Source: Candidatus Hydrogenedentota bacterium
Lineage (GTDB): Bacteria > Hydrogenedentota > Hydrogenedentia > Hydrogenedentales > SLHB01
DNA: 64,000 nt
Direction: 5' to 3'
Assembly (NCBI GenBank): GCA_045863295.1
Contig: BTWA01000022.1
Coordinates: forward strand, 1 to 64,000
Made by a program: the position numbers and the translations under genes. Below, one piece after another: positions 1 to 64,000 of the stretch (position 1 is its first letter; every line of letters begins with the position of its first letter). Below the pieces are notes generated by a model that saw nothing but the letters and a program-made list of their open reading frames with translations, was not told the origin of the DNA and did not search any database.

Positions 1-88
1 GATCTCATGACCACAGTATATCACCGTAGGCATAATAAGTTAAAGCAGTCTAATCTCAGCGTTATGCATCGCAGTCGCCTCTTTAGCC

Positions 89-469
89 GTGTACAGCCAG
101 ACTTGTGAATTCCTGGATCCCCAACCATGCGGCGCTGCACCTTTTGACTGCGACGATGTCTGCACCGACTCTGAAGACGTATACGATGATTACAAATGCC
201 GACACACAAGAGCAGTAACGGAAAACAATATGGTCACTAAATGTATGCCCGTGACTCCGCACGACCCTTACGGCTTTACTGGTTGTGATAATTTCCAGGG
301 AAATGCGACTTGGTGCTACAAATACGATGACGACTGTGTGCTTAATCCATTCATGTTTGCCTGCCAGAATCCTCCACAGTATGGGTATCAATGCACCTCT
401 GCATTGACAACGTTGAAAGAACAACCTACGTTTCATGCACTTCTTTCAGGTGTGACCTGCTACTACTAG
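89..469 (+). CDS. Small cysteine-rich (12 Cys) hypothetical protein, probably secreted; 5' end possibly frameshifted (true start may be ATG 7)
   Basis: 126-aa ORF with 12 Cys. In-frame upstream codons 44-88 encode a hydrophobic stretch SSLISALCIAVASLA. Low-GC region. Confidence 0.55.
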   Translation: MYSQTCEFLDPQPCGAAPFDCDDVCTDSEDVYDDYKCRHTRAVTENNMVTKCMPVTPHDPYGFTGCDNFQGNATWCYKYDDDCVLNPFMFACQNPPQYGYQCTSALTTLKEQPTFHALLSGVTCYY

Positions 470-597
470 TCACTCTAGCAACGCGTCGGCACATTGATCG
501 ACCCTGACGTTGTACCCAGAGATCGGACTGACTCGCTCAAGTTTGAATTTGAATTGTGGTTCATGTTTGTAAGTCCTGGCAGCGTTTTGCACTTTGA

Positions 598-1683
598 TTG
601 CATTTACTTTTGTCTACTTCTCACCGCAGTTCATTCGGAATAAGTGGAAGGAAGTTGCGATCAAATGTAGCTAATTTTGAGTATTTGAAAAGGGTGGGTA
701 AGGCTGTGCGAATTCCATCGCGTTCTACTGCATTGACTTTTTGTATCGTAGTAGTATGTATTCTTTGTGTGTGGCTAAGTTCCAGACATGGGATACACGG
801 CGAACGAGCAGTCCATGTTGGCGTAATTTCTGACACAAATAAGCCATTAGATCACACGTATAAATTCCGGAACTTCTCCTTTCGAAAAGCTGAAATCCTC
901 AAAGTTTCGACCTCGTGCGGGTGTACCGCTGCTCAATTTACGTCGGGCGCGATTTGGCCGCTACAAACTTTTGAGATTCCGATTCAGGTCAACGCAAAGG
1001 GCAAGAGCGGACAATTTGAAGTAGATAGCACCGTGTTCTTTAGGTCACATGCCCCTTTACAATTGAAACTCATTGGCGAGGCTTACCCTCTATTGCCGGA
1101 TGCGTTGGATTTTGAAACAGTCAAGCGGGGAGAGGAAAATGTAAGAACAATTACCGTAAATAGAGCACTCAATTCCTACTCCGCTGCGATTGATGACATG
1201 AATTCTTCCTATTGGGTGCTAACTCAAATCCCCCTTTGGTCCAGTGCTAGCAACTCCCTACTAGAAGTAAAATTGCTACCTCACGTACCTTATGGGCCGT
1301 TCGCCGTAAATATGGTTATTGACTTCGGCCAGGAAAAGAAACGCATTCAGGTGAAGGGCCATGTTCTTCAACCTGTGGAAGCACGGACTGCATTGGTCTC
1401 AATTGGCAGGATCACGGCTGCAGAAAACTTGCGTACTCTAGATTACTACTCTCCTTACGACGAACATATTCAGTTTGTCGACGCAGATTCATCATGTAAG
1501 TGTTTGCATCTTGTGCCTGAAGAAATCAAAGACGGCACTTTACCTCTAAAAGTTGTGTTTGACGAATTGCCGAAGTCAGGCATCTTCAAGGATACGATCA
1601 AAGTGACCTTGAAGGTAAAGGACGAGACATACACCATTCCCACACCTATTTATGGATATGTTCCGATTTCAGAAGAGGGATGA
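598..1683 (+). CDS. DUF1573 domain-containing protein (Ig-like, N-terminal TM anchor)
   Basis: ILKVSTSCGCTAA motif typical of DUF1573; TM segment FCIVVVCILCVWL. Start uncertain (GTG 706 possible). Confidence 0.75.
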   Translation: MHLLLSTSHRSSFGISGRKLRSNVANFEYLKRVGKAVRIPSRSTALTFCIVVVCILCVWLSSRHGIHGERAVHVGVISDTNKPLDHTYKFRNFSFRKAEILKVSTSCGCTAAQFTSGAIWPLQTFEIPIQVNAKGKSGQFEVDSTVFFRSHAPLQLKLIGEAYPLLPDALDFETVKRGEENVRTITVNRALNSYSAAIDDMNSSYWVLTQIPLWSSASNSLLEVKLLPHVPYGPFAVNMVIDFGQEKKRIQVKGHVLQPVEARTALVSIGRITAAENLRTLDYYSPYDEHIQFVDADSSCKCLHLVPEEIKDGTLPLKVVFDELPKSGIFKDTIKVTLKVKDETYTIPTPIYGYVPISEEG

Positions 1684-1687
1684 CTCA

Positions 1688-1740
1688 GTTGCGGCAGGGT
1701 TTCAGGACCCTGCTGCATGGCATGATCAGAATGGTCTCCT
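1688..1740 (+). repeat. REP-like palindrome, partial copy of the composite repeat at 2167 and 3243
   Basis: GTTG-CGGCAGGG-tttcagga-CCCTGCTGC followed by atggcatgatcagaatggtct, as in the other two copies. Confidence 0.7.
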
Positions 1741-1811
1741 CGCGCTGGCTCGCTTTCCTGTTAATTCCTGTGTCGCACTTTCAGTGCTTGGCATTGGGGT
1801 GTCGCGGGGAT

Positions 1812-1855
1812 CCTGGGGCGCTGCCCCAGGCTGGTATGTGAAAGCCTTTCAGGCT
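1812..1855. repeat. REP-like double hairpin
   Basis: CCTGGGGC-gct-GCCCCAGG and AGCCT-ttc-AGGCT stems. Confidence 0.6.
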
Positions 1856-1909
1856 GCGGGAAATTCCGCACCGGAAATTCCTTTTGCGGAGCGGTTTCCG
1901 GGGGCCTTC

Positions 1910-1978
1910 GTGTCATGGTCGGGAGACCATGACACAACAAGGAGACCATGACACAACAAGGAGACCATGACACAACAA
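1910..1978. repeat. Hairpin plus 3 x 19-bp tandem repeat (GGAGACCATGACACAACAA)
   Basis: Exact units at 1922, 1941 and 1960. GTGTCATGGTC (1910-1920) is the inverted complement of GACCATGACAC. Degenerate relative at about 3551-3580. Confidence 0.9.
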
Positions 1979-2057
1979 GAGACGACATGTGCATTCACAC
2001 GCAGGGCACTTGAATTCATTGCCAGTTCTGCATCTCGATTTCGTTCCATTTTTCTTT

Positions 2058-2144
2058 CGTCACCCCCGCGAAAGCGGGGGGTCCATCCTGGCCGGCAGGA
2101 GTTGATCTGTGCAGTCGTGGATTCCCGCCTGCGCGGGAATGACG
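2058..2144. repeat. Inverted doublet of CGTC-type REP palindromes (REPIN-like)
   Basis: CGTCACCCCCGCGAAAGCGGGGGGTCC ... GGATTCCCGCCTGCGCGGGAATGACG. Confidence 0.8.
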
Positions 2145-2166
2145 GTTGAGGACAGGCACATACTTG

Positions 2167-2326
2167 GTAGCGGCAGGGTTTCCCGACCCTGCCGCGCGGC
2201 ATGACCAGAATGATCTCTTCTTAGCCACTTAGACCGGCACGTAGCTGCAACATCGGGGGCGTGAATTTCACCCTCACCTCGATCCTCTCCCTCCAGGGAG
2301 CGGGATTTAAGAAGACATCCGGCGGG
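2167..2326 (+). repeat. Composite about 160-bp repeat (GTAG-REP plus CACCCTCACC..CCTCTCCCTCCAGGGAG hairpin), left copy
   Basis: Aligns by eye in direct orientation with 3243-3405. Confidence 0.85.
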
Positions 2327-2534
2327 ATCGTTGCATTGGCAGGCGCGCCTTCGTGTATGAGGCGTCTTCAAGAAACTGAATGAAAACGACCATTGCCGTT
2401 GCGAGTCGTATTCAATTATGCTTGATTGGGACCGTTAAAGAAGCTGACAACCGCATTCGGCGAACGGCGCTTCATGCCGCCGCTGGTGCCGGGAGTTCGG
2501 CGGCTGATTCCCTCCAGTGAGGATAAGGCTTGAC

Positions 2535-3212
2535 ATGGCAGACGTGCGACGGTGGACCCGGCAGTTGGCCGATGAGCGAGGCCGTAAAGTCGTGTTCCTT
2601 TCCCATTGCCTGCTGAACGAGAACACGCGCTATCTCGGGGGCGCCTGCCGGTCCGGGGCCATTGGGGAGCTTGTCCACACGTGCCTTGAAAACGGACTCG
2701 GCATTGTCCAGATGCCGTGCCCCGAGCAATGCGCCTGGGGCGGAGTGCTTAAACGGAACTTGTTGTGGTTCTTCGGATCGGACGGGACGCTTCGGTATCG
2801 GCTACGCAACGTTCTGCTTCCGGTGCTGCTCTGGTACACCCGGCGCGTGTACCGGCGGATGGCGAAACAAGTGGCCGATCAGATTACGGACTATCAATCG
2901 TCCGGTCTCACGGTGGTTGGGGTCGTCGGGGTGGACGGTTCGCCCTCCTGTGGTGTCCGCCGAACCCTTGACATGAAACGCAGCCTGGAGCAGGTTGGGC
3001 AGTTGGCCCCGGCAGCAAGTGCAAAAGATATGAACGCCATTGTTCAGGCTTGTCTGACCGACGGAACGGGTATCTTCCTGGATCTGCTTCGAAAGGAGAT
3101 GGAGACACGCGGGCTTGGCGTTCCGTTCCTCGCGCATGACCTGATTGCCGAACTCCAAGGGATGCAATGCCGTTGCACCTATGAGTACGGTGGTGGTTTT
3201 TGCGAAGTGTAG
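2535..3212 (+). CDS. DUF523 / 2-thiouracil desulfurase (TudS)-related protein
   Basis: Motifs SHCLLN, QMPCPE and GVDGSPSCG give three Cys as in the TudS/DUF523 family. Start 2517 or 2535. Confidence 0.75.
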   Translation: MADVRRWTRQLADERGRKVVFLSHCLLNENTRYLGGACRSGAIGELVHTCLENGLGIVQMPCPEQCAWGGVLKRNLLWFFGSDGTLRYRLRNVLLPVLLWYTRRVYRRMAKQVADQITDYQSSGLTVVGVVGVDGSPSCGVRRTLDMKRSLEQVGQLAPAASAKDMNAIVQACLTDGTGIFLDLLRKEMETRGLGVPFLAHDLIAELQGMQCRCTYEYGGGFCEV

Positions 3213-3242
3213 TACGGTTCACAAGCCGCCGAACCAGCTTCC

Positions 3243-3405
3243 GTTGGGGCAGGGTTTCCGGACTCTGTCGCATGGCATGACCAGCATGGTCTTCTCGTCG
3301 TTCTTGAATTCAGACCTGCACGCAGCTGCAACACGGGGTGGTTGGATTCACCCTCACCTTGATCCTCTCCCTCCAGGGAGAGGGGTTAAGGAAACATCCG
3401 GCGGG
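3243..3405 (+). repeat. Composite about 160-bp repeat, right copy
   Basis: Shares GGCAGGGTTTCC, GGCATGACCAG, AGCTGCAACA, TTCACCCTCACCT.GATCCTCTCCCTCCAGGGAG and ACATCCGGCGGG with 2167-2326. Confidence 0.85.
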
Positions 3406-3599
3406 GCGTGTGGATGAATCGGTGCGCGATCGTGTGTTTGTCGCCTGAGGAAAGGTGAACGGGAAATAGTCGGGTCAATACATCGGGCGATGAGGCCGTT
3501 CTGGTTATTGGGCGTGGGCAACGGAACCGGAGACCATACTGGTCATAGCCGTGTCATAAACGGGAGACCAAGGCACAACGAGCGGGAGTGAGGCACAGG

Positions 3600-4202
3600 C
3601 TACTGTGGGTCGCTCAAACGGCATGGCGCGAATTCGATGCCGTGGAAACGGCATTGGAATCCTTCGCCTACGGGGCTGCAGGCGTAGAGGCCGGCCTCGA
3701 TCGTTTGTTCCGGGGCGTGCAGGCGGGCGATTCGCATTTGCCGCCAGTGTTGGCCGTCTTCAGCGTGTTCGACGAGGTAGTCGTTGCCTTGCCGGGTGAC
3801 GCGGTAGGCCATGGTGTTGCACGGACGGTCGATGTCTTGGGTGGCCCAGTCGGAGTATCCGGCGTTTGTGACCACGGAGCCGAGCCGGCTGAGCGTGGGG
3901 CTTTCGAATTCGCTGGACACCTTGATCCACTGATCGGCACTTGAGCGAATCATGAGGCCGCACTGGTCGTATTGGGACTCGGGTTCAAACGCCACGCTGG
4001 CGGTCATCGTGAAGTCCCCTTCTATGGGTGCGAGCAGGGCGTGGCCGTTGTCGCGCTGAAATCCGTAGTGGGTGCGCTGCCAGAAGTCCGTGCTGGGATC
4101 GGTGTGGATGTGCAGGCCCTGTTCCACGCGCCAGCGGGTGGGTTCGTTCAACCAGTGGAATCCGGCGGGCAGCGGACCGGCGTGGAAGTCGTGCCGGGTC
4201 AC
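3600..4202 (-). CDS. DUF1349 (Ree1-like, concanavalin-A fold) protein
   Basis: TDFWQRTHYGF.RDNGH, YDQCGL, LGSVVT.GYSDW and GLYACSP motifs; 4-bp overlap with the upstream gene. Confidence 0.9.
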   Translation of the reverse strand: MTRHDFHAGPLPAGFHWLNEPTRWRVEQGLHIHTDPSTDFWQRTHYGFQRDNGHALLAPIEGDFTMTASVAFEPESQYDQCGLMIRSSADQWIKVSSEFESPTLSRLGSVVTNAGYSDWATQDIDRPCNTMAYRVTRQGNDYLVEHAEDGQHWRQMRIARLHAPEQTIEAGLYACSPVGEGFQCRFHGIEFAPCRLSDPQ

Positions 4203-5413
4203 GCGCCCACCTGCATGCGATTCCGCAAACCGGCCAGCATGCGATCGCGGTCGATCGGTTTGACGTTGGCCACGATGTCGTCGCGCATGGCTTTGCCTTG
4301 TTCGGTGTTTTGGGGGTAGGACATGAAGTTGAGATCGAGGCCGAGGCGCTGGGCCGCGCGGTGGGCGATGACGGGCCAGACGGCGCCGATGTCGCCGATG
4401 ATGGGGATGCTACCTTCGTGGCGGGCGAAGCCGGACATTTCCATGCGGAACGGGACCTTGAACAGTTTGGTTTTGGGGAGGCCGTCGGCGATGGCTTGTT
4501 GCACGGCGCCGCCGGTTTGTTCCGCTTCGTAGGCTCTTTCCAGCGCGGGATCGAGGTCGATCCGGATCAGGGTTTTGCTTTCAAGCGAGTAGGTGTAGTG
4601 GCCTCTCCAGGCGGACCACATGCCGTGGCCGGTGTACAACTCAAACGGGCCGTCGTGGATTTCCTGAGTGAGCGCGACGGCGGATTCGATGATGACCTCC
4701 GCGCTGTCGAGCATGCGGGCGAGGCGCGTGGCGCGTTCGTGGAGGCTGATGCTGTCGCCGATGCTGAGACCGACGGCGCCGCCGCCGACCAATTGGGGAA
4801 TGGTGACCATGACGGGTAGGCCGAGCTTGGCGCCGATGCCCAGCATGGTGCGATCGTCGCAGCCGAGGCCGGCGACTTCTTCAAACGTCATGCCGTTGGA
4901 TCGCGCGAGCACGGCGATTTCATCGGCCAGCAGTTCGAGCCAGAGCCCCATGGGGTAGCCGAGGTTGCCGGCGGCTTTGATGATGGTTTTGCCTTGGGCC
5001 TGTTTGAGTTTTTCGATGAGTGCAACGTCGACGGGCATGTGTTTCGCGATGTGTGCGAGGGCCGCTTCGTGGAGCAGGGTGAGTTCGAATTCGCCGCCGC
5101 GCGGGAGGATGGCCGGGGCAAGGCCCAAGGGTTCGCCGGGGCATCGCTTGACGCGGTCCAGTGTGCCGCCCAATTCGTGGGACACGACGGCGGAACTGGT
5201 GGAGACGCCGTCGATCATGCCTACGCGCATCATTTCGGCGATGAGGGTGGTGACGCCTTCGTGGAGGTTGGGGCCGCTGCCGGTGACGACGACGACTTTG
5301 CCGCCACGTTCCTTGGCTGTGACGATTCGGCCGACGGCGGCATCGATTCGGCGGCTCGTGGTTTCGGCGAGGCCGTTTTCGATGGATTCGATGAACGTGT
5401 GATCGATGGCCAT
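4199..5413 (-). CDS. Deoxyhypusine-synthase-like NAD-binding fold protein, function unknown
   Basis: VVVVTGSGPNLHEGVTTLIAEMMRVGMIDGVSTSSA, MLGIGAKLGLPVMV and IIGDIGAVWPVI resemble DHS segments. ATG 5413 has GGAG RBS. Confidence 0.6.
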   Translation of the reverse strand: MAIDHTFIESIENGLAETTSRRIDAAVGRIVTAKERGGKVVVVTGSGPNLHEGVTTLIAEMMRVGMIDGVSTSSAVVSHELGGTLDRVKRCPGEPLGLAPAILPRGGEFELTLLHEAALAHIAKHMPVDVALIEKLKQAQGKTIIKAAGNLGYPMGLWLELLADEIAVLARSNGMTFEEVAGLGCDDRTMLGIGAKLGLPVMVTIPQLVGGGAVGLSIGDSISLHERATRLARMLDSAEVIIESAVALTQEIHDGPFELYTGHGMWSAWRGHYTYSLESKTLIRIDLDPALERAYEAEQTGGAVQQAIADGLPKTKLFKVPFRMEMSGFARHEGSIPIIGDIGAVWPVIAHRAAQRLGLDLNFMSYPQNTEQGKAMRDDIVANVKPIDRDRMLAGLRNRMQVGA

Positions 5414-5429
5414 GGTGTGCTCCATTGAT

Positions 5430-6197
5430 TCAGCGGTAACTGGGTTGGCCGCGGTCACGCAGCATTTGTTCGGCGCGTGCGACGTCTTCGTGTGTGTCGA
5501 CGCTGAAACCGTAGAAGGCCTGGTCTTCCAGATGCGATTCGGCCACATGAATGGTCAGGCCGTGTTCGAGCCAGCGGAGTTGTTCCAACGCTTCGACGCG
5601 CTCAAGGACGGTGGGTTCGAGTCGGGTGATCCGGGCGAGGGCCTCGGCGCGGTAGGCGTAGGTGCCGACGTGTTCGTAGACACCGTGGTCGACGGCTTCG
5701 CGCGGATAGGGGATCAGGGACCGGGAGAAGTAGAGGGCTCGTTGTGCGCGATCGACGACCACCTTGACCACGCCGGGGTTTTGCAGGTCGTCGGCGTGGG
5801 TGATGCGGACGCGCAAGGTGGCGATGTCGAGCCCGGGGGTTTCCAGCAGGGGCCGGGCAGTTTCGTCGATCATGGCGGGGCTGATAAAGGGCTGATCGCC
5901 CTGGATGTTGACGACGATGGTTGCGGAGAAGGCAGCCGCGGCCTCGGCCACGCGATCGGTGCCGCTGGGGTGTCCAGAGCGTGTCATGACGGCGTTGCCG
6001 CCGAATTGAGTGACGGCATCGAGGATGCGGTCGTCGTCGGTGGCCACGACGAGGTGGTCCAACAGGGTCGAGGCCATGCAGCGTTCGTAAACGCGTTGAA
6101 TCATGGGGAGCCCTGCAATTGGGACGAGAGGCTTGCCGGGGAGCCGGGAGGAGCCGTATCGCGCGGGAATGACTCCGAGCACGTTCAGGTTTGCCAT
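5430..6197 (-). CDS. kdsB: 3-deoxy-manno-octulosonate cytidylyltransferase (CMP-Kdo synthetase) family
   Basis: IPARYGSSRLPGKPL, VATDD, SGTDR, NIQGD, ALYFSRS.IP, LEQLR and VDT motifs. Confidence 0.92.
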   Translation of the reverse strand: MANLNVLGVIPARYGSSRLPGKPLVPIAGLPMIQRVYERCMASTLLDHLVVATDDDRILDAVTQFGGNAVMTRSGHPSGTDRVAEAAAAFSATIVVNIQGDQPFISPAMIDETARPLLETPGLDIATLRVRITHADDLQNPGVVKVVVDRAQRALYFSRSLIPYPREAVDHGVYEHVGTYAYRAEALARITRLEPTVLERVEALEQLRWLEHGLTIHVAESHLEDQAFYGFSVDTHEDVARAEQMLRDRGQPSYR

Positions 6198-6229
6198 GCC
6201 ATTCTCCCCCGTCTCTGGATTGGATTTAT

Positions 6230-6258
6230 ATTTTAGCTTATTTAAGCGTCATTTTCAA
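6230..6258 (-). promoter_or_regulatory. Putative sigma70 promoter for the kdsB operon
   Basis: Minus strand TTGAAA(6258-6253)-N17-TAAAAT(6235-6230) in an AT-rich intergenic region. Confidence 0.6.
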
Positions 6259-6279
6259 TCCCATTTTGTTAATTATACA

Positions 6280-6308
6280 TTGCTTTATGTGAATATAAAT
6301 ACTATTAT
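6280..6308 (+). promoter_or_regulatory. Putative sigma70 promoter for gntR-symporter (possibly leaderless)
   Basis: TTGCTT(6280-6285)-N17-TATTAT(6303-6308); ATG at 6315 is 7 nt downstream. Confidence 0.55.
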
Positions 6309-6314
6309 TAATGC

Positions 6315-7022
6315 ATGCTTGAGTCTGACGAACTTAAAATGTCGATGGCGGATACTGTCGCCGATCGCATACATCTGGATATCGCCAACAGCGGCCTGAA
6401 GGCGGGCGAATTATTCATGAAGGGCGACCAAGTAGCGGCCCGCTATGGAATTTCGCGGACGGTGGCGCGCGAGGCGTTGAGCCGGTTGCATGCGATTGGT
6501 GTATTGGAAAGCAGACAGCGGGTTGGCCTAATCGTGACGCGTCCGGACCCGGTAAAGCTGTCGGAACGGTGGGTGCCGATGTACTGCCGTGCGGCGAACC
6601 GGCAAGACTTTCAGGACCTGGCGCAGTTGCGATATGCGTTGGAAATGGGTTCAATCGATCTGGCGGTGGCCCATGCGGACGAGGAGCAAACCGGGCGGCT
6701 TTCGGCACTGGCCCAGGAATTTGAAGCGGCGGCTCAGGACACGGGACACACACCGGAAGCGGACCGATTGGATCTGGCATTTCACACGTTGATATTGAAG
6801 ATGACGAGGAACCCGCTGATCGAAGGCATGCATCGGGTGCTTTCCGAGTATTTTTCGGCTTCGACCGAGATGGATCCCCGGGGGGACGCTTCGAAGGCGA
6901 TTCGAGACCATCACATGATTGCGGACGCTATCCGCCGTCGGGATGTGGAACTTACGCGAAGTATGTTGCGGCTGCATTTGGGCGAAACGCTGGAACCTGG
7001 GGACGTGGACAGCAGGGGGTAA
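6315..7022 (+). CDS. GntR/FadR family transcriptional regulator (FCD domain)
   Basis: wHTH YGISRTVAREAL..L...G; FCD motifs D.AFH, RNP and DHH.I.DAI. Confidence 0.92.
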   Translation: MLESDELKMSMADTVADRIHLDIANSGLKAGELFMKGDQVAARYGISRTVAREALSRLHAIGVLESRQRVGLIVTRPDPVKLSERWVPMYCRAANRQDFQDLAQLRYALEMGSIDLAVAHADEEQTGRLSALAQEFEAAAQDTGHTPEADRLDLAFHTLILKMTRNPLIEGMHRVLSEYFSASTEMDPRGDASKAIRDHHMIADAIRRRDVELTRSMLRLHLGETLEPGDVDSRG

Positions 7023-7030
7023 ACGGCGCC

Positions 7031-8617
7031 ATGGGCCATTTGGGCATTCTTGATGTTCTGGAGATTGTGTTTTACTTCGTCGCGCTGTTGGGAATCGGGT
7101 GGTATTTTTCGCGGCAATCCCGTAACACGGACGAGTATTTTGTGGCAGGGCGTTCGTACCCGGGTTGGCTGATAGGGTTTTCGCTGTTTGGCGCGACGAT
7201 CAGCTCGATTACGTTCATGGCGTATCCGGCGGATGCGTACAAGACGGGGTACTTGCGGTATCTCATTTGCCTGATGTTGCCGGTGGGGGTGCTTATCGCA
7301 TCGCGCTATTTCGTGCCGTTTTTCCGGCGGGGCCGGATCACTTCCGTGTTTGAGTATCTTGAGGGCCGGTTTGGTCCCGCGACGCGGGTGTATGGGGCCT
7401 CGGTTTTTATTCTGGCTCAGTGCATTCGGTTGGCGATGATCCTGTATCTCACGGCGATATTGATGCAGGCGGTAACGGGTTGGGACGCGACCTGGTGCAT
7501 CTTGATAGGCAGCGTAACGACGGCCTACTACACGGTGGCGGGGGGAATCAAGGCGGTCATTTGGACGGATTTCGTGCAGTCGGTCGTGCTCACCGGGGGC
7601 GGTTTGCTGGTGCTTGGGGTGATTGTGTTCAAGTTGCCAGGCGGTTTCGCACAGCTTTTCTCGGTGGCCCACGAACATGGCCGGTTTGGATTGAACGAAC
7701 TTGGGGCGGACGGAGCGACGCACGCGGTTCCGTGGGGCGTTTCGTTGAGCCACAAGACGGTGTTCATGCTGCTGATTGTCGGCTTGTTTCAATGGTTGGC
7801 GGAATACAGCACGAACCAGGAATCCATTCAGAAATACTGCGCTTCAAAGACTGCCCGGGACGCGCGGCGGGCGATGTGGATCTGTTGCTGGTTTTGTGTG
7901 CCGACGTGGGGCTATTTCATGCTGGTGGGCACGGGGCTGTTTGTGTTTTATCAGCAGTTTCCCGACGGGAACGCGGCGGAGATGTTGACAGGCGCGAGAA
8001 AGGCCGAGGAGATTCTCCCCTACTTTGTCGCGACGCAACTGCCCACGGGTCTTGTGGGGATCGTGGTTGCGGCGGTGTTGGCGGCCGCGATGTCGAGCAT
8101 GTCGTCGGCGATGAATTCCATTTCGGCGGTGGTGGTCACGGATCTTTACAAGCGGCACTGGGTGCGGGAGCGTGATGACCGTCACTACGTATCGGTAGCC
8201 CGTTGGGTGACGGCGGCGAGCACGGGTGTGATGATTGGCGGGGCTTATTGGCTGCTGGCGTCGGAACAAAAAACGTTGCAGGATTTGTGGACCGAATTGC
8301 AGTCCATCGCGGCCGGCGGATTGCTTGGTTTGTATATGCTAGGCTTTTTCACGACACGCGGAGATGGGCGTGCCGTTGCCTTGGGGATCGCGTTTGCGGT
8401 GGGTTTCTCTGTGTTGATGTCGCTGGATGGGTTGGGCTGGCTCCCGGAGGGGATGTCCTCGGCGATGCACCCGTATTTTGACGGATACTATACGGGCATC
8501 GTTGGCAATGTAGTCATGTTCGCGGTTGGCTTTGGAGCCGCGAGTATATTGCCGCAGCGGCCGCGCGATCTCACGAACCTTACGGTCTGGACGCAAGACA
8601 ATCGGCCGTTGGACTGA
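7031..8617 (+). CDS. Sodium:solute symporter (SSS), sugar or sugar-acid type
   Basis: EYFVAGRS, SITFMAYP, FEYLEGRFG, GGIKAVIWTD and AAAMSS motifs; many TM helices. Confidence 0.93.
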   Translation: MGHLGILDVLEIVFYFVALLGIGWYFSRQSRNTDEYFVAGRSYPGWLIGFSLFGATISSITFMAYPADAYKTGYLRYLICLMLPVGVLIASRYFVPFFRRGRITSVFEYLEGRFGPATRVYGASVFILAQCIRLAMILYLTAILMQAVTGWDATWCILIGSVTTAYYTVAGGIKAVIWTDFVQSVVLTGGGLLVLGVIVFKLPGGFAQLFSVAHEHGRFGLNELGADGATHAVPWGVSLSHKTVFMLLIVGLFQWLAEYSTNQESIQKYCASKTARDARRAMWICCWFCVPTWGYFMLVGTGLFVFYQQFPDGNAAEMLTGARKAEEILPYFVATQLPTGLVGIVVAAVLAAAMSSMSSAMNSISAVVVTDLYKRHWVRERDDRHYVSVARWVTAASTGVMIGGAYWLLASEQKTLQDLWTELQSIAAGGLLGLYMLGFFTTRGDGRAVALGIAFAVGFSVLMSLDGLGWLPEGMSSAMHPYFDGYYTGIVGNVVMFAVGFGAASILPQRPRDLTNLTVWTQDNRPLD

Positions 8618-8626
8618 ATCGCCGAT

Positions 8627-10921
8627 TTATTTGGGCGGCGTGGCCGACACGGTGATGCCCTGGGGAACCGATGCAGACCCCACGTCTGTAATTCGAAAAT
8701 TGAATCCCCAGTTCATGCCGCTTTGGCCGATCTTCAATAGGATTGTCGATGTTCCTTCAGGCAGTGTGACCGGCACGATATCGTCATCCACCGAGACGGT
8801 GCGCTCGATCTTGTTGTTCCAGACTTCCTTGCCGTTCAGGAATGCCTTGATGGAATCGTTGCTGCCGAGGCGGAACTCCACCTCTTTGGGACCGTCGCTG
8901 ACCGTTACCCAGCAAAGAGCGTAAGCGCACACCCATTCGGTATCGGCGAATTCATTGAGTAGATCGACGTAGGCGGTCCATTCGGGCGTGCTGTTGTGTT
9001 TCCATGCGACTTGGGATTCCCCTTTCCCTTTGTACGTGGCGGTAATGTCGATTGATTCCTCGGGCGGGTAGACTCGGTCGTGTCCGTCCATGCCGAGGTT
9101 GTCGAACGGTCCACAGAGCATCCATTCGTTGACGAATCCTTGTTCGCGCGCGAACCGGTCAGCGATGCCGACCATCGTTTTCTCCTTGGCAATGGTTGCC
9201 AGGAGGAAATCTTCGTTCGTGGCGGCCATCCGATCGATGGTGTCATTCAGTCGGTTTACCTGTGCCTGATACTGTTCGTACGACATGGAAGCGTCCGCGC
9301 GGCGGATGTTCAGATAGGCATCCATCTCTTCAAACGACAGTTGGACCATCTTGAGTCTCTGCATGATGCTGTTCGAGACGCTTCGCTGCAGCGCGTTTTC
9401 GATGGCTTCCCGGCATAGGTCGACGTGTTCCGGCTTGAAGTATTTCGGGTAGTCCGCCAGCCCCCACTCCACTTTGCGATCGATGCCGTTGAACACACTG
9501 CCGAGCGTTCGATAATACGTGGCCATGTCTGATGCGGCTTCGCCGAAGAATGCCTGCAACATATCTTCGAACAGATCCTTTCCATCGAGTGACGAATCCC
9601 ACATGCATTGCGCGGCGATGTAGTAATTGGGAAAGTAGGCGGCCCAGGAGTCCTGGCCTTCGAAGGACACGCCGGTAACCCCGATGGATTTGTAGACCGC
9701 CATTTCGCGCGCGTGCGATTCCCACATCGGCCACGGAAGCCCGCCGCTGTAGGGCACGGGGTCGTATTCGTAGATGTAGACGTGGTTTGTAAACGACGTC
9801 CATCGTTCAAGCAGATCCCGGAACCCTTGGCGCGACGGACAGCCGTCATCGCCGATACCGTGTGCGGCGCAATAGACACTGGTGGTCGCGAAGATGCAGG
9901 TATTTGGATTGACTTCTTGATTCACCGGCGGATCGGTGTGGTTTCTGTTGTAGGCGTATGTGGTCACCAGGAGGTCCGGGTATTCATCCCTGAGGCCGTC
10001 CAGTACCTGATTCAAGAAGAGTTGGTAGCGATCGGCGATGCTGGGGAGTCCGCCGCTATCGATCCGGCCGGAATCGAGGGCCTTGCAGTTGTCGCATTGG
10101 CAGAACTCGTGATTGTCGTCGGGACAAAGCGAATACGCCACGGTGCCGGGATTCTGTTTCATGTACTTTTTTATTGCTTGCACCACGAACGCAACCGATT
10201 CGGGGTTGGATGTGCAAATCTGTGTTGTTTTGCGATCGCCATCTATAAGTGCGTAGAGGTCCGGTCGATCCTTAAATGACGCAAACTCGGCGAGCGTGTT
10301 TGTCAGGTTATGGCCGTGCTGCACCGCGGGGCGGTGCATACGATTGCGGCGGCGCCACTCGGCAAGCCGAACCGAGCCTTCGGACGAGCAGCCGTAGGCG
10401 TACCAAATGTCTCTGAAGGTAAAATCCGGTTGGCCTCGGCGAATGCCGGACGGAATGGCGACGTCTTTCGAGTACGGCAAACATTCACCGATTTCGCCGG
10501 GCATAATCCAACGGCAACCGAGTTCGCGAAGCAACGTGAATATGCCGTGACTGGTTCCCAACGAACTGCCGCCAAGCACATAAATTGCCTCGGGCGTGGC
10601 GTGAATTTCGAATGCCTCGCTGGAAGGCAATTGCGTTTCAATTTTCAGATGTGGGAAGTGTTCGGGTTCTCCGACGTATATGGGCACCATTCCAGGTTGC
10701 ATGTTCACGGCAAGAGTTGCACCGCTGATGCGGTTGATTATTGCGACGAAGTCGTTGGCGGCCTCGGTGTTCATGCCCTCGGCATCGTTGTCCAATACGA
10801 TGCATGCGGTGGGCTGTCCGTTGCGAACAATGGGGATTGTTTCCGCATTGGATACGACCGCGGTACATAAAGCCCATGTGGTTAGGACGAACGCGCTGGA
10901 GACGCGATGGATTGTTCGCAT
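8627..10921 (-). CDS. Secreted DUF4838 domain protein with C-terminal beta-sandwich module
   Basis: Signal peptide; LGCRWIMPG, QICTSNPE and SLCPDD..FCQCDNC motifs. ATG 10921 has GGGGAG RBS. Confidence 0.8.
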   Translation of the reverse strand: MRTIHRVSSAFVLTTWALCTAVVSNAETIPIVRNGQPTACIVLDNDAEGMNTEAANDFVAIINRISGATLAVNMQPGMVPIYVGEPEHFPHLKIETQLPSSEAFEIHATPEAIYVLGGSSLGTSHGIFTLLRELGCRWIMPGEIGECLPYSKDVAIPSGIRRGQPDFTFRDIWYAYGCSSEGSVRLAEWRRRNRMHRPAVQHGHNLTNTLAEFASFKDRPDLYALIDGDRKTTQICTSNPESVAFVVQAIKKYMKQNPGTVAYSLCPDDNHEFCQCDNCKALDSGRIDSGGLPSIADRYQLFLNQVLDGLRDEYPDLLVTTYAYNRNHTDPPVNQEVNPNTCIFATTSVYCAAHGIGDDGCPSRQGFRDLLERWTSFTNHVYIYEYDPVPYSGGLPWPMWESHAREMAVYKSIGVTGVSFEGQDSWAAYFPNYYIAAQCMWDSSLDGKDLFEDMLQAFFGEAASDMATYYRTLGSVFNGIDRKVEWGLADYPKYFKPEHVDLCREAIENALQRSVSNSIMQRLKMVQLSFEEMDAYLNIRRADASMSYEQYQAQVNRLNDTIDRMAATNEDFLLATIAKEKTMVGIADRFAREQGFVNEWMLCGPFDNLGMDGHDRVYPPEESIDITATYKGKGESQVAWKHNSTPEWTAYVDLLNEFADTEWVCAYALCWVTVSDGPKEVEFRLGSNDSIKAFLNGKEVWNNKIERTVSVDDDIVPVTLPEGTSTILLKIGQSGMNWGFNFRITDVGSASVPQGITVSATPPK

Positions 10922-11193
10922 GTGTGCACTCCCCCATTCGCGGGCGATGTTTCCGGTTTGAACCCGCGCGCTCGCCAGAATAGAAGAAACGCGCACACGC
11001 CACAAGATTCCGAGGGAATGCGTGGGGGTACCGTACACTTAACAAAGAGGGTTGCGAATTTTGCCAAGTCGGTTCATTATACGGATGGGGGACAAACTAT
11101 TTAGGGCGCCGGACCCACGCCGGCGCGCTCGATGCACAACAGATTCGGGGTACCCTCTGCCCTGCCCATCTGTTTGCGCGATAGGGGGACGTT

Positions 11194-14100
11194 ATGAGTG
11201 TATTGCGTTTTGCTTTGGGGGCCGTTGTCATGATTTCCGCAACCCTGCCAGGATTTGGCGAAAGTTCCAGTCAGGTCCGGGATCTGTTTGCCAATCCACC
11301 GCGGGAGTACAGTTCTTCTCCTTTGTGGGTGTGGAACGATGACCTGACCGAGGATCAGGTACTTGCGACCTTGCGCGATTTGGCGGCCCAGGATGTGAAG
11401 CAGGTTTTTGTCCATCCTCGCCCCGGGCTCATGACGCCCTATCTTTCCGACAGTTGGTTCCGCTTATGGAAAGCGGTTCTCCGTGAAGCAGACGTGTTGG
11501 ATATGAACGTCTGGATTTACGACGAGAACTCCTATCCATCGGGATTTGCAGGTGGGTTCGTGCCCAAGGCGATGCCGGAGTCTCATGGGCTGGGTCTGAA
11601 ACTTACGGAAACCGACACCGTACCTGCTTGGGATGACGCGACCGTCGCCATCTATCGGCTTTCTGATTCCAATGCGGTCGATGTAAGTGAAGCGGCCCGG
11701 TCGGGGTCGCCTCTGGGCGCGGGCCGATACCTTGTGGCCGCGACAGAAAAGTCGAAATCCACACCGTGGTTTGCTGGTACGAACTACGTCGATCTGTTGC
11801 GGCCCGGGGTGACGGAGAAATTTCTGGAGATCACGCTGGGCGCATATGAGCGCGAGATTGGTGCGGAGTTCGGCAAGCGTGTTCCCGGTTCGTTTACCGA
11901 TGAGCCTCACCTTGCGCCTGCCGGTGGATTTCATTGGACGCCTGATTTGCCTGAGCAATTTGCGGCGCGGCGCGGGTATTCACTCATGGAGACGCTGCCC
12001 AGCCTGATTCGACCGATAGGCGATTACCGTCGGGTGCGGCATGATTATTACCGGACGTTGCTTGAACTGTTCATTGAGCGCTGGGCGAAGCCTTACTACG
12101 ATTATTGCGCCAACCATAATCTGGAGTTCACGGGACACTACTGGGAACACGAGTGGCCCAAGTGCGGTTATGGCCCGGACAACATGGCCATGTATGCGTG
12201 GCATCAGCGACCGGCGATCGACACGCTGTTCAATCAGTATGACGAAGGACCGCATGCGCAATTCGGCAATGTGCGTGCGGTTATGGAACTGGGGAGCGTC
12301 AGTAATCAACTCGGACTGAAACGGACGCTGTGCGAAGCGTACGGCGGCGGCGGATGGGACCTCCGGTTTGAAGACATGAAACGCATCGGGGACTGGTTGT
12401 ACGTGCTTGGTGTGAATACGCTGGACGAACACCTTTCTTATATCACCATGCGCGGCGCGCGGAAATACGATTATCCGCAGTCGTTTTCGTATCACGCATC
12501 CTGGTGGGATAGCTATCACGTGATGGCCCGCTACTTCACCCGGCTCTCGGCCGCCTTGTCGCATGGAGCGCCTGTGCAGGAGACCCTGGTTATCGAACCA
12601 ACAGGCACGGCGTGGATGTATCAATCTGCGGATGACCGGGAGCATCTGGAGCAATTGGGAAACACGTTTCAGAAGTTGGTAACCGATTTGGCCAAGGCCC
12701 AAGTGGAGTTTGACCTTGGTTCAGAAGATATTATCGCGCGGCGTGGGCGCATTGACGGCGGTCGATTTGTCATAGGGGAACGGGCTTACCGGACGGTGGT
12801 ACTCCCGTCACACATGGAGACGTTGAACGAAACCACGTTTTCCCTGTTGAGCCAATTCATCCAATCCGGCGGAAATCTACTGATCGTAGGCGAGCCGGCG
12901 TTAACACGGTTGGATGGCGTCGCGAGTGCGGAAGCGGCGGCATTCGCCGGTGAGCCGGGCATATCCAAAGTTGCCGAAGATGTGCTCGCGGCACAGCTGC
13001 TGGCGCTGGGGGCCAATCATTTCTCCATTGCCTTTGAGGAGGTTTCCGCAGGCCAGCCGGTCTTTCACCAGCGTCGCCGATTTGACGATGGCGAGCTTCT
13101 ATTTGTGGTGAATACGAGTAATACAGAAGGTGCGAAAGGAACTGTCCACTCTGCCTGCAAACGCGTTGAAAAGTGGGATTTGGAACGTGGCACGACGGGT
13201 TCCTATGCCTTTGAGTCCGATGCATCCGGCGTCCATGCGTCGATTGAATTGCCACCGTGCGGGAGCCTGCTCCTGTTTCTAGGGGACTCATCCGGTGACT
13301 CTGCCACCACACAATCGGGCACGCGGACTTTAGTCGCGGCGAGCGGCGAGACAGCGGTCAAGCGGCTTTCGCCCAACGTGCTGACCCTGGATTATCTTGA
13401 CCTGAAGATTGGCGACCAGACGTACGAACGTGTCTTCATGTACGAGGCGGCCCGGAAGGCATTTCAGAGCATCGGGCTCGAGGAAGATCCCTGGGATCAC
13501 GCCGTGCAATTTGGCGATGAATTGGTTTCCCGCGTTGTGCCGCCCAATGACGGGTATGAGGCGACGTACCGTTTCACGTTGGAAGGTGAGGTGGCGGGCC
13601 CTGTGCACGTCGTGGTGGAACGGCCCGATCTATACACCATCACCTGCAATGGACAGGTTGTACAGGCGCTGCCCGGGGAATGGTGGCTGGATCGAGCGTT
13701 TGGCCGTATCGACCTCACCAGCGCAATTCGCGAGGGTGAGAATACGGTCGTACTCAAGGCATCTCCCATGACGATGCTGCACGAGATCACAGCCATTTAT
13801 GTGCTGGGCGACTTTGCTTTGACGGCAAGCGAATCCGGCTTTTCGATTGGTCCATCCAAGCCGCTGGGCCTTGGCCCGTGGAACGCCCAGGGCCAGCCCC
13901 TGTATGGACATGACGTGTCGTATTCTCAGACATATGTAATTTCAGACCGTTCGAAGCGCCACGTGGTCAAACTTCCGGACTGGTATGGGAGCATCGCGAA
14001 GGTGCTGGTGAATGGCGAACTGGCGGGCCATGTAGGCTGGCAGCCTTCGGAATGCGATGTTTCTTCGCTTCTAAAAGACGGCGAGAATCGAATTGATGTG

Positions 14101-14274
14101 ATCGTGACCGGTACACTGAAGAATACGTTAGGGCCTCACCACGGTAACCCGCCGTTGGGCATTGCCTCTCCGGGGTCGTTCCGGAAAGGCGCGGAAGGCG
14201 GTGTGCCGAAGGGCGCGGGGTATCACACGATTGGCTACGGATTGATGAAGTCATTCGAACTCTATAGGGAATAG
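11194..14274 (+). CDS. Secreted glycoside hydrolase, GH106 (alpha-L-rhamnosidase)-like
   Basis: FANPP.EY..PLWVWN, HPRPGL, YDENSYPSGFAGG and FTDEP motifs; signal peptide. Confidence 0.75.
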   Translation: MSVLRFALGAVVMISATLPGFGESSSQVRDLFANPPREYSSSPLWVWNDDLTEDQVLATLRDLAAQDVKQVFVHPRPGLMTPYLSDSWFRLWKAVLREADVLDMNVWIYDENSYPSGFAGGFVPKAMPESHGLGLKLTETDTVPAWDDATVAIYRLSDSNAVDVSEAARSGSPLGAGRYLVAATEKSKSTPWFAGTNYVDLLRPGVTEKFLEITLGAYEREIGAEFGKRVPGSFTDEPHLAPAGGFHWTPDLPEQFAARRGYSLMETLPSLIRPIGDYRRVRHDYYRTLLELFIERWAKPYYDYCANHNLEFTGHYWEHEWPKCGYGPDNMAMYAWHQRPAIDTLFNQYDEGPHAQFGNVRAVMELGSVSNQLGLKRTLCEAYGGGGWDLRFEDMKRIGDWLYVLGVNTLDEHLSYITMRGARKYDYPQSFSYHASWWDSYHVMARYFTRLSAALSHGAPVQETLVIEPTGTAWMYQSADDREHLEQLGNTFQKLVTDLAKAQVEFDLGSEDIIARRGRIDGGRFVIGERAYRTVVLPSHMETLNETTFSLLSQFIQSGGNLLIVGEPALTRLDGVASAEAAAFAGEPGISKVAEDVLAAQLLALGANHFSIAFEEVSAGQPVFHQRRRFDDGELLFVVNTSNTEGAKGTVHSACKRVEKWDLERGTTGSYAFESDASGVHASIELPPCGSLLLFLGDSSGDSATTQSGTRTLVAASGETAVKRLSPNVLTLDYLDLKIGDQTYERVFMYEAARKAFQSIGLEEDPWDHAVQFGDELVSRVVPPNDGYEATYRFTLEGEVAGPVHVVVERPDLYTITCNGQVVQALPGEWWLDRAFGRIDLTSAIREGENTVVLKASPMTMLHEITAIYVLGDFALTASESGFSIGPSKPLGLGPWNAQGQPLYGHDVSYSQTYVISDRSKRHVVKLPDWYGSIAKVLVNGELAGHVGWQPSECDVSSLLKDGENRIDVIVTGTLKNTLGPHHGNPPLGIASPGSFRKGAEGGVPKGAGYHTIGYGLMKSFELYRE

Positions 14275-14333
14275 GCGATCGCAGATGAAGGCACGGTGAA
14301 GGCCGGACACGGGGTCTCGTGTCCGGCCACAAC

Positions 14334-15236
14334 TTATACGAGCGTCTGCACCAGTTGTTCAACGAATGCGCGGGCTTTGCGGGCTTCTTCCTGCAATTCA
14401 GGAAGTGTTCCGGGCTTGAGGCACTCGATAATGAGCGGCCCCTGGCGAAATCCGCCTTGGGCAAGCCTGGCAAGCACTTTTGCAAAATCCACTCTGCCTG
14501 TGCCGGGGGTCAAATCCACAATTTTTGGATCCTGGTAATCCTTTACGCTCATACCCGACACAATCCCGTCCACATCGTTGGCATCGTCGACGGGATTTCG
14601 CTGGCCGTCGGTGTAATAGTAGATATTACCGGGGTCGTACCAGAGCCGGAATCGCTTATGGTTCACACTCTCAATGGCTTTACGGCAATCGAGTCCGGTG
14701 ATGTTTGTGCCGCCATGCGGCTTTACGCTGATGTCCAGGCTTTTCTCATCGGCGTAGGCGCAGGATTCGGCGATGGCTTTGTAGTAGGGCACGGCGAGTT
14801 CCGGTGTCCCCACTCCGCCCATCATCAAATTGGCGACGCCTGCAGCGACGCAATTGTCAATGAGGGTGTGCATTCCCTTGATGCCTGCTTCCACCGACTC
14901 CGCCGACGGGATATCGCCGCCATAGGCCGAAGGGAGACCTAATCCCCGCTGGCTGCACTGGTACCCGATTTCCGCTGCTTCCTCCAGCGTGGTGGCGGTG
15001 GAAATTACGAGGGGATTGCGTCCGGTGGTGGTCATCAGTCCGGCATACTTGAAACCCGCTTCCGCGATGGCGTCCAGCGCCACCCTGTAGTCATGGGCGG
15101 CCCACGGCCGTGTATAGCAACCGATCTGCCAACGATTGGAGGTCTGTTCCACTTGCGCGATTGCCGGGAGCGCGGATGCAACCGAGGCAACGCGCGCCAT
15201 AAAACTTCGTCGGCCAAAAACGCTTGGACGGTTCAT
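14334..15236 (-). CDS. Sugar phosphate isomerase/epimerase (AP endonuclease 2 TIM barrel), Tat-type leader
   Basis: GRRSFM leader; KPHGG, YDPGN, VKD, PGTGRVDF and IE motifs. Confidence 0.85.
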   Translation of the reverse strand: MNRPSVFGRRSFMARVASVASALPAIAQVEQTSNRWQIGCYTRPWAAHDYRVALDAIAEAGFKYAGLMTTTGRNPLVISTATTLEEAAEIGYQCSQRGLGLPSAYGGDIPSAESVEAGIKGMHTLIDNCVAAGVANLMMGGVGTPELAVPYYKAIAESCAYADEKSLDISVKPHGGTNITGLDCRKAIESVNHKRFRLWYDPGNIYYYTDGQRNPVDDANDVDGIVSGMSVKDYQDPKIVDLTPGTGRVDFAKVLARLAQGGFRQGPLIIECLKPGTLPELQEEARKARAFVEQLVQTLV

Positions 15237-15242
15237 GACGTA

Positions 15243-16493
15243 TTATCCTTCCCTAATCTCGTGTGTCTGTGGATCAAAGATCATTCTCTTGCCCGAGTCG
15301 TATGCCTGCATGGCCATGATTACCGCCACGGCATGTTGGTAACCCGCCTCAATGGACGCGTGTGGCGTGTTACGGGACCGGATGCATTGCAGCCAATCGA
15401 GCATATGATCCGGGCGTGGGATCTGATCAATGGGTTTAGGTTCCGCGACACACATCTTGTCGGGTCCGGCACCTTCGCCTGTGAGCATGGGGCGATCCCA
15501 ATTGAGCAGATCGAATGCGCCGTACTGACCGTAGATCTTGAACGCATTGCCGCCGCCGTTGCCGAAGTTCGTGGAGTAGGTGGCCATGAAGCCCTCGGGA
15601 TATATCCAAGTGGCCTCGACGTGGTCCGGGCAGGTAAAACCATAGTCGTCTTTCCATGTAAAGGTGCCGCCCTGACAAACGCTGCTAACAGGAAATTGCG
15701 CGCCGGTAATGAAGTGAACCAGGTCGATATAGTGACTTCCAAATCCGGGAACCGGACCATCGGAGAATCCGCGATACCCGTACCAGCCTGAATAGAGGTT
15801 CATATCGAAGGGCCGCGGCGGCTGATTCATCAGAAATTCGTTCCAGTCGACGTCTTCCTGTCGCACTTCCTTCAGATATTGGTACCAGTAGGGTCTCCAG
15901 CCGTTGCGGTGCTGTTCGATCCGGCTGACCGAGCCGAGAATGCCGGTCTTAAAAAGTTCGTTTGCGCCGACCATGCCGGGGAGACTACGAAGTTGCGTGC
16001 CTACCTGCACAATGACTCCATTGTCCCGCACGGCCTGACATGCGTCTTTCACTTCTTGAAAATGGGTACCCAGAGGCTTTTCGACGTATACGTCTTTGCC
16101 GGCTTCCGCCGCCGCCTTCAGATGGGCGGGATGCTGGTGGTCACATGACGCGATGGTGACCGCGTCTACATCCTCCAGAGCCAGCAAGTCGCGGTAGTGA
16201 GAAAACTTGCGTGCTTCAAGGCCATACCAGTCCTTGCACAGATTTGCGGCCTCGTCCTGTTTGACTTTCCAGGGATCGCAAACCGCCGTGATGGCGATGT
16301 TCTGTTCGGCGGCGTGAGCGTTGATACCCATCATGTGCGTGCCGATACCCCGGCTGCCGCAACCGATGATGCCGATCGCGATGCGGTCGTTTGCCCCCAC
16401 AATTCGGGCATAACTCGCGGCCGACATCGAAAATGCCGTGACTCCCGTGGCAGCGGTTTTCAGGAACTGCCTGCGATTCTCCGAGTAGTTCAT
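15243..16493 (-). CDS. Gfo/Idh/MocA oxidoreductase, Tat-type leader
   Basis: NRRQFLK, GANDRI.IGIIGCG.RG, EKP and QVGTQ motifs. Confidence 0.93.
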   Translation of the reverse strand: MNYSENRRQFLKTAATGVTAFSMSAASYARIVGANDRIAIGIIGCGSRGIGTHMMGINAHAAEQNIAITAVCDPWKVKQDEAANLCKDWYGLEARKFSHYRDLLALEDVDAVTIASCDHQHPAHLKAAAEAGKDVYVEKPLGTHFQEVKDACQAVRDNGVIVQVGTQLRSLPGMVGANELFKTGILGSVSRIEQHRNGWRPYWYQYLKEVRQEDVDWNEFLMNQPPRPFDMNLYSGWYGYRGFSDGPVPGFGSHYIDLVHFITGAQFPVSSVCQGGTFTWKDDYGFTCPDHVEATWIYPEGFMATYSTNFGNGGGNAFKIYGQYGAFDLLNWDRPMLTGEGAGPDKMCVAEPKPIDQIPRPDHMLDWLQCIRSRNTPHASIEAGYQHAVAVIMAMQAYDSGKRMIFDPQTHEIREG

Positions 16494-16685
16494 TTGCTTG
16501 ACTCCCCCGTTCGATAGACGCACCGAGGTTCCCCGTCGCGAGTGATTCGCGACCCGTCGGTCGTCTCTATGTATCGTACTCCGTTTTTCTGGAATGCGCC
16601 AAGGGATTCTTCTTTTCAGGCGAGTCGTGCTACACTCCGATCACTTCCCCCCGTGTGCAATCGCGACTTATTGGGAGACTCCCCG

Positions 16686-18929
16686 ATGCTTTTCACGACA
16701 TTGTTCATCGCGTCGCTTTCCTTATGCGCCGGTGAGTATGCAGAACGCGTGCACTCGCTGGATTACACGACGCCAGCCATGACCTGGGATGAGGCATTGC
16801 CTCTGGGTAATGGGACAATCGGATCCTTGGTGTGGGGCGATGGTCATCCTCTCAAGATTTCCCTGGACAGGACCGATCTTTGGGACGTACGGCCGGTTCC
16901 CGAATACGCATCACCGGAATACACGTACGAGACGATGCGGCAATGGGAGAAAGAGGGGCGATACGACGAGCTGAAGGCGATCTACGAAGATCCGTATAGC
17001 AATCGACCGGCGCCGACCAAGATTCCCGCGGGGCGCATCGAAATCGAGTTAGCAGGCAAGCCTGCTTTTACGGGCGCTCGCCTTGCGCTTGACGATCCGC
17101 AGGCAACAGTCCACTTTGGCGATCAGTACGAATTCAGATTGCGCATCCACGCAACAGAACCGGTCGGACTTTTTACCATCCGTGCCCCGGAGGCACCCGG
17201 CATCCAACTGGTTGCGCCAGCGTTTGGCGGCGCGCCGAAGGCCGATGCGGAACGCGGCATAGTCATGGGAGAGCTAGCGTATTTGGAATACGCCGCGCCC
17301 CAGCGAACCGAAGGCGAGAATTGGCGCGCCTATGTGCAGGAGGGTTGGGGCGGGTTCCGGTATGCGGTCCATGTTTGTTGGGAGGCGGCCGCACCGGGCA
17401 CGTGGCATGGCGCCTATTCGATCGCATCCAGTCTGGAGGGAGCCGATCCCGCGATGATCGCGCGGACGCGAGCAGAGTCTGCTCTCAATACCACCAGCGC
17501 ACTCGTCTCGTCGCATGCCGCATGGTGGAGTGCCTATTGGAATCAATCGCGTGTGAACATACCGAACAAGGTTATTGAACGCCAGTATTACCTGGACATG
17601 TACAAGTTTGGCGCGGCAAGCCGGCGTGGATCCCCTCCCATTACGCTGCAGGGTCCTTGGACAGCCGACGATGGCAAGCTCCCGCCTTGGAAAGGTGATT
17701 ATCATCACGACTTGAACACGCAGCTCAGCTATTGGCCGTGTTATGCGGGTAACCACCTTGAAGAGGGGCTGGCATATCTGGACTGGCTTTGGGCCACCCG
17801 GGAGACTTGCCGCGCGTGGACACAACGGTTCTTCGGTATGCCGGGTATCAATGTGCCAATGACGGCGGACTTGGAAAACAAGCCCATGGGGGGCTGGCGG
17901 CAATATACGATGAGTGCGACAACCGGGGCATGGTTGGCACATCACTTTTATCTGCATTGGCAGTTCAGCGCCGACGCGGTCTTTTTGCGCGAACGCGCCT
18001 ATCCTTATCTTCACGATGTTTCCGTATTTCTGGAAGCGGTCACAGCCAAGCGGGATGCGTCCGGCAAGCGGTCCTTGGCGTTGTCGTCATCGCCGGAAAT
18101 TCACGACAACAAGCCCAATGCGTGGTTTTCCAGTATTACGAACTATGATCTTGCGCTGATACGATGGTGTCTACTGGCAACGGCGGAATTGGCGGATGCA
18201 GTTGGGAAGGGTGACGAAGCGACCCATTGGCGGCAGGTTTGCGCTGAACTTCCCGCGTTCGCAGTGGACCCTGCCGGCGCCCTTCTGGTGGCGAAGGATC
18301 AACCGTTGACGGAGTCTCACAGGCATTTCTCCCACCTCATGGCCATTCATCCGCTGGGCTTGATCGATCCGGAGCAGGGCGAAGAATCCCGGCGCATGGT
18401 TGAGGCATCTTTGGCTGATCTTGCGCGACTGGGAACGGACTATTGGTGTGGATACAGTTTTGCGTGGGAGTCCAATTTGGCGGCTCGGGCTGGAGATGGT
18501 GCGCGGGCTGCAAGGGCGCAAGAGTTGTTTGCCACGTCGTTTGTCCTGCGGAACAGCTTTCACGCCAACGGCGATCAGTCGGGCCACGGTCACAGCAAAT
18601 TCACGTACCGTCCGTTTACTTTGGAGGGCAACTTTGCATCCGCGGCGGGTCTGCAAGAAATGTTGCTTCAAAGCCACGCGGGAGCGATCAACGTTTTTCC
18701 GGCCGTGCCGGACGAATGGGCAGATATTTCGTTTGAGCGTCTCCGGGCACGCGGCGCGTTTCTGATATCGGCGCAGCGGGTTGGCGGCCGAGTCACCCAT
18801 ATTGGCGTGGAGTCCGAAAAGGGCGGTGTATGCCGCGTACGCACGCCATGGGACGACGCCGTCGTAGAACTTGTCATGGCTCCCGGCGAGATCAAAACGA
18901 TTGAACCAGGTTCATCTCCGACGCGGTGA
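16686..18929 (+). CDS. GH95 family glycoside hydrolase (alpha-L-fucosidase/galactosidase-like)
   Basis: WDEALPLGNG, LQG.W, W.GDYH.DLN, SPE, HRHFSHL, LLQS and FPAVP motifs. ATG 16686 has GGAG RBS. Confidence 0.88.
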   Translation: MLFTTLFIASLSLCAGEYAERVHSLDYTTPAMTWDEALPLGNGTIGSLVWGDGHPLKISLDRTDLWDVRPVPEYASPEYTYETMRQWEKEGRYDELKAIYEDPYSNRPAPTKIPAGRIEIELAGKPAFTGARLALDDPQATVHFGDQYEFRLRIHATEPVGLFTIRAPEAPGIQLVAPAFGGAPKADAERGIVMGELAYLEYAAPQRTEGENWRAYVQEGWGGFRYAVHVCWEAAAPGTWHGAYSIASSLEGADPAMIARTRAESALNTTSALVSSHAAWWSAYWNQSRVNIPNKVIERQYYLDMYKFGAASRRGSPPITLQGPWTADDGKLPPWKGDYHHDLNTQLSYWPCYAGNHLEEGLAYLDWLWATRETCRAWTQRFFGMPGINVPMTADLENKPMGGWRQYTMSATTGAWLAHHFYLHWQFSADAVFLRERAYPYLHDVSVFLEAVTAKRDASGKRSLALSSSPEIHDNKPNAWFSSITNYDLALIRWCLLATAELADAVGKGDEATHWRQVCAELPAFAVDPAGALLVAKDQPLTESHRHFSHLMAIHPLGLIDPEQGEESRRMVEASLADLARLGTDYWCGYSFAWESNLAARAGDGARAARAQELFATSFVLRNSFHANGDQSGHGHSKFTYRPFTLEGNFASAAGLQEMLLQSHAGAINVFPAVPDEWADISFERLRARGAFLISAQRVGGRVTHIGVESEKGGVCRVRTPWDDAVVELVMAPGEIKTIEPGSSPTR

Positions 18930-18938
18930 GGGCAGAAA

Positions 18939-21263
18939 TCACGCTGCGGGAGCGACTCCGAACTTCGCCTCAACGCCGGGCAGGTATTCGCTAATTTCGT
19001 GTTGCAGCAGGTCGATCTTCGCACGAAGCATATCGATGGTATGGCTGAAACTGGCATCTCCCCTGTGATAGGTGTCGAGACGTACATCTTTTTCCGCGAC
19101 CGGAACCGCGAGTTGCGCATTTTCCAGTTCGTCACGGAGCACCGCTTCCCACTCTTTCAAAAGGGCGTGAGCCTCTGACAGCTCCTCCTGAGAGCGGTTG
19201 GTTTGGGCGGCAAGCTCGTTGATCCGATCGCGGATCATGCATGAGCGCGTGAAATTCACCTGGGTTCGCGCGATGTGGTAGAACCAGCGTACTGAACTTG
19301 CTTCGGCATCGAACGTAAGGCGGCAATGTTCGGGCACGAGGGGATCTGCCTGGGCGATATGGTCAACCGCTTTGCCGAGCAATTCCCTCATCTTCTTATA
19401 GTACTCGAGAAACACGGGTGGATTTCCGGACGGTTTGGTGAAATAGGCTGGAAGGCCGTTCATGGCTTCCGACGCTTTCATCTCCGCCAGAAACAAGTAG
19501 TAGCCGTTGAACACCGCCGGGACTTCTGCATTGAGGTCGGCAATCATGGGATGCGCAGGCCCGAGATAATGCGGGCCTTTATAGTAGTCCCCTATTTGGG
19601 GCACATTCGGTACGGCTTCAGAAACCAGCGTCCACGCCTTTCGCAAGAGGGGCCCGGCTTCCTTTCCCGCCACTCGCGCGGCGAGCGATTGCATAAACGC
19701 TTCGCGCTCCGGCATTGGCGACCAGTAGTTGAACTTGTACGCTTCCGCCGAGACCGAGCCGTGATACGGTCCCATTTGCCATATGTACGAACTCTCCGCG
19801 CCGCTTGAGGCAAGCGCATCCGCCCGATCCATCCATCGGTCCATGCACGGAATGTTGGGTAGGATTGACGCTTCGAACGTTTCTTCGGCCATGCTGAGCA
19901 GTCGAATGGGTATACCCACGGCGTTGCAGGCGGCTATTTGTTGTTTTGCCCGAACGCCGGGGGCCACCATGTCGATGCTGTAGTCCCATAGGCTTTTTCT
20001 CACACCGCCGGGCTTCTCGACGATTTCATCCTTTTCGATTTCCGTCAAGATGCCGGTACCGGGTTTCAGTTTTGCAATGAAGCCGGTCTGCGCCTTGTCG
20101 CTGGACCACACATGTTCCGCGGAGTAGGGCCATGCCAATACAACAGCATTGGGATTGTGTTTGCGCGCGCTTCCGGCCAGGAGATTGCACAGATTGGCAA
20201 CCACGGTGTCCGCCCCCAGAGCGTCGCAGCGTTTGCAGTTTGTATGTCCCTTTTCGACACCGTATGGCCGCATGTAGCAGTGATAAAAGCCCTCGCCGCC
20301 AATGATGATCTGTATGCCATCCAAATCCGGAACTTCTCTAAACAGCCCTTCGATGCTTTCGCGCAACCATTGCTGGACAAGGGGATGCTCGGTGCACATT
20401 GTGTATTCGCCGTCGGCTTTCCATGTGAGTGCGCCCTTCACATCGGGATGTGCCTTAAACAAAGGGTGATCGGCAGGAAATTTCTCGACCGTGCCGAGAT
20501 GGGCATACGTTTTCAATCCGTATTTCTTGGCCTCCGCCACCGTGGCGCGGTTCTGTTCCAGTGCGCCAGGTATGGCGCGATCCAAGAGCTCGGGAATCGC
20601 CTTGGACGTGGACAGCGCATATAGACTGCCTCCTGCGACTTGCACGCCATTGTGACCCATAAACACGTTGTGCATGTGCGATCCCAGACCGCCAACGCGG
20701 ACGGGAAGCCGGGGTGTATACACGTGTTCGCCAATGGCAAGAATTGGTGCCTGACGCAATCCTATGAGGTCGACCAGGCGCACGATACCGTCCCGAAGAC
20801 CGTTTGCATCCATGCCGGAGATTTCGATTCGGTTCTGGTAGACGGCAATAGTGAAACTTTCCGGCACTCCTTCCTTTCCCCCTCCGGATTCTGACAATAC
20901 GATAGCCGGCTGTGAATCCGCGTTCTGGGTTTCTCTCTTCAAGTCCACATTCATCCGGCGGGCCATGAAGTCCATGAAATGATCGGCCATGAGGGTTGTC
21001 ACGGTTTGCGGTTTTTCGGGAATCAAGAGAGCCCAGGTGCTGTCAACGATCACTTCACCTTCGGCAGGGGTCGCCTTCGGATCCAGGGAGAAACGGGAGA
21101 AGTAGTCTATGGACAGCGCAGAGAAAGGGCTGGCCGCATAGTTTGCCGCGGCCTCGGCCGAACGTTCGCTCATGCGTTTCCAGAAATCCTGCAGGGTTGG
21201 GTCCTCGCCAAAGGCGGGGCACACTCCCAACGTGAGTACGATTATCCACGGACGAATACGCAT
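18939..21263 (-). CDS. Secreted hypothetical protein, glycoside-hydrolase-like (GH20/GH67-type N-terminal domain)
   Basis: Signal peptide after ATG 21263; ESFTI.V...I.ISG.D.NGL..G module; long ORF. Confidence 0.6.
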   Translation of the reverse strand: MRIRPWIIVLTLGVCPAFGEDPTLQDFWKRMSERSAEAAANYAASPFSALSIDYFSRFSLDPKATPAEGEVIVDSTWALLIPEKPQTVTTLMADHFMDFMARRMNVDLKRETQNADSQPAIVLSESGGGKEGVPESFTIAVYQNRIEISGMDANGLRDGIVRLVDLIGLRQAPILAIGEHVYTPRLPVRVGGLGSHMHNVFMGHNGVQVAGGSLYALSTSKAIPELLDRAIPGALEQNRATVAEAKKYGLKTYAHLGTVEKFPADHPLFKAHPDVKGALTWKADGEYTMCTEHPLVQQWLRESIEGLFREVPDLDGIQIIIGGEGFYHCYMRPYGVEKGHTNCKRCDALGADTVVANLCNLLAGSARKHNPNAVVLAWPYSAEHVWSSDKAQTGFIAKLKPGTGILTEIEKDEIVEKPGGVRKSLWDYSIDMVAPGVRAKQQIAACNAVGIPIRLLSMAEETFEASILPNIPCMDRWMDRADALASSGAESSYIWQMGPYHGSVSAEAYKFNYWSPMPEREAFMQSLAARVAGKEAGPLLRKAWTLVSEAVPNVPQIGDYYKGPHYLGPAHPMIADLNAEVPAVFNGYYLFLAEMKASEAMNGLPAYFTKPSGNPPVFLEYYKKMRELLGKAVDHIAQADPLVPEHCRLTFDAEASSVRWFYHIARTQVNFTRSCMIRDRINELAAQTNRSQEELSEAHALLKEWEAVLRDELENAQLAVPVAEKDVRLDTYHRGDASFSHTIDMLRAKIDLLQHEISEYLPGVEAKFGVAPAA

Positions 21264-21391
21264 GGCTTGGTTCGCTCCCGTTTCCGCATTGATGTGATGC
21301 ATGCGATCATACCATTTCGCATACGTTTGTTCCCATGGGGTACACTCCGGTGATACTATCCGCAAAACTGACGTTGGGAGCGATTTTGCAC

Positions 21392-22159
21392 ATGAAGACA
21401 ATGTTTATTGGCATATGTCTGATATTGGGGTGCCTTGGAGCAAACGGCGAAGAACCGTCAACCTCATTGCACGGTGCCGCTATCCCCCGCCTGTATGTCA
21501 TTGGCGATTCTACCGCGGCCAGTTATCCCGATGATCGGAGTCCGCTGACCGGCTGGGCGCAGGTATTGCAGGATGCATTTGATGCGGATCGCCTGATAGT
21601 GGAGAACCGGGCCAAGAGCGGCCGTAGTTCCAAAAGTTTTTTTGAGGAAGGCGCCTGGCAACCCATTTTGGAAGCGTTGAAGCCGGGTGACTTTGTATTC
21701 ATCCAGTTCGGGCATAACGACTCCAACAAAGACGATCCCAATCGTTTCACTGAACCAGACACTACATACAAGGCGTTCTTGACCACTTACGTGGAAAATA
21801 CACGGTCTAAAGGGGCTACTCCGATTTTGCTCACGCCGATAAACCGGAACCGCTGGAATGCGGATGGGGTATTTGAGGATTCAATGGGCGAATATCCACG
21901 CGCCGTACGCGAGTTGGCGAAGGCGCTGGACGTACCCGTAATCGACATGCATCGGCTTACCGAAACTCGCTTCAGCCACTTGGGGCCGGATGGGACGCGA
22001 CAGTTGTTTCTCTATTTGAAGAAGGGCGAATCCCCCAATTACCCGGATGGAAAAGAAGATGGTACCCATCTTTGTCTGAACGGAGCGCGTGAGATTTGCA
22101 GTCTGGCCGTTGACGAGATACGCAATTCTCGTCTTCCACTTGCGGCATACCTGAAGTAG
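21392..22159 (+). CDS. Rhamnogalacturonan acetylesterase-like SGNH hydrolase (CE12)
   Basis: IGDST, GWAQ, N.A.SGRSS, IQFGHND and DGTH motifs. Confidence 0.92.
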   Translation: MKTMFIGICLILGCLGANGEEPSTSLHGAAIPRLYVIGDSTAASYPDDRSPLTGWAQVLQDAFDADRLIVENRAKSGRSSKSFFEEGAWQPILEALKPGDFVFIQFGHNDSNKDDPNRFTEPDTTYKAFLTTYVENTRSKGATPILLTPINRNRWNADGVFEDSMGEYPRAVRELAKALDVPVIDMHRLTETRFSHLGPDGTRQLFLYLKKGESPNYPDGKEDGTHLCLNGAREICSLAVDEIRNSRLPLAAYLK

Positions 22160-22163
22160 CGCT

Positions 22164-22619
22164 ATGGCACCCTCGATCTATGTAGACGGCGATGCGTGTC
22201 CAGTCAAGAACGAAGTGTATCGCGTCGCGGAGCGTTGCGGACTCCCGGTTGTCCTGGTAACGAATATGTCGATGTGGGCGCCCGAAAAATCGTGGATAAC
22301 GAACGTCGTGGTTGACGACAATCCCGATGCGGCCGATGATTGGATCGTGGAGCATGTGCAGCCCGGGGACATCGTTGTAACGGAAGACATTCCGCTGGCG
22401 GCCCGTTGCCTAAAGAACGGTTCGGCCGCGGTCAGCACGAAGGGGCGCATTTTTACGGAAGACTCGATCGGCAACACCGTGGCTGGACGCGATTTGATGA
22501 CACAACTCCGCGATCAAGGAATGGTTACAGGAGGCCCTGCACCGTTTCAACCCAAGGACCGTTCACGGTTTCTGCAAAGCCTGGACAAACTCGTACAGGC
22601 CAGTCTGCGCGGCCAGTGA
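22164..22619 (+). CDS. yaiI: YaiI/YqxD (UPF0178) family protein
   Basis: IYVDGDACPVK, DAADDWI, DIVVT.DIPLA and GGP.PF motifs. Confidence 0.92.
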   Translation: MAPSIYVDGDACPVKNEVYRVAERCGLPVVLVTNMSMWAPEKSWITNVVVDDNPDAADDWIVEHVQPGDIVVTEDIPLAARCLKNGSAAVSTKGRIFTEDSIGNTVAGRDLMTQLRDQGMVTGGPAPFQPKDRSRFLQSLDKLVQASLRGQ

Positions 22620-22622
22620 TTG

Positions 22623-25289
22623 TTAAGGAACAGCTACCGGATCCAAATTCCAGCCGGATACGCGCAGCGCAGGCTTTGCCCCGCCCAGGTCGGATTCGGA
22701 GAATTCCACGACCAGCTCTTTTTTCTGCCCGGGCAAGAGACAAAAATCGTTATCGCTCCAGTAGCTCGGCGCCACTTCCGGCCCGCCGGGTCCTGACACG
22801 ATTGCCGGCATGACAAAGAACGCGAGCACATCGGATACATTGCTCAGCCGCACAGTGCCTGTAATGGTACCGCCTTTCTGCTCGAACGCGCAGCCCACAT
22901 CCAGTTTTGCCTTGGGCAATTTGCGGAGCAATGTCAAATCGGCAACGGATTTCGCATTGAGCGCGAAGTTGCGCCAGTCGTCTTTCATTTCGCCTGGCTC
23001 ATCTTTCACAGTGGACAACCAATAGACATTTTCGGAGACGATGGCGTTGTCTTGGCCGGACATGGAAAGAACAACAAAAAATGTCGTGGTGATGTCCTGC
23101 GGCCACGTGAGGTCAAATGCCTTTGCCTTTCCGTTCGCTTCCAATTGAACGACGGCTTCGTTCGCGGCGCGCTCTTTCATATTCATGTCGAGCACGCGTG
23201 CCTGCACCTTAAGACCGGACATGGCTTTATTTACCGTGCTGACGGCCCACACAGAATTGTCGTCGTACGAATACTGCACATGCAAAGGCTCGCACGCTTT
23301 CCTGGCTCCGTAATAGGCGCCGGTGGGCAGCAGGTACCAGTCGATGTAGTGCCATGTCATTACGGCGGGCCACGCCGCATCGTATTTCCAGGTGGTGATA
23401 CCAAGCGCCTCGAACTTGTTCCTGCCGTAGGCTTCGAACATGGCCCGCGCGCACTCGTAGTTCAAGACCTGGCCGGTCAAGCAGAAATCATCGATGTCCT
23501 TGGGTTCACCGTACCGGGCGTTCATTGCCTTGATAGTCTCGCCAAAAAACTCCGCCCCCTGGGTGACCGTGTGAAACGACATGGCTTCACTCCAGAGCGG
23601 CCAGCGATCGGCTTCTGGAATCATGCGTTTGACGCTTTCGGCGACTGAGATGACGCCTCCGATTCCCCCGGACTGTGCGAATCCCCAAGCACGTTCCGGA
23701 TACGAGGTACGGTAATAACGCGTCGGATCGGCATAGGTCCAGAGCTCGCGTGTGCCCGTGCGGGTACCGCCGGTTTTGAAGCGTTCTTCCACGTCAAACG
23801 CACCCGAATGCGGCTGATAAGTGCGATCGGGAATATACTTCGCAATCAGGTCCTTGTACGCCGCATCCAAATTCTCGGTGGGAAACGTCTCATCATGTCC
23901 TAGAAAATGCACCAGGCTGGGATGATTTCGAATCCGCAGCATGGTGTCTTCGATATTGGCAATAGCCAATGGCTCATCGGGTATGCTGCGCCCAAACAAC
24001 TGCTGCGTAACCATGACTCCCAGTTCATCGCATATATCGTAAAACTGGTCGGTCTCGCGTATGGAAAACCCTTCGGAGCGCAGCATGTTCAGGCCGGCCT
24101 CGCGCGCATAGCGGACCAGCGCCCGGTCGCGCCGTTCGGTAAACCGAAGCAACATGTCGTTGGTCATCCATGCACCGCCGCGAATCAGAATGGGGTGGCC
24201 ATTGACACGGTAACCGCGCCAGCCTTCCTGATTGATGAACGTTGTTGCCTCGCGAATACCAAAGCGGGTTGCGGCTTTGTCGGAGACTTCGTCACCGACG
24301 CGGGCCTCCATGGCCAGTGGATACAGCTCTTGGGGTCCCAAGGGGTATGGCCACCATACGCGAGGATTATCGATGGACAAGCCTGGGTGCGATGCCGGGG
24401 TAAACTCCACCCAGCGTACTTCGCGCGGATTCAGTGTGACTTCCTGATCAACCCGAATCTGCTCGATTGTGCCGGAAATGACAGCGGTCACCGGTTCGTC
24501 TGTCACGTTGGCGGCTTGGACACTGACGGTCAATTCGGCCTTGGCAAGGCTTGGCACCTCCAGTTTGGGCAGCACGTACGGATGGCGCAGTATGACGGGT
24601 CCTGTGGCGGACACGTAGACATTCCTCCACACGCCCATATTGAGATCCGGCGGTTGAGGGTTGTGGTCATCCCACCCGGTCGTGGCTTCCAATTGTTTTG
24701 TCCGGTATTGTTGATCCGGCACTTTCCCGGGAGCGCTCACTTCAATAGCCAGACAGTTTGTGTTGTTCGGTGCAACCGCCGCTGTCACATCGAATTCAAA
24801 TCGACGGAACATCCCGATGACGGTGTCGTCACCGGCTATTTTGCGGCCATTCAGCCACACGTTGGCTCTGTAATTGATTCCGTCCAGGTGAAGACGGACA
24901 TTCTTGCCCGAGAATTCCGAGGGGAGCGTGAATTCGATTCGATACCACCATGTGGGGTAAAACGGACTGCTTTCGTCCATGCGCAACCAGGGACTGTCTT
25001 TATATCCCGGAATCTTTTTGAGATTTAATCCATAGTACGGGTCTGGATAAACACCGGCTTCGGCCAACGAACCCAGTACTGTTCCAGGGACAATGGCCCG
25101 GTGCCAGGTGGATGTATCCACGCCCGGAGATGAGAGTGTGCCCCCATCTGGGACAGTGAGGTTGGACGAACTCTGCAGTCGCCAGTCACCCTGCGGCGAA
25201 AGCTCAAGCAGCACAGGATCGGCGCTGGCGGCGACAATGCCGATGAACAGGGAAAGTACAGCGGTCACCAGTGGAAGCAAGCGAGACAT
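22623..25289 (-). CDS. GH2 family protein, exo-beta-glucosaminidase (CsxA)/beta-mannosidase-like
   Basis: VPGTVL..L...GVYPDPYYG.N, DGINYRA.VWLNG, FGIRE, IRGG and RNHPS motifs. Confidence 0.85.
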   Translation of the reverse strand: MSRLLPLVTAVLSLFIGIVAASADPVLLELSPQGDWRLQSSSNLTVPDGGTLSSPGVDTSTWHRAIVPGTVLGSLAEAGVYPDPYYGLNLKKIPGYKDSPWLRMDESSPFYPTWWYRIEFTLPSEFSGKNVRLHLDGINYRANVWLNGRKIAGDDTVIGMFRRFEFDVTAAVAPNNTNCLAIEVSAPGKVPDQQYRTKQLEATTGWDDHNPQPPDLNMGVWRNVYVSATGPVILRHPYVLPKLEVPSLAKAELTVSVQAANVTDEPVTAVISGTIEQIRVDQEVTLNPREVRWVEFTPASHPGLSIDNPRVWWPYPLGPQELYPLAMEARVGDEVSDKAATRFGIREATTFINQEGWRGYRVNGHPILIRGGAWMTNDMLLRFTERRDRALVRYAREAGLNMLRSEGFSIRETDQFYDICDELGVMVTQQLFGRSIPDEPLAIANIEDTMLRIRNHPSLVHFLGHDETFPTENLDAAYKDLIAKYIPDRTYQPHSGAFDVEERFKTGGTRTGTRELWTYADPTRYYRTSYPERAWGFAQSGGIGGVISVAESVKRMIPEADRWPLWSEAMSFHTVTQGAEFFGETIKAMNARYGEPKDIDDFCLTGQVLNYECARAMFEAYGRNKFEALGITTWKYDAAWPAVMTWHYIDWYLLPTGAYYGARKACEPLHVQYSYDDNSVWAVSTVNKAMSGLKVQARVLDMNMKERAANEAVVQLEANGKAKAFDLTWPQDITTTFFVVLSMSGQDNAIVSENVYWLSTVKDEPGEMKDDWRNFALNAKSVADLTLLRKLPKAKLDVGCAFEQKGGTITGTVRLSNVSDVLAFFVMPAIVSGPGGPEVAPSYWSDNDFCLLPGQKKELVVEFSESDLGGAKPALRVSGWNLDPVAVP

Positions 25290-25545
25290 GAGAAGACCCC
25301 CTCTAAAGCGTTGGTTCCAAGAGCCGTTGCGGGCAAACGACTATACCCGGGGGGGAAGAAATCGAGTGCAGGCGCCGATCCCGCGACGGTGCCGGTACAC
25401 CATGAGTATACACGAATCCAGCCCGGCGTTTTCGAATAATTCGCTTTACAGTCCCAAGGAACGGGTATATGCTGCGGATGGGGGTAACAATCGTGCCGGA
25501 CGGCATGAGACGCTTATGCCTTGCCGGCGCGCGGGGGATATGCCA

Positions 25546-26988
25546 ATGCTGACTCATGTAGACCGCCGCTTCTTTCTCGAATCCACCATAGCCAGTGCCG
25601 CTTGTTTGATGGCCTTGCCTACTGCCGGACATGCGGAATCATTGTCCGGTATCCCGATAGTCAGTCCCGGGGCGGTAAGGTCGAAGGTGCCTGTGGGCCT
25701 GTTCTTTCTCGGCAAACCCGGTGCACATTGGCCGATGCCCGATTTGGACGTGGAGGCCGAGGTGGCCGCGTATCAATCCATGTTCAAACTGGATGCGGCC
25801 TATGCCGACATAGAGTTTATTGGTAACCGCTTTGTTTCTGACGTCGCCGGGGTGACTGAATTGCTCGCCCAGATGAAGTCGGTCGACGGCATTCTGGTTG
25901 TGCACATTTCGATGGGCATACGGGACATGCTCGCGGAGATCTTGAAATTCGGAAAGCCTACGATTGTGTTCGCCGAACCCTACTCGGGCCACGAGTGGAA
26001 CACGTTCGGCCGCCTGATGGCGCAACCCGAAGGGGCATTGCTCGATTGTGTGCTTTCCAGCGATCGTCAGGCCATTGACCGATCGATGCGGGCGTTTCGC
26101 GCGATTCATCACATGCGCGAGGCCAAAGTGCTGAATGTAACCTCCCGAGAATTATCCGCAGACTATTGCGCGGCGGCTCGTGCGAAGTTCGGAACGGAGA
26201 TAGTCCGAATAAGCCGAGAAGAAGTTCTTGCCGCTTATGACGCAACAAACGGGCAGACGGTGGAGGAACTTGCGCAATTGGTAATTGCCCAGGCGGCCGC
26301 CGTCGTCGAACCCAGCCGGGACGAGATAGTGCGATCCTGCAAACTTGCCTTGGCGTTCCAGGACCTCGTGTCCGCACATCAGGCGACGGCCATTACGGTG
26401 GACTGCTACGGAACGATGTACCGGCAGTTGCCCGCATTTCCTTGCATCGGATTTACCCGGATCAACGACATGGGTCTTGCCGGCATCTGCGAGTCCGATT
26501 TGTCGAGCGCGCTGACGTTTATGATTCTGCAATCGATTTCGGGCCGTCCCGGTTTTATCAGCGATCCCACCATGGATGAGTCCTCCAACAGCATCGTGTT
26601 GGCCCACTGCCTAGGTTCCACGAAGATGCAGGGACCGAATGGCCCTGCGTGCCCGTACAAGATTCGGAGCATTATGGAGCGCGAGGAAGGCGCGGTGATG
26701 CAAGTCAAGATGGATGAAGGCCAGGCGGTGACACAGGCCATTCTCGTGGGAGCGGACAAACTGCTTTATTTCACGGGAAAAGTCACTGGCACGCCCGATG
26801 TCGAGCGCGGATGCCGTACCAAGATCGTGGCGCAGGTCGATGGCGATGCCAAGGTTCTTTGGAGAAACTGGACGGCCGGTTTGCATCGGGTTACCTGCTA
26901 CGGCGATCTCTCGGAAGACTTAATCCGGTTCTGTCGATTCAAACAGATTTCGATTACGAACGAAGCCGCGGATTCTGCACAGGCATAA
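25546..26988 (+). CDS. L-fucose/L-arabinose isomerase-like protein (paralog 1), Tat-type leader
   Basis: DRRFFL leader; CESD, GFISDP, LAHC, CRT and LHRV..YGD motifs. Confidence 0.72.
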   Translation: MLTHVDRRFFLESTIASAACLMALPTAGHAESLSGIPIVSPGAVRSKVPVGLFFLGKPGAHWPMPDLDVEAEVAAYQSMFKLDAAYADIEFIGNRFVSDVAGVTELLAQMKSVDGILVVHISMGIRDMLAEILKFGKPTIVFAEPYSGHEWNTFGRLMAQPEGALLDCVLSSDRQAIDRSMRAFRAIHHMREAKVLNVTSRELSADYCAAARAKFGTEIVRISREEVLAAYDATNGQTVEELAQLVIAQAAAVVEPSRDEIVRSCKLALAFQDLVSAHQATAITVDCYGTMYRQLPAFPCIGFTRINDMGLAGICESDLSSALTFMILQSISGRPGFISDPTMDESSNSIVLAHCLGSTKMQGPNGPACPYKIRSIMEREEGAVMQVKMDEGQAVTQAILVGADKLLYFTGKVTGTPDVERGCRTKIVAQVDGDAKVLWRNWTAGLHRVTCYGDLSEDLIRFCRFKQISITNEAADSAQA

Positions 26989-27142
26989 GTTTGGAACCCC
27001 GTATGGGTGCGCGTATTCCAGAAGGAAGACGCGCACTCGACTATTCAGTTGCGTGGTCTGCACCTCGTGTTGAGTCCGCACATGAGCTGCCGCTAGACTT
27101 CGACTCGTTCGGCTTGCCTGACTATCAAGTCATGGTCGACTT

Positions 27143-27347
27143 TAGCCCGCATTTTGCACCACGCTGATGGCCTGCGTGGAAGACTGAAGTACAGACTCCG
27201 TGGTGCAAAATGCTTACACAGAATAGTTTGGACATGAGACGCTGAGGATAATTCACGAGCACACTGTACTTACATCGGATGGGTCAATGGCCCGGTAGCA
27301 TTGTTGTTACACCGTTAGTTGGACAAGGTCGTGAAATATCCGGGTTG
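27143..27347 (+). mobile_element. MITE-like element, copy 1 (degenerate right end)
   Basis: Collinear with the reverse complement of 55909-56163; ends TAGCCCGCATTTTGCAC ... GTGAAATATCCGGGTTG. Confidence 0.75.
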
Positions 27348-27421
27348 AAAGATCTTTCCCTATTGGAGAATTGGCATTGATACACCTGTCTCAATCAGGA
27401 CAATGGCCTTGTGGAATATCC

Positions 27422-29683
27422 ATGCGGGCCGCCATACGCCTCGCGTTATTTTCCCTTGCGGTGTGCGCCAACGGTTTAGCGGACGACTTACTGGTCCGCG
27501 CCTTCCCCGGCGCGGAGGGATTTGGCGCCTGTACTCCCGGAGGACGAGGCGGCCGCATCGTCTATGTGACATCGTTGGATGACTATGTTCCGGGCAAGGA
27601 TCCTGTTGTCGAAGGCAGTCTACGCGCCGCCGTCGATTTGGATGGACCTAGAACCATCTTGTTTCAAGTCAGCGGAACCATAGCCTTGAAAGCCGACCTC
27701 TGGGTGAACAAACCCTACGTGACCATAGCTGGACAATCCGCGCCGGGAGGCGGAATCTGCATCAAGGATTACCAGTTCGTTATTGCCACAAATGATGTCA
27801 TTGTTCGACACATGCGATTTCGTTCAGGGGATCAGACGCAGAAAGAGCAGATGTCCGTAGGTATTTTTGGAGGCAATAACGCCATACTCGACCACTGTTC
27901 CATGACCTGGGCCATCGACGAAGTGATGTCCGCGTTTGGCGCGTACAACATCACCGTGCAATGGAGCATCATTTCCGAAGGTCTCTCCCACTCCTTTCAT
28001 CCCAAAGGGGAGCACAGCAAGGGTTCCATTATCGACGGCAAGGGAGGGGTAACGATTCACCATTCTCTCTATGCCCATAATGCCGCTCGCAATCCACGGG
28101 TGAACACGTTGATTCTGGATTTCCGAAACAATGTGTTGTACGACTGGGGATATCGCGCCGCCTATACGACCGAAGCGCCGAGCTACGTCAATTGGGTTAA
28201 CAACTACCATAAGCCGGGACCCTCCACCCGCGGTTCGGCGCGAAAAAAGATTTTCGATCCGGGAGACGATATGCCCCGCGTATTTATCGAAGGCAATGTA
28301 CTGGAGGGGTTTCCCGAGGAGTCCACCAAAAATAAACTCCTGATTGCCCCGCCCGACGCGAAGACCGCGAGCGCCTTCCGGGATCTCATTGTTGTGTCCG
28401 AACCCTTTCCCGCCCCGGCCGTTACCATGGATTCCGCCGATGCCTGTCTGGAACGGGTGTTGAACGAGGCGGGCGCAACGCTCCCCACGCGAGACTCAGC
28501 AGACACCCGACTGATGGACCAAGTTCGCCTTGGAACCGGCCGCATCATCGATTCTCCTGACGACGTGGGCGGTTGGCCACAACTCCCAACCGCAGAAACG
28601 GCGGTTGACGGTGATTTGGACGGCATGCCGGATGACTGGGAACACCGCGCAGGACTAAATCCCAATGACCCGGAAGACGGCCCCGGCGATTCCGATGGAG
28701 ACGGATATACGAATGTTGAGGAATTTTTGAATGCGACCGACCCTCGACAGGCTGATTCGGACAGCCGGGTGAACGGCAAGGAATTCAATGCTCTCCTTTC
28801 GGCCGCCATGGAGCAGTCGGAGGAAGGCATGCGCCAGTTTGAAGCGTTTAAGAACAACGACGACGCGATGCGAAAGGCACGAAATGAAGCGGCCGCAAAT
28901 CGTATTACGACCGCGCTTACACCATCTCCGGCATCAGGTGCGAAGTCGTTGACGCTGTCCGTGGACGGCACGGCGGTATTGGAGTTTGTCCGCATCCCGG
29001 CGGGAAGTTTTCTCATGGGGACGCCCGATAGCGAAGGAGGCCTTGAACGCGAACGGCCACAGCACAAAGTGAATATTTCGCGCGCGTTCTATTTGAGCAC
29101 GACCAAAGTCACGAATGCGCAGTTTACCGCCGTGCTGGGTCCGGATGCACGGACATACAAGCCGGGAGAATCCGATTGGCCGGCCAAAGAGGTCAATTGG
29201 TTTGAGGCGAACGAATACTGCGATGTAATCAGCAAAGCCACGGGGCTAAAGTTCCGGCTGCCCACGGAAGCCGAATGGGAATATGCCTGCCGGGCAGGCA
29301 CCACCACGGCCTTTTCCACGGGCGACACCATTACGACGGAGCAGGCGAATTTCGACGGAGCCGAGGCCACGCGCTTTAATCCCGCCGGGGAACGCCGGGG
29401 CACAATGACTCCGGCGAAGCTTTTTCCACCCAATCCCTGGGGTCTCTACGACATGCACGGCAATCAGGCGGAATATGTCGAGGACCGGTGTTTTCGCGAA
29501 TACACGGCCGAGGAAGTCACCGATCCCAAAGGGCCTGAGACAGGCGGAGCCCGGGTGTTGCGCGGCGGCAAGGCAACCAGCAAGGCGGAATTTCTACGGT
29601 CGGGTTACCGGTACGGGTACACCCCCGAAGTCGGGTATGCCTTCCGTGTACTATTGGAAGTTCCCGCGGCAACATCTAATTAA
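27422..29683 (+). CDS. Pectate lyase (PL1-like) fused to C-terminal SUMF1/FGE-sulfatase domain
   Basis: AFPGAEGFG..T.GGRGG, TIAGQSAPG, IDE, RNPR and DGDLDGMPD.WE motifs; then F.MG, RLPTEAEWEYACRAG and PNPWGLYDMHGN. Confidence 0.88.
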   Translation: MRAAIRLALFSLAVCANGLADDLLVRAFPGAEGFGACTPGGRGGRIVYVTSLDDYVPGKDPVVEGSLRAAVDLDGPRTILFQVSGTIALKADLWVNKPYVTIAGQSAPGGGICIKDYQFVIATNDVIVRHMRFRSGDQTQKEQMSVGIFGGNNAILDHCSMTWAIDEVMSAFGAYNITVQWSIISEGLSHSFHPKGEHSKGSIIDGKGGVTIHHSLYAHNAARNPRVNTLILDFRNNVLYDWGYRAAYTTEAPSYVNWVNNYHKPGPSTRGSARKKIFDPGDDMPRVFIEGNVLEGFPEESTKNKLLIAPPDAKTASAFRDLIVVSEPFPAPAVTMDSADACLERVLNEAGATLPTRDSADTRLMDQVRLGTGRIIDSPDDVGGWPQLPTAETAVDGDLDGMPDDWEHRAGLNPNDPEDGPGDSDGDGYTNVEEFLNATDPRQADSDSRVNGKEFNALLSAAMEQSEEGMRQFEAFKNNDDAMRKARNEAAANRITTALTPSPASGAKSLTLSVDGTAVLEFVRIPAGSFLMGTPDSEGGLERERPQHKVNISRAFYLSTTKVTNAQFTAVLGPDARTYKPGESDWPAKEVNWFEANEYCDVISKATGLKFRLPTEAEWEYACRAGTTTAFSTGDTITTEQANFDGAEATRFNPAGERRGTMTPAKLFPPNPWGLYDMHGNQAEYVEDRCFREYTAEEVTDPKGPETGGARVLRGGKATSKAEFLRSGYRYGYTPEVGYAFRVLLEVPAATSN

Positions 29684-30698
29684 ACCGGTTGGAGCCGGGA
29701 TTCTCGCGATGGAAAGGGCCGCTGATGGAACCGTCGAGACTCAACACTTGAAAGTGGTTTCCCGAAGTTGTCGCGAAAGTCTCCAACCCGCTTTTCAGAG
29801 CGCCTTTTTCCGCTACCACATTAAGAACCCAACTGCCCCGTGTTCCATGAACTTGAACGGCCCCAGCTCCGGGAGCCGGAGCACAGTGAACATTCCACTG
29901 GTTCCCGCGCAACTTATCATTCGCCGGATCCCCAGGCTTTGTTCCTTCCATAACGGAGGTGTGAAACTGCTCGTGTGCAAACAGCGCTTTCACGTGGTTG
30001 AACGCAAAGCTTCCACTTCCTGACGGCGTATCCACCCGAATCCCGGTATTGCCTCCCAACAATTCGACGATATCGAACTCGCATCGGGTGATGCTGTGCG
30101 TGGGAGCGATTACCATGCAGGCCGCATCCAGGTTGTCGCGCGGAATGCCGCCATCTTTGCCCACCATATGAACCGGCGTGTTCACGTGCGAAATCGCGGC
30201 AAACTTGAAGCGGGACGCAATAAGCGTGGGGCCTACAAAGTCATCTACAGGCAAATTGCCCTTGGGTTCAAACCGAACGGCGGGGCCTTCCAGGTGGTAC
30301 ACAATTTGTGCGTGGCATTCGAATTGCACATTCATGCACGAATCAAATAGCAGGCCGGGCTGCGAACGATCGGCGAACCCGTCAAAATTCAGCGTGGCCG
30401 AACCGAAACGAATGACTTTGCCCTGCATGGGCGGAAACACCAACGATTCGCTACAGGAGTAAACGCGCGACTTGTAATCCCCCCCTGAGACAAACAGATC
30501 GAGATTATCTTTCACGCATCGATTGACGGCCTCTTGCAGTCCGCTTGTCTTGCTTCCATTGGTGTAGACCGATTCGCCGTCCGGCAGGACATAGTGCCCA
30601 TCCGGATAGAGGACAATTTGTCCCGGCACGGTATCTGGATATGTGATTCCGCAGACAAGGACCGCAACACCCGCCGCAATTTGACTCATGACTGTCAT
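29676..30698 (-). CDS. Hypothetical secreted protein (possibly beta-helix)
   Basis: Long ORF with hydrophobic N-terminus and TSGLQEAVN motif; start uncertain. Confidence 0.55.
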   Translation of the reverse strand: MTVMSQIAAGVAVLVCGITYPDTVPGQIVLYPDGHYVLPDGESVYTNGSKTSGLQEAVNRCVKDNLDLFVSGGDYKSRVYSCSESLVFPPMQGKVIRFGSATLNFDGFADRSQPGLLFDSCMNVQFECHAQIVYHLEGPAVRFEPKGNLPVDDFVGPTLIASRFKFAAISHVNTPVHMVGKDGGIPRDNLDAACMVIAPTHSITRCEFDIVELLGGNTGIRVDTPSGSGSFAFNHVKALFAHEQFHTSVMEGTKPGDPANDKLRGNQWNVHCAPAPGAGAVQVHGTRGSWVLNVVAEKGALKSGLETFATTSGNHFQVLSLDGSISGPFHRENPGSNRFN

Positions 30699-30849
30699 GG
30701 CATGAGTTTGCCAAAACCTCGAAAGGAACGCCACTGATCGGGTTTTTATTGCGCCATGGCACTGTGGAAAAAGAATTCTACTCCTGAAGCGCCCTTTCGA
30801 TGTATACTGCCGTTGTGGGATGTAACGTGTCTGCAAGGGGGAGGGCACG

Positions 30850-32328
30850 ATGTCTCACCATGCCGATTCGTCTTGTACTTGTTGCTCCCTTTCCCGGCGC
30901 TGCTTTTTGTGCGCGTCCCTTGCGGCTGTCGCCGCGCCGATGGTTGAAGGGAGAACCCAAACCCACCACACTGTATCTGAATTGGATGAATATATCGACG
31001 TCCGGCAATTCCGTCCTCAGCCGCAAATCCGGGTAACGGCGGCAGTCGTTCGGAAGCCACCGCCCTATTGGCTGGGGTGGCCGGGAACGGCGTACGACGT
31101 CGCCGGCGAACGGGTGCGCTATCTGCGAGCCACCGCGGAAGCCACACGATCCGTAGGCGGCCTGATCTCGGAATACCAGGAAGCCATCGAAACCAGCGAT
31201 GCAGCCAATGCGTTTGCCCGTTCCATCCAATCGGACCGGCCCGATGCAGTAGTAGTCGTCTTGCAGCACCTTGACGTTTGGCCCTGGCTGGAGGCGATAG
31301 CGGATACCCAAATTCCCACCATTGTGTTCGCGCCCATCGGAACGGCATTCACGGGTCATGTCGTCAAGTTTTCCCGCCGCCCCGGGGTCCACGTCATTTC
31401 CTCGCTGGACGTTGGCGCCATTACGCAAGCGCTGCGCATGATACGCGCAAAACGCCAATTCGAAATGACGCGGCTGCTGGTCGTTGCCGGGGATGAACGC
31501 AAGGAAGAAGTCATTCCCAAGCTCGGCGTCACCGTAAAGCGCATACCGAGGGCATCGCTACACGAATTGTTTGAGAAGATGCCTGAAAACGACGAGACGT
31601 ACGAGGTGGCGCGCGCCATGCGGCGCGGTGCGGATCGGATCGTCGAACCGACGCGTCAAGACACTGTCAATGCGGCGCGATCATTCCAAACGGCAAAGCG
31701 GCTCCTCCGTAATGAAGAGGCCAACGCCATCACATCCGACTGCCTCGGAATGGTGACAACCCATGCAGTGCCTACTCCTCCTTGCATGGCCGCTTCTCTT
31801 TTCCAGGATGCCGGAGTTACGTATGGATGCGAGGGAGATGTGCATGGCGCCACGTCGCTGATGCTCGCAAGTTACCTGTTTGACAAGCCGGGATTCATGA
31901 ACGATCCGGTTCCGGAGACGGTGAAGAACGTCCTGATCGCCGCCCACTGTACGAGCGGTACGCGTCTGAAGGGATTTGGCGAAGAGCCCGAGCCTTACAC
32001 GCTCCGGTCCCATTCGGAATCCAACCTGGGCGTAGCGGTACAGGTGCCGTGGAAAGAAGGCACGCAAGTAACCCTCGCGCGATTCTCAAGTCCTGAAGAG
32101 TTGATCGTGGATACGGGCACGGTTGTCGCCAACGTGCAGACCCCACCGGCTGGCGGGTGCAGGACAAACTTTGAAATCGCGATGGACAACATGGAAGACA
32201 TCCGGGACGTCCGGGGCTTTCATCAGGTTGTCTTCTATGGGAATCACAGGCGGGATTTGGAAGCCTTTTGTCAGATGCACGGGATCAAGGCTACGCATTC
32301 TCCGGAAAAGGCCATGCCTGCGGTCTAG
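30850..32328 (+). CDS. L-fucose isomerase-like protein (paralog 2), Tat-type leader
   Basis: SRRCFL leader; CEGD, GFMNDP, AHCT, CRT and FHQV..YG motifs; GGAGGG RBS. Confidence 0.72.
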   Translation: MSHHADSSCTCCSLSRRCFLCASLAAVAAPMVEGRTQTHHTVSELDEYIDVRQFRPQPQIRVTAAVVRKPPPYWLGWPGTAYDVAGERVRYLRATAEATRSVGGLISEYQEAIETSDAANAFARSIQSDRPDAVVVVLQHLDVWPWLEAIADTQIPTIVFAPIGTAFTGHVVKFSRRPGVHVISSLDVGAITQALRMIRAKRQFEMTRLLVVAGDERKEEVIPKLGVTVKRIPRASLHELFEKMPENDETYEVARAMRRGADRIVEPTRQDTVNAARSFQTAKRLLRNEEANAITSDCLGMVTTHAVPTPPCMAASLFQDAGVTYGCEGDVHGATSLMLASYLFDKPGFMNDPVPETVKNVLIAAHCTSGTRLKGFGEEPEPYTLRSHSESNLGVAVQVPWKEGTQVTLARFSSPEELIVDTGTVVANVQTPPAGGCRTNFEIAMDNMEDIRDVRGFHQVVFYGNHRRDLEAFCQMHGIKATHSPEKAMPAV

Positions 32329-32377
32329 GCGTCATTCGCGCACCCGGGCATCCGGGTCGTTTTATCAAGGGGGAAGT

Positions 32378-33925
32378 ATGAGCAAACAGCATGCGGGTTG
32401 TTGCGGATGCCACAGTATGAACAGACGGACGTTTCTGATGTCTGCCGGGGGCGGTTCGGCCGGACTGGCGCTGGCAGCCACGGCTTCCAACGGAGCGGGA
32501 GCCGAATCGACCCCGCGCGTAAAGCCGACCGTGACGAAGCAGAAATTGACGGTCCAGCCGATACTTTTGTATCAGCAATTTGAACGCCGGGAAGCCACTA
32601 GTTGGCGGCCGTGGGGCGGCTTGCACACGCAAGCGGACATCGACCAGGAGGCGGGCCGGATACGCGCCGAACTGGATCGGATTGGCGGGAACGCGGAATT
32701 CCCCCTCACATTTCTTCCGTTGGTGGCTGTCACGTCGCACGCCGATGCCGAGGGCGTGAACACGATTCCTTCCGACGTGCATCTGATATATGCGGCCTCG
32801 GGCGACGGCGGAGTGCTTGAGACGCTGCTTCGGTCGGGCCGCCACAACCTCGTGTTCCTGCGTCACCGGAGTGGGCCGGTTTCCCTTTGGTACGAAATCA
32901 TTCACCCGCGAGCACTCCGAAAAACGGTGGATACCTACGGGGAACCCGGACTTACGAACGACGACGTGGTGGTGGACAACACGGAGGAAGTGCTGTGGCG
33001 CCTTCGCGCCTTGTACGGTCTCAAAAACACGCTGGGATCGCGAATCGTGGCCATTGGCGGACCGGCCGGCTGGGGACACGGCGGGGCCAATGCGCCGCAA
33101 TTGGCACGGGATAAATGGAAACTCGACATTGTCGATGTGTCGTACGAGGATCTTGGCAAACGCATTGCCTCGCTTCAAAGCGACGGGGCCGCGATGAAAC
33201 GGTTTCAGTCGGAGGCTTCTGACTACCTTCAAATTCCGAGGACGACACTGGAGACCGAACCGGACTTTGTTTCCGGTGCGTTTCTCCTGCGCGACGTTTT
33301 TGATCGACTCATGTCGGAATCCCAGGCCACTGCGGTCACCGTCAACGAATGCATGACCACCATCATTCCAATGGCGAAGACGACAGCCTGCCTTACACTG
33401 ACGTTAATCAACGATGACGGCATGCTGGCCTTCTGCGAATCCGACTTTGTAGTTATCCCGTCCGGCATTCTTCTTCACCATATCGCCTCTCTGCCGGTAT
33501 TTTTGCAGGATCCGACCTATCCCCACGACGGCGTGGTCACGCTGGCACATTGCACGGCGCCACGCCGAATGAACGGCAAAACCCTCGAACCCGCACGCAT
33601 CTTGACTCACTTCGAATCGGACTATGGCGCGGCGCCGAAAGTAGAAATGACCGAAGGGCAAGTCGTCACCGTCATTGACCCGGACTTTGCGGAAAGCCTC
33701 TGGCTTGGATTTCGCGGATCGATTGACGGGAATCCATTTATGGACATTTGCCGTTCGCAGGTGGACGTCCGGATCGACGGCGACTGCAAAACGCTGGCGC
33801 ACGAAATGCGCGGATTTCACTGGATGCTGTCCTATGGCGATCACCTCCGGGAACTCGGATACGCTCTCGGCAAGGCCGGGGTGGGCTGGCACGATTTGAC
33901 GAACAATGTGCGGCGAGTTGTCTGA
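32378..33925 (+). CDS. L-fucose isomerase-like protein (paralog 3), Tat-type leader
   Basis: NRRTFL leader; CESD, FLQDP, LAHCT, CRS and FHW..YGD motifs. Confidence 0.72.
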   Translation: MSKQHAGCCGCHSMNRRTFLMSAGGGSAGLALAATASNGAGAESTPRVKPTVTKQKLTVQPILLYQQFERREATSWRPWGGLHTQADIDQEAGRIRAELDRIGGNAEFPLTFLPLVAVTSHADAEGVNTIPSDVHLIYAASGDGGVLETLLRSGRHNLVFLRHRSGPVSLWYEIIHPRALRKTVDTYGEPGLTNDDVVVDNTEEVLWRLRALYGLKNTLGSRIVAIGGPAGWGHGGANAPQLARDKWKLDIVDVSYEDLGKRIASLQSDGAAMKRFQSEASDYLQIPRTTLETEPDFVSGAFLLRDVFDRLMSESQATAVTVNECMTTIIPMAKTTACLTLTLINDDGMLAFCESDFVVIPSGILLHHIASLPVFLQDPTYPHDGVVTLAHCTAPRRMNGKTLEPARILTHFESDYGAAPKVEMTEGQVVTVIDPDFAESLWLGFRGSIDGNPFMDICRSQVDVRIDGDCKTLAHEMRGFHWMLSYGDHLRELGYALGKAGVGWHDLTNNVRRVV

Positions 33926-33951
33926 ACATCCGCCGAAAAGGGGTATGGAAC

Positions 33952-34782
33952 ATGGGTAAAGTTGGTTTGGGTATCAATCTCGAATTCGTCCGGCATGAAG
34001 ACAAGCCCTTCGAATGGGGCGTCGAAAAGGCCGCTGAACTGGGATACGAGTTCGTGGAGCCCATGGTTCATTGGGGCCGTGAACTGCTGAGCGAAGCCGG
34101 GTACTTTCACAGCGTATCGATGCTGGATGATCCATACCGGATTCGACGTGCGTGCGACAAGGCCGGCGTCAAGCTTTCGGGATTCAGCGCGCACTGTCCT
34201 CTATGCAAACCGGAGATCAGCACGGAGTACTTGAAACAGGCAATCCGGTTCGCCGCTGAAGCGGGCGCGCCGGTGGTCAACACGGACGAAGGCCCCAAAC
34301 CCTATTGGACGTCTGAAGACGAGGACCACGTGCTCATGCGGTACGTGCTGTGGGAAGCCGCGCAAGTCGCGGAGGCTCGCGGGATCGCAATTGGCATCGA
34401 GCCCCACCAGCAATACAGCAAACATCCCGGCGGACTTGACCGCATCCACGGGCTGGTAATTTCGAAAGCCCTTGGAATCAATTTCGACACGGGCAACAGC
34501 TACCTGTGCGGCCATGACCCGTATGAGTGGCTGGAGCGCGTGCGCGACCGTCTTGTGCACCTCCATGGGAAGGACATATCGGCGAGTCAATCCACAGCCG
34601 AAAGAGGAAAAGTAACGGGGACGCCCGTGGGATGCGCATGCGGCGACGGTGTCATCGATTGGCGGCGCGTCATTGCGATTTGCCGGCACGCACCCAGAGA
34701 CATTGTGCTGTCCGTTGAGTGCGGAACCGTGGACCAGGCAAAGCGGAGCATCGCACATCTGAAACCGTTGCTCCATGGTTAA
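33952..34782 (+). CDS. Sugar phosphate isomerase/epimerase (TIM barrel), cytoplasmic
   Basis: IEPH, NFDTGN, HLHGKD, GDGVIDW and SVE motifs. Confidence 0.88.
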   Translation: MGKVGLGINLEFVRHEDKPFEWGVEKAAELGYEFVEPMVHWGRELLSEAGYFHSVSMLDDPYRIRRACDKAGVKLSGFSAHCPLCKPEISTEYLKQAIRFAAEAGAPVVNTDEGPKPYWTSEDEDHVLMRYVLWEAAQVAEARGIAIGIEPHQQYSKHPGGLDRIHGLVISKALGINFDTGNSYLCGHDPYEWLERVRDRLVHLHGKDISASQSTAERGKVTGTPVGCACGDGVIDWRRVIAICRHAPRDIVLSVECGTVDQAKRSIAHLKPLLHG

Positions 34783-35722
34783 GATGCCCATTTTCAGGAG
34801 GACGAAACCTACTATGAATGCCTTTACAAGATGCGGCGTCTTGGCGATTGCCGGGTTGGGTTGGGCTTGCGCGGCGGCGCAAACCATGACATCGCTGCAA
34901 CAGGACGCGTCAACCGTTACGGTCACTCAAGGCGGCAGGATACTCATGCGCTACCGGCACGGATACGTGCCCTACAAGCCGTATGTCGAAGTGCTATGCA
35001 CACCTTCCGGCGTCAATGTCATCCGCGACGCGCCTGCGGACCACTTGCATCATCACGGGCTCATGTTTGCGATAACGGCGGGTGGCGTTAATTTCTGGGA
35101 AGAAGCCAAAGCACCGGGTGAACAGAAACATGTGAGCCTTGAGCCCATTCCAGATCCCGCCCTTTCCGGATTTATGGAGCGAATCGATTGGAACACTTCC
35201 AAGGACGGCGCTGCGCTCATGCACGAAACACGCACGCTGTGGACTGTTAACGACGACACCCTGGGTGCGGTGATTCTCCACTGGCAAACGAACTTGCAGC
35301 CAGCAAAGGCGATGGCGGCCAAAGGAGTCGAACTTACGGGCACCAACTATCATGGGCTGGGACTTCGCTTCCTGGCAAGCATGGACCGGACGGACGGTTT
35401 CTTCAACGCGAATGGCGATAAAGGCGTGGCGGGTACCCATGAACAGCGTTCGCCCTGGTGCGCCTTTACCGGCTATGCGGAAGGCAGCCCAGTCACGATT
35501 GCGCTTTTTGATCATCCTTCCAACCCCCGCCACCCCGCCACATGGTTCACCATGCACACTGCTTTTTCATACATGTCCGTGACTTTGAATCTGCATAAAG
35601 AGCTTTTGTTACTGACAGAGAGCGGCATTGAGCTGAAGTACGGTATCGGACTTTGGGATGGAACGCAGAATTTGGAGACAGTTGAAAAGGGGTATAGGCG
35701 CTGGTTGGAACTGGCTGAGTAA
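34775..35722 (+). CDS. PmoA-family (DUF6807) secreted protein
   Basis: KPY...TPSG, DAPADHLHHHGL, NFWEE, Y.GLG.R and DHPSN....WF motifs; start may be 34814. Confidence 0.78.
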   Translation: MVKMPIFRRTKPTMNAFTRCGVLAIAGLGWACAAAQTMTSLQQDASTVTVTQGGRILMRYRHGYVPYKPYVEVLCTPSGVNVIRDAPADHLHHHGLMFAITAGGVNFWEEAKAPGEQKHVSLEPIPDPALSGFMERIDWNTSKDGAALMHETRTLWTVNDDTLGAVILHWQTNLQPAKAMAAKGVELTGTNYHGLGLRFLASMDRTDGFFNANGDKGVAGTHEQRSPWCAFTGYAEGSPVTIALFDHPSNPRHPATWFTMHTAFSYMSVTLNLHKELLLLTESGIELKYGIGLWDGTQNLETVEKGYRRWLELAE

Positions 35723-35758
35723 CTCTGCTCAACGAGCGGCATAAGAGGGGGAACAAGA

Positions 35759-37060
35759 ATGACAAAGAGTCAAATGGCGTCTACACCGACGCGGCGCGCG
35801 TTTGTTTCACGACTTGGCGCGGTCGCCGCCGGAAGCATTGCAATGATGCGGACAACGAAGACGTTTGGGCAGACTCCGACCGGCGCCAATGACCGGATCG
35901 GTGTGGGGATTATCGGATGCGGCGGTCGCGGACGTCACCACGCGGGCGAACTGGAGAAGATGCGGGCAAACGGCGCTCCCATTGCCATTACTGCTGTGTG
36001 CGATGTGTACCGCCCGAGAATGGAAGCCGCCGCACTGCAATGCAATGCGAACCGCTATATGGATCATCGCGAATTGCTTAGCGATTCCAATGTCGACGTA
36101 GTGTGCATTGCAACTCCCGATCACATACACGGCCCTCAGGTAATAGATGCGGTACTCGCGGGAAAGGACGTCTATTGCGAGAAACCCTTCACGCACTGGC
36201 GTCAGTTTGATGTGACCAAGGCCGTAGTCGATGCGGTCAAGAGTTCGGGACGGGTATTTCAAGTGGGCACGCAGGGTATGTCCGATTCCGCATGGCATCA
36301 AATGCGCGCACTGGTTGACCAAGGCTTAATCGGGACTCCCATCCAGGCGGAATGCGGATATTTTCGCGTGGGGGATTGGGGCGAGCGAGGCATGCCCATC
36401 GACGATCCGGCCGCTGTCGCGGGTCCTGATCTGAATTGGGAGGCCTTTCTCGGCGACGCGCCCAAACGTGACTTTGACGTCAGCCGGTTCTTCCGTTGGC
36501 GCATGTACGAGGACTACTCGGGAGGGCCTGTAACCGACCTGTTTCCGCATTCCCTGACTCCCGTGGTTCACGCGCTTTCGCTGGGTACGCCGGAATTGGC
36601 CGTCGCGACCGGCGGGAAGTTTCGATACGAAGAACGAGAGGTCCCTGACACGTTCAACATGCTGATTGACTACAACCGGCTTACGGTTGCCGTGCTTGGC
36701 ACGCAAGGCAACAACTGTCAAGGTGCGCACGGTCGCGGTGCGGGCGGACGCTGCCCCACGTTGCGCGGCTGGGAAGGTACGTTAACGGTGGAACGCGTAG
36801 GAGACACAGCCGAAGACGAGATCGTGTTTCGTCCGGCAGAAGGCTCCAAGAAGGAATTGCAGCGATTCCCCATTGACCACAGAGAAAGCGTACAGGCGCA
36901 TTGGCAAAACCTGTTGGATTGCGTCCGCACTCGGCAACAGCCCCATGGGGGAATTGACCTGGCATTCCACGTGCAGGTTGCCCTTCAGATGGCCGCGCTT
37001 GCTCATCGCGGAGACAAGACTGTCCGCTTTAACGCGGCAACCCAAAGCATTGCGACTTAA
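35759..37060 (+). CDS. Gfo/Idh/MocA oxidoreductase, Tat-type leader
   Basis: TRRAFV, GANDRI, GCGGRG, ATPDH, CEKP and WR.YEDYSGG motifs. Confidence 0.93.
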   Translation: MTKSQMASTPTRRAFVSRLGAVAAGSIAMMRTTKTFGQTPTGANDRIGVGIIGCGGRGRHHAGELEKMRANGAPIAITAVCDVYRPRMEAAALQCNANRYMDHRELLSDSNVDVVCIATPDHIHGPQVIDAVLAGKDVYCEKPFTHWRQFDVTKAVVDAVKSSGRVFQVGTQGMSDSAWHQMRALVDQGLIGTPIQAECGYFRVGDWGERGMPIDDPAAVAGPDLNWEAFLGDAPKRDFDVSRFFRWRMYEDYSGGPVTDLFPHSLTPVVHALSLGTPELAVATGGKFRYEEREVPDTFNMLIDYNRLTVAVLGTQGNNCQGAHGRGAGGRCPTLRGWEGTLTVERVGDTAEDEIVFRPAEGSKKELQRFPIDHRESVQAHWQNLLDCVRTRQQPHGGIDLAFHVQVALQMAALAHRGDKTVRFNAATQSIAT

Positions 37061-37104
37061 ACGGTAATAGCCGGAGGTCCTGCCCCCCAGCCTCCTTTTG
37101 GAAG

Positions 37105-37734
37105 GTGGCTGACATGTTGTCGGTTGATGTAACCCGTTCTCTCAAGCATGTGTATTCGGCGACCGGAATGGTGAATGAAGTGACGTGTCCCGCCGGCACG
37201 TATCTCGCCTGTGATGGCTCGGGAGATCCAGCAACTGATCTCTTCGCCTCGGCCATTGAGCGGCTTCACGCGGTGGCCTATACGGCGAAATTTCAGTTGA
37301 AGGAAAACGCCGGGATCAATTTCAAGGTGCCGAAGCTCGAGTGTATTTGGCTGATGGAGGATCCGGACTGGACAGCCCGGGAAAACTGGCGCTGGCAACT
37401 CCTGCTCCGCGTCCCGCCGGAGTTGACGCAAAAGGTACTAAAGGAATCCTGCCGGACGCTGTCCATCCGGAAGAACTTGGATGCGAGCGATATCACGCGC
37501 GTTTCCCGGGGCCGGGAAGTCGCGCTCCATATTCTTCACGTCGGTCCCTATGAAACGTTGGGTCAGTCCTATTCCACGATCATGGAATACGCATCTCAGC
37601 ACCAGTACAGGCAAACGGGCCCGTATCACGAGATTTATCTAAGCGATCCCCGTCGGATAGTCCCGGCCAGACTGAAGACCATTGTGAGAGTCCCGGTTGC
37701 GGCCAAAAAAACAGATACAGTGAAGGAAAGGTAA
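37105..37734 (+). CDS. GyrI-like small-molecule-binding domain protein
   Basis: YLA.DG.GDP, AY..KF, V..LE..W, HVGPY and HEIYLSDPRR motifs. Confidence 0.88.
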   Translation: MADMLSVDVTRSLKHVYSATGMVNEVTCPAGTYLACDGSGDPATDLFASAIERLHAVAYTAKFQLKENAGINFKVPKLECIWLMEDPDWTARENWRWQLLLRVPPELTQKVLKESCRTLSIRKNLDASDITRVSRGREVALHILHVGPYETLGQSYSTIMEYASQHQYRQTGPYHEIYLSDPRRIVPARLKTIVRVPVAAKKTDTVKER

Positions 37735-37737
37735 ACC

Positions 37738-39096
37738 ATGATTTCGAGAAGAGCTTTTTTGGGAGTAGGCGGAGCGATACCTCTGATCATTTCCGCCAAG
37801 GCCTATGGACTTGAAGGCCCAGGGGCCAATGATCGGGTGAATGTTGGCTTGATTGGTCTGGGTGGCCGGTGCCAGGAGATCGCAAAGACGTGCATGGGGA
37901 TCCCCAGGATTCGGATCGCTGCTATTTGTGATTGTTTCAAGCCGCGTGTGGATACCTGGATGGCCGTGATGCCCGAGGGACAACACTGGAAGGGATATAC
38001 CGACTTCCGGGAAATGATCGACAAAGAAGATTTGGATGCTGTCATGGTGGAAACCACGACGCATGCGCGAGCCTGGGTTGCATGTCATGCGATGGCCGCC
38101 GGCTTGGATGTTTACATCGAAAAGCCCATGTGCTTGACCATTGCTGAAGGGCGTGCGATGGTGGCGATTGCGCGCAAGTACGAACGCGTTACCCAGGTGG
38201 GCACACAGCAACGCTCCATTCCGCTCAACAATTGGGCAAGCGATCTAGTCAAGAATGGAACCATCGGCAAGATCAAAGCCGTATACGCGCCCAACTTTTT
38301 CGGGCCGGTTCACTGGCAGGACCAACCCGGAGAGGAACTACCCCTGGGCGGATCGGCCGAATGGTGGGACATCTGGTGCAATCAAACCACGCCACGGCCG
38401 TATCACAAGGAACTCCATCGGAACTGGGGAAAATGGTGGGACTACGATGGGGGCGGCTTGTCATTCGGTGTCACCGGCTGGGGCACACATAGCTACGATC
38501 AAATTCAACGCGGACTTGGCACGGACACTACAGGGCCCATCGAGGTCGTGCTGGAAGAGGCGGTAGCCGATCGGGGCACAGGAACGTTTGAGGATCGTGA
38601 AATTGGTCCTGAGGAAACCGGGGCGCCCTATTATCATATGGCAAAACCAGGATTTGGGCCACGCGCCAAGGTTCGGATGAAGTACGCAACCGGTACCGAA
38701 CTCTTGTTGCACCTCGATGGCGACCGGGGACCTGGCTTGGGTTGCCGATTCGAAGGAGAGAGCGGAAGCATTGAAATCAATCGCGATCGTATATCAGCAA
38801 GTTTGCCGGAAATACTGGACAAACCCGACTGTCCGGCCACGCTCCAAGTGCCTGAAACACAGCCGCACATCGAAAACTGGATTGAGTGTATCCAAACACG
38901 CAGCCGCTGCAACGCGGACATTGAATTTGGACAGCGCAGTTCCAGCCTGTGCTATCTCGTGAACATCGCTCGCGAGGTGGGACAAGTTGGGGCGGTCCTG
39001 CAATGGAATCCTGACACGGAACGCTTCACGAATAACGATGCGGCGAATGCGCTTCTATCGCGGCCACGCCGCCCGGGGTATGAACTTCCAGCCTAG
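37738..39096 (+). CDS. Gfo/Idh/MocA oxidoreductase, Tat-type leader
   Basis: SRRAFL, GANDRV, GLGGR, EKP, QVGTQQRS and WG.H..D motifs. Confidence 0.93.
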   Translation: MISRRAFLGVGGAIPLIISAKAYGLEGPGANDRVNVGLIGLGGRCQEIAKTCMGIPRIRIAAICDCFKPRVDTWMAVMPEGQHWKGYTDFREMIDKEDLDAVMVETTTHARAWVACHAMAAGLDVYIEKPMCLTIAEGRAMVAIARKYERVTQVGTQQRSIPLNNWASDLVKNGTIGKIKAVYAPNFFGPVHWQDQPGEELPLGGSAEWWDIWCNQTTPRPYHKELHRNWGKWWDYDGGGLSFGVTGWGTHSYDQIQRGLGTDTTGPIEVVLEEAVADRGTGTFEDREIGPEETGAPYYHMAKPGFGPRAKVRMKYATGTELLLHLDGDRGPGLGCRFEGESGSIEINRDRISASLPEILDKPDCPATLQVPETQPHIENWIECIQTRSRCNADIEFGQRSSSLCYLVNIAREVGQVGAVLQWNPDTERFTNNDAANALLSRPRRPGYELPA

Positions 39097-39097
39097 T

Positions 39098-39661
39098 CTA
39101 AGGAGCAGACTCAACCCTGCGAGACAACTCGGAGGTAAACGCTTTCATCCACCTTGAACACTCCCGTTTGTAGCGGCAGCAGAAAAGGTTGCCGCTGACA
39201 ACCAACGGTGCGGATACATAGACTGCACCCGCAAATTCGGCGTCCAGTCTGCAGCGAGGTATCGTGGTTACTTCCCGTCCGCGAATCACGTCCGCGGCAG
39301 CCAATATCTCGATCCCGTGGCAGATAGTGGCGACGGGTTTGTTCTGTTCAAAAAAGTGCCGGGTGATACGGATCAGCTCGGGATCATATCGGAGAAACTC
39401 GGGAGCGCGTCCGCCCGGCAATACCAAGGCCAGATAATGGTGGGGATCGACATCACGGAATGAAACGTTCGAATCCATGGTGTAGCCAGGGGTTTCAACC
39501 GTAATATCCCAACCGGGATCGTGGTGATGCTGGACGAGATGATAGGTGCGCACTTCGGGCGCGGCGACCACGACCTCGTAGTCCTCTCCAAGCCGGTAAA
39601 ACGGGACCATGGTGTCGATAACCTCTCCCCCGTCGCCGATAACAAGCAATATCTTTTGCAT
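39098..39661 (-). CDS. DJ-1/PfpI family protein
   Basis: GE..D, LPGGRAPEFLR and ICHG motifs. Confidence 0.9.
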   Translation of the reverse strand: MQKILLVIGDGGEVIDTMVPFYRLGEDYEVVVAAPEVRTYHLVQHHHDPGWDITVETPGYTMDSNVSFRDVDPHHYLALVLPGGRAPEFLRYDPELIRITRHFFEQNKPVATICHGIEILAAADVIRGREVTTIPRCRLDAEFAGAVYVSAPLVVSGNLFCCRYKRECSRWMKAFTSELSRRVESAP

Positions 39662-39663
39662 GA

Positions 39664-40524
39664 CTACTCGAATGCCTTGTAGATTGCCGCATTGTCTAAA
39701 TCGCCAAACCCGGCGGCAACGACTTCGTCTATTATACTTTCATGCAGTGCGGAGAGCGGAGTTCGCGCTCCGCAACTTTCCGCGAGTTCCAGAATCAGCT
39801 TTACATCCTTGGCATGCTGCGACAGACGCGCCACGGCGGGCTCATACTGGCTGGAAATCATCTTCGGCCCTTTGGTCTCCATCGCAGTTGAATGGGTTTC
39901 CCCTTCCTTTAATACTTCCAGGATCACGTTCAGATCGAACCCACACTTCCGAGCCAACCCCAGTGCTTCCGCAAGTACCAGTCGATTTAACCCAAATACC
40001 AGATTGACAATGAGCTTCGCCCGGCACCCGGTCCCCGGTGACCCCATGTAATGTACACTTTTGCAAAATGACCGTAGCACGTTGTCGTACTGACTATTTG
40101 GACCAACGTCTCCAACAAGCGCGATGGCGCGGCCCTCGGCAACGACTTGACTGGACCCGGAAATACAGACATCCACCAGATGAACGTTTCGCTCCCGCCG
40201 CAGACGCTCGGAGTCCGTTTCCAGGTCCTCGGGCTTGCCCGTCGTTGTATCGAGAAGTATTTGATTCTCCAACAACGTACAAGCCAGATCATGACTGCCC
40301 CACAACAAATCGCGCCGGTCCTGCGAAGTCATGAGGCTCAGGATCACCAACCGGGTTTGGGCAGCTACCGCATCCGCGCTGGACGCAACATCGACCCCCA
40401 GCCTCGCCGCGTGTTCTGCCGCTTCGGCAGCAATATCGAAGCCAGAGACGCGAAATCCAGCCTGTAACAGCCGCGCCGACATCGCTCTGCCCATCAGCCC
40501 CAGTCCAATCATGCCGATATGCAT
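39664..40524 (-). CDS. NAD(P)-dependent 3-hydroxyisobutyrate dehydrogenase / tartronate semialdehyde reductase family
   Basis: IGLGLMG..M, G.G...KL..N and KD motifs. Confidence 0.9.
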   Translation of the reverse strand: MHIGMIGLGLMGRAMSARLLQAGFRVSGFDIAAEAAEHAARLGVDVASSADAVAAQTRLVILSLMTSQDRRDLLWGSHDLACTLLENQILLDTTTGKPEDLETDSERLRRERNVHLVDVCISGSSQVVAEGRAIALVGDVGPNSQYDNVLRSFCKSVHYMGSPGTGCRAKLIVNLVFGLNRLVLAEALGLARKCGFDLNVILEVLKEGETHSTAMETKGPKMISSQYEPAVARLSQHAKDVKLILELAESCGARTPLSALHESIIDEVVAAGFGDLDNAAIYKAFE

Positions 40525-40527
40525 GCG

Positions 40528-41520
40528 CTACTCGCTCTTCTTGTCCATCATGTTTACGCATTCCGCAAAGGCACGACTTCCATCAAAAGGTATCTCCGCT
40601 GCCTCGTCAAGAACGAGAACACAGAATCCGAGAGACAAGGACTCGCCGCGTTTCACTTCGGTCGAATCTGGAGACACAGCGTTGTCGTCGGGCGCTGTCA
40701 TGGCTTTTTCTGCAAACGGATTGGCGACCATCAATCCGTAGTCTCTTGTATGAAACCAAGACTTTCTAAAGTTGCCTGGACTTGGGATCATCATGACACC
40801 GACGCGACGCCCATCTTGCTCCCCGACATACGCACACCAGTCCGCTGCCTTGCCCCAGGTGCCAGATTCGTTCGTACCGCCTTCACTATTCACAATTGAC
40901 CCGTTTCCAAACTTCACGGTAAATCGAGTGTCAATTCGAACGCCCAACCCCATCTCCTCTTGATCGCCGAAGGAAATCGTCTGGCTATCGCCGGCCGGTG
41001 TAAACATGGATTGGGAAACAATACAGTATCCACTTGGCGTGGTCCGGATTGTGTACTCACAGGTCTCGGTGAAAACGGGCTCTGCGCTCACAGTGTCTTT
41101 ACAGTAGACGTTGATGACGGAAAATCGCCCGATCCCCTCGCCTCCCTCCGGCGCTCGTACATATCTGGAGTGTCGCACTGGCACCTTGTTGCGCCAATAG
41201 TCATATCCGCTCACATCGCCAAAAGCCAGCCACAACCCAGGATGCAAATTCGCGTGGTCGTCATTATCCTTGTTCGCAACAGGATCAGGGGGATACGGAC
41301 GCGTAACCGTGATCCCTCCCCTGGTGCGCACGTCGTGAAAATAAGGCCGGCCAATAGGATTATTTTTACAAACGTACGATGCCACCGTCTCACCGTCAAT
41401 AAGGATCTTCAATACCCCCGGTTCATCGCGAAATTCCACTATGTTCGCGCTGGCCAAACCGGCCCACCTCGTCATCCCCAAAACAGTGGCCATCAATAGG
41501 GTCTGAGCAACGCGACTCAT
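40528..41520 (-). CDS. PmoA-family (DUF6807) secreted protein
   Basis: RPYF, TRPYPP, DH...HPGLWLAFGD, FGDQEEMG and WFHTRDYGLMVANPF motifs. Confidence 0.8.
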   Translation of the reverse strand: MSRVAQTLLMATVLGMTRWAGLASANIVEFRDEPGVLKILIDGETVASYVCKNNPIGRPYFHDVRTRGGITVTRPYPPDPVANKDNDDHANLHPGLWLAFGDVSGYDYWRNKVPVRHSRYVRAPEGGEGIGRFSVINVYCKDTVSAEPVFTETCEYTIRTTPSGYCIVSQSMFTPAGDSQTISFGDQEEMGLGVRIDTRFTVKFGNGSIVNSEGGTNESGTWGKAADWCAYVGEQDGRRVGVMMIPSPGNFRKSWFHTRDYGLMVANPFAEKAMTAPDDNAVSPDSTEVKRGESLSLGFCVLVLDEAAEIPFDGSRAFAECVNMMDKKSE

Positions 41521-41532
41521 AGCGGCACACTC

Positions 41533-43086
41533 CTAATTGTGCGTTTCAGCGAATGCGGTGAGCGATCGATCTGCATGTCGTCCCTTGCCGAATAGGAGGC
41601 TGAGAAGATACCCAAAAACAAATACGATGATGTTGCTGAATCCCATCAACCACCATTCATGCCACCGGTACTTCAAGAACGAGATCGCTGATGGCAATTC
41701 AATCCAACCGTTTAGCGTGGCATAACACCACGTCACTCCAAGTATTCCTAGAATCAGCGCAGGATTCAGCCCCGCTGCGTTTGCCCTTGGACAAAAGAAC
41801 CCGAGAAAAAAGGCCGCCAATATACCACCGCCCAAAACGGCTCCAATCGTGGCCCACGCATCGAGCACAAAGGACATGATGCCCTCCGGGCGACGCGTGA
41901 TCCAGGCGGCGAGCGCTACGGCCGCGCCGCCAGCAATAATGACGCACAGTTTGGAGACCCATAGCCTACGGCCTTCGTCTTTCCGGCGAGCAAACCGATC
42001 GTAAAAATCGCTTACAACGCAGGCGCTGAAACTGTTCAAATCCGACGACAACGTGGACATGGTCGCGGCGAACAAGCCTGCTACCACCAAACCGGTCAAT
42101 CCCGGCGGCAATTCGCGACCGATGAAAGAGGGGAACACCTGATCGCCCTTGGTGATCGAGTCCGCGAGACGTTCGGGATGAAGATGATAGAAGCCATAAA
42201 GCAACGTGCCGATCATGGAAAAGGCGATCCAAACTATCATGCAGGCGCCAATGCTGACGAATGCTCCCTTGCGCGCCTCGCGATCGGTTGCCGAAGTCAG
42301 GTACCGTTGCACCATGGTCTGATCGGTGGCGTAACGGCTCGTGAAATGAAATATCCCCATCCACGTTATGACCCACACTGTCTTGTCCGTCATGCTGAAT
42401 GCCGGGTTGATCAGTTTCAGCTTGTCCGCATCCAGTGCGGCCGACCAAATGGCCCCGGGACCTTCAGGAGTCGCGACAAACAAGATGAATGCAATGGTGA
42501 TGATGCCCGAGGCGATCATCAGAAATCCTTGTATCACATCGGTCCATATGACGCCTTCCATACCGCCCGCAAACGTGTAAATCACAGTCAATATGCCAAG
42601 CGCGATAAGGATGCCGTCCCGATTCCAGCCGGTAATTCCGTTGAAAGCGAGCGCCATCGCCGACATGACAATTCCGATTTTTGCGAAGTGTCCGACTAGA
42701 AATCCCACAGTACCGTACACACGCGCGAAATAGCCAAAACGTCTTTCGAGGTATTCGTAAGCGCTGATCGTTACTACTCGCCGGTATACGGGAATGATGA
42801 AAGCCGCCACCCCCACCATTATGAAAGGCGTCGAAAACTGTTGCATCAACACTTCCCAGTTGTGCTGGTAGGTGTGACCTGGAAATCCAATAAAGACAAA
42901 ACTTGACAACAACGTCGCAAACATGGACATGCCCGCAGCCCAACCGGGGATTTTTCGATCCGCCGTGAAATAATGCTCCGCGGTTGTTTGGCGTCGCGCA
43001 AACCGTGTGCCCAGATACACCATGCCGCAGACGTAGGCAATGAGCGTGCCCCAGTCCCAAATCGTCAGCAAGTTTCTGTCCGGCAT
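41533..43086 (-). CDS. Sodium:solute symporter (SSS)
   Basis: SMFAT.LSS, SAYEYLERRFG, GGMEGVIWTD, DQ.MVQRY and AATMSTLSS motifs. Confidence 0.93.
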   Translation of the reverse strand: MPDRNLLTIWDWGTLIAYVCGMVYLGTRFARRQTTAEHYFTADRKIPGWAAGMSMFATLLSSFVFIGFPGHTYQHNWEVLMQQFSTPFIMVGVAAFIIPVYRRVVTISAYEYLERRFGYFARVYGTVGFLVGHFAKIGIVMSAMALAFNGITGWNRDGILIALGILTVIYTFAGGMEGVIWTDVIQGFLMIASGIITIAFILFVATPEGPGAIWSAALDADKLKLINPAFSMTDKTVWVITWMGIFHFTSRYATDQTMVQRYLTSATDREARKGAFVSIGACMIVWIAFSMIGTLLYGFYHLHPERLADSITKGDQVFPSFIGRELPPGLTGLVVAGLFAATMSTLSSDLNSFSACVVSDFYDRFARRKDEGRRLWVSKLCVIIAGGAAVALAAWITRRPEGIMSFVLDAWATIGAVLGGGILAAFFLGFFCPRANAAGLNPALILGILGVTWCYATLNGWIELPSAISFLKYRWHEWWLMGFSNIIVFVFGYLLSLLFGKGRHADRSLTAFAETHN

Positions 43087-43129
43087 GGTCCATCCCTTGT
43101 CGCCGCCATTGAGGCGCCGGTTCCATCTA

Positions 43130-44074
43130 CTACCTTACCACCGTCTCTCCTGCGGCGATGAGTCTTTCACGCATGGCTGAAAGCGCGGTTTGATTCAACG
43201 GGCGCAACGGAGGGCGAGCCGTCGGCGAGGCCAGTCTACCTGTCAGCCAGGCGGCGGCCTTCATCCGCTGATGCGCATCCGCGGAAGGTTCGCCAAACTG
43301 ATAGATCGCGTGTGCGAGCCGATCGACACGATCGCGCATGGACCGGGCGCCGGCAAGATCGCCTGACAACGCCTTCCGCACCAATTCACAAATCAAATTA
43401 GGCGCATATCCGGCAAACCCCACCAACGCGCCGTCCGCGCCCTCCAACAGACTGGCCAACAAAAACTCGTCGTGACAGGTAATGATGGAGACGTCGGGCG
43501 CGGACTCCTTCAACGAGACGTAGTCATGGTGGGCACGGGCCATATCCCGTGTGCCCATCTTGATACTAACCACCGAAGGCAAATTTGCAATGGCTTGCAT
43601 TTCCTTGAGCGAGTACCCGGCCTTGGTCCACGCGGGATACTGGTGAACAATTATGCCGATGTCCACTGCCGCGCAGACATCCTCAAAAAAACCGATTGCA
43701 GTCGCGGTGCTTCGGCCAAACCGCAGCCAATGATGGGGAGGCATCAGCAGGATGGCAACGGCTCCCGCATCTTTCGCCGCTTGTGCCTGGTCGATCGCGT
43801 CGTGACTTCCCTCCGCACAGACGCCGCTAATGACCTTGACATCATGTCCCACGGCTTGTGCCGCAAGGGTGGTCACTCGCGATCGTTCGATGTTGCGAAG
43901 CGATGTAATTTCGCCGGTATGTCCGTTGACGACCAGGCCCTTGACGCCATCGTGGCTGGCAACCCATTTCAGATATTGGGCGAGATCCTCCTCGTCCAAC
44001 TCATAGTTATCACGAAATGGACACAGCGTGGCCGGAAAGATGCCGCTCCACTGTTCGCGAACTTTTTTTGTCAT
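43130..44074 (-). CDS. Dihydrodipicolinate synthase / N-acetylneuraminate lyase family aldolase
   Basis: GIFPA...PF, NGHTGE, Schiff-base Lys in SIKMG, GADG. Confidence 0.88.
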   Translation of the reverse strand: MTKKVREQWSGIFPATLCPFRDNYELDEEDLAQYLKWVASHDGVKGLVVNGHTGEITSLRNIERSRVTTLAAQAVGHDVKVISGVCAEGSHDAIDQAQAAKDAGAVAILLMPPHHWLRFGRSTATAIGFFEDVCAAVDIGIIVHQYPAWTKAGYSLKEMQAIANLPSVVSIKMGTRDMARAHHDYVSLKESAPDVSIITCHDEFLLASLLEGADGALVGFAGYAPNLICELVRKALSGDLAGARSMRDRVDRLAHAIYQFGEPSADAHQRMKAAAWLTGRLASPTARPPLRPLNQTALSAMRERLIAAGETVVR

Positions 44075-44323
44075 AGACACCCCCGCCCACGCATTTGAAT
44101 ACATACGATTATAGGCTGACTACTCTTGTTGACACCCAGCCGGCCCTTCGGGAAACAAAGGGTACGCGGGTTATGCTGCCCAATCAAGTACACCCGGCTT
44201 GACAGGAACACAATCGCGGCCACATCAATGCCAAATTCCGGTCCAAAACCCGTCCTTTGTGATAGTCTAATCAAGTAGGGAATTGCCATCGGATGAACTG
44301 TACCGGTTGGGAGGGCCCTTGTC

Positions 44324-45736
44324 ATGTGCGCCGCCTTTACTCCTCGCATTGCTGACGTTCGTCAGAGATTCCTCGTCGTATACGGTCACTCCTGTGTTGC
44401 CTGCTTCGTTGCACTAGCGGCATGCCCTTTCGTGTTCAGCGCACCGGAGATCAACCGCACGTCTGATCACCCGGGCCAACTCATTCGCATCCGGGACCCA
44501 TTGGCGGGCGAAAACTTCTGCTACCCAACCGTGCCACACCGGCTGCCCGATCCGGGAGAATCCATTGAAGACAGCCGATTGGGAACCGTCCAGACGCGCG
44601 TAACAGAGAAACCAGGTGTTCGCCATGAATACGCGCGCATGAGTCCGTTCAATGCGAATTGTTCAATGATTCTTTTGCTTGACGTTCGCGATGGCACGTG
44701 GAATGTCTATCGCACGAAAAGCAGGCCGTACGACTCGGACGCCAATTACGTTTGCACGCTTCATGCCGAGGAACCACGTTGGGACGGTATTGGCACATTG
44801 TGGGCCACTCGGGACTTTAAGGTGCTTCAGATCGATGCGATATCGGGAAACGAAGTCGTGGTCAAGGATTTTAGCGACGATCCTCGGATAGCTCCCCTGC
44901 TTAAAGCCGAACCCGACCTCTATCGAATCACCATGAAGGACGAAGGCGAAGCATCAACGGATTATCGCTTCTGGGCCTTCATAGTCCAAGGCGCCAATGA
45001 TGATTATCGCGCAAGATACTTGCTTGTGTGGGACAGGCTAAACGACCAGATAACCGGACTTCGGCCGCTTGCCGTGGAGGAATCGCGTATTGACTGGATC
45101 GGCATGTCTCCACTGGGAACATGGGTTCTCATTGGCAGCGACCACGACAACGGCGGATCGTTTCCCGGCTTTGTCATGGCGGACAAAACATTAATGAACA
45201 TATACCCGCTACACTACAGCACTGGCCACGCGGACGTCGGTCTGGATTCGATCAACCGGGAAGTCGTGGTCATGCAGAATGCACAAACGGACTTCATCGA
45301 CTTGATCCCTCTGGATCCGGACACCCGGCCCATTCCACCGGGAGGAGACTATGCGGGCACGGGTCATGTTCCGCTTGTTCGTCTGTTTTATGCATCAGAC
45401 TCCCCGGCAGGATTGCAGTCGGGCGTACACATATCCTGCAACGTTGCCGGGTGGTGTGTGGTTTCCACCCACATGGAGGCCGGCCAGAAGGAGCAAAACT
45501 GGCTCGACCGGTCGATCATACTTGTCCGGCTCCAGGAAAAAAGTCCTTCAGCGTACTATGTGTCCAAAGTCCACGGTTCGTGTAACACCTATTGGCAGGA
45601 GACCCACGCGAGCATCAGTGCCGATGGCTCGCGCGTGGTGTGGGCATCCAATTGGGGATCGAATGAAGACGTGGCCCATGTCACGCTAATGGAACTCGCC
45701 CTGCCGCCTGGATGGATGAAGACACTGATGAAGTGA
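44324..45736 (+). CDS. Hypothetical secreted protein, beta-propeller-like
   Basis: 470-aa ORF ending in HASISADGSRVVWASNW; start uncertain. Confidence 0.6.
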   Translation: MCAAFTPRIADVRQRFLVVYGHSCVACFVALAACPFVFSAPEINRTSDHPGQLIRIRDPLAGENFCYPTVPHRLPDPGESIEDSRLGTVQTRVTEKPGVRHEYARMSPFNANCSMILLLDVRDGTWNVYRTKSRPYDSDANYVCTLHAEEPRWDGIGTLWATRDFKVLQIDAISGNEVVVKDFSDDPRIAPLLKAEPDLYRITMKDEGEASTDYRFWAFIVQGANDDYRARYLLVWDRLNDQITGLRPLAVEESRIDWIGMSPLGTWVLIGSDHDNGGSFPGFVMADKTLMNIYPLHYSTGHADVGLDSINREVVVMQNAQTDFIDLIPLDPDTRPIPPGGDYAGTGHVPLVRLFYASDSPAGLQSGVHISCNVAGWCVVSTHMEAGQKEQNWLDRSIILVRLQEKSPSAYYVSKVHGSCNTYWQETHASISADGSRVVWASNWGSNEDVAHVTLMELALPPGWMKTLMK

Positions 45737-45761
45737 CCGGATTCTCACGGATGGAATCCGG
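45737..45761. terminator. Hairpin between convergent genes (possible terminator)
   Basis: CCGGATTC-N9-GAATCCGG; no strong U-tract. Confidence 0.35.
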
Positions 45762-45775
45762 GATTTGCAGTGCCC

Positions 45776-46912
45776 TCATTCGGATTCATAGAACCACGAA
45801 ATATCGGCGATGGCGAGTTTCAGGTGAATGCGGTCATCGCCCATACGGCCGTTCTCGTGATAGCGGCTGGTCCAGTAATTGATTACGGCTCTTCCGCTGG
45901 ATGTAAACGCTATTCCGGGATTGGTAAAGGCATGATCCGGATCGTTTTCTATGACCCGCATGGGACCCCACGTTACCCCCTCATCCTTGGATACGGCTGC
46001 CACAAGGGGCGTGCGCTTTCCCCCATGGGAATAGGCATCGGGTTCGAAGTTGTCATTCCATAAAAGCAACAGATCGCCGGTGGAGGGTATCCGGCTCAGT
46101 GCAGGACATGACTCCGGCGCACGAAACCCCATGCTCTCCCCCGGGGACCACGTCTGCCCTTGGTCGGCCGAGTGCGATCGGTAAAGGCTGCCCATTTGCG
46201 TTCGCACAACCATCAGGTAACGGCTATCCTTCAATGATTCAATATGAGCTTCCATGGCCCCGCGTTTGGGTACTCTGCACCACTCCTGACTCAAGCGCCA
46301 CGTTTTACCACCATCCACGCTGACGCATGCTCCCCCCTCGTGCCGATCCCCTTCGGCCTTGCTGCCGTAGTCGCGGGTAACCGGTTGAACGAGCACCCCA
46401 CCGGAAAAGACCTTCAGCGTACTGCTGGCGAATTGCACGGGCAATTCGTTCCACAACTCGCCAACGGGCTCAAATGTTTTGCATTCGTCCCGGCTCACCA
46501 GACAAAACGCCGAGGTCGGCGGATACACCTTGTCTCCGGCCTTTTCGAACGAGTGATAGATCATATACGTGAGCAGGATCGATCGGTCAGGCATGCGGAC
46601 AAGGCTGGGAGAATAGCAATTTGTGCTGCCTTCGGGCGTCTCAATCAAAACTCTGTAGTCTTGCCAAGTATACCCGCCATCGACTGACCGCTTGGACGCA
46701 ATGCAGTTCGGCGAAAAATCGCTGTCCCCAGTGCCGCCCTGCCGATACTCCTGCCACGCAATAAACAGGCTGCCGTCGGACAACTCCACTATCGCGGCCT
46801 CGGAATGCCTCGGATGCCCTTCTGTGGCTTCCGCAAACATCACCGTATCTATCTTGGGTGCCCCGTGTGAAAGGCTCAATAAAGCTAAAAAAGGAAGAAC
46901 TACCCAAACCAT
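45776..46912 (-). CDS. BNR/Asp-box repeat sialidase-family protein
   Basis: Asp boxes SVDGGYTW, SRDECKTF, SVDGGKTW, SADQGQTW and SKDEGVTW. ATG 46912 has GGAG RBS and a signal peptide. Confidence 0.82.
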   Translation of the reverse strand: MVWVVLPFLALLSLSHGAPKIDTVMFAEATEGHPRHSEAAIVELSDGSLFIAWQEYRQGGTGDSDFSPNCIASKRSVDGGYTWQDYRVLIETPEGSTNCYSPSLVRMPDRSILLTYMIYHSFEKAGDKVYPPTSAFCLVSRDECKTFEPVGELWNELPVQFASSTLKVFSGGVLVQPVTRDYGSKAEGDRHEGGACVSVDGGKTWRLSQEWCRVPKRGAMEAHIESLKDSRYLMVVRTQMGSLYRSHSADQGQTWSPGESMGFRAPESCPALSRIPSTGDLLLLWNDNFEPDAYSHGGKRTPLVAAVSKDEGVTWGPMRVIENDPDHAFTNPGIAFTSSGRAVINYWTSRYHENGRMGDDRIHLKLAIADISWFYESE

Positions 46913-47265
46913 AGCGTTTTCTCCCGACACCTTTGGACCTTTGGACCAGGCTAACCACGGATGCCAACAACGGGCACATCCCACGGAACTCTTTTGTACA
47001 AACGGGGTTTCAACGAATGCGAGAACATCAAAGCACTGTTGCCCTGCCGATCTCAACCGGCCCTTGTGGAGCCCGGTTGGGATACGGTAGCTCTTTGTTT
47101 TCAACACGTTATGCCACATTGCAGGATCGCGGTCACACACAGGGCACTGTAGCGCACGCAACAAACTTCATCCTTCGGAAGCACTGCCAACTTGGTGTAA
47201 GCTTACGGGGTGAATATACCGCAGCTGGCATTGACTGCGGAATCGAGTAAGAGGAAGTGTTATTT

Positions 47266-48648
47266 ATGAATGGACGGAAAGTGGTGTTCCGATCGATTGT
47301 TGCGCTGGCAGTAGTTGTAGCGGCGGTCGCCGCGGTACGCTGGAAAATGGACAGCACGGCTGCCACCGAAGCCGCCGAGGCCGCAGTCACCACGGAGAAA
47401 GTGGGCCGGATATCCATTCGCCAGACCTCCACCCCCACGGGCCGTGTCGTCTCCAATCTGGATGTGGAAATCAAATGCCGTGCCAGTGGCGAGATCATTA
47501 CCCTTCCATTTGACGTAAGTGACGCCGTAAAAAAGGGCGACCTTATTCTGGAACTCGACCCGGTCGACCAACAGCGCCTGCTGCAACAGTCTCAGGCCGC
47601 CTTGTCGGCGTCCAGAGCGCGACTGGCCCAGGCAGAGGCCCAGTTGAGAACCGCCGAAGTGACTTTGGAGGCCGACCGCATTCGCGCAGCCGCCAATGTG
47701 GAGGCGGCCGAGGCGCAGGCACTGGATGCCGAAGCCAAGGCCAAACGGGAGCAACAACTGCTGGAACGAAAATTCTCCAGTCCGGAAGGGGTCGAGACCG
47801 CCCTCACCACGGCGGTGCAGGCCAGAACCGGCGTACAAACCGCCAAAGCCCAACTGGAATCACTCCGGGCGCAAGAAATCGACTTGGAGCGGTTACGCCA
47901 ACAGATCAATCTTGCCAAGGCCGACGTGGAAGCCGATGAAATCGCGCTGTCGCTGTCGGAACTACAGCTGGAATATACACGGGTATATGCGCCCATCGAC
48001 GGCGTTGTCTCGGCACGCAACGTGCAAATTGGACAAATTATTTCGTCGGGTATCAGCAATGTAGGCGGCGGCACGGCTGTCATGGTGCTTTCCGATCTGT
48101 CGCGAATCTTTGTGTTGGCGTCTGTCGACGAGGCGGATATTGGCTTTATCAAGATTGGTCAGGACGCCGAGATGACGGCAGACTCGTATCCCGGTGTGCA
48201 ATTCACCGGTAAAGTGGATCGAATTGCCACCAACGGCGTGAACCTGCAGAATGTCATCACATTCGAAGTTCGCATTGAAGTCTTGAGCGAGAACAAGGCG
48301 CTTTTGAAACCCGAAATGACAACCAATTGCACCATAGTCATTGCGGATAAAAAGGATGTGTTGGCGGTTCCGGTGACTTCTTTTGTTCGCGAAAAGGGCC
48401 AAACATTCGTCGCCAAGCCGGGACCCGGCGGCACAAAAGGCGATTTGGTTCCCGTGGAAATCGGGATATCCGATTCGGTCTACACGGAAATTATCAGCGG
48501 ACTCCAGGAGGGCGATGAAATCGTCGTACAGGACCCTGAAGCCGAAAGCCGCTGGCGCGCGGGTGAGGATCAGGCAAGCAATGATCGCCGCGGCCGCATG
48601 ATGATGTTTCGCACGATCGGCGGCAGCAGCGGAGGCCGCGGGCGTTGA
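47266..48648 (+). CDS. Efflux periplasmic adaptor subunit (MacA-like)
   Basis: N-terminal TM; SGEI...GD lipoyl half-motifs; coiled coil; APIDGVV, VDEADIG and GL.EGD motifs. Confidence 0.9.
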   Translation: MNGRKVVFRSIVALAVVVAAVAAVRWKMDSTAATEAAEAAVTTEKVGRISIRQTSTPTGRVVSNLDVEIKCRASGEIITLPFDVSDAVKKGDLILELDPVDQQRLLQQSQAALSASRARLAQAEAQLRTAEVTLEADRIRAAANVEAAEAQALDAEAKAKREQQLLERKFSSPEGVETALTTAVQARTGVQTAKAQLESLRAQEIDLERLRQQINLAKADVEADEIALSLSELQLEYTRVYAPIDGVVSARNVQIGQIISSGISNVGGGTAVMVLSDLSRIFVLASVDEADIGFIKIGQDAEMTADSYPGVQFTGKVDRIATNGVNLQNVITFEVRIEVLSENKALLKPEMTTNCTIVIADKKDVLAVPVTSFVREKGQTFVAKPGPGGTKGDLVPVEIGISDSVYTEIISGLQEGDEIVVQDPEAESRWRAGEDQASNDRRGRMMMFRTIGGSSGGRGR

Positions 48649-49304
48649 TAGAAGTGGAGTCGGTTTCCAAGAAGTATCAGTTGGGGGGTGCCACCGTTGC
48701 CGCCTTGGATGGCGTCAGCTTGTTCATTCGCGAAGGCGAGATGGCGGCGATTATCGGGCCTTCCGGAAGTGGCAAATCCACATTAATGCATATCCTCGGT
48801 TGTCTCGACACGCCCGACACAGGCACCTACAAACTGGCGGGAGAAAACGTGGCCGGACTTTCCCGGGACCGCCTCGCGGAAATCCGCAACATGCATATCG
48901 GGTTTGTATTTCAAACATTTAATCTGCTTCCAAGACTGTCGGCGCTGGAGAACGTGGAATTGCCGCTCCTGTATGCGCGACGCCAGAACAGCAAATCGAT
49001 TGCCCAGGATGCATTGGCCACGGTCGGGTTGAAGGATCGAATGCACCACGAGCCCAACCAATTGTCGGGCGGCCAGCGTCAACGCGTGGCCATCGCCCGC
49101 GCAATCGTGACCAACCCGTCCATGATTCTTGCGGATGAGCCCACAGGCAACCTGGATTCGAAAACGGGCCGGGAGATCCTGGCTTTGTTTACGTCGCTGA
49201 ACGAACAGGGGCGCACCATCATCATGGTGACGCATGATTCCAATGTGGCCGACCATTGCGGGCGCGCCATACGCATCTTCGATGGCAAGATTGTAGAGCA
49301 GTGA
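48645..49304 (+). CDS. ABC transporter ATP-binding protein (MacB/LolD-like)
   Basis: GPSGSGKST, LSGGQRQR, ILADEPTGNLD and VTHD motifs. Confidence 0.95.
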   Translation: MIEVESVSKKYQLGGATVAALDGVSLFIREGEMAAIIGPSGSGKSTLMHILGCLDTPDTGTYKLAGENVAGLSRDRLAEIRNMHIGFVFQTFNLLPRLSALENVELPLLYARRQNSKSIAQDALATVGLKDRMHHEPNQLSGGQRQRVAIARAIVTNPSMILADEPTGNLDSKTGREILALFTSLNEQGRTIIMVTHDSNVADHCGRAIRIFDGKIVEQ

Positions 49305-49317
49305 AGGAATAGTCGAC

Positions 49318-50526
49318 GTGTACTTTTTTGTGCTCCTGAAAGTGGCGGTGTACAGCTTGTTGGCGAACAAGCTTCGATCATTTCTCGCGGTGCTGGGGGT
49401 CATTATCGGCGTCGGCGCCGTCATCGCCATGCTTGCCATTGCCTCAGGCGCACAAGCCCAGGTCATGAGCACGATTTCCGCCATGGGCACCAACCTGCTC
49501 GTGGTTCGGCCGGCGCAACGGGGTTCCCAGGGGGTTATGTCCGGCACCGAACAGAATCTTACCGTCGAAGATGCTCAAGCAATTCTTGCCGAAGTGCCCG
49601 GCGTGCTTCAGGTCGCCCCTGTGGTTCAAGGCCGCGCACAACTCAAGTATTACGAAAAGAACGCCGGAACCAGTGTCCAAGGCACCTCCGTAACCTATCT
49701 TCCTGTCCGAAACTTTGAAATCGAAAAGGGACGAGGTTTCACCGATGCGGAGGAAGACCGTCTCGCCAAGGTCATCATATTGGGCCCGGTGACCGCGCAG
49801 AACCTGATGGGCGATTCGAATCCCGTGGGTGAAATCGTCAAGGTGAACGGTGTCAATTTCGAAGTCATCGGTGTGACCAAAGCCAAAGGCGATCAGGGTT
49901 GGTTCAACCCGGATGACAGCGCCATGATTCCGTATACAACGGCGATGAAGCAGGTTTTCGGCCTCGAATACCTTCGTGAAATCAATATACAGTGCAAGCC
50001 TGGAGTAGACCTGGTCGAAGTCCAGGACAGCGTCACTTCTCTTATAAGGCGGCGCCACCGCACGTTGCCTGATATGCCCAATGACTTTGAAATTCGCAAT
50101 CAGGCTGACATCATTTCCACGGCCTCAACAGTAACGCGCACGTTTTCGATTCTACTGGGCGCGGTCGCCAGCATCTCCCTGCTCGTAGGCGGCATCGGCA
50201 TCATGAATATCATGCTGGTAACCGTGACGGAACGGACACGGGAGATCGGCGTGCGCAAGGCGATCGGCGCCAAGGATCGCGACATACTTCGCCAGTTTTT
50301 ATTCGAGGCCATTCTAATGAGCGGCATAGGGGGCTGTATCGGGGTCGGCGCGGGCGTGGGTGCGGCAAAACTCGTGGGCACGTTCACCTCATTTACAACA
50401 GTGATCCAGACCCAGAGTGTCATTATGGCGATGGTCTTTGCGACCAGTGTCGGCGTTTTCTTCGGGTATTACCCGGCGAGACGCGCGGCCAAATTAAATC
50501 CGATCGATGCGCTACGGTACGAGTAA
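49318..50526 (+). CDS. ABC transporter permease (MacB-type)
   Basis: NKLRSFL..LGVIIGV, GGIGIMNIMLV.VTERTREIG.RKAIGA and PIDALRYE motifs. Confidence 0.95.
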   Translation: MYFFVLLKVAVYSLLANKLRSFLAVLGVIIGVGAVIAMLAIASGAQAQVMSTISAMGTNLLVVRPAQRGSQGVMSGTEQNLTVEDAQAILAEVPGVLQVAPVVQGRAQLKYYEKNAGTSVQGTSVTYLPVRNFEIEKGRGFTDAEEDRLAKVIILGPVTAQNLMGDSNPVGEIVKVNGVNFEVIGVTKAKGDQGWFNPDDSAMIPYTTAMKQVFGLEYLREINIQCKPGVDLVEVQDSVTSLIRRRHRTLPDMPNDFEIRNQADIISTASTVTRTFSILLGAVASISLLVGGIGIMNIMLVTVTERTREIGVRKAIGAKDRDILRQFLFEAILMSGIGGCIGVGAGVGAAKLVGTFTSFTTVIQTQSVIMAMVFATSVGVFFGYYPARRAAKLNPIDALRYE

Positions 50527-50581
50527 GCGAATCGTGCGCGCGAACCGCCCAAACAAATTAAACCGGCTGTCAGGAAGACAA

Positions 50582-52393
50582 ATGCATTTGCGGAAGAGTC
50601 TGGTATTGCTGTGTGCAACAGCGGCTATCTTCTCCGGCTGCGCTGCCGTGGAACACAAATCCAAACCGGCCGTACCGGCCATTGTGGTGCGTCCAAAGAC
50701 GGATTCCGTCGAACATATCTCGCCGCCGCCATTAAACGATGCCTTGAAGGCGGAAAACGAACTCACGTTGCCGGGCAAACCCGGCACGCCGCTCAACCTA
50801 CCCTTGGAAACCGCCATTGTCCTCGCGATTCAGAACAATCGCGACCTCGATGTGGCTGAAATCAATCCCGCGTTGCAACAGACCCTCGTATCCGAGCAAC
50901 GGGCGGTGTTCGATCCGCTACTGTCGGCCACCTATACGATTACGGAAGACAGCTTTACCCGCGACCTGCTCATACTGTCGCCCTTTGTAATTCCAAGCCT
51001 GACCGGACAAACCGCGGCGACCTTGAATTTGTGGCAACCGGTCAATACCGAAGTGAAGTCGCGTACTAAAGACTATGGCGTGGGTATTTCCGAAACACTT
51101 CCAACGGGCACCACCATAAGCATCTCAACAGGCAAAACCAAGGTAAAGACGCGTAACTCGTCCACAAACCCGAATCTTGTTTACGGCACCGATACTGATA
51201 CGGAAACCTCTGACTTCAACGTGACTGTAACGCAGGCGCTCCTGCGCGGAGCCGGACTTGGCGTAAACTTGGCGAGCTTGCGCCAGGCCAAACTGGATAC
51301 GCTGGCGTCTGATTATGAACTGCGTGGTGTTGCTGAAGATCTGGTGGCTCAAGTGGAGCAAACCTATTGGGATTGCGTACTTGCAGAACGCCAAATCAAG
51401 ATTTTTGAGGAGGCATTAAACGTTGCACAAACGCAGGCGCTTGAAGTCGACGTCAAGATTGCCGTCGGCGACCTGGCGGAGATCGAACGCGCGGCCGCCG
51501 ATGCCGAAGTTGCGTTGAGGCGAAGCTCGCTCATAGACGCGAAAGCCAACTATGACACCCTCCGCTTCACGCTGATGCGCCTCATTAATCCCGCCCAAGA
51601 TTCACTGCGGCCCTTCGATATCGTGCTCGCCTCCGAACCGGGGATTCCCGAAATGGATCTAAACGGAGATGAACCCTCGATTTTGCTGGCGCAACGGATG
51701 CGGCCGGACGTAAATCAGGCCAAGCTCCAGATCAAACGCAATGACTTGGAAATCGTGAAAACCAGAAACGGGTTGTTGCCGCAGCTCGACGTGTTTATCG
51801 GCATTTCCACCGCGTTGACGCGAACGAATTACACGGAGGCGTACCTAACCTCGACTCAAGATAAGAGGGATGATCGATACACCACACAGGTCGGCGCCGA
51901 ATTCAGTTATCCCATCGGGAACCGGGCAGCCCGCTCCCGCAACACACGCGCCATCATGGGCAAGGATCAGAGTGAGCTTGCCTTGAAAAACCTGATGCAA
52001 TTGGTGGAACTCGACATCCGCACCGCGTACGTTGAAGTCCGGCGTTCGCACGAACAAATCGATGCGACCGCGGCTACGCGGAAACTCCAGGAGCAAACGC
52101 TGGCCGCCGAGCAGGAAAAGTACCGGCTGGGACGTTCCAACATACTGCTTGTATCCCAGGCGCAGCGCGATCTGCTTTCGGCCCAACTCGATGAAGTTGG
52201 CGCGTGGGCCGCGCACCTTAAAGCCATCGTAAATCTCTACCGCCTCGAAGGATCGTTGTTGGAGAGGCGGGGCATCGACGCGCCGGGCAGGGAACCTGTG
52301 GAATCGGAAGACGCACTGGATTTGTACAAAACACGCGGCCAGACCGCTGCCGGCGAGGTGGACTCGCCAGACGAGGGAGAATCAACGTCATGA
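50582..52393 (+). CDS. TolC family outer membrane efflux protein (lipoprotein-type signal)
   Basis: IFSGC lipobox; L..AI.NN.DL, VEQTYW, LLPQLD and E.EKYRLG motifs. Confidence 0.9.
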   Translation: MHLRKSLVLLCATAAIFSGCAAVEHKSKPAVPAIVVRPKTDSVEHISPPPLNDALKAENELTLPGKPGTPLNLPLETAIVLAIQNNRDLDVAEINPALQQTLVSEQRAVFDPLLSATYTITEDSFTRDLLILSPFVIPSLTGQTAATLNLWQPVNTEVKSRTKDYGVGISETLPTGTTISISTGKTKVKTRNSSTNPNLVYGTDTDTETSDFNVTVTQALLRGAGLGVNLASLRQAKLDTLASDYELRGVAEDLVAQVEQTYWDCVLAERQIKIFEEALNVAQTQALEVDVKIAVGDLAEIERAAADAEVALRRSSLIDAKANYDTLRFTLMRLINPAQDSLRPFDIVLASEPGIPEMDLNGDEPSILLAQRMRPDVNQAKLQIKRNDLEIVKTRNGLLPQLDVFIGISTALTRTNYTEAYLTSTQDKRDDRYTTQVGAEFSYPIGNRAARSRNTRAIMGKDQSELALKNLMQLVELDIRTAYVEVRRSHEQIDATAATRKLQEQTLAAEQEKYRLGRSNILLVSQAQRDLLSAQLDEVGAWAAHLKAIVNLYRLEGSLLERRGIDAPGREPVESEDALDLYKTRGQTAAGEVDSPDEGESTS

Positions 52394-52577
52394 AGACAGC
52401 CACACATATCCGTACACTTACCCGAACCCGCCCCGCCAGCGCCGCGCTGCAACCCGTTTGGGAATTGATTTACGTGGGACAGGCCATGCTGGGCCTGGTG
52501 CAAAGTTGGGTGACAATATTACTGCAATTAAAAGGTCTATAGGTACACGCTATCCATTGCGTGTGCGGACCCCGTAC

Positions 52578-54392
52578 CTAGGCCTTCGGGTCGGGACTCA
52601 ATCGCAGGTTTCCACGCGGGTCTGCAATCAGCAAGCGTAGAAACCAGTCGGCCTTGTTGTTGATTAGCTTCACGACCAAGGAGTTCCAACCCTTCTTTAG
52701 ATGCAAAACCGGGTATACAAACCCACCGTTGCCTCCAAAATCCTGGCCGAGTTCAATCAATGCGCCGTTCAGAAAGGTCTGCGAGTAATTATCTGCGCCG
52801 ACCGTGGCATGAGTGATCTGATCTTCATCACTATGCACGCCGCAATAGACATAGCAAGCCGCCTGATCGATCGTGCCTACCAGGGCGTTGGCGTTCACCA
52901 AGCCGATGCCGTCCACCTCGGCCAACCGCCATTTCATTCCGCCCTCATACGATGCCTCGGACGAATAACCATCTTCCGGCCCGAAACGCTTGTTCATGTT
53001 CGCGCATGCGCCAACGGGGTTTTCCGGAAGGTGCTTCGTATCCATAGGCCCTAAACGAAACGGCCCGGCAATCTGTACTGCCTCCGGCGCCTTCTGGCAA
53101 TTCAGCGGAAAGTAGGGGACTTTGTTCACCTCGACCATCCGCATGGCCTCTTTTTCAATCCAATGCCCGTCATATTGGACAGAATGCCCAACGGTCGGTG
53201 GAAAACTCGCACGCTCTGGCGCGACTCTAAAGCCGAGTGGAACCCGTATTCGCTCTGATTGCTTCACCGGGACTTCTGCGCGGAGCATTTTGCCGTCCGC
53301 GCCCCAGTGTTCGCTTTCGGGAGGATCCAGAGTCCACCCTTCCGCAACGGGAAGCTCCACTCGCACCACCACGTCCTTATCCAAAACGTTATGAATCACC
53401 ACTTCATTGCGCACTCGGATTTCATCCGCGCTCAAATCCGTTCCCGGCAGCGCGTCGCACTGGACCAACTCGTGCGTTATCGCTTTGCGAAATAACGCTG
53501 GCGACACGTCGACCGGCCAGATACCACCCCACGGCTCCACAACCGAGTAGTGCACCGCGTCGTCGTCCACGGTTACAAATCCGAAACTGTGAAACCCGCC
53601 CCACTTCTTTTCATCGCTTAACTTCAAACCCGCCCCAGTGCAACTCTGTATAACGTGCCAATTTCCGTTTCGCTTCTCGACACTGTGATAATGCTCGTGC
53701 CCAGCCACTACCGTAAATGGCCGGGCTCCAAGGGCCTGCTCCACCTCGGCCCAGTCGTTCCAGTATCGCGGGTCATCCCACATCGGCTTGTGAAAGAACA
53801 CAAACGTATGGCGCGCATCGCCGGCTCTGGACAGATCCTCGCGCATCCATTGCATCATCGCCTGCCACACAGGACCCCGCCCGTCGATACGTTCCTCTTC
53901 CGTGTTGAGCACCACGAAATGGCACCCTTTGTAGTCGAACGCGTAATACGTCTTGCCGAAGTCCTCGGACCAATACCGGTAGCATTCCACATTCGCAATG
54001 TCGTGATTGCCCACAGTGAAGAACAGGGGGGCGTTCAGTCTGCGCGCGTGTTCCATATACTCGGACCACTCCGCGTCCCATTGCGCACGCTCAGTCATGT
54101 GTCCGGGAATCATGTCGCCAATCGACATTACAAAATCGGGATCGAGCAGATTCATGGCATCCACGGCTCTATCGTATATGGGCCACTTACCCTCTCCACC
54201 GCTGGTCTTGTCGCCGAGAATGACAAAGCTGAATTTCTCCTCGTCATGAGTCCAAGGCCTGTCGATCAGCGGAACACGGCCATCCAGCGCTGGAGATTGC
54301 CCTGACCCGCGCGCGGATGCCAAAGTCGCGCCTGCCAAGGCAAGCCCCTGCTGCAGAAATGTCCGGCGATTGTATGCAGTAGGTGCCCTCAT
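52578..54392 (-). CDS. Calcineurin-like metallophosphoesterase with C-terminal beta-sandwich extension, Tat-type leader
   Basis: NRRTFL leader; GD, GD, GNHD, H.P and GHEH motifs. Confidence 0.85.
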   Translation of the reverse strand: MRAPTAYNRRTFLQQGLALAGATLASARGSGQSPALDGRVPLIDRPWTHDEEKFSFVILGDKTSGGEGKWPIYDRAVDAMNLLDPDFVMSIGDMIPGHMTERAQWDAEWSEYMEHARRLNAPLFFTVGNHDIANVECYRYWSEDFGKTYYAFDYKGCHFVVLNTEEERIDGRGPVWQAMMQWMREDLSRAGDARHTFVFFHKPMWDDPRYWNDWAEVEQALGARPFTVVAGHEHYHSVEKRNGNWHVIQSCTGAGLKLSDEKKWGGFHSFGFVTVDDDAVHYSVVEPWGGIWPVDVSPALFRKAITHELVQCDALPGTDLSADEIRVRNEVVIHNVLDKDVVVRVELPVAEGWTLDPPESEHWGADGKMLRAEVPVKQSERIRVPLGFRVAPERASFPPTVGHSVQYDGHWIEKEAMRMVEVNKVPYFPLNCQKAPEAVQIAGPFRLGPMDTKHLPENPVGACANMNKRFGPEDGYSSEASYEGGMKWRLAEVDGIGLVNANALVGTIDQAACYVYCGVHSDEDQITHATVGADNYSQTFLNGALIELGQDFGGNGGFVYPVLHLKKGWNSLVVKLINNKADWFLRLLIADPRGNLRLSPDPKA

Positions 54393-54508
54393 CCCATCAA
54401 TTCTATGAGATCGAAAGGACGATATTCACATTTCGCCATTGGGGGGCGAAAAAGGATTTGGCTTTGCTGTATAACGATTGAAATGGAAATAGCACGAGGT
54501 ACGATGCC

Positions 54509-55912
54509 ATGGTCAACTCTAAAATCTCCAGGCGTAGATTTCTCCAATCCGCCACGTCGGCCGCGGCCGGTGCGTTGTGCCTGAACGCGATGCCCGCGGC
54601 ATCACAACCCCCAAACATTGTGTTCATTTTGGCTGACGACCTCGGTTACGCGGACCTCGGGTGTTATGGCCAACAGCAGATAATGACGCCCAACCTGGAC
54701 CAAATGGCGACGGAGGGTACTCGATTCACGCAGTGTTATGCCGGGGCCACCGTGTGCGCCCCTTCACGCTGTTGTTTGTTGACCGGGCTCCACGGCGGCC
54801 ACGCGCGAGTGCGTGACAATCTCCCCAACGATATCTGGCTGCGCCCTGATGACTTTACCATCGGCGAACTGCTGAAACAGGCAGGGTACCGGACGGGTGC
54901 CGTCGGAAAATGGAGCATGGGCGATCCGGGATCCTGGGGTCTACCCAACTACCAGGGTTTTGACTATTTCTATGGCCACCTAAGCCAGATTCAGGCGCAC
55001 CAATATTATCCCGACCACCTCTGGGAAAATGAGAAGCACGTGTTGCTACGCGGCAATCGCGGCGGCACAAGCGAGCAATACACCCAGGATCTCTTTACCG
55101 AAAAGGCGCTGGACTTCATCCGCGGCAACGCCGAACGCCCATTTTTCCTGTACCTCGCCTATACAACGCCTCACTGGTCCGACTTTCCGAAGGATTCGCC
55201 CGAATCGCAACAGGTGCCCTCCGACGCGCCATACTCCGATCGCGAATGGCCGCAGGTAGAAAAGAACTACGCGGCCATGGTCACAAGACTGGATGCCGAC
55301 TGCGGGAAAATTTCGGCGCTGCTCAAGGAACTGGGCATTGACAGCAATACCATTGTCTTTTTCAGCAGCGACAACGGCCCGTCCGCCGAACGCATACACT
55401 CCGTGGACTTCTTCGACAGCAACGGGCCGTTGCGTGGATCGAAACGCGACCTGTACGAAGGCGGCATTCGCGTGCCGATGATTGTAAGGTGTCCAGGTCG
55501 AGTGCCGGGAGGCCGTGTGAGCGATCAACCGTGGGCGTTCTGGGACGTCCTCCCCACCATTGCGGCCTTGGCAGGATTGCCCGATCCGGAAAATACGGAC
55601 GGCATCTCCATGCTTCCTGCCCTGACCGGCGACAAACAAACGGAACAACACGACTACTTCTACTGGGACTATGGCCACGTACGCGGGTCGTTTGCACAAG
55701 CCGTGCGAACCGGAAACTGGAAAGGAATCCGGCAAGGCATGGAAGAATCAGTGGCTTTGTACAACCTCGACGTCGATCCGGGGGAATCGGCAGATGTTGC
55801 GGCCGATAACCCCGATGTCGTTCGGCAGATCGAAGGCTACATGAAGGAAGCCTTTGTTCCCAGCCCCGACTATCCAATCGCGCCGCTGTCGAAGGAACCG
55901 GGGGCCATCTAG
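54509..55912 (+). CDS. Arylsulfatase (S1, Cys-type), Tat-type leader
   Basis: PNIVFILADDLG, CAPSRCCLLTG, GKW, SDNG and K..LYEGGIRVP motifs. Confidence 0.95.
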   Translation: MVNSKISRRRFLQSATSAAAGALCLNAMPAASQPPNIVFILADDLGYADLGCYGQQQIMTPNLDQMATEGTRFTQCYAGATVCAPSRCCLLTGLHGGHARVRDNLPNDIWLRPDDFTIGELLKQAGYRTGAVGKWSMGDPGSWGLPNYQGFDYFYGHLSQIQAHQYYPDHLWENEKHVLLRGNRGGTSEQYTQDLFTEKALDFIRGNAERPFFLYLAYTTPHWSDFPKDSPESQQVPSDAPYSDREWPQVEKNYAAMVTRLDADCGKISALLKELGIDSNTIVFFSSDNGPSAERIHSVDFFDSNGPLRGSKRDLYEGGIRVPMIVRCPGRVPGGRVSDQPWAFWDVLPTIAALAGLPDPENTDGISMLPALTGDKQTEQHDYFYWDYGHVRGSFAQAVRTGNWKGIRQGMEESVALYNLDVDPGESADVAADNPDVVRQIEGYMKEAFVPSPDYPIAPLSKEPGAI

Positions 55913-56163
55913 CCCGGATATTTCACGACTTTGTCCAATTAACTGTATATCAACAATTCAACCGGCCTGTTACCAAAACTGGCGCACTTACAATATGCAC
56001 GTGAAATATCCTCAGCGTTTCAAGCGTAAGGAATTCTGTGCGAGCATTTTGCACCACGCAGACTGTACTTCAGTCTTCCACGGAGACTGTACTTCAGTCT
56101 TCCACGGAGACTGTACTTCAGTCTTCCACGCACGATTTAAGCGTGGTGCACAATGCGGGCTAG
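55909..56163 (-). mobile_element. MITE-like element, copy 2, bounded by CTAG on both sides
   Basis: CTAG-CCCGGATATTTCAC ... GTGCACAATGCGGG-CTAG imperfect TIRs; homologous to 27143-27347; no credible ORF. Confidence 0.8.
56060..56130. repeat. 3 x 24-bp tandem repeat AGACTGTACTTCAGTCTTCCACGG inside the MITE-like element
   Basis: Units at 56060, 56084 and 56108, each with hairpin AGACTG-N5-CAGTCT; a single unit in copy 1. Confidence 0.92.
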
Positions 56164-57365
56164 ACCTGCGGACGCCAGTGGGCCCACATCGCGCCGGATC
56201 CTGTGGGTACCCGCGTTAATGCGCTGGCATCCCCGCCGTCCGCCGGCATAATATAGAGCTGACGCGTTCCGCTGAAATCGGAACCAAACACCAGATGCTC
56301 TCCGTCGGGCGTTGGCTTTGGGTGGTAATGGGTGGCCTTGCCACCCGCATGAGTCAATTGCCGGGGTTCTCCGTCGACGGCCATGTGAAATAGCTCGACG
56401 GCCTCATCCACCTTGGCCGTATAGTAGATACCGTGCCCCGCCGCATCCCACACGGGAACGTCGCTGCTGCCCCCATGAAAATCGTACACGTCGTATACCG
56501 TCGTCACTCCAGTGTACCCACCTCTATCCGCCAACTTGCGCAAGCCAGTACCGTCGACATTCACTACATGCGGATGGCAATTGTAGTGCTCACCGGATAC
56601 GAACAAGATCATTGCACCGTCGGGTGACCATTGCGGCACAAAATTGAACGGATTTCCTGTCTCAACAAGGCGCGGATTGGATCCATCCGCTTCGGCAATA
56701 TAAATCTGATAGTCCTTGTGATACGCAACCTTGCCACCATCCGGCGATGCACTGAACCCGTACGCAAATCCGTCCTTGCCTTGATTCAGATCCACCTTGT
56801 TCTTGCCGTCCAAATCCATGATGAACGGATGGGAAACACCGTTTATGAGCGCCGTAAATCCAAGCTTCTTTCCATCCGGCAGGAAGAATACGCCTCCGTT
56901 ATACGCGCTGACCCGCTCGACCTCCGTGATATTTGTCAGGCCACCTGCTTCGATATCGAGAAAGTAGATATCAAACAGCCAGCCCTCCGTCATGCGAAAC
57001 GTCTTGTTCGCCTCTTCCCAAGCCGCATTCTCCGGGCTTTCCCATCCGCGCCCGATGATGGCAATGCGGCCATCCGGGGACCAGCCCGCAAATTGCGTCC
57101 AACTATTCGGCTCTGCAGTCAGCTCTTCCACAAGCATCCGTCGGCCCGTGCCATCGGCGCCTACGATACATGCCCGGCTCGTTACTTGATTGTCGAATCG
57201 CGTGGGAAGATTCGTACGGTATTCTGTATAACCAACAAGCGACGTGCGATTGAATCGTCGTCCGGGCGACACATGGGCGCACCCCGACGCCAATACCACA
57301 CCGAGAAACCCCCGGCGGGAAATCCCCGGCGAGGTGGTATCAGTGTCACCCTTTGCGTTTTTCAA
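56160..57365 (-). CDS. TolB-like PD40 beta-propeller protein, possible Tat lipoprotein
   Basis: SRRGFL...LASGC leader; repeated WSPDG, SPDG and PTPDG. Confidence 0.82.
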   Translation of the reverse strand: MKNAKGDTDTTSPGISRRGFLGVVLASGCAHVSPGRRFNRTSLVGYTEYRTNLPTRFDNQVTSRACIVGADGTGRRMLVEELTAEPNSWTQFAGWSPDGRIAIIGRGWESPENAAWEEANKTFRMTEGWLFDIYFLDIEAGGLTNITEVERVSAYNGGVFFLPDGKKLGFTALINGVSHPFIMDLDGKNKVDLNQGKDGFAYGFSASPDGGKVAYHKDYQIYIAEADGSNPRLVETGNPFNFVPQWSPDGAMILFVSGEHYNCHPHVVNVDGTGLRKLADRGGYTGVTTVYDVYDFHGGSSDVPVWDAAGHGIYYTAKVDEAVELFHMAVDGEPRQLTHAGGKATHYHPKPTPDGEHLVFGSDFSGTRQLYIMPADGGDASALTRVPTGSGAMWAHWRPQV

Positions 57366-57400
57366 GATCAGCCTCCTGCCTCTGGCGCGTTTCTGACCTG

Positions 57401-58357
57401 TCAGCCAATCGGGGTGAATTTCTGCACGCGCTTACCCAGAATATCACTGAGATACACATTTCCCTTGGAATCCAGTGCGATTCCGTGAACCACATTCAGT
57501 TCGCCGTCCTTCTCCTGCCCTTCCTTGCACCGCGCGAACCCAAACATCTGCAGCACGCGCCCTGCCGGATTGAACTTCATGATTAGATGATCGCGAGGAT
57601 CCGTGCCATGCATGCCATCCGGCCGATCTGGATCCTGAAGCCAGGGAACTGGTGTCGATCCGCACGTCCAAATCTCGTCGCTGCCTGAAATCCAGAGACC
57701 CCAGGGCACCAACACGTCCCGCCATGAATCGACCAGTTCACCGTCCATGGTATAGATTTGAACACGCGAATTGTTGCGATCGGCAATGTAAAGCCGATCC
57801 GTTGAATCAATGACAATCGCATGCGGCGAACTAAACTGCGTCGCGCCGGCTCCCAAGGTGCCCCACGCCTTCACAAACGTACCGCTGGCCGTGAAATGCA
57901 CAATGCGCGCGTTTCCATATCCGTCGGTAACAAAAATATCCCCGTTCGATGCAAATGCGACATCCGTCGGCTTATAGAAATGCGACTCATCCTCGCCCGG
58001 CTCGCCTTCGGTTCCCAACGTCATCAATAGCGCGCCATCGCGCGTATGCTTTTGCACCACATGAGAATTGATGTCGGTCGTCCAAATACATCCATCCCGA
58101 TCGATTCGCAAATAGTGCGAACCTTCAGTGCTTCCCCAGCCAAACAGGTAGTCGCCAGCGGGCGAAAACACCTGCACCGCCGGATTGCCTCGTGTAAATA
58201 CCCACACGTTGTCGTCCGAATCCACCGCCAATCCCGGTATGCCTGTCCACTTCTCCGGTACGGGCCGCTTGGGCCAACTCCCATCCACTTCAAACCAACG
58301 GCACGGTTTCACTTCCACGTTCTCCCGATCGGTTGCGTCCTGATTAAGAGTATCCAA
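57401..58357 (-). CDS. NHL-repeat protein, peptidyl-alpha-hydroxyglycine alpha-amidating lyase-like
   Basis: FYKPTDVAF, VTDGYGN.RI, PHAI.ID and ADRNNSRVQ motifs. Confidence 0.82.
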   Translation of the reverse strand: MDTLNQDATDRENVEVKPCRWFEVDGSWPKRPVPEKWTGIPGLAVDSDDNVWVFTRGNPAVQVFSPAGDYLFGWGSTEGSHYLRIDRDGCIWTTDINSHVVQKHTRDGALLMTLGTEGEPGEDESHFYKPTDVAFASNGDIFVTDGYGNARIVHFTASGTFVKAWGTLGAGATQFSSPHAIVIDSTDRLYIADRNNSRVQIYTMDGELVDSWRDVLVPWGLWISGSDEIWTCGSTPVPWLQDPDRPDGMHGTDPRDHLIMKFNPAGRVLQMFGFARCKEGQEKDGELNVVHGIALDSKGNVYLSDILGKRVQKFTPIG

Positions 58358-58388
58358 TCGACATCAGCGCCTTCCAGCAATCGATCAA

Positions 58389-58417
58389 TGTCACCCTTTT
58401 TGTCCCCCAAGTGTCTA
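58389..58417 (+). promoter_or_regulatory. Putative ECF-type (autoregulatory) promoter
   Basis: TGTCACC-N16-TGTCTA just upstream of the ECF sigma gene. Confidence 0.55.
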
Positions 58418-58453
58418 TTATGTCGAATGAGACGCAATCAGGAGGCTGGACCG

Positions 58454-61306
58454 GTGAATCAACCGGCGGAACATACGGAACTCGTGGAAAAGGCCTTCCG
58501 GGGCGATTCACAGGCGTTTGCCCGCCTCGCCGAAGATCACTACCGTACCGCATACGCGGTGGCCTTCAGCATGGTAGGCCAATGGAGCGCCGCGCAGGAT
58601 ATCGCCCAGGAGACATTCTTGCTCGCGTGGTCGCACCGGGAATCCCTGCGCAACGCGCTCGCATTCGCCGGCTGGATACGCCGCATCGCAACAAATGTAT
58701 CCAAAAACTGGTTGCGCTCCGCATCCTATCGCAAGCGAATGGCGGAACACTACGCGAAAGCCGCTCCGGATTCTGCAACCCAAGGCGATCAACCTGACGC
58801 GCGTACGGACGAATCCATCCGGCGCGCGACCGTATGGGCGGCCCTGGAAACGCTGTCACCCGGACTACGCCAGGCGGTTGTCCTTTACTACCTGCACGGC
58901 GAAGCCATTCGAGATGTTGCCTCGGCACTGAATATCACGGAGAACGCCGCGAAGAAGCGACTGCAACATGCGCGCGAAAAACTCCGTGCGCATTTCGATG
59001 AACAGTGGAAGTCGGAAATGAAACGCGCGGCGGACGAAACGCGTATTTCCTCCCGCGAAAGTCGATTTCTATCTCTGTTGGCGTTGGGGCCTGCCGCGCC
59101 CGAACTGGCACAATCGGCGGCCGCGACGGGCATCGGGCTGGCCATCGAAACCGCAATGAAGAGCGGAATCGCACACAACATCCTGTTGGGGAGCGCAACC
59201 ATGACCGCAAAGAAGGCCACGCTAGTTGGAATTGCCTGCGCATCGATCGCGGCAAGTACTTATTGGGCCACGCACAGATCGTCACAAGATGCAGGACCGG
59301 CTGTACCTCCCTCAAAAGCGGAGGACACCGTGCAATTGGCCCACGCTGGACAAGACCAGCACGGAATTGACTCCGAATCGCCAACTCCTCCGGCAGAAGC
59401 AACACCGGCCAAACCCGCAGCCGTGGAGATTAGTCCGGATGTCCCGCAGGAAGACGAGATCGTTCCCAAGGAAATACCCAACCCCGCCGACTATGCATGG
59501 GTGGAAGGAATCGTCGTTGACAAAGACAATCGGCCCATCGCAGGTGCCGGCGTCACCGTTGCCGCGTTGGGACTGGAATTGCCGAAAGAGCTGCAGGGGC
59601 CCTTGCCGGCCGACCCCCAAGTCCGGCGGCAGGCGGAACGATTTCGAGAAGCATACGAACGGTTTTTGCGAAACCCTTTGCAGTACTGGTCGGGTACATC
59701 CGACGTTCAAGGCAGGTTCCGGATCGAGGGCATCCGATATCAGGGGCTCGGGATTGTTTCCGCAATGGCCGACACATATTCCAGCGAGATTCGGACAGTG
59801 CAGATTCTTCCCGCTGCTGCACCCGAATTCGTTAAACTGACGCTTCACGACGGCTTGACGGTCCGAGGCCACGTCCTCAGTTCAACCGGCTCCAATGTGA
59901 CGGATGCCTCTATCGTGGTGGGCGGATTCCTATCCGAAACTGAGGGCTCCAGCGGAAGTATTGGCACGGCTGTCTTCACAGGCCCACACGGCGAATTCCA
60001 GTTGGCGCTCCAAGGTCCCGGACTCCTGACGCTCCTATGTGACAGCCCTACCTTTGGTGTCGCCACGTTTGCAAACATTGCCCTCGAACCGGAAAAGGAA
60101 TTAACACTTCAATACGCCTCGCCGGCCTCCATAGCAGGCCTTGTAACCGATCAGAACAATGTCCCCGTTGCGTCGGCCAATGTAGAATTGACCGGACAAA
60201 TCGTGACCCGCTCCGGTTCGGGAATGTCGTCCCGGTCCGGCCAGATGCTTACCACAACAACCGATGCCAATGGGCGGTTTCTGTTTGAATCGGTGGATCC
60301 GGCCCAGGAATATGCCAGCCGCGTCTTTGCTCCTGGTGGCGAGCAATTGGCGCAAGGCCCACCTGTGCGCGACCTGAAGCCGGGAACGCAGAGGGAATTA
60401 AACATTAAATGTCAAAATACCATGAAGATTACCGGCCATGTCACCGGTGAATCGTCCGGAAAACCGCTTGCCAATGTTCACATCATGGCAATGCCAGAAA
60501 TCATGTTTACGTCGCCGCCTCCAAACGGACAAATTCAGCCGCTCAGCACAATCAGCGGCAATGACGGTGAATACGAATTTACCATCACGGGAGATCCCGG
60601 CGCGTACGGTGTCATGATACTCGCAGGCGCCTACGGGCTCTCCGGCGGATATGGAGGCTCTGGAACACCGCCGCATGTCACCGTCGAACTGGATCACGGC
60701 GAACATAAGAAATTGGACCTGAAAGCACCCGATCCCATGGAACGAGCCTTTCTCGTCGTCGATACGGAGGGCAATCCGGTTGGCCAGGCAAGTACCAGCA
60801 TCAATGTTCGCTTTCCGAATGGCGGAGGCTCGGGCAGCGGTGTTCCCGATCATAGCGGCGACGACGGGCGCGTCGTCATTCGCGGTATCGTGCCGGACGC
60901 CGAAACGTGGATTACATTTCGAAAGGACGGATTTGTCGATAGCAAAAGCGCTGTTGTCGTCATGGAACCCGGGCAGTCCATGGCGGAGGAAACGGTGATC
61001 ATGCACGCAAAAACAGGCGTTGAGTTTACCGTGACCGGCCCCGACGGAACGGCGCTGGCCAATATCCCAGTGACACTTGTGCCCGCAACCGAATCCCGGA
61101 CATTCGATACTTCGAAAGCACGTTCAGACGCGAATGGACTTGTGACTGTCCTGGAGGAGATACCGTCGGGAGTGGTCGCCCTGAACATTTACGCAACCAC
61201 CAATTCGGACAATGGTACCACGAACATGACAGCGGTCATCCCGTCGGTCGCACTCACTCCTCACGCGATCAACTCGCTGGGATCAGTCAAATTGCGAATC
61301 GAATGA
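58454..61306 (+). CDS. ECF sigma-70 factor fused to TM helix and carboxypeptidase-regulatory-like repeats
   Basis: sigma2 (AQDIAQETFL.AW, FAGW..RIA.N) and sigma4 (LYY..G...VA..L.I...A.K.RL..AR..LR); repeated G.V.D....P..GA.V modules. GGAGG RBS before GTG 58454 (ATG 58427 is an alternative). Confidence 0.88.
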   Translation: MNQPAEHTELVEKAFRGDSQAFARLAEDHYRTAYAVAFSMVGQWSAAQDIAQETFLLAWSHRESLRNALAFAGWIRRIATNVSKNWLRSASYRKRMAEHYAKAAPDSATQGDQPDARTDESIRRATVWAALETLSPGLRQAVVLYYLHGEAIRDVASALNITENAAKKRLQHAREKLRAHFDEQWKSEMKRAADETRISSRESRFLSLLALGPAAPELAQSAAATGIGLAIETAMKSGIAHNILLGSATMTAKKATLVGIACASIAASTYWATHRSSQDAGPAVPPSKAEDTVQLAHAGQDQHGIDSESPTPPAEATPAKPAAVEISPDVPQEDEIVPKEIPNPADYAWVEGIVVDKDNRPIAGAGVTVAALGLELPKELQGPLPADPQVRRQAERFREAYERFLRNPLQYWSGTSDVQGRFRIEGIRYQGLGIVSAMADTYSSEIRTVQILPAAAPEFVKLTLHDGLTVRGHVLSSTGSNVTDASIVVGGFLSETEGSSGSIGTAVFTGPHGEFQLALQGPGLLTLLCDSPTFGVATFANIALEPEKELTLQYASPASIAGLVTDQNNVPVASANVELTGQIVTRSGSGMSSRSGQMLTTTTDANGRFLFESVDPAQEYASRVFAPGGEQLAQGPPVRDLKPGTQRELNIKCQNTMKITGHVTGESSGKPLANVHIMAMPEIMFTSPPPNGQIQPLSTISGNDGEYEFTITGDPGAYGVMILAGAYGLSGGYGGSGTPPHVTVELDHGEHKKLDLKAPDPMERAFLVVDTEGNPVGQASTSINVRFPNGGGSGSGVPDHSGDDGRVVIRGIVPDAETWITFRKDGFVDSKSAVVVMEPGQSMAEETVIMHAKTGVEFTVTGPDGTALANIPVTLVPATESRTFDTSKARSDANGLVTVLEEIPSGVVALNIYATTNSDNGTTNMTAVIPSVALTPHAINSLGSVKLRIE

Positions 61307-61399
61307 TATGGAATTCGGCTTGCCCCAAGCTCTATGATGACAAGACCCGGTGTGCCGGACGGTGCCACGATCCTTTTGATACGACTTGGGAGCCTTACC

Positions 61400-62161
61400 G
61401 TGAACATTCGCAAATTCGCGTTACTACTAGCCGCGTTCGCTACAACTGGAGGCGCATTCGCAATCGCCCAGGAGGAAGCCCAGTGGCAATCGCTGTTCGA
61501 CGGTTCTACCCTGAATGGCTGGAAACAGCTCAATGGCACAGCCACGTATACGGTTGAAGATGGCGCCATTGTAGGCACCACGTCTCCCGGCTCCCCCAAC
61601 AGCTTCCTGTGTACTGAAAAAGACTATGGCGACTTTGTATTGGAACTCGAATTCCTGGTTGATGAGGCCCTGAATTCCGGTGTACAGATTCGCAGCCAGA
61701 GCCTGCCCGATTACAAGGAAGGCCGCGTACACGGATATCAAGTGGAAATCGATCCGAACCAGACCAAGCCTCACGAGAAAGAACCCGCGAACGAACGGGC
61801 CAATGGCGAAAAGATTCCGCTGGGCACGGAACCCCGCTGCTGGACCGGCGGTATCTACGACGAATCTCGCCGCGGCTGGCTCAATGACCTCACGAAGAAC
61901 GAACCCGCTCGAAAGGCATTCAAGCCGGGAGAATGGAATCACTTCCGGATCGAAGCCAAAGGGGATTCGATCAAGACATTTCTGAATAGCGTGCCTGCGG
62001 CGGACCTCAAGGACGACATGACGCTGAAAGGCTTTATCGGCCTGCAGGTGCATTCCTCCAGCAGTGAAACGCCGCTTCACGTGCGGTGGAAAAACATCCG
62101 CATTCAAGTCCTGGACACGCCGGAAGGCGATGCGCCGAAGCCAGCAAAACGCGAGAAATAG
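61400..62161 (+). CDS. DUF1080 (3-keto-disaccharide hydrolase/lyase family) secreted protein
   Basis: LFDG.TL.GW, YGDF.LELEF, NSGVQIRS, GYQVEI, EWN and GFIGLQVH motifs. Confidence 0.92.
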   Translation: MNIRKFALLLAAFATTGGAFAIAQEEAQWQSLFDGSTLNGWKQLNGTATYTVEDGAIVGTTSPGSPNSFLCTEKDYGDFVLELEFLVDEALNSGVQIRSQSLPDYKEGRVHGYQVEIDPNQTKPHEKEPANERANGEKIPLGTEPRCWTGGIYDESRRGWLNDLTKNEPARKAFKPGEWNHFRIEAKGDSIKTFLNSVPAADLKDDMTLKGFIGLQVHSSSSETPLHVRWKNIRIQVLDTPEGDAPKPAKREK

Positions 62162-62163
62162 AC

Positions 62164-62346
62164 TCAATCGCGCGCGCCCTCGGCATGAAAATCCACGACC
62201 GTGTGGTTCGCCACGCGAAAAGAGACTTGTATCGGATTGCAGCAGACCTCGCAATCCTCGATGTACCACTGCGTACGAGCGCTCAAATCCAGCAACATGG
62301 AAACGCGCTGCCAACAATAGGGGCAAGTAAAGAAGTATTCTTCCAC
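62164..62346 (-). CDS. CPXCG-motif cysteine-rich protein
   Basis: CPYC ... YIEDCEVCCNPI. Confidence 0.88.
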   Translation of the reverse strand: MEEYFFTCPYCWQRVSMLLDLSARTQWYIEDCEVCCNPIQVSFRVANHTVVDFHAEGARD

Positions 62347-63626
62347 TATTCGTTGGAATCCTCTTCCGCATCCATGCGAAAACGCACGAGATACATTTGC
62401 CGTGTGCCGTCATCAGACACCCCAGGCACTAGAAACGCATCGCCTCTCCGGTTCCAATTCGGCGACGGATCGATGCGAAGGTCCCCGCTGTCCCGCCCGC
62501 CATCGCTAAACACAGACGAAGTCGCGCTGACACCGTCCTCGATTCGATACAGCGTGTACCGATTGCCGTCGACGCTTCGAAATCCATTCACGAACCACCG
62601 CCCATCCGGTGACAATGCAATGTCGCCTTCGGGATTCGCGAAAGTGTCCGGAAGCCCAAGGTATCCCGACACCGTCCTCCGGCTCGTATCGTAGATGGCT
62701 TGGCGCTTTTCCTCACGGCCAATGATTCGAACGCCGTCGAGCCATTCTGGATGCCCGCCGATAAGCTTGTGCGTTGTCAATTCACTTCCATCAGGCCGAA
62801 AGGTGATGGGCACATTGATCTGTTTGCCGCGCTCCACGGACCCATCCCATCCCCCTCGCACAAACGCGTAAACGCGCGAGTCGTCGCGGCTCCATAGCGT
62901 ATGATTGATAAAAAGCGGAATCTCGTCCACGTCCGGCCGCTTGTCTCGTATCAGGTCTGCGAGCGACTTGTACGATACGACCAGCGCTTTTTCACCGGTT
63001 TCGATGTTAACCCTGAATATGCCATCGTCCGCAGGATGCGCGACGTCTCGGGTCCAATCGAACGATTCCGGATATCCCGTCACAGGGCGCAGACGCGCAA
63101 GACGCCCGTAGTTGATGGCCATAAACCAATGACCCTGCTGCGCGACACCGCTATTGCCCACGGGCGCATCGTCAAACCGATACTCCTTTACGCGCCTCCC
63201 AGGCAGCCCGCCCGAAATGTCATACAAAACGGTGAATACCTTTCCGGACTCTGCATCGCGGTCATTGAAAAAAAACTGCGAATCCGGCTGTTGCGGGTTC
63301 CAATAAAACATGGTGCCCTGCTGTGGATTCCAGGCTCTCGTCTCGTCTATCCGGTTTGGGGTATAGCCATCGTCAACATCCAACAACACGATTTGCGCCG
63401 CATCGTCGGCGCCGGGCATGCGATCGATAGTCTCAATCTCCAACGCCAGAATAAAACGGCCGCTCTCGTTCCAGGGTATGTTTTGAACATGACCAATGTA
63501 TCCGAAGAAATGATGCTTGGGCCCGCGCGTGATCTGCTCCGTCTCGAAGGAAATCGGCTCGCTGTGTCCAAAGGAAATGGAACAAGTCAGGATACACACC
63601 CAGAATAGGCACAAAAGTGTCTTCAT
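62346..63626 (-). CDS. Secreted hypothetical beta-propeller protein (TolB/oligogalacturonate-lyase-like)
   Basis: Signal peptide; HHFFGY...PW, AWN.QQG, NH..WS.D and RID..P.W motifs. Confidence 0.65.
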   Translation of the reverse strand: MKTLLCLFWVCILTCSISFGHSEPISFETEQITRGPKHHFFGYIGHVQNIPWNESGRFILALEIETIDRMPGADDAAQIVLLDVDDGYTPNRIDETRAWNPQQGTMFYWNPQQPDSQFFFNDRDAESGKVFTVLYDISGGLPGRRVKEYRFDDAPVGNSGVAQQGHWFMAINYGRLARLRPVTGYPESFDWTRDVAHPADDGIFRVNIETGEKALVVSYKSLADLIRDKRPDVDEIPLFINHTLWSRDDSRVYAFVRGGWDGSVERGKQINVPITFRPDGSELTTHKLIGGHPEWLDGVRIIGREEKRQAIYDTSRRTVSGYLGLPDTFANPEGDIALSPDGRWFVNGFRSVDGNRYTLYRIEDGVSATSSVFSDGGRDSGDLRIDPSPNWNRRGDAFLVPGVSDDGTRQMYLVRFRMDAEEDSNE

Positions 63627-63683
63627 TCGCCAATCTCCATCCATCAACGTCGCTCAAACCACAATCTACAGTACGGCAATACG

Positions 63684-64000
63684 CTAAGGCAGCACCGGAT
63701 CAAACCTCACGGTCACCTCGACTGCAGCGCCACTTAATCCTGCCGTGCGAATCACGAGACGTCTGACTCCGGCATTTGCTCGTTCCGGCGCAGGCCGCTC
63801 GGCCGACTCAACGCTAAACGCCGGACCCTCGGGCGACACTATCCGCGCGCGCAACCGTTTGCCATCCAGAGAGAGCATCGCCTCGGTCCCGTTAACGGTA
63901 ATCTCCGCATCGGTCGTCATTCCCCACACGATATCGCAGGGAGTCTCGATCTCGAATCGATCGTTCACCACCACGGCACGGCGATTCTCAGTCAATCTAA
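63684..64000 (-). CDS. C-terminal fragment of a probable heparinase II/III-family protein (runs off window)
   Basis: Frame open to the window edge; V.D.......WGMTTDAEI....A.L...GK.L.A.I.SP....F pattern. Confidence 0.5.
   Translation of the reverse strand, partial: RLTENRRAVVVNDRFEIETPCDIVWGMTTDAEITVNGTEAMLSLDGKRLRARIVSPEGPAFSVESAERPAPERANAGVRRLVIRTAGLSGAAVEVTVRFDPVLP

Follow-up and report, generated by a model that had tools for sequence, protein, structure and literature searches.

A KdsB-linked orphan protein family in a probable Kdo-scavenging gene cluster of Hydrogenedentota

In LPS the conserved anchor sugar is Kdo, the synthesis of which is regarded as essential and cell-autonomous. 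Why should a gene for the CMP-Kdo synthetase KdsB lie in a cluster with an orphan enzyme gene (here X), a FadR-type regulator and a sodium:solute symporter (SSS)? We analysed such a cluster in a window of 64,000 nucleotides from a Candidatus Hydrogenedentota bacterium (GenBank GCA_045863295.1, contig BTWA01000022.1), for which the original prediction had proposed an undescribed pathway that imports, CMP-activates and then modifies a Kdo-like acid. That interpretation held in part: the linkage, the fold of X and a second kdsB were borne out, the route looks more like salvage than catabolism in this organism, and the proposed list of reactions leaves out the best-supported one. We consider it highly probable that the cluster is a scavenging route importing Kdo-type sugar acids.

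All five predicted open reading frames were present (Table 1), with the expected 16-bp gap between kdsB and X (5414-5429) and 4-bp overlap between X and the DUF1349 gene (4199-4202). The divergent spacer is AT-rich, as had been noted, with a GC content of 0.30 against 0.64 and 0.58 in the two arms. It contains three sigma-70-like sites facing kdsB (1.8 expected from shuffles) and an AT-rich box at about 6297-6310, just upstream of the gntR start, which is conserved in an alignment of 10 spacers and is, on sequence grounds, a candidate operator. The gntR start at ATG 6315, not 6339, matches relatives in the alignment; a longer X start at 5548 would overlap kdsB and received no support from homologues. 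The top NCBIfam match of the regulator is NanR, under the cut-off. The synthetase of the cluster, KdsB2, has the conserved motifs, and all 13 of its solved-structure matches are KdsB-type enzymes. The DUF1349 gene is accessory to the cluster: among 80 genome loci it accompanied X in 4, one of these with the identical order kdsB-X-DUF1349, and it was within 1.5 kb of X in none of the 29 other best loci of Hydrogenedentota.

Table 1. Features of the cluster, with positions in the window.
Feature	Position	Strand	Basis
DUF1349 (concanavalin-like) protein	3600..4202	-	Pfam PF07081, 221 bits; accessory member
X, orphan enzyme, DHS/ornithine-cyclodeaminase fold; predicted Kdo-tailoring	4199..5413	-	404 aa; homologues, model, contexts
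KdsB2, CMP-Kdo synthetase, X-linked lineage	5430..6197	-	209 bits on TIGR00466 (cut-off 155)
AT-rich divergent promoter region, candidate operator	6198..6314	.	GC 0.30; conserved AT-rich box
FadR-type GntR regulator (GntR + FCD domains)	6315..7022	+	Pfam PF00392 and PF07729
SSS, sodium:solute symporter, predicted Kdo-type sugar-acid importer	7031..8617	+	TIGR00813, 220 bits (cut-off 184)

As predicted, other genomes also show X in close linkage with kdsB, SSS and GntR. kdsB adjoins X in 49 of 80 genome loci, 63 of 80 metagenome loci and 28 of the 30 best Hydrogenedentota loci (own locus counted), an arrangement that exceeds chance; a GntR gene was near X in 13 of the 80 genome loci. Close orthologues of SSS (at least 58% identity, E < 1e-205) were found in 38 Hydrogenedentota genomes, every one of them X-positive, and in none of the 34 X-negative genomes of the phylum. 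The X loci of relatives also carry BNR sialidase-like, NAL-family aldolase and YhcH genes. A second, housekeeping kdsB, also anticipated, lies beside pyrG on contig C6 of the source genome; KdsB2 is 42% identical to it. We found no description of the X-kdsB pair in the literature, consistent with the claim that the pathway had not been described, and the main text of a Hydrogenedentota genome paper mentions neither Kdo nor LPS. The sole longer match (P0271) reads KdsB-X-BNR, but parts are deleted within it and its X is cut short; it resembles a gene call joined across a frameshift and was not taken as evidence of fusion.

The source genome (96% complete) has no kdsA, kdsC or kdsD over the cut-off, keeps waaA, lpxC and kdsB1, and has no aldolase in the cluster; these observations retain the salvage half of the proposed 'salvage or catabolic route', apparently for LPS, and speak against catabolism. 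Among 94 Hydrogenedentota genomes, 52 had only X, 23 only kdsA, 8 both and 11 neither, though these are related MAGs and the counts overstate independence. X-only and kdsA-only genomes occur side by side in three families (f1, f3 and f9). waaA is kept in 48 of the 52 X-only genomes, and in 58 of the 94 it was present while kdsA was not found. Ten kdsA-negative, waaA-positive genomes had no X that we could find, which counts against scavenging. Since kdsA lay next to kdsD in 19 of the 20 kdsA-positive relatives fetched, both might escape notice in any one genome through a single assembly gap; a genome assembled as a single contig (G049) is without either. Kdo auxotrophs probably obtain their Kdo through this cassette. 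We dropped the idea that kdsA had been deleted from behind kdsB-pyrG, as in 20 kdsA-positive relatives it sits with kdsD and not with pyrG, and rejected X as a kdsC stand-in, as kdsC scored over the cut-off in 4 of 4 other X genomes tested.

Sialic-acid scavenging operons combine NanR, SSS or TRAP import, NanA, NanQ/YhcH and NeuA/SiaB. The cluster resembles them in its FadR regulator, importer and CMP-ulosonate synthetase; it differs in that the synthetase is KdsB and downstream genes point to D-arabinose. To our knowledge, nan operons have no X-like step.

X belongs to a large, tight family without a name (3922 homologues among 8000 scored; an Atlas cluster of 3704 members). Sequence searches against solved structures gave nothing useful. 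In a structure model (pTM 0.87), the top Foldseek matches were deoxyhypusine synthase (DHS), and VIA-align placed the model closest to AgrE (Z 16.1, rmsd 3.5, 218 aligned), followed by DHS (Z 15.7, rmsd 3.6, 249 aligned) and 3c2q (Z 15.1). The DHS-fold label given to X thus holds for the predicted structure and fails by sequence, which is far under every DHS-family cut-off: X scored 14.3 bits on TIGR00321 (cut-off 304.25) and had no PF01916 match at E ≤ 0.1 in the Pfam search, and the X-DHS profile-profile probability was 1.8%, with 2 DHS rows in the profile and no residue-level alignment. The SWGK motif, whose lysine we take to be the catalytic one of DHS, occurs in two DHS-family proteins but not in X; K314, K316 and R331 of X, all conserved, lie in the stretch that would correspond. 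DHS (PF01916, TIGR00321; PDB 8put, 1dhs) shares its fold with X but not this motif, and no polyamine or translation-factor context was seen around X.

Ornithine cyclodeaminase of the AgrE/ArgZ C-terminal, LOR/SDH type (TIGR00300; PDB 6lrf, 3c2q) is alike in fold and in both N-terminal His-containing motifs, onto which H51 and H79-E80 of X map via the GSU2086 profile. X nevertheless scored only 19.5 bits on TIGR00300 (cut-off 410.8), and its context is one of sugar acids. For this cyclodeaminase, use of a nickel-pincer adenine dinucleotide has been reported (Desguin 2025, as cited in PMC13524815). The nearest family to X by profile is that of GSU2086 (NF052581), which matches in the N-terminal part, lies in sugar-phosphate clusters and once in a kdsB-X cluster itself (L103), and has no named function in NCBIfam; here X scored 24.5 bits (cut-off 250). 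No Fe-ADH or DegT aminotransferase match to X was found in Pfam, NCBIfam or PDB.

The predicted modification, 'oxidised, epimerised or cleaved', misses what became the best-supported lead, a positional swap of X with KdnB and KdnA. The 8-amino-Kdo (Kdo8N) pathway formed by these two enzymes in Shewanella oneidensis was reportedly described by Gattis in 2013 and is covered in PMC4402001 and PMC5125639; the structures are 5k8c (KdnB) and 5k8b (KdnA). Of 20 long Synergistota X loci, 12 have the order kdsA-kdsD-waaA-X-kdsB-elm1 (in one of them two genes are inserted, in one X is split), and a further 2 have waaA-X. X-negative waaA loci instead read waaA-FeADH-aminotransferase in 14 of 18 fetched. 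The best solved match of this aminotransferase is KdnA (E 1.7e-92; next match 2.6e-51); the Fe-ADH has KdnB only as a lower-ranked match, which counts against a Kdo8N reading of the slot. X and/or kdnA were found in 77 of 81 Synergistota genomes, and 2 of the 4 with neither are also without waaA. In an operon-gene tree, X holds the post-waaA slot in two separate clades. Three genomes without X (G175, G205 and G207) have waaA followed by elm1, in G175 via larC, and kdnBA with a kdsB elsewhere. kdnA also occurs in 15 of 50 X-positive Synergistota, lying with kdnB and its own kdsB in 11 of 12 fetched (one contig cut). If X itself made Kdo8N, the two together would be redundant, and this also counts against the Kdo8N reading. 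No true kdnA was found in Hydrogenedentota, which leaves Kdo8N use there unsupported.

The two systems thus share the post-waaA slot of Synergistota LPS operons, each with a kdsB, a likeness confined to those operons and not seen in the present cluster. They differ in that KdnB and KdnA are two enzymes (an Fe-ADH and a PLP aminotransferase) acting on free Kdo, whereas X is one unrelated DHS-fold protein, also found in import and catabolic operons. KdsB by itself may account for the either/or pattern, as it is required by every LPS maker and encoded in both modules. Of 5 X-only genomes tested, 4 gave no kdsB match besides the one adjacent to X, and the fifth had one further partial, weaker match. 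In a quick tree (102 of 174 rows, with 30 of 75 'X_other' and 20 of 47 'X_LPS' rows drawn at random plus the KdsB2 row, and two outgroup lineages only), KdsB2 groups with X-adjacent KdsBs of several phyla. It keeps the canonical Q206, as do all 138 X-linked rows, while M replaces Q in all 27 kdn-linked rows; we found no literature passage on the equivalent residue. The split would fit X acting after activation, and would equally fit X being unrelated to Kdo8N.

Outside LPS operons, two genomes in which no waaA was found have X-kdsB ahead of aldolase/arabinose catabolic genes, and the pair is kept in three (G129, G123 and G100) in which neither kdsA nor waaA was found; in G129 it is followed by aldolase, ribokinase-like kinase, A5P-isomerase-like SIS, RbsD and YhcH genes. 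larC follows X-kdsB in 7 related Synergistota genomes and one metagenome contig. It occurs in 90 of 94 Hydrogenedentota genomes irrespective of X, which makes it uninformative for co-occurrence there, and the search for it came up empty in 9 of 36 genomes with X, a difference from the nickel-pincer cyclodeaminase. The nine include all 5 gut Bacteroidales MAGs, in which the conserved residues of X are unchanged.

What, then, does X do? Somewhat tentatively, and at less than an even chance, we propose that it interconverts Kdo and Kdo8N through a redox-neutral hydride shuttle, with the CMP-sugar as its probable substrate; such amine chemistry would, by analogy, be that of its two closest folds, ornithine cyclodeaminase and DHS. 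Under FadR control, SSS would take up Kdo and Kdo8N shed from LPS or glycans of other cells, and KdsB2 would produce the CMP-sugars. X would oxidise C8 with the help of a hydride carrier that it binds tightly, either NAD+ or a nickel-pincer dinucleotide, water and ammonia would exchange on the aldehyde or imine, and re-reduction would follow; the CMP-sugar required by WaaA would enter LPS. Working toward Kdo8N, X would replace KdnB plus KdnA in Synergistota LPS operons; working toward Kdo, it would remove the amine ahead of aldol cleavage in catabolic operons. We infer both NAD-dependence and action after CMP activation. According to a review passage, KdnA and KdnB act on free Kdo, so amination does not need CMP. 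Inducible Kdo-type scavenging combined with X as a single interconverting enzyme comes, as a whole, close to an even chance without reaching it. Its boldest form is rather doubtful: a one-enzyme 'hydrogen-borrowing' aminase/deaminase, possibly nickel-pincer dependent, would swap the C8 hydroxyl and amine of CMP-Kdo in place of KdnA and KdnB, Kdo auxotrophs and degraders would recycle Kdo8N, most of the phylum would build LPS from scavenged Kdo, and Kdo8N would be common in anaerobes and not confined to Shewanella.

It is also possible, if unlikely, that X is a CMP-Kdo epimerase or a similar mass-neutral isomerase. In this Leloir-like scheme KdsB would activate an imported Kdo stereoisomer, whose CMP form would be epimerised ahead of use or cleavage, and in Synergistota X would yield a Kdo variant alternative to Kdo8N. 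This best accounts for the persistence of kdsB next to X where operons are catabolic and where no waaA was found in the genome, and it accommodates the 15 genomes with both X and kdnBA as well as larC behind X-kdsB, known nickel-pincer enzymes including epimerases. However, the two closest folds act on amines and not carbinols, the slot common to kdnBA is not predicted by epimerisation alone, and we know of no natural Kdo epimer in LPS. Less probable again is a housekeeping helper on free Kdo that would interconvert anomers or ring forms, or repair anhydro-Kdo or lactones in an NAD-dependent way, and would feed KdsB and aldolase, with X-kdsB having entered the Synergistota operon mainly as a source of canonical KdsB. 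KdsB uses the minor beta-pyranose, and a helper would fit all three contexts, the KdsB confound and the 31 of 80 genome loci where X occurs without kdsB (some cut by contig ends); but YhcH and RbsD-type anomerases are already present in catabolic operons, kdsB retention where no waaA was found is left unexplained, and most LPS makers manage without X (in Bacteroidaceae, 1 of 351 genomes, the seed itself). The anti-correlation of X and kdsA in Hydrogenedentota would suit a new de novo Kdo synthase replacing KdsA, which we regard as very improbable: of 36 genomes with X from other phyla, 25 have kdsA, so the two are not mutually exclusive and X as a universal replacement is rejected; kdsA shares the operon of X in Synergistota, X travels with importers and its fold is not that of an aldolase.

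New here are the Kdo-supply reading of the cassette, the Synergistota slot common to X-kdsB and kdnB-kdnA, and the catabolic X-kdsB contexts. A review passage calls Kdo8N exclusive to Shewanella, a statement challenged by the kdnA-like genes that 42 of 81 Synergistota genomes carry. In Hydrogenedentota, the data suggest that Kdo synthesis has been lost across the phylum and that import is relied on instead, which could bear on their uncultured state and suggests a simple medium supplement. They also place an orphan family of 3,700 members at a defined step of Kdo metabolism. Should the interconversion of Kdo and Kdo8N prove true, X would be a case of the DHS fold at work on a sugar and of a single natural enzyme turning an alcohol into an amine, which would matter to biocatalysis and to LPS charge modification.

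All five genes of the cassette were present and ordered as the original prediction had claimed, with a DUF1349 gene, the orphan gene X and a kdsB (its product is called KdsB2 here) on one arm, and a FadR-type regulator (GntR) and a sodium:solute symporter (SSS) on the other. Neighbours on the symporter side are glycan-use genes.

Features of the X cassette and its surroundings in the window
Feature	Positions	Strand	Remarks
Low-GC stretch	1-1800		GC 0.41-0.48 against ~0.58 downstream; contains DUF1573 gene; possibly separately acquired
DUF1349 gene	3600-4202	-	4-bp overlap with X
X	4199-5413	-	404 aa; 16-bp gap to kdsB
kdsB (KdsB2)	5430-6197	-
Spacer	6198-6314		117 bp, AT-rich; candidate operator box at ~6297-6310; between the minus-strand kdsB arm and the plus-strand regulator arm
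FadR-type regulator (GntR)	6315-7022	+	start from alignment with relatives
Sodium:solute symporter (SSS)	7031-8617	+
Neighbouring genes	8627-16523		DUF4838 protein, GH106 rhamnosidase-like enzyme, sugar-isomerase TIM barrel, Gfo/Idh/MocA oxidoreductase

We found no Pfam family for X, and the matches of its N-terminal part to the GSU2086, TIGR00300 and DHS profiles were weak, all far under the cut-off. Its closest named homologues (71-75% identity) are labelled Candidatus Hydrogenedentes/Hydrogenedentota, the phylum to which we assign the window. The family is large (3922 matches among 8000 scored; an Atlas cluster of 3704) and unusually tight, with few full-length representatives at 50% clustering. 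The AlphaFold2 model of X (pTM 0.87) aligned with the ornithine cyclodeaminase AgrE (Z 16.1, rmsd 3.5, 218 residues), DHS (Z 15.7), the LOR/SDH protein 3c2q (Z 15.1) and, clearly lower, sirtuins (10.7), and Foldseek agreed. DHS and AgrE-type cyclodeaminases both borrow and return a hydride during amine exchange. In an alignment of 123 X sequences, conservation is 97% or higher at four histidines, a group of acidic positions, K314/K316, R323 and R331; H51 and H79-E80 correspond to AgrE's pair of His motifs (mapped via the GSU2086 profile), and the SWGK motif of DHS is absent from X. The GSU2086 family is, like X, an unnamed DHS-fold group. It sits in heptose-type sugar-phosphate clusters and Synergistota LPS operons (L103:1857-9173; L187, L192, L193, L234, L348), shares one cluster with kdsB-X once, and may represent another branch of the fold that acts on sugars.

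A neighbourhood search bore out the proposed linkage of X to kdsB, the two being adjacent in 28 of the 30 best loci of the phylum. More broadly, kdsB lies directly beside X in 49 of 80 genome loci (the best 80 of 524 confirmed) and 63 of 80 metagenome loci (the best 80 of 264). X recurs in three contexts: import cassettes with SSS, GntR and BNR sialidase-like genes, catabolic operons, and the core LPS operon of Synergistota. An Oscillospiraceae operon (L122:34-8834), encoding TRAP, X, kdsB, an NAL-family aldolase, a ribokinase-like kinase, an A5P-isomerase-like SIS protein, RbsD and YhcH, looks like a complete Kdo catabolic operon, its gene content suggesting a route from Kdo via D-arabinose to A5P. 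L-fucose isomerase genes are carried by loci L115 and L301, and FrlB-like deglycase genes, a weak hint of amino sugars, adjoin X in L115 and L322. Neither kdsA nor waaA was found in the genomes of L122, L115 and L080, where kdsB is still beside X, which suggests that X would need a CMP-sugar. Among Bacteroidales records X is rare; these copies, and that on a similar metagenome contig (L110, L112, L118, L309), have no adjacent kdsB and are surrounded by genes for LPS glycosyltransferases, Kdo/WaaP-kinase-family proteins and lipid A acyltransferases.

The second kdsB sought by the original prediction exists in the host genome, beside pyrG (KdsB1). A third, NeuA/SpsF-like cytidylyltransferase (G000:C2:200524-201099) lies inside a polysaccharide locus. 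The host genome (96% complete) contains waaA and lpxC, and genome-wide no kdsA, kdsC or kdsD scored over the cut-off. Among 94 genomes of the phylum, each at least 90% complete (all MAGs, and related, hence not independent), X was found in 60 and kdsA in 31: 52 had X only, 23 kdsA only, eight both and 11 neither, a weak 67-residue match in G029 being scored absent. Families f1, f3 and f9 each contain both X-only and kdsA-only genomes, and one single-contig genome (G049) is in the same state as the host, X-positive with kdsA not found. waaA is present in 87 of these genomes, among them 48 of the 52 with X only. Close orthologues of this SSS were found in 38 genomes, every one of which has X, and in 0 of 34 X-negative genomes. 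The simplest reading is that these bacteria are Kdo auxotrophs supplied by this import cassette. Ten genomes (G014, G015, G024, G029, G031, G052, G053, G060, G061, G073) have waaA with neither kdsA nor X found, so other routes of Kdo supply, or assembly gaps, exist. X as a general replacement for KdsA is ruled out, since outside the phylum 25 of 36 X-bearing genomes also have kdsA. In three genomes the kdsB or X frame is split (L026 in G012, G074:C155:29975-31131, G178:C1:2019834-2020365), by a frameshift or an assembly error.

X was also found in 50 of 81 sampled Synergistota genomes. Twelve of the 20 long X loci there read kdsA-kdsD-waaA-X-kdsB-elm1, 11 with msbA-lpxK in view; two have waaA-X and six X alone. 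The slot directly after waaA is held by an Fe-ADH and a DegT-family aminotransferase in 14 of 18 waaA loci taken from the 29 Synergistota genomes that have waaA and no X. The best solved match of this aminotransferase is KdnA (5k8b; E 1.7e-92, full length; next 2.6e-51). KdnB is among only the lower matches of the slot Fe-ADH; for the Fe-ADH of separate, non-slot cassettes the solved matches are KdnB and one other Fe-ADH only. According to passages of PMC4402001 and PMC5125639, KdnB and KdnA of Shewanella convert free Kdo to 8-amino-Kdo (Kdo8N). Genome-wide, with kdnA-like genes taken at E < 1e-80, 35 of the 81 genomes have X only, 27 kdnA only, 15 both and four neither (two of the four also without waaA). 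In a tree of KdsA, KdsD and LpxK from 28 operons, the genomes with X in the slot fall into two separate clades. X-negative G175, sister of two X-kdsB-larC genomes, carries kdsB-kdnB-kdnA as a cassette at another locus. In G205 and G207, which have no X either, elm1 follows waaA, and kdnBA, with a kdsB, lies elsewhere.

The main confound is that any LPS maker needs some KdsB, which alone could yield this either/or pattern. Two things it leaves unexplained: that in two clades X-kdsB lies precisely between waaA and elm1, and that X is kept intact, sometimes as waaA-X with no kdsB. A quick tree with only two outgroups set the KdsBs next to X, drawn from at least five phyla, apart from both the kdn-linked KdsB of Synergistota (support 99) and KdsB1. 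The Q of the LEQL motif is kept in 138 of 138 X-linked sequences and is M (LEML) in 27 of 27 kdn-linked ones; each of the two tailoring modules thus comes with a synthetase of its own. The kdn-linked proteins (for example L236:2524-3250) have further fixed changes in all 27 rows and form a subtype, possibly specialized for Kdo8N.

We propose that SSS would bring in Kdo-type acids, that KdsB2 would activate them, and that X would then make a redox-neutral change. CMP-Kdo has a half-life of 34 min at 25 °C. Our tentative choice, at somewhat short of an even chance, is that X exchanges the C8 alcohol and amine, interconverting Kdo and Kdo8N, because this brings together the amine chemistry of the fold and the slot that X and KdnBA have in common. 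The presence of X in catabolic operons would also make sense, since an aldolase acting on Kdo8N would release an amino-pentose, in all likelihood a poor substrate for the arabinose enzymes. That X is an epimerase seems unlikely, even though this accounts better than C8 exchange for the CMP dependence and the 15 genomes with both X and kdnA. A ring-form or repair enzyme, consistent with the KdsB confound, is improbable.

The default cofactor of X would be NAD+. A passage of PMC13524815 cites a recent report of an AgrE-type cyclodeaminase as a user of the nickel-pincer dinucleotide. larC follows X-kdsB in seven related Synergistota genomes and was not found in five of five gut Bacteroidales, whose X has the same conserved residues; a nickel pincer is thus possible, not required. 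In one Synergistota clade larC, the nickel-pincer insertase gene, is part of the LPS operon whether X is present or not (L192:9505-10662, L195:5320-6750, L190:9188-10771, L234:6780-8051).

kdnA-like genes occur in 42 of the 81 Synergistota genomes (G128-G209), either within the LPS operon or as part of kdsB-kdnB-kdnA cassettes (for example L236:6379-8735, L285:3890-6200). This gene content suggests that LPS with 8-amino-Kdo is widespread among these anaerobes, in contrast to a statement in one review that Kdo8N is exclusive to Shewanella. A full-text literature search (titles and abstract openings; most subscription journals lie outside its coverage) on DHS-like proteins with kdsB or Kdo, Kdo8N/kdnA/kdnB, Kdo catabolism, scavenging or auxotrophy, deoxyhypusine with octulosonate, and Hydrogenedent or Synergist with kdsA or Kdo8N found no description of the X family or its pathway. 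We take X for a real, conserved step of Kdo metabolism, apparently not described before, within a scavenging operon of a familiar kind, and, if it is true that one enzyme does the amination, this would be categorically new.
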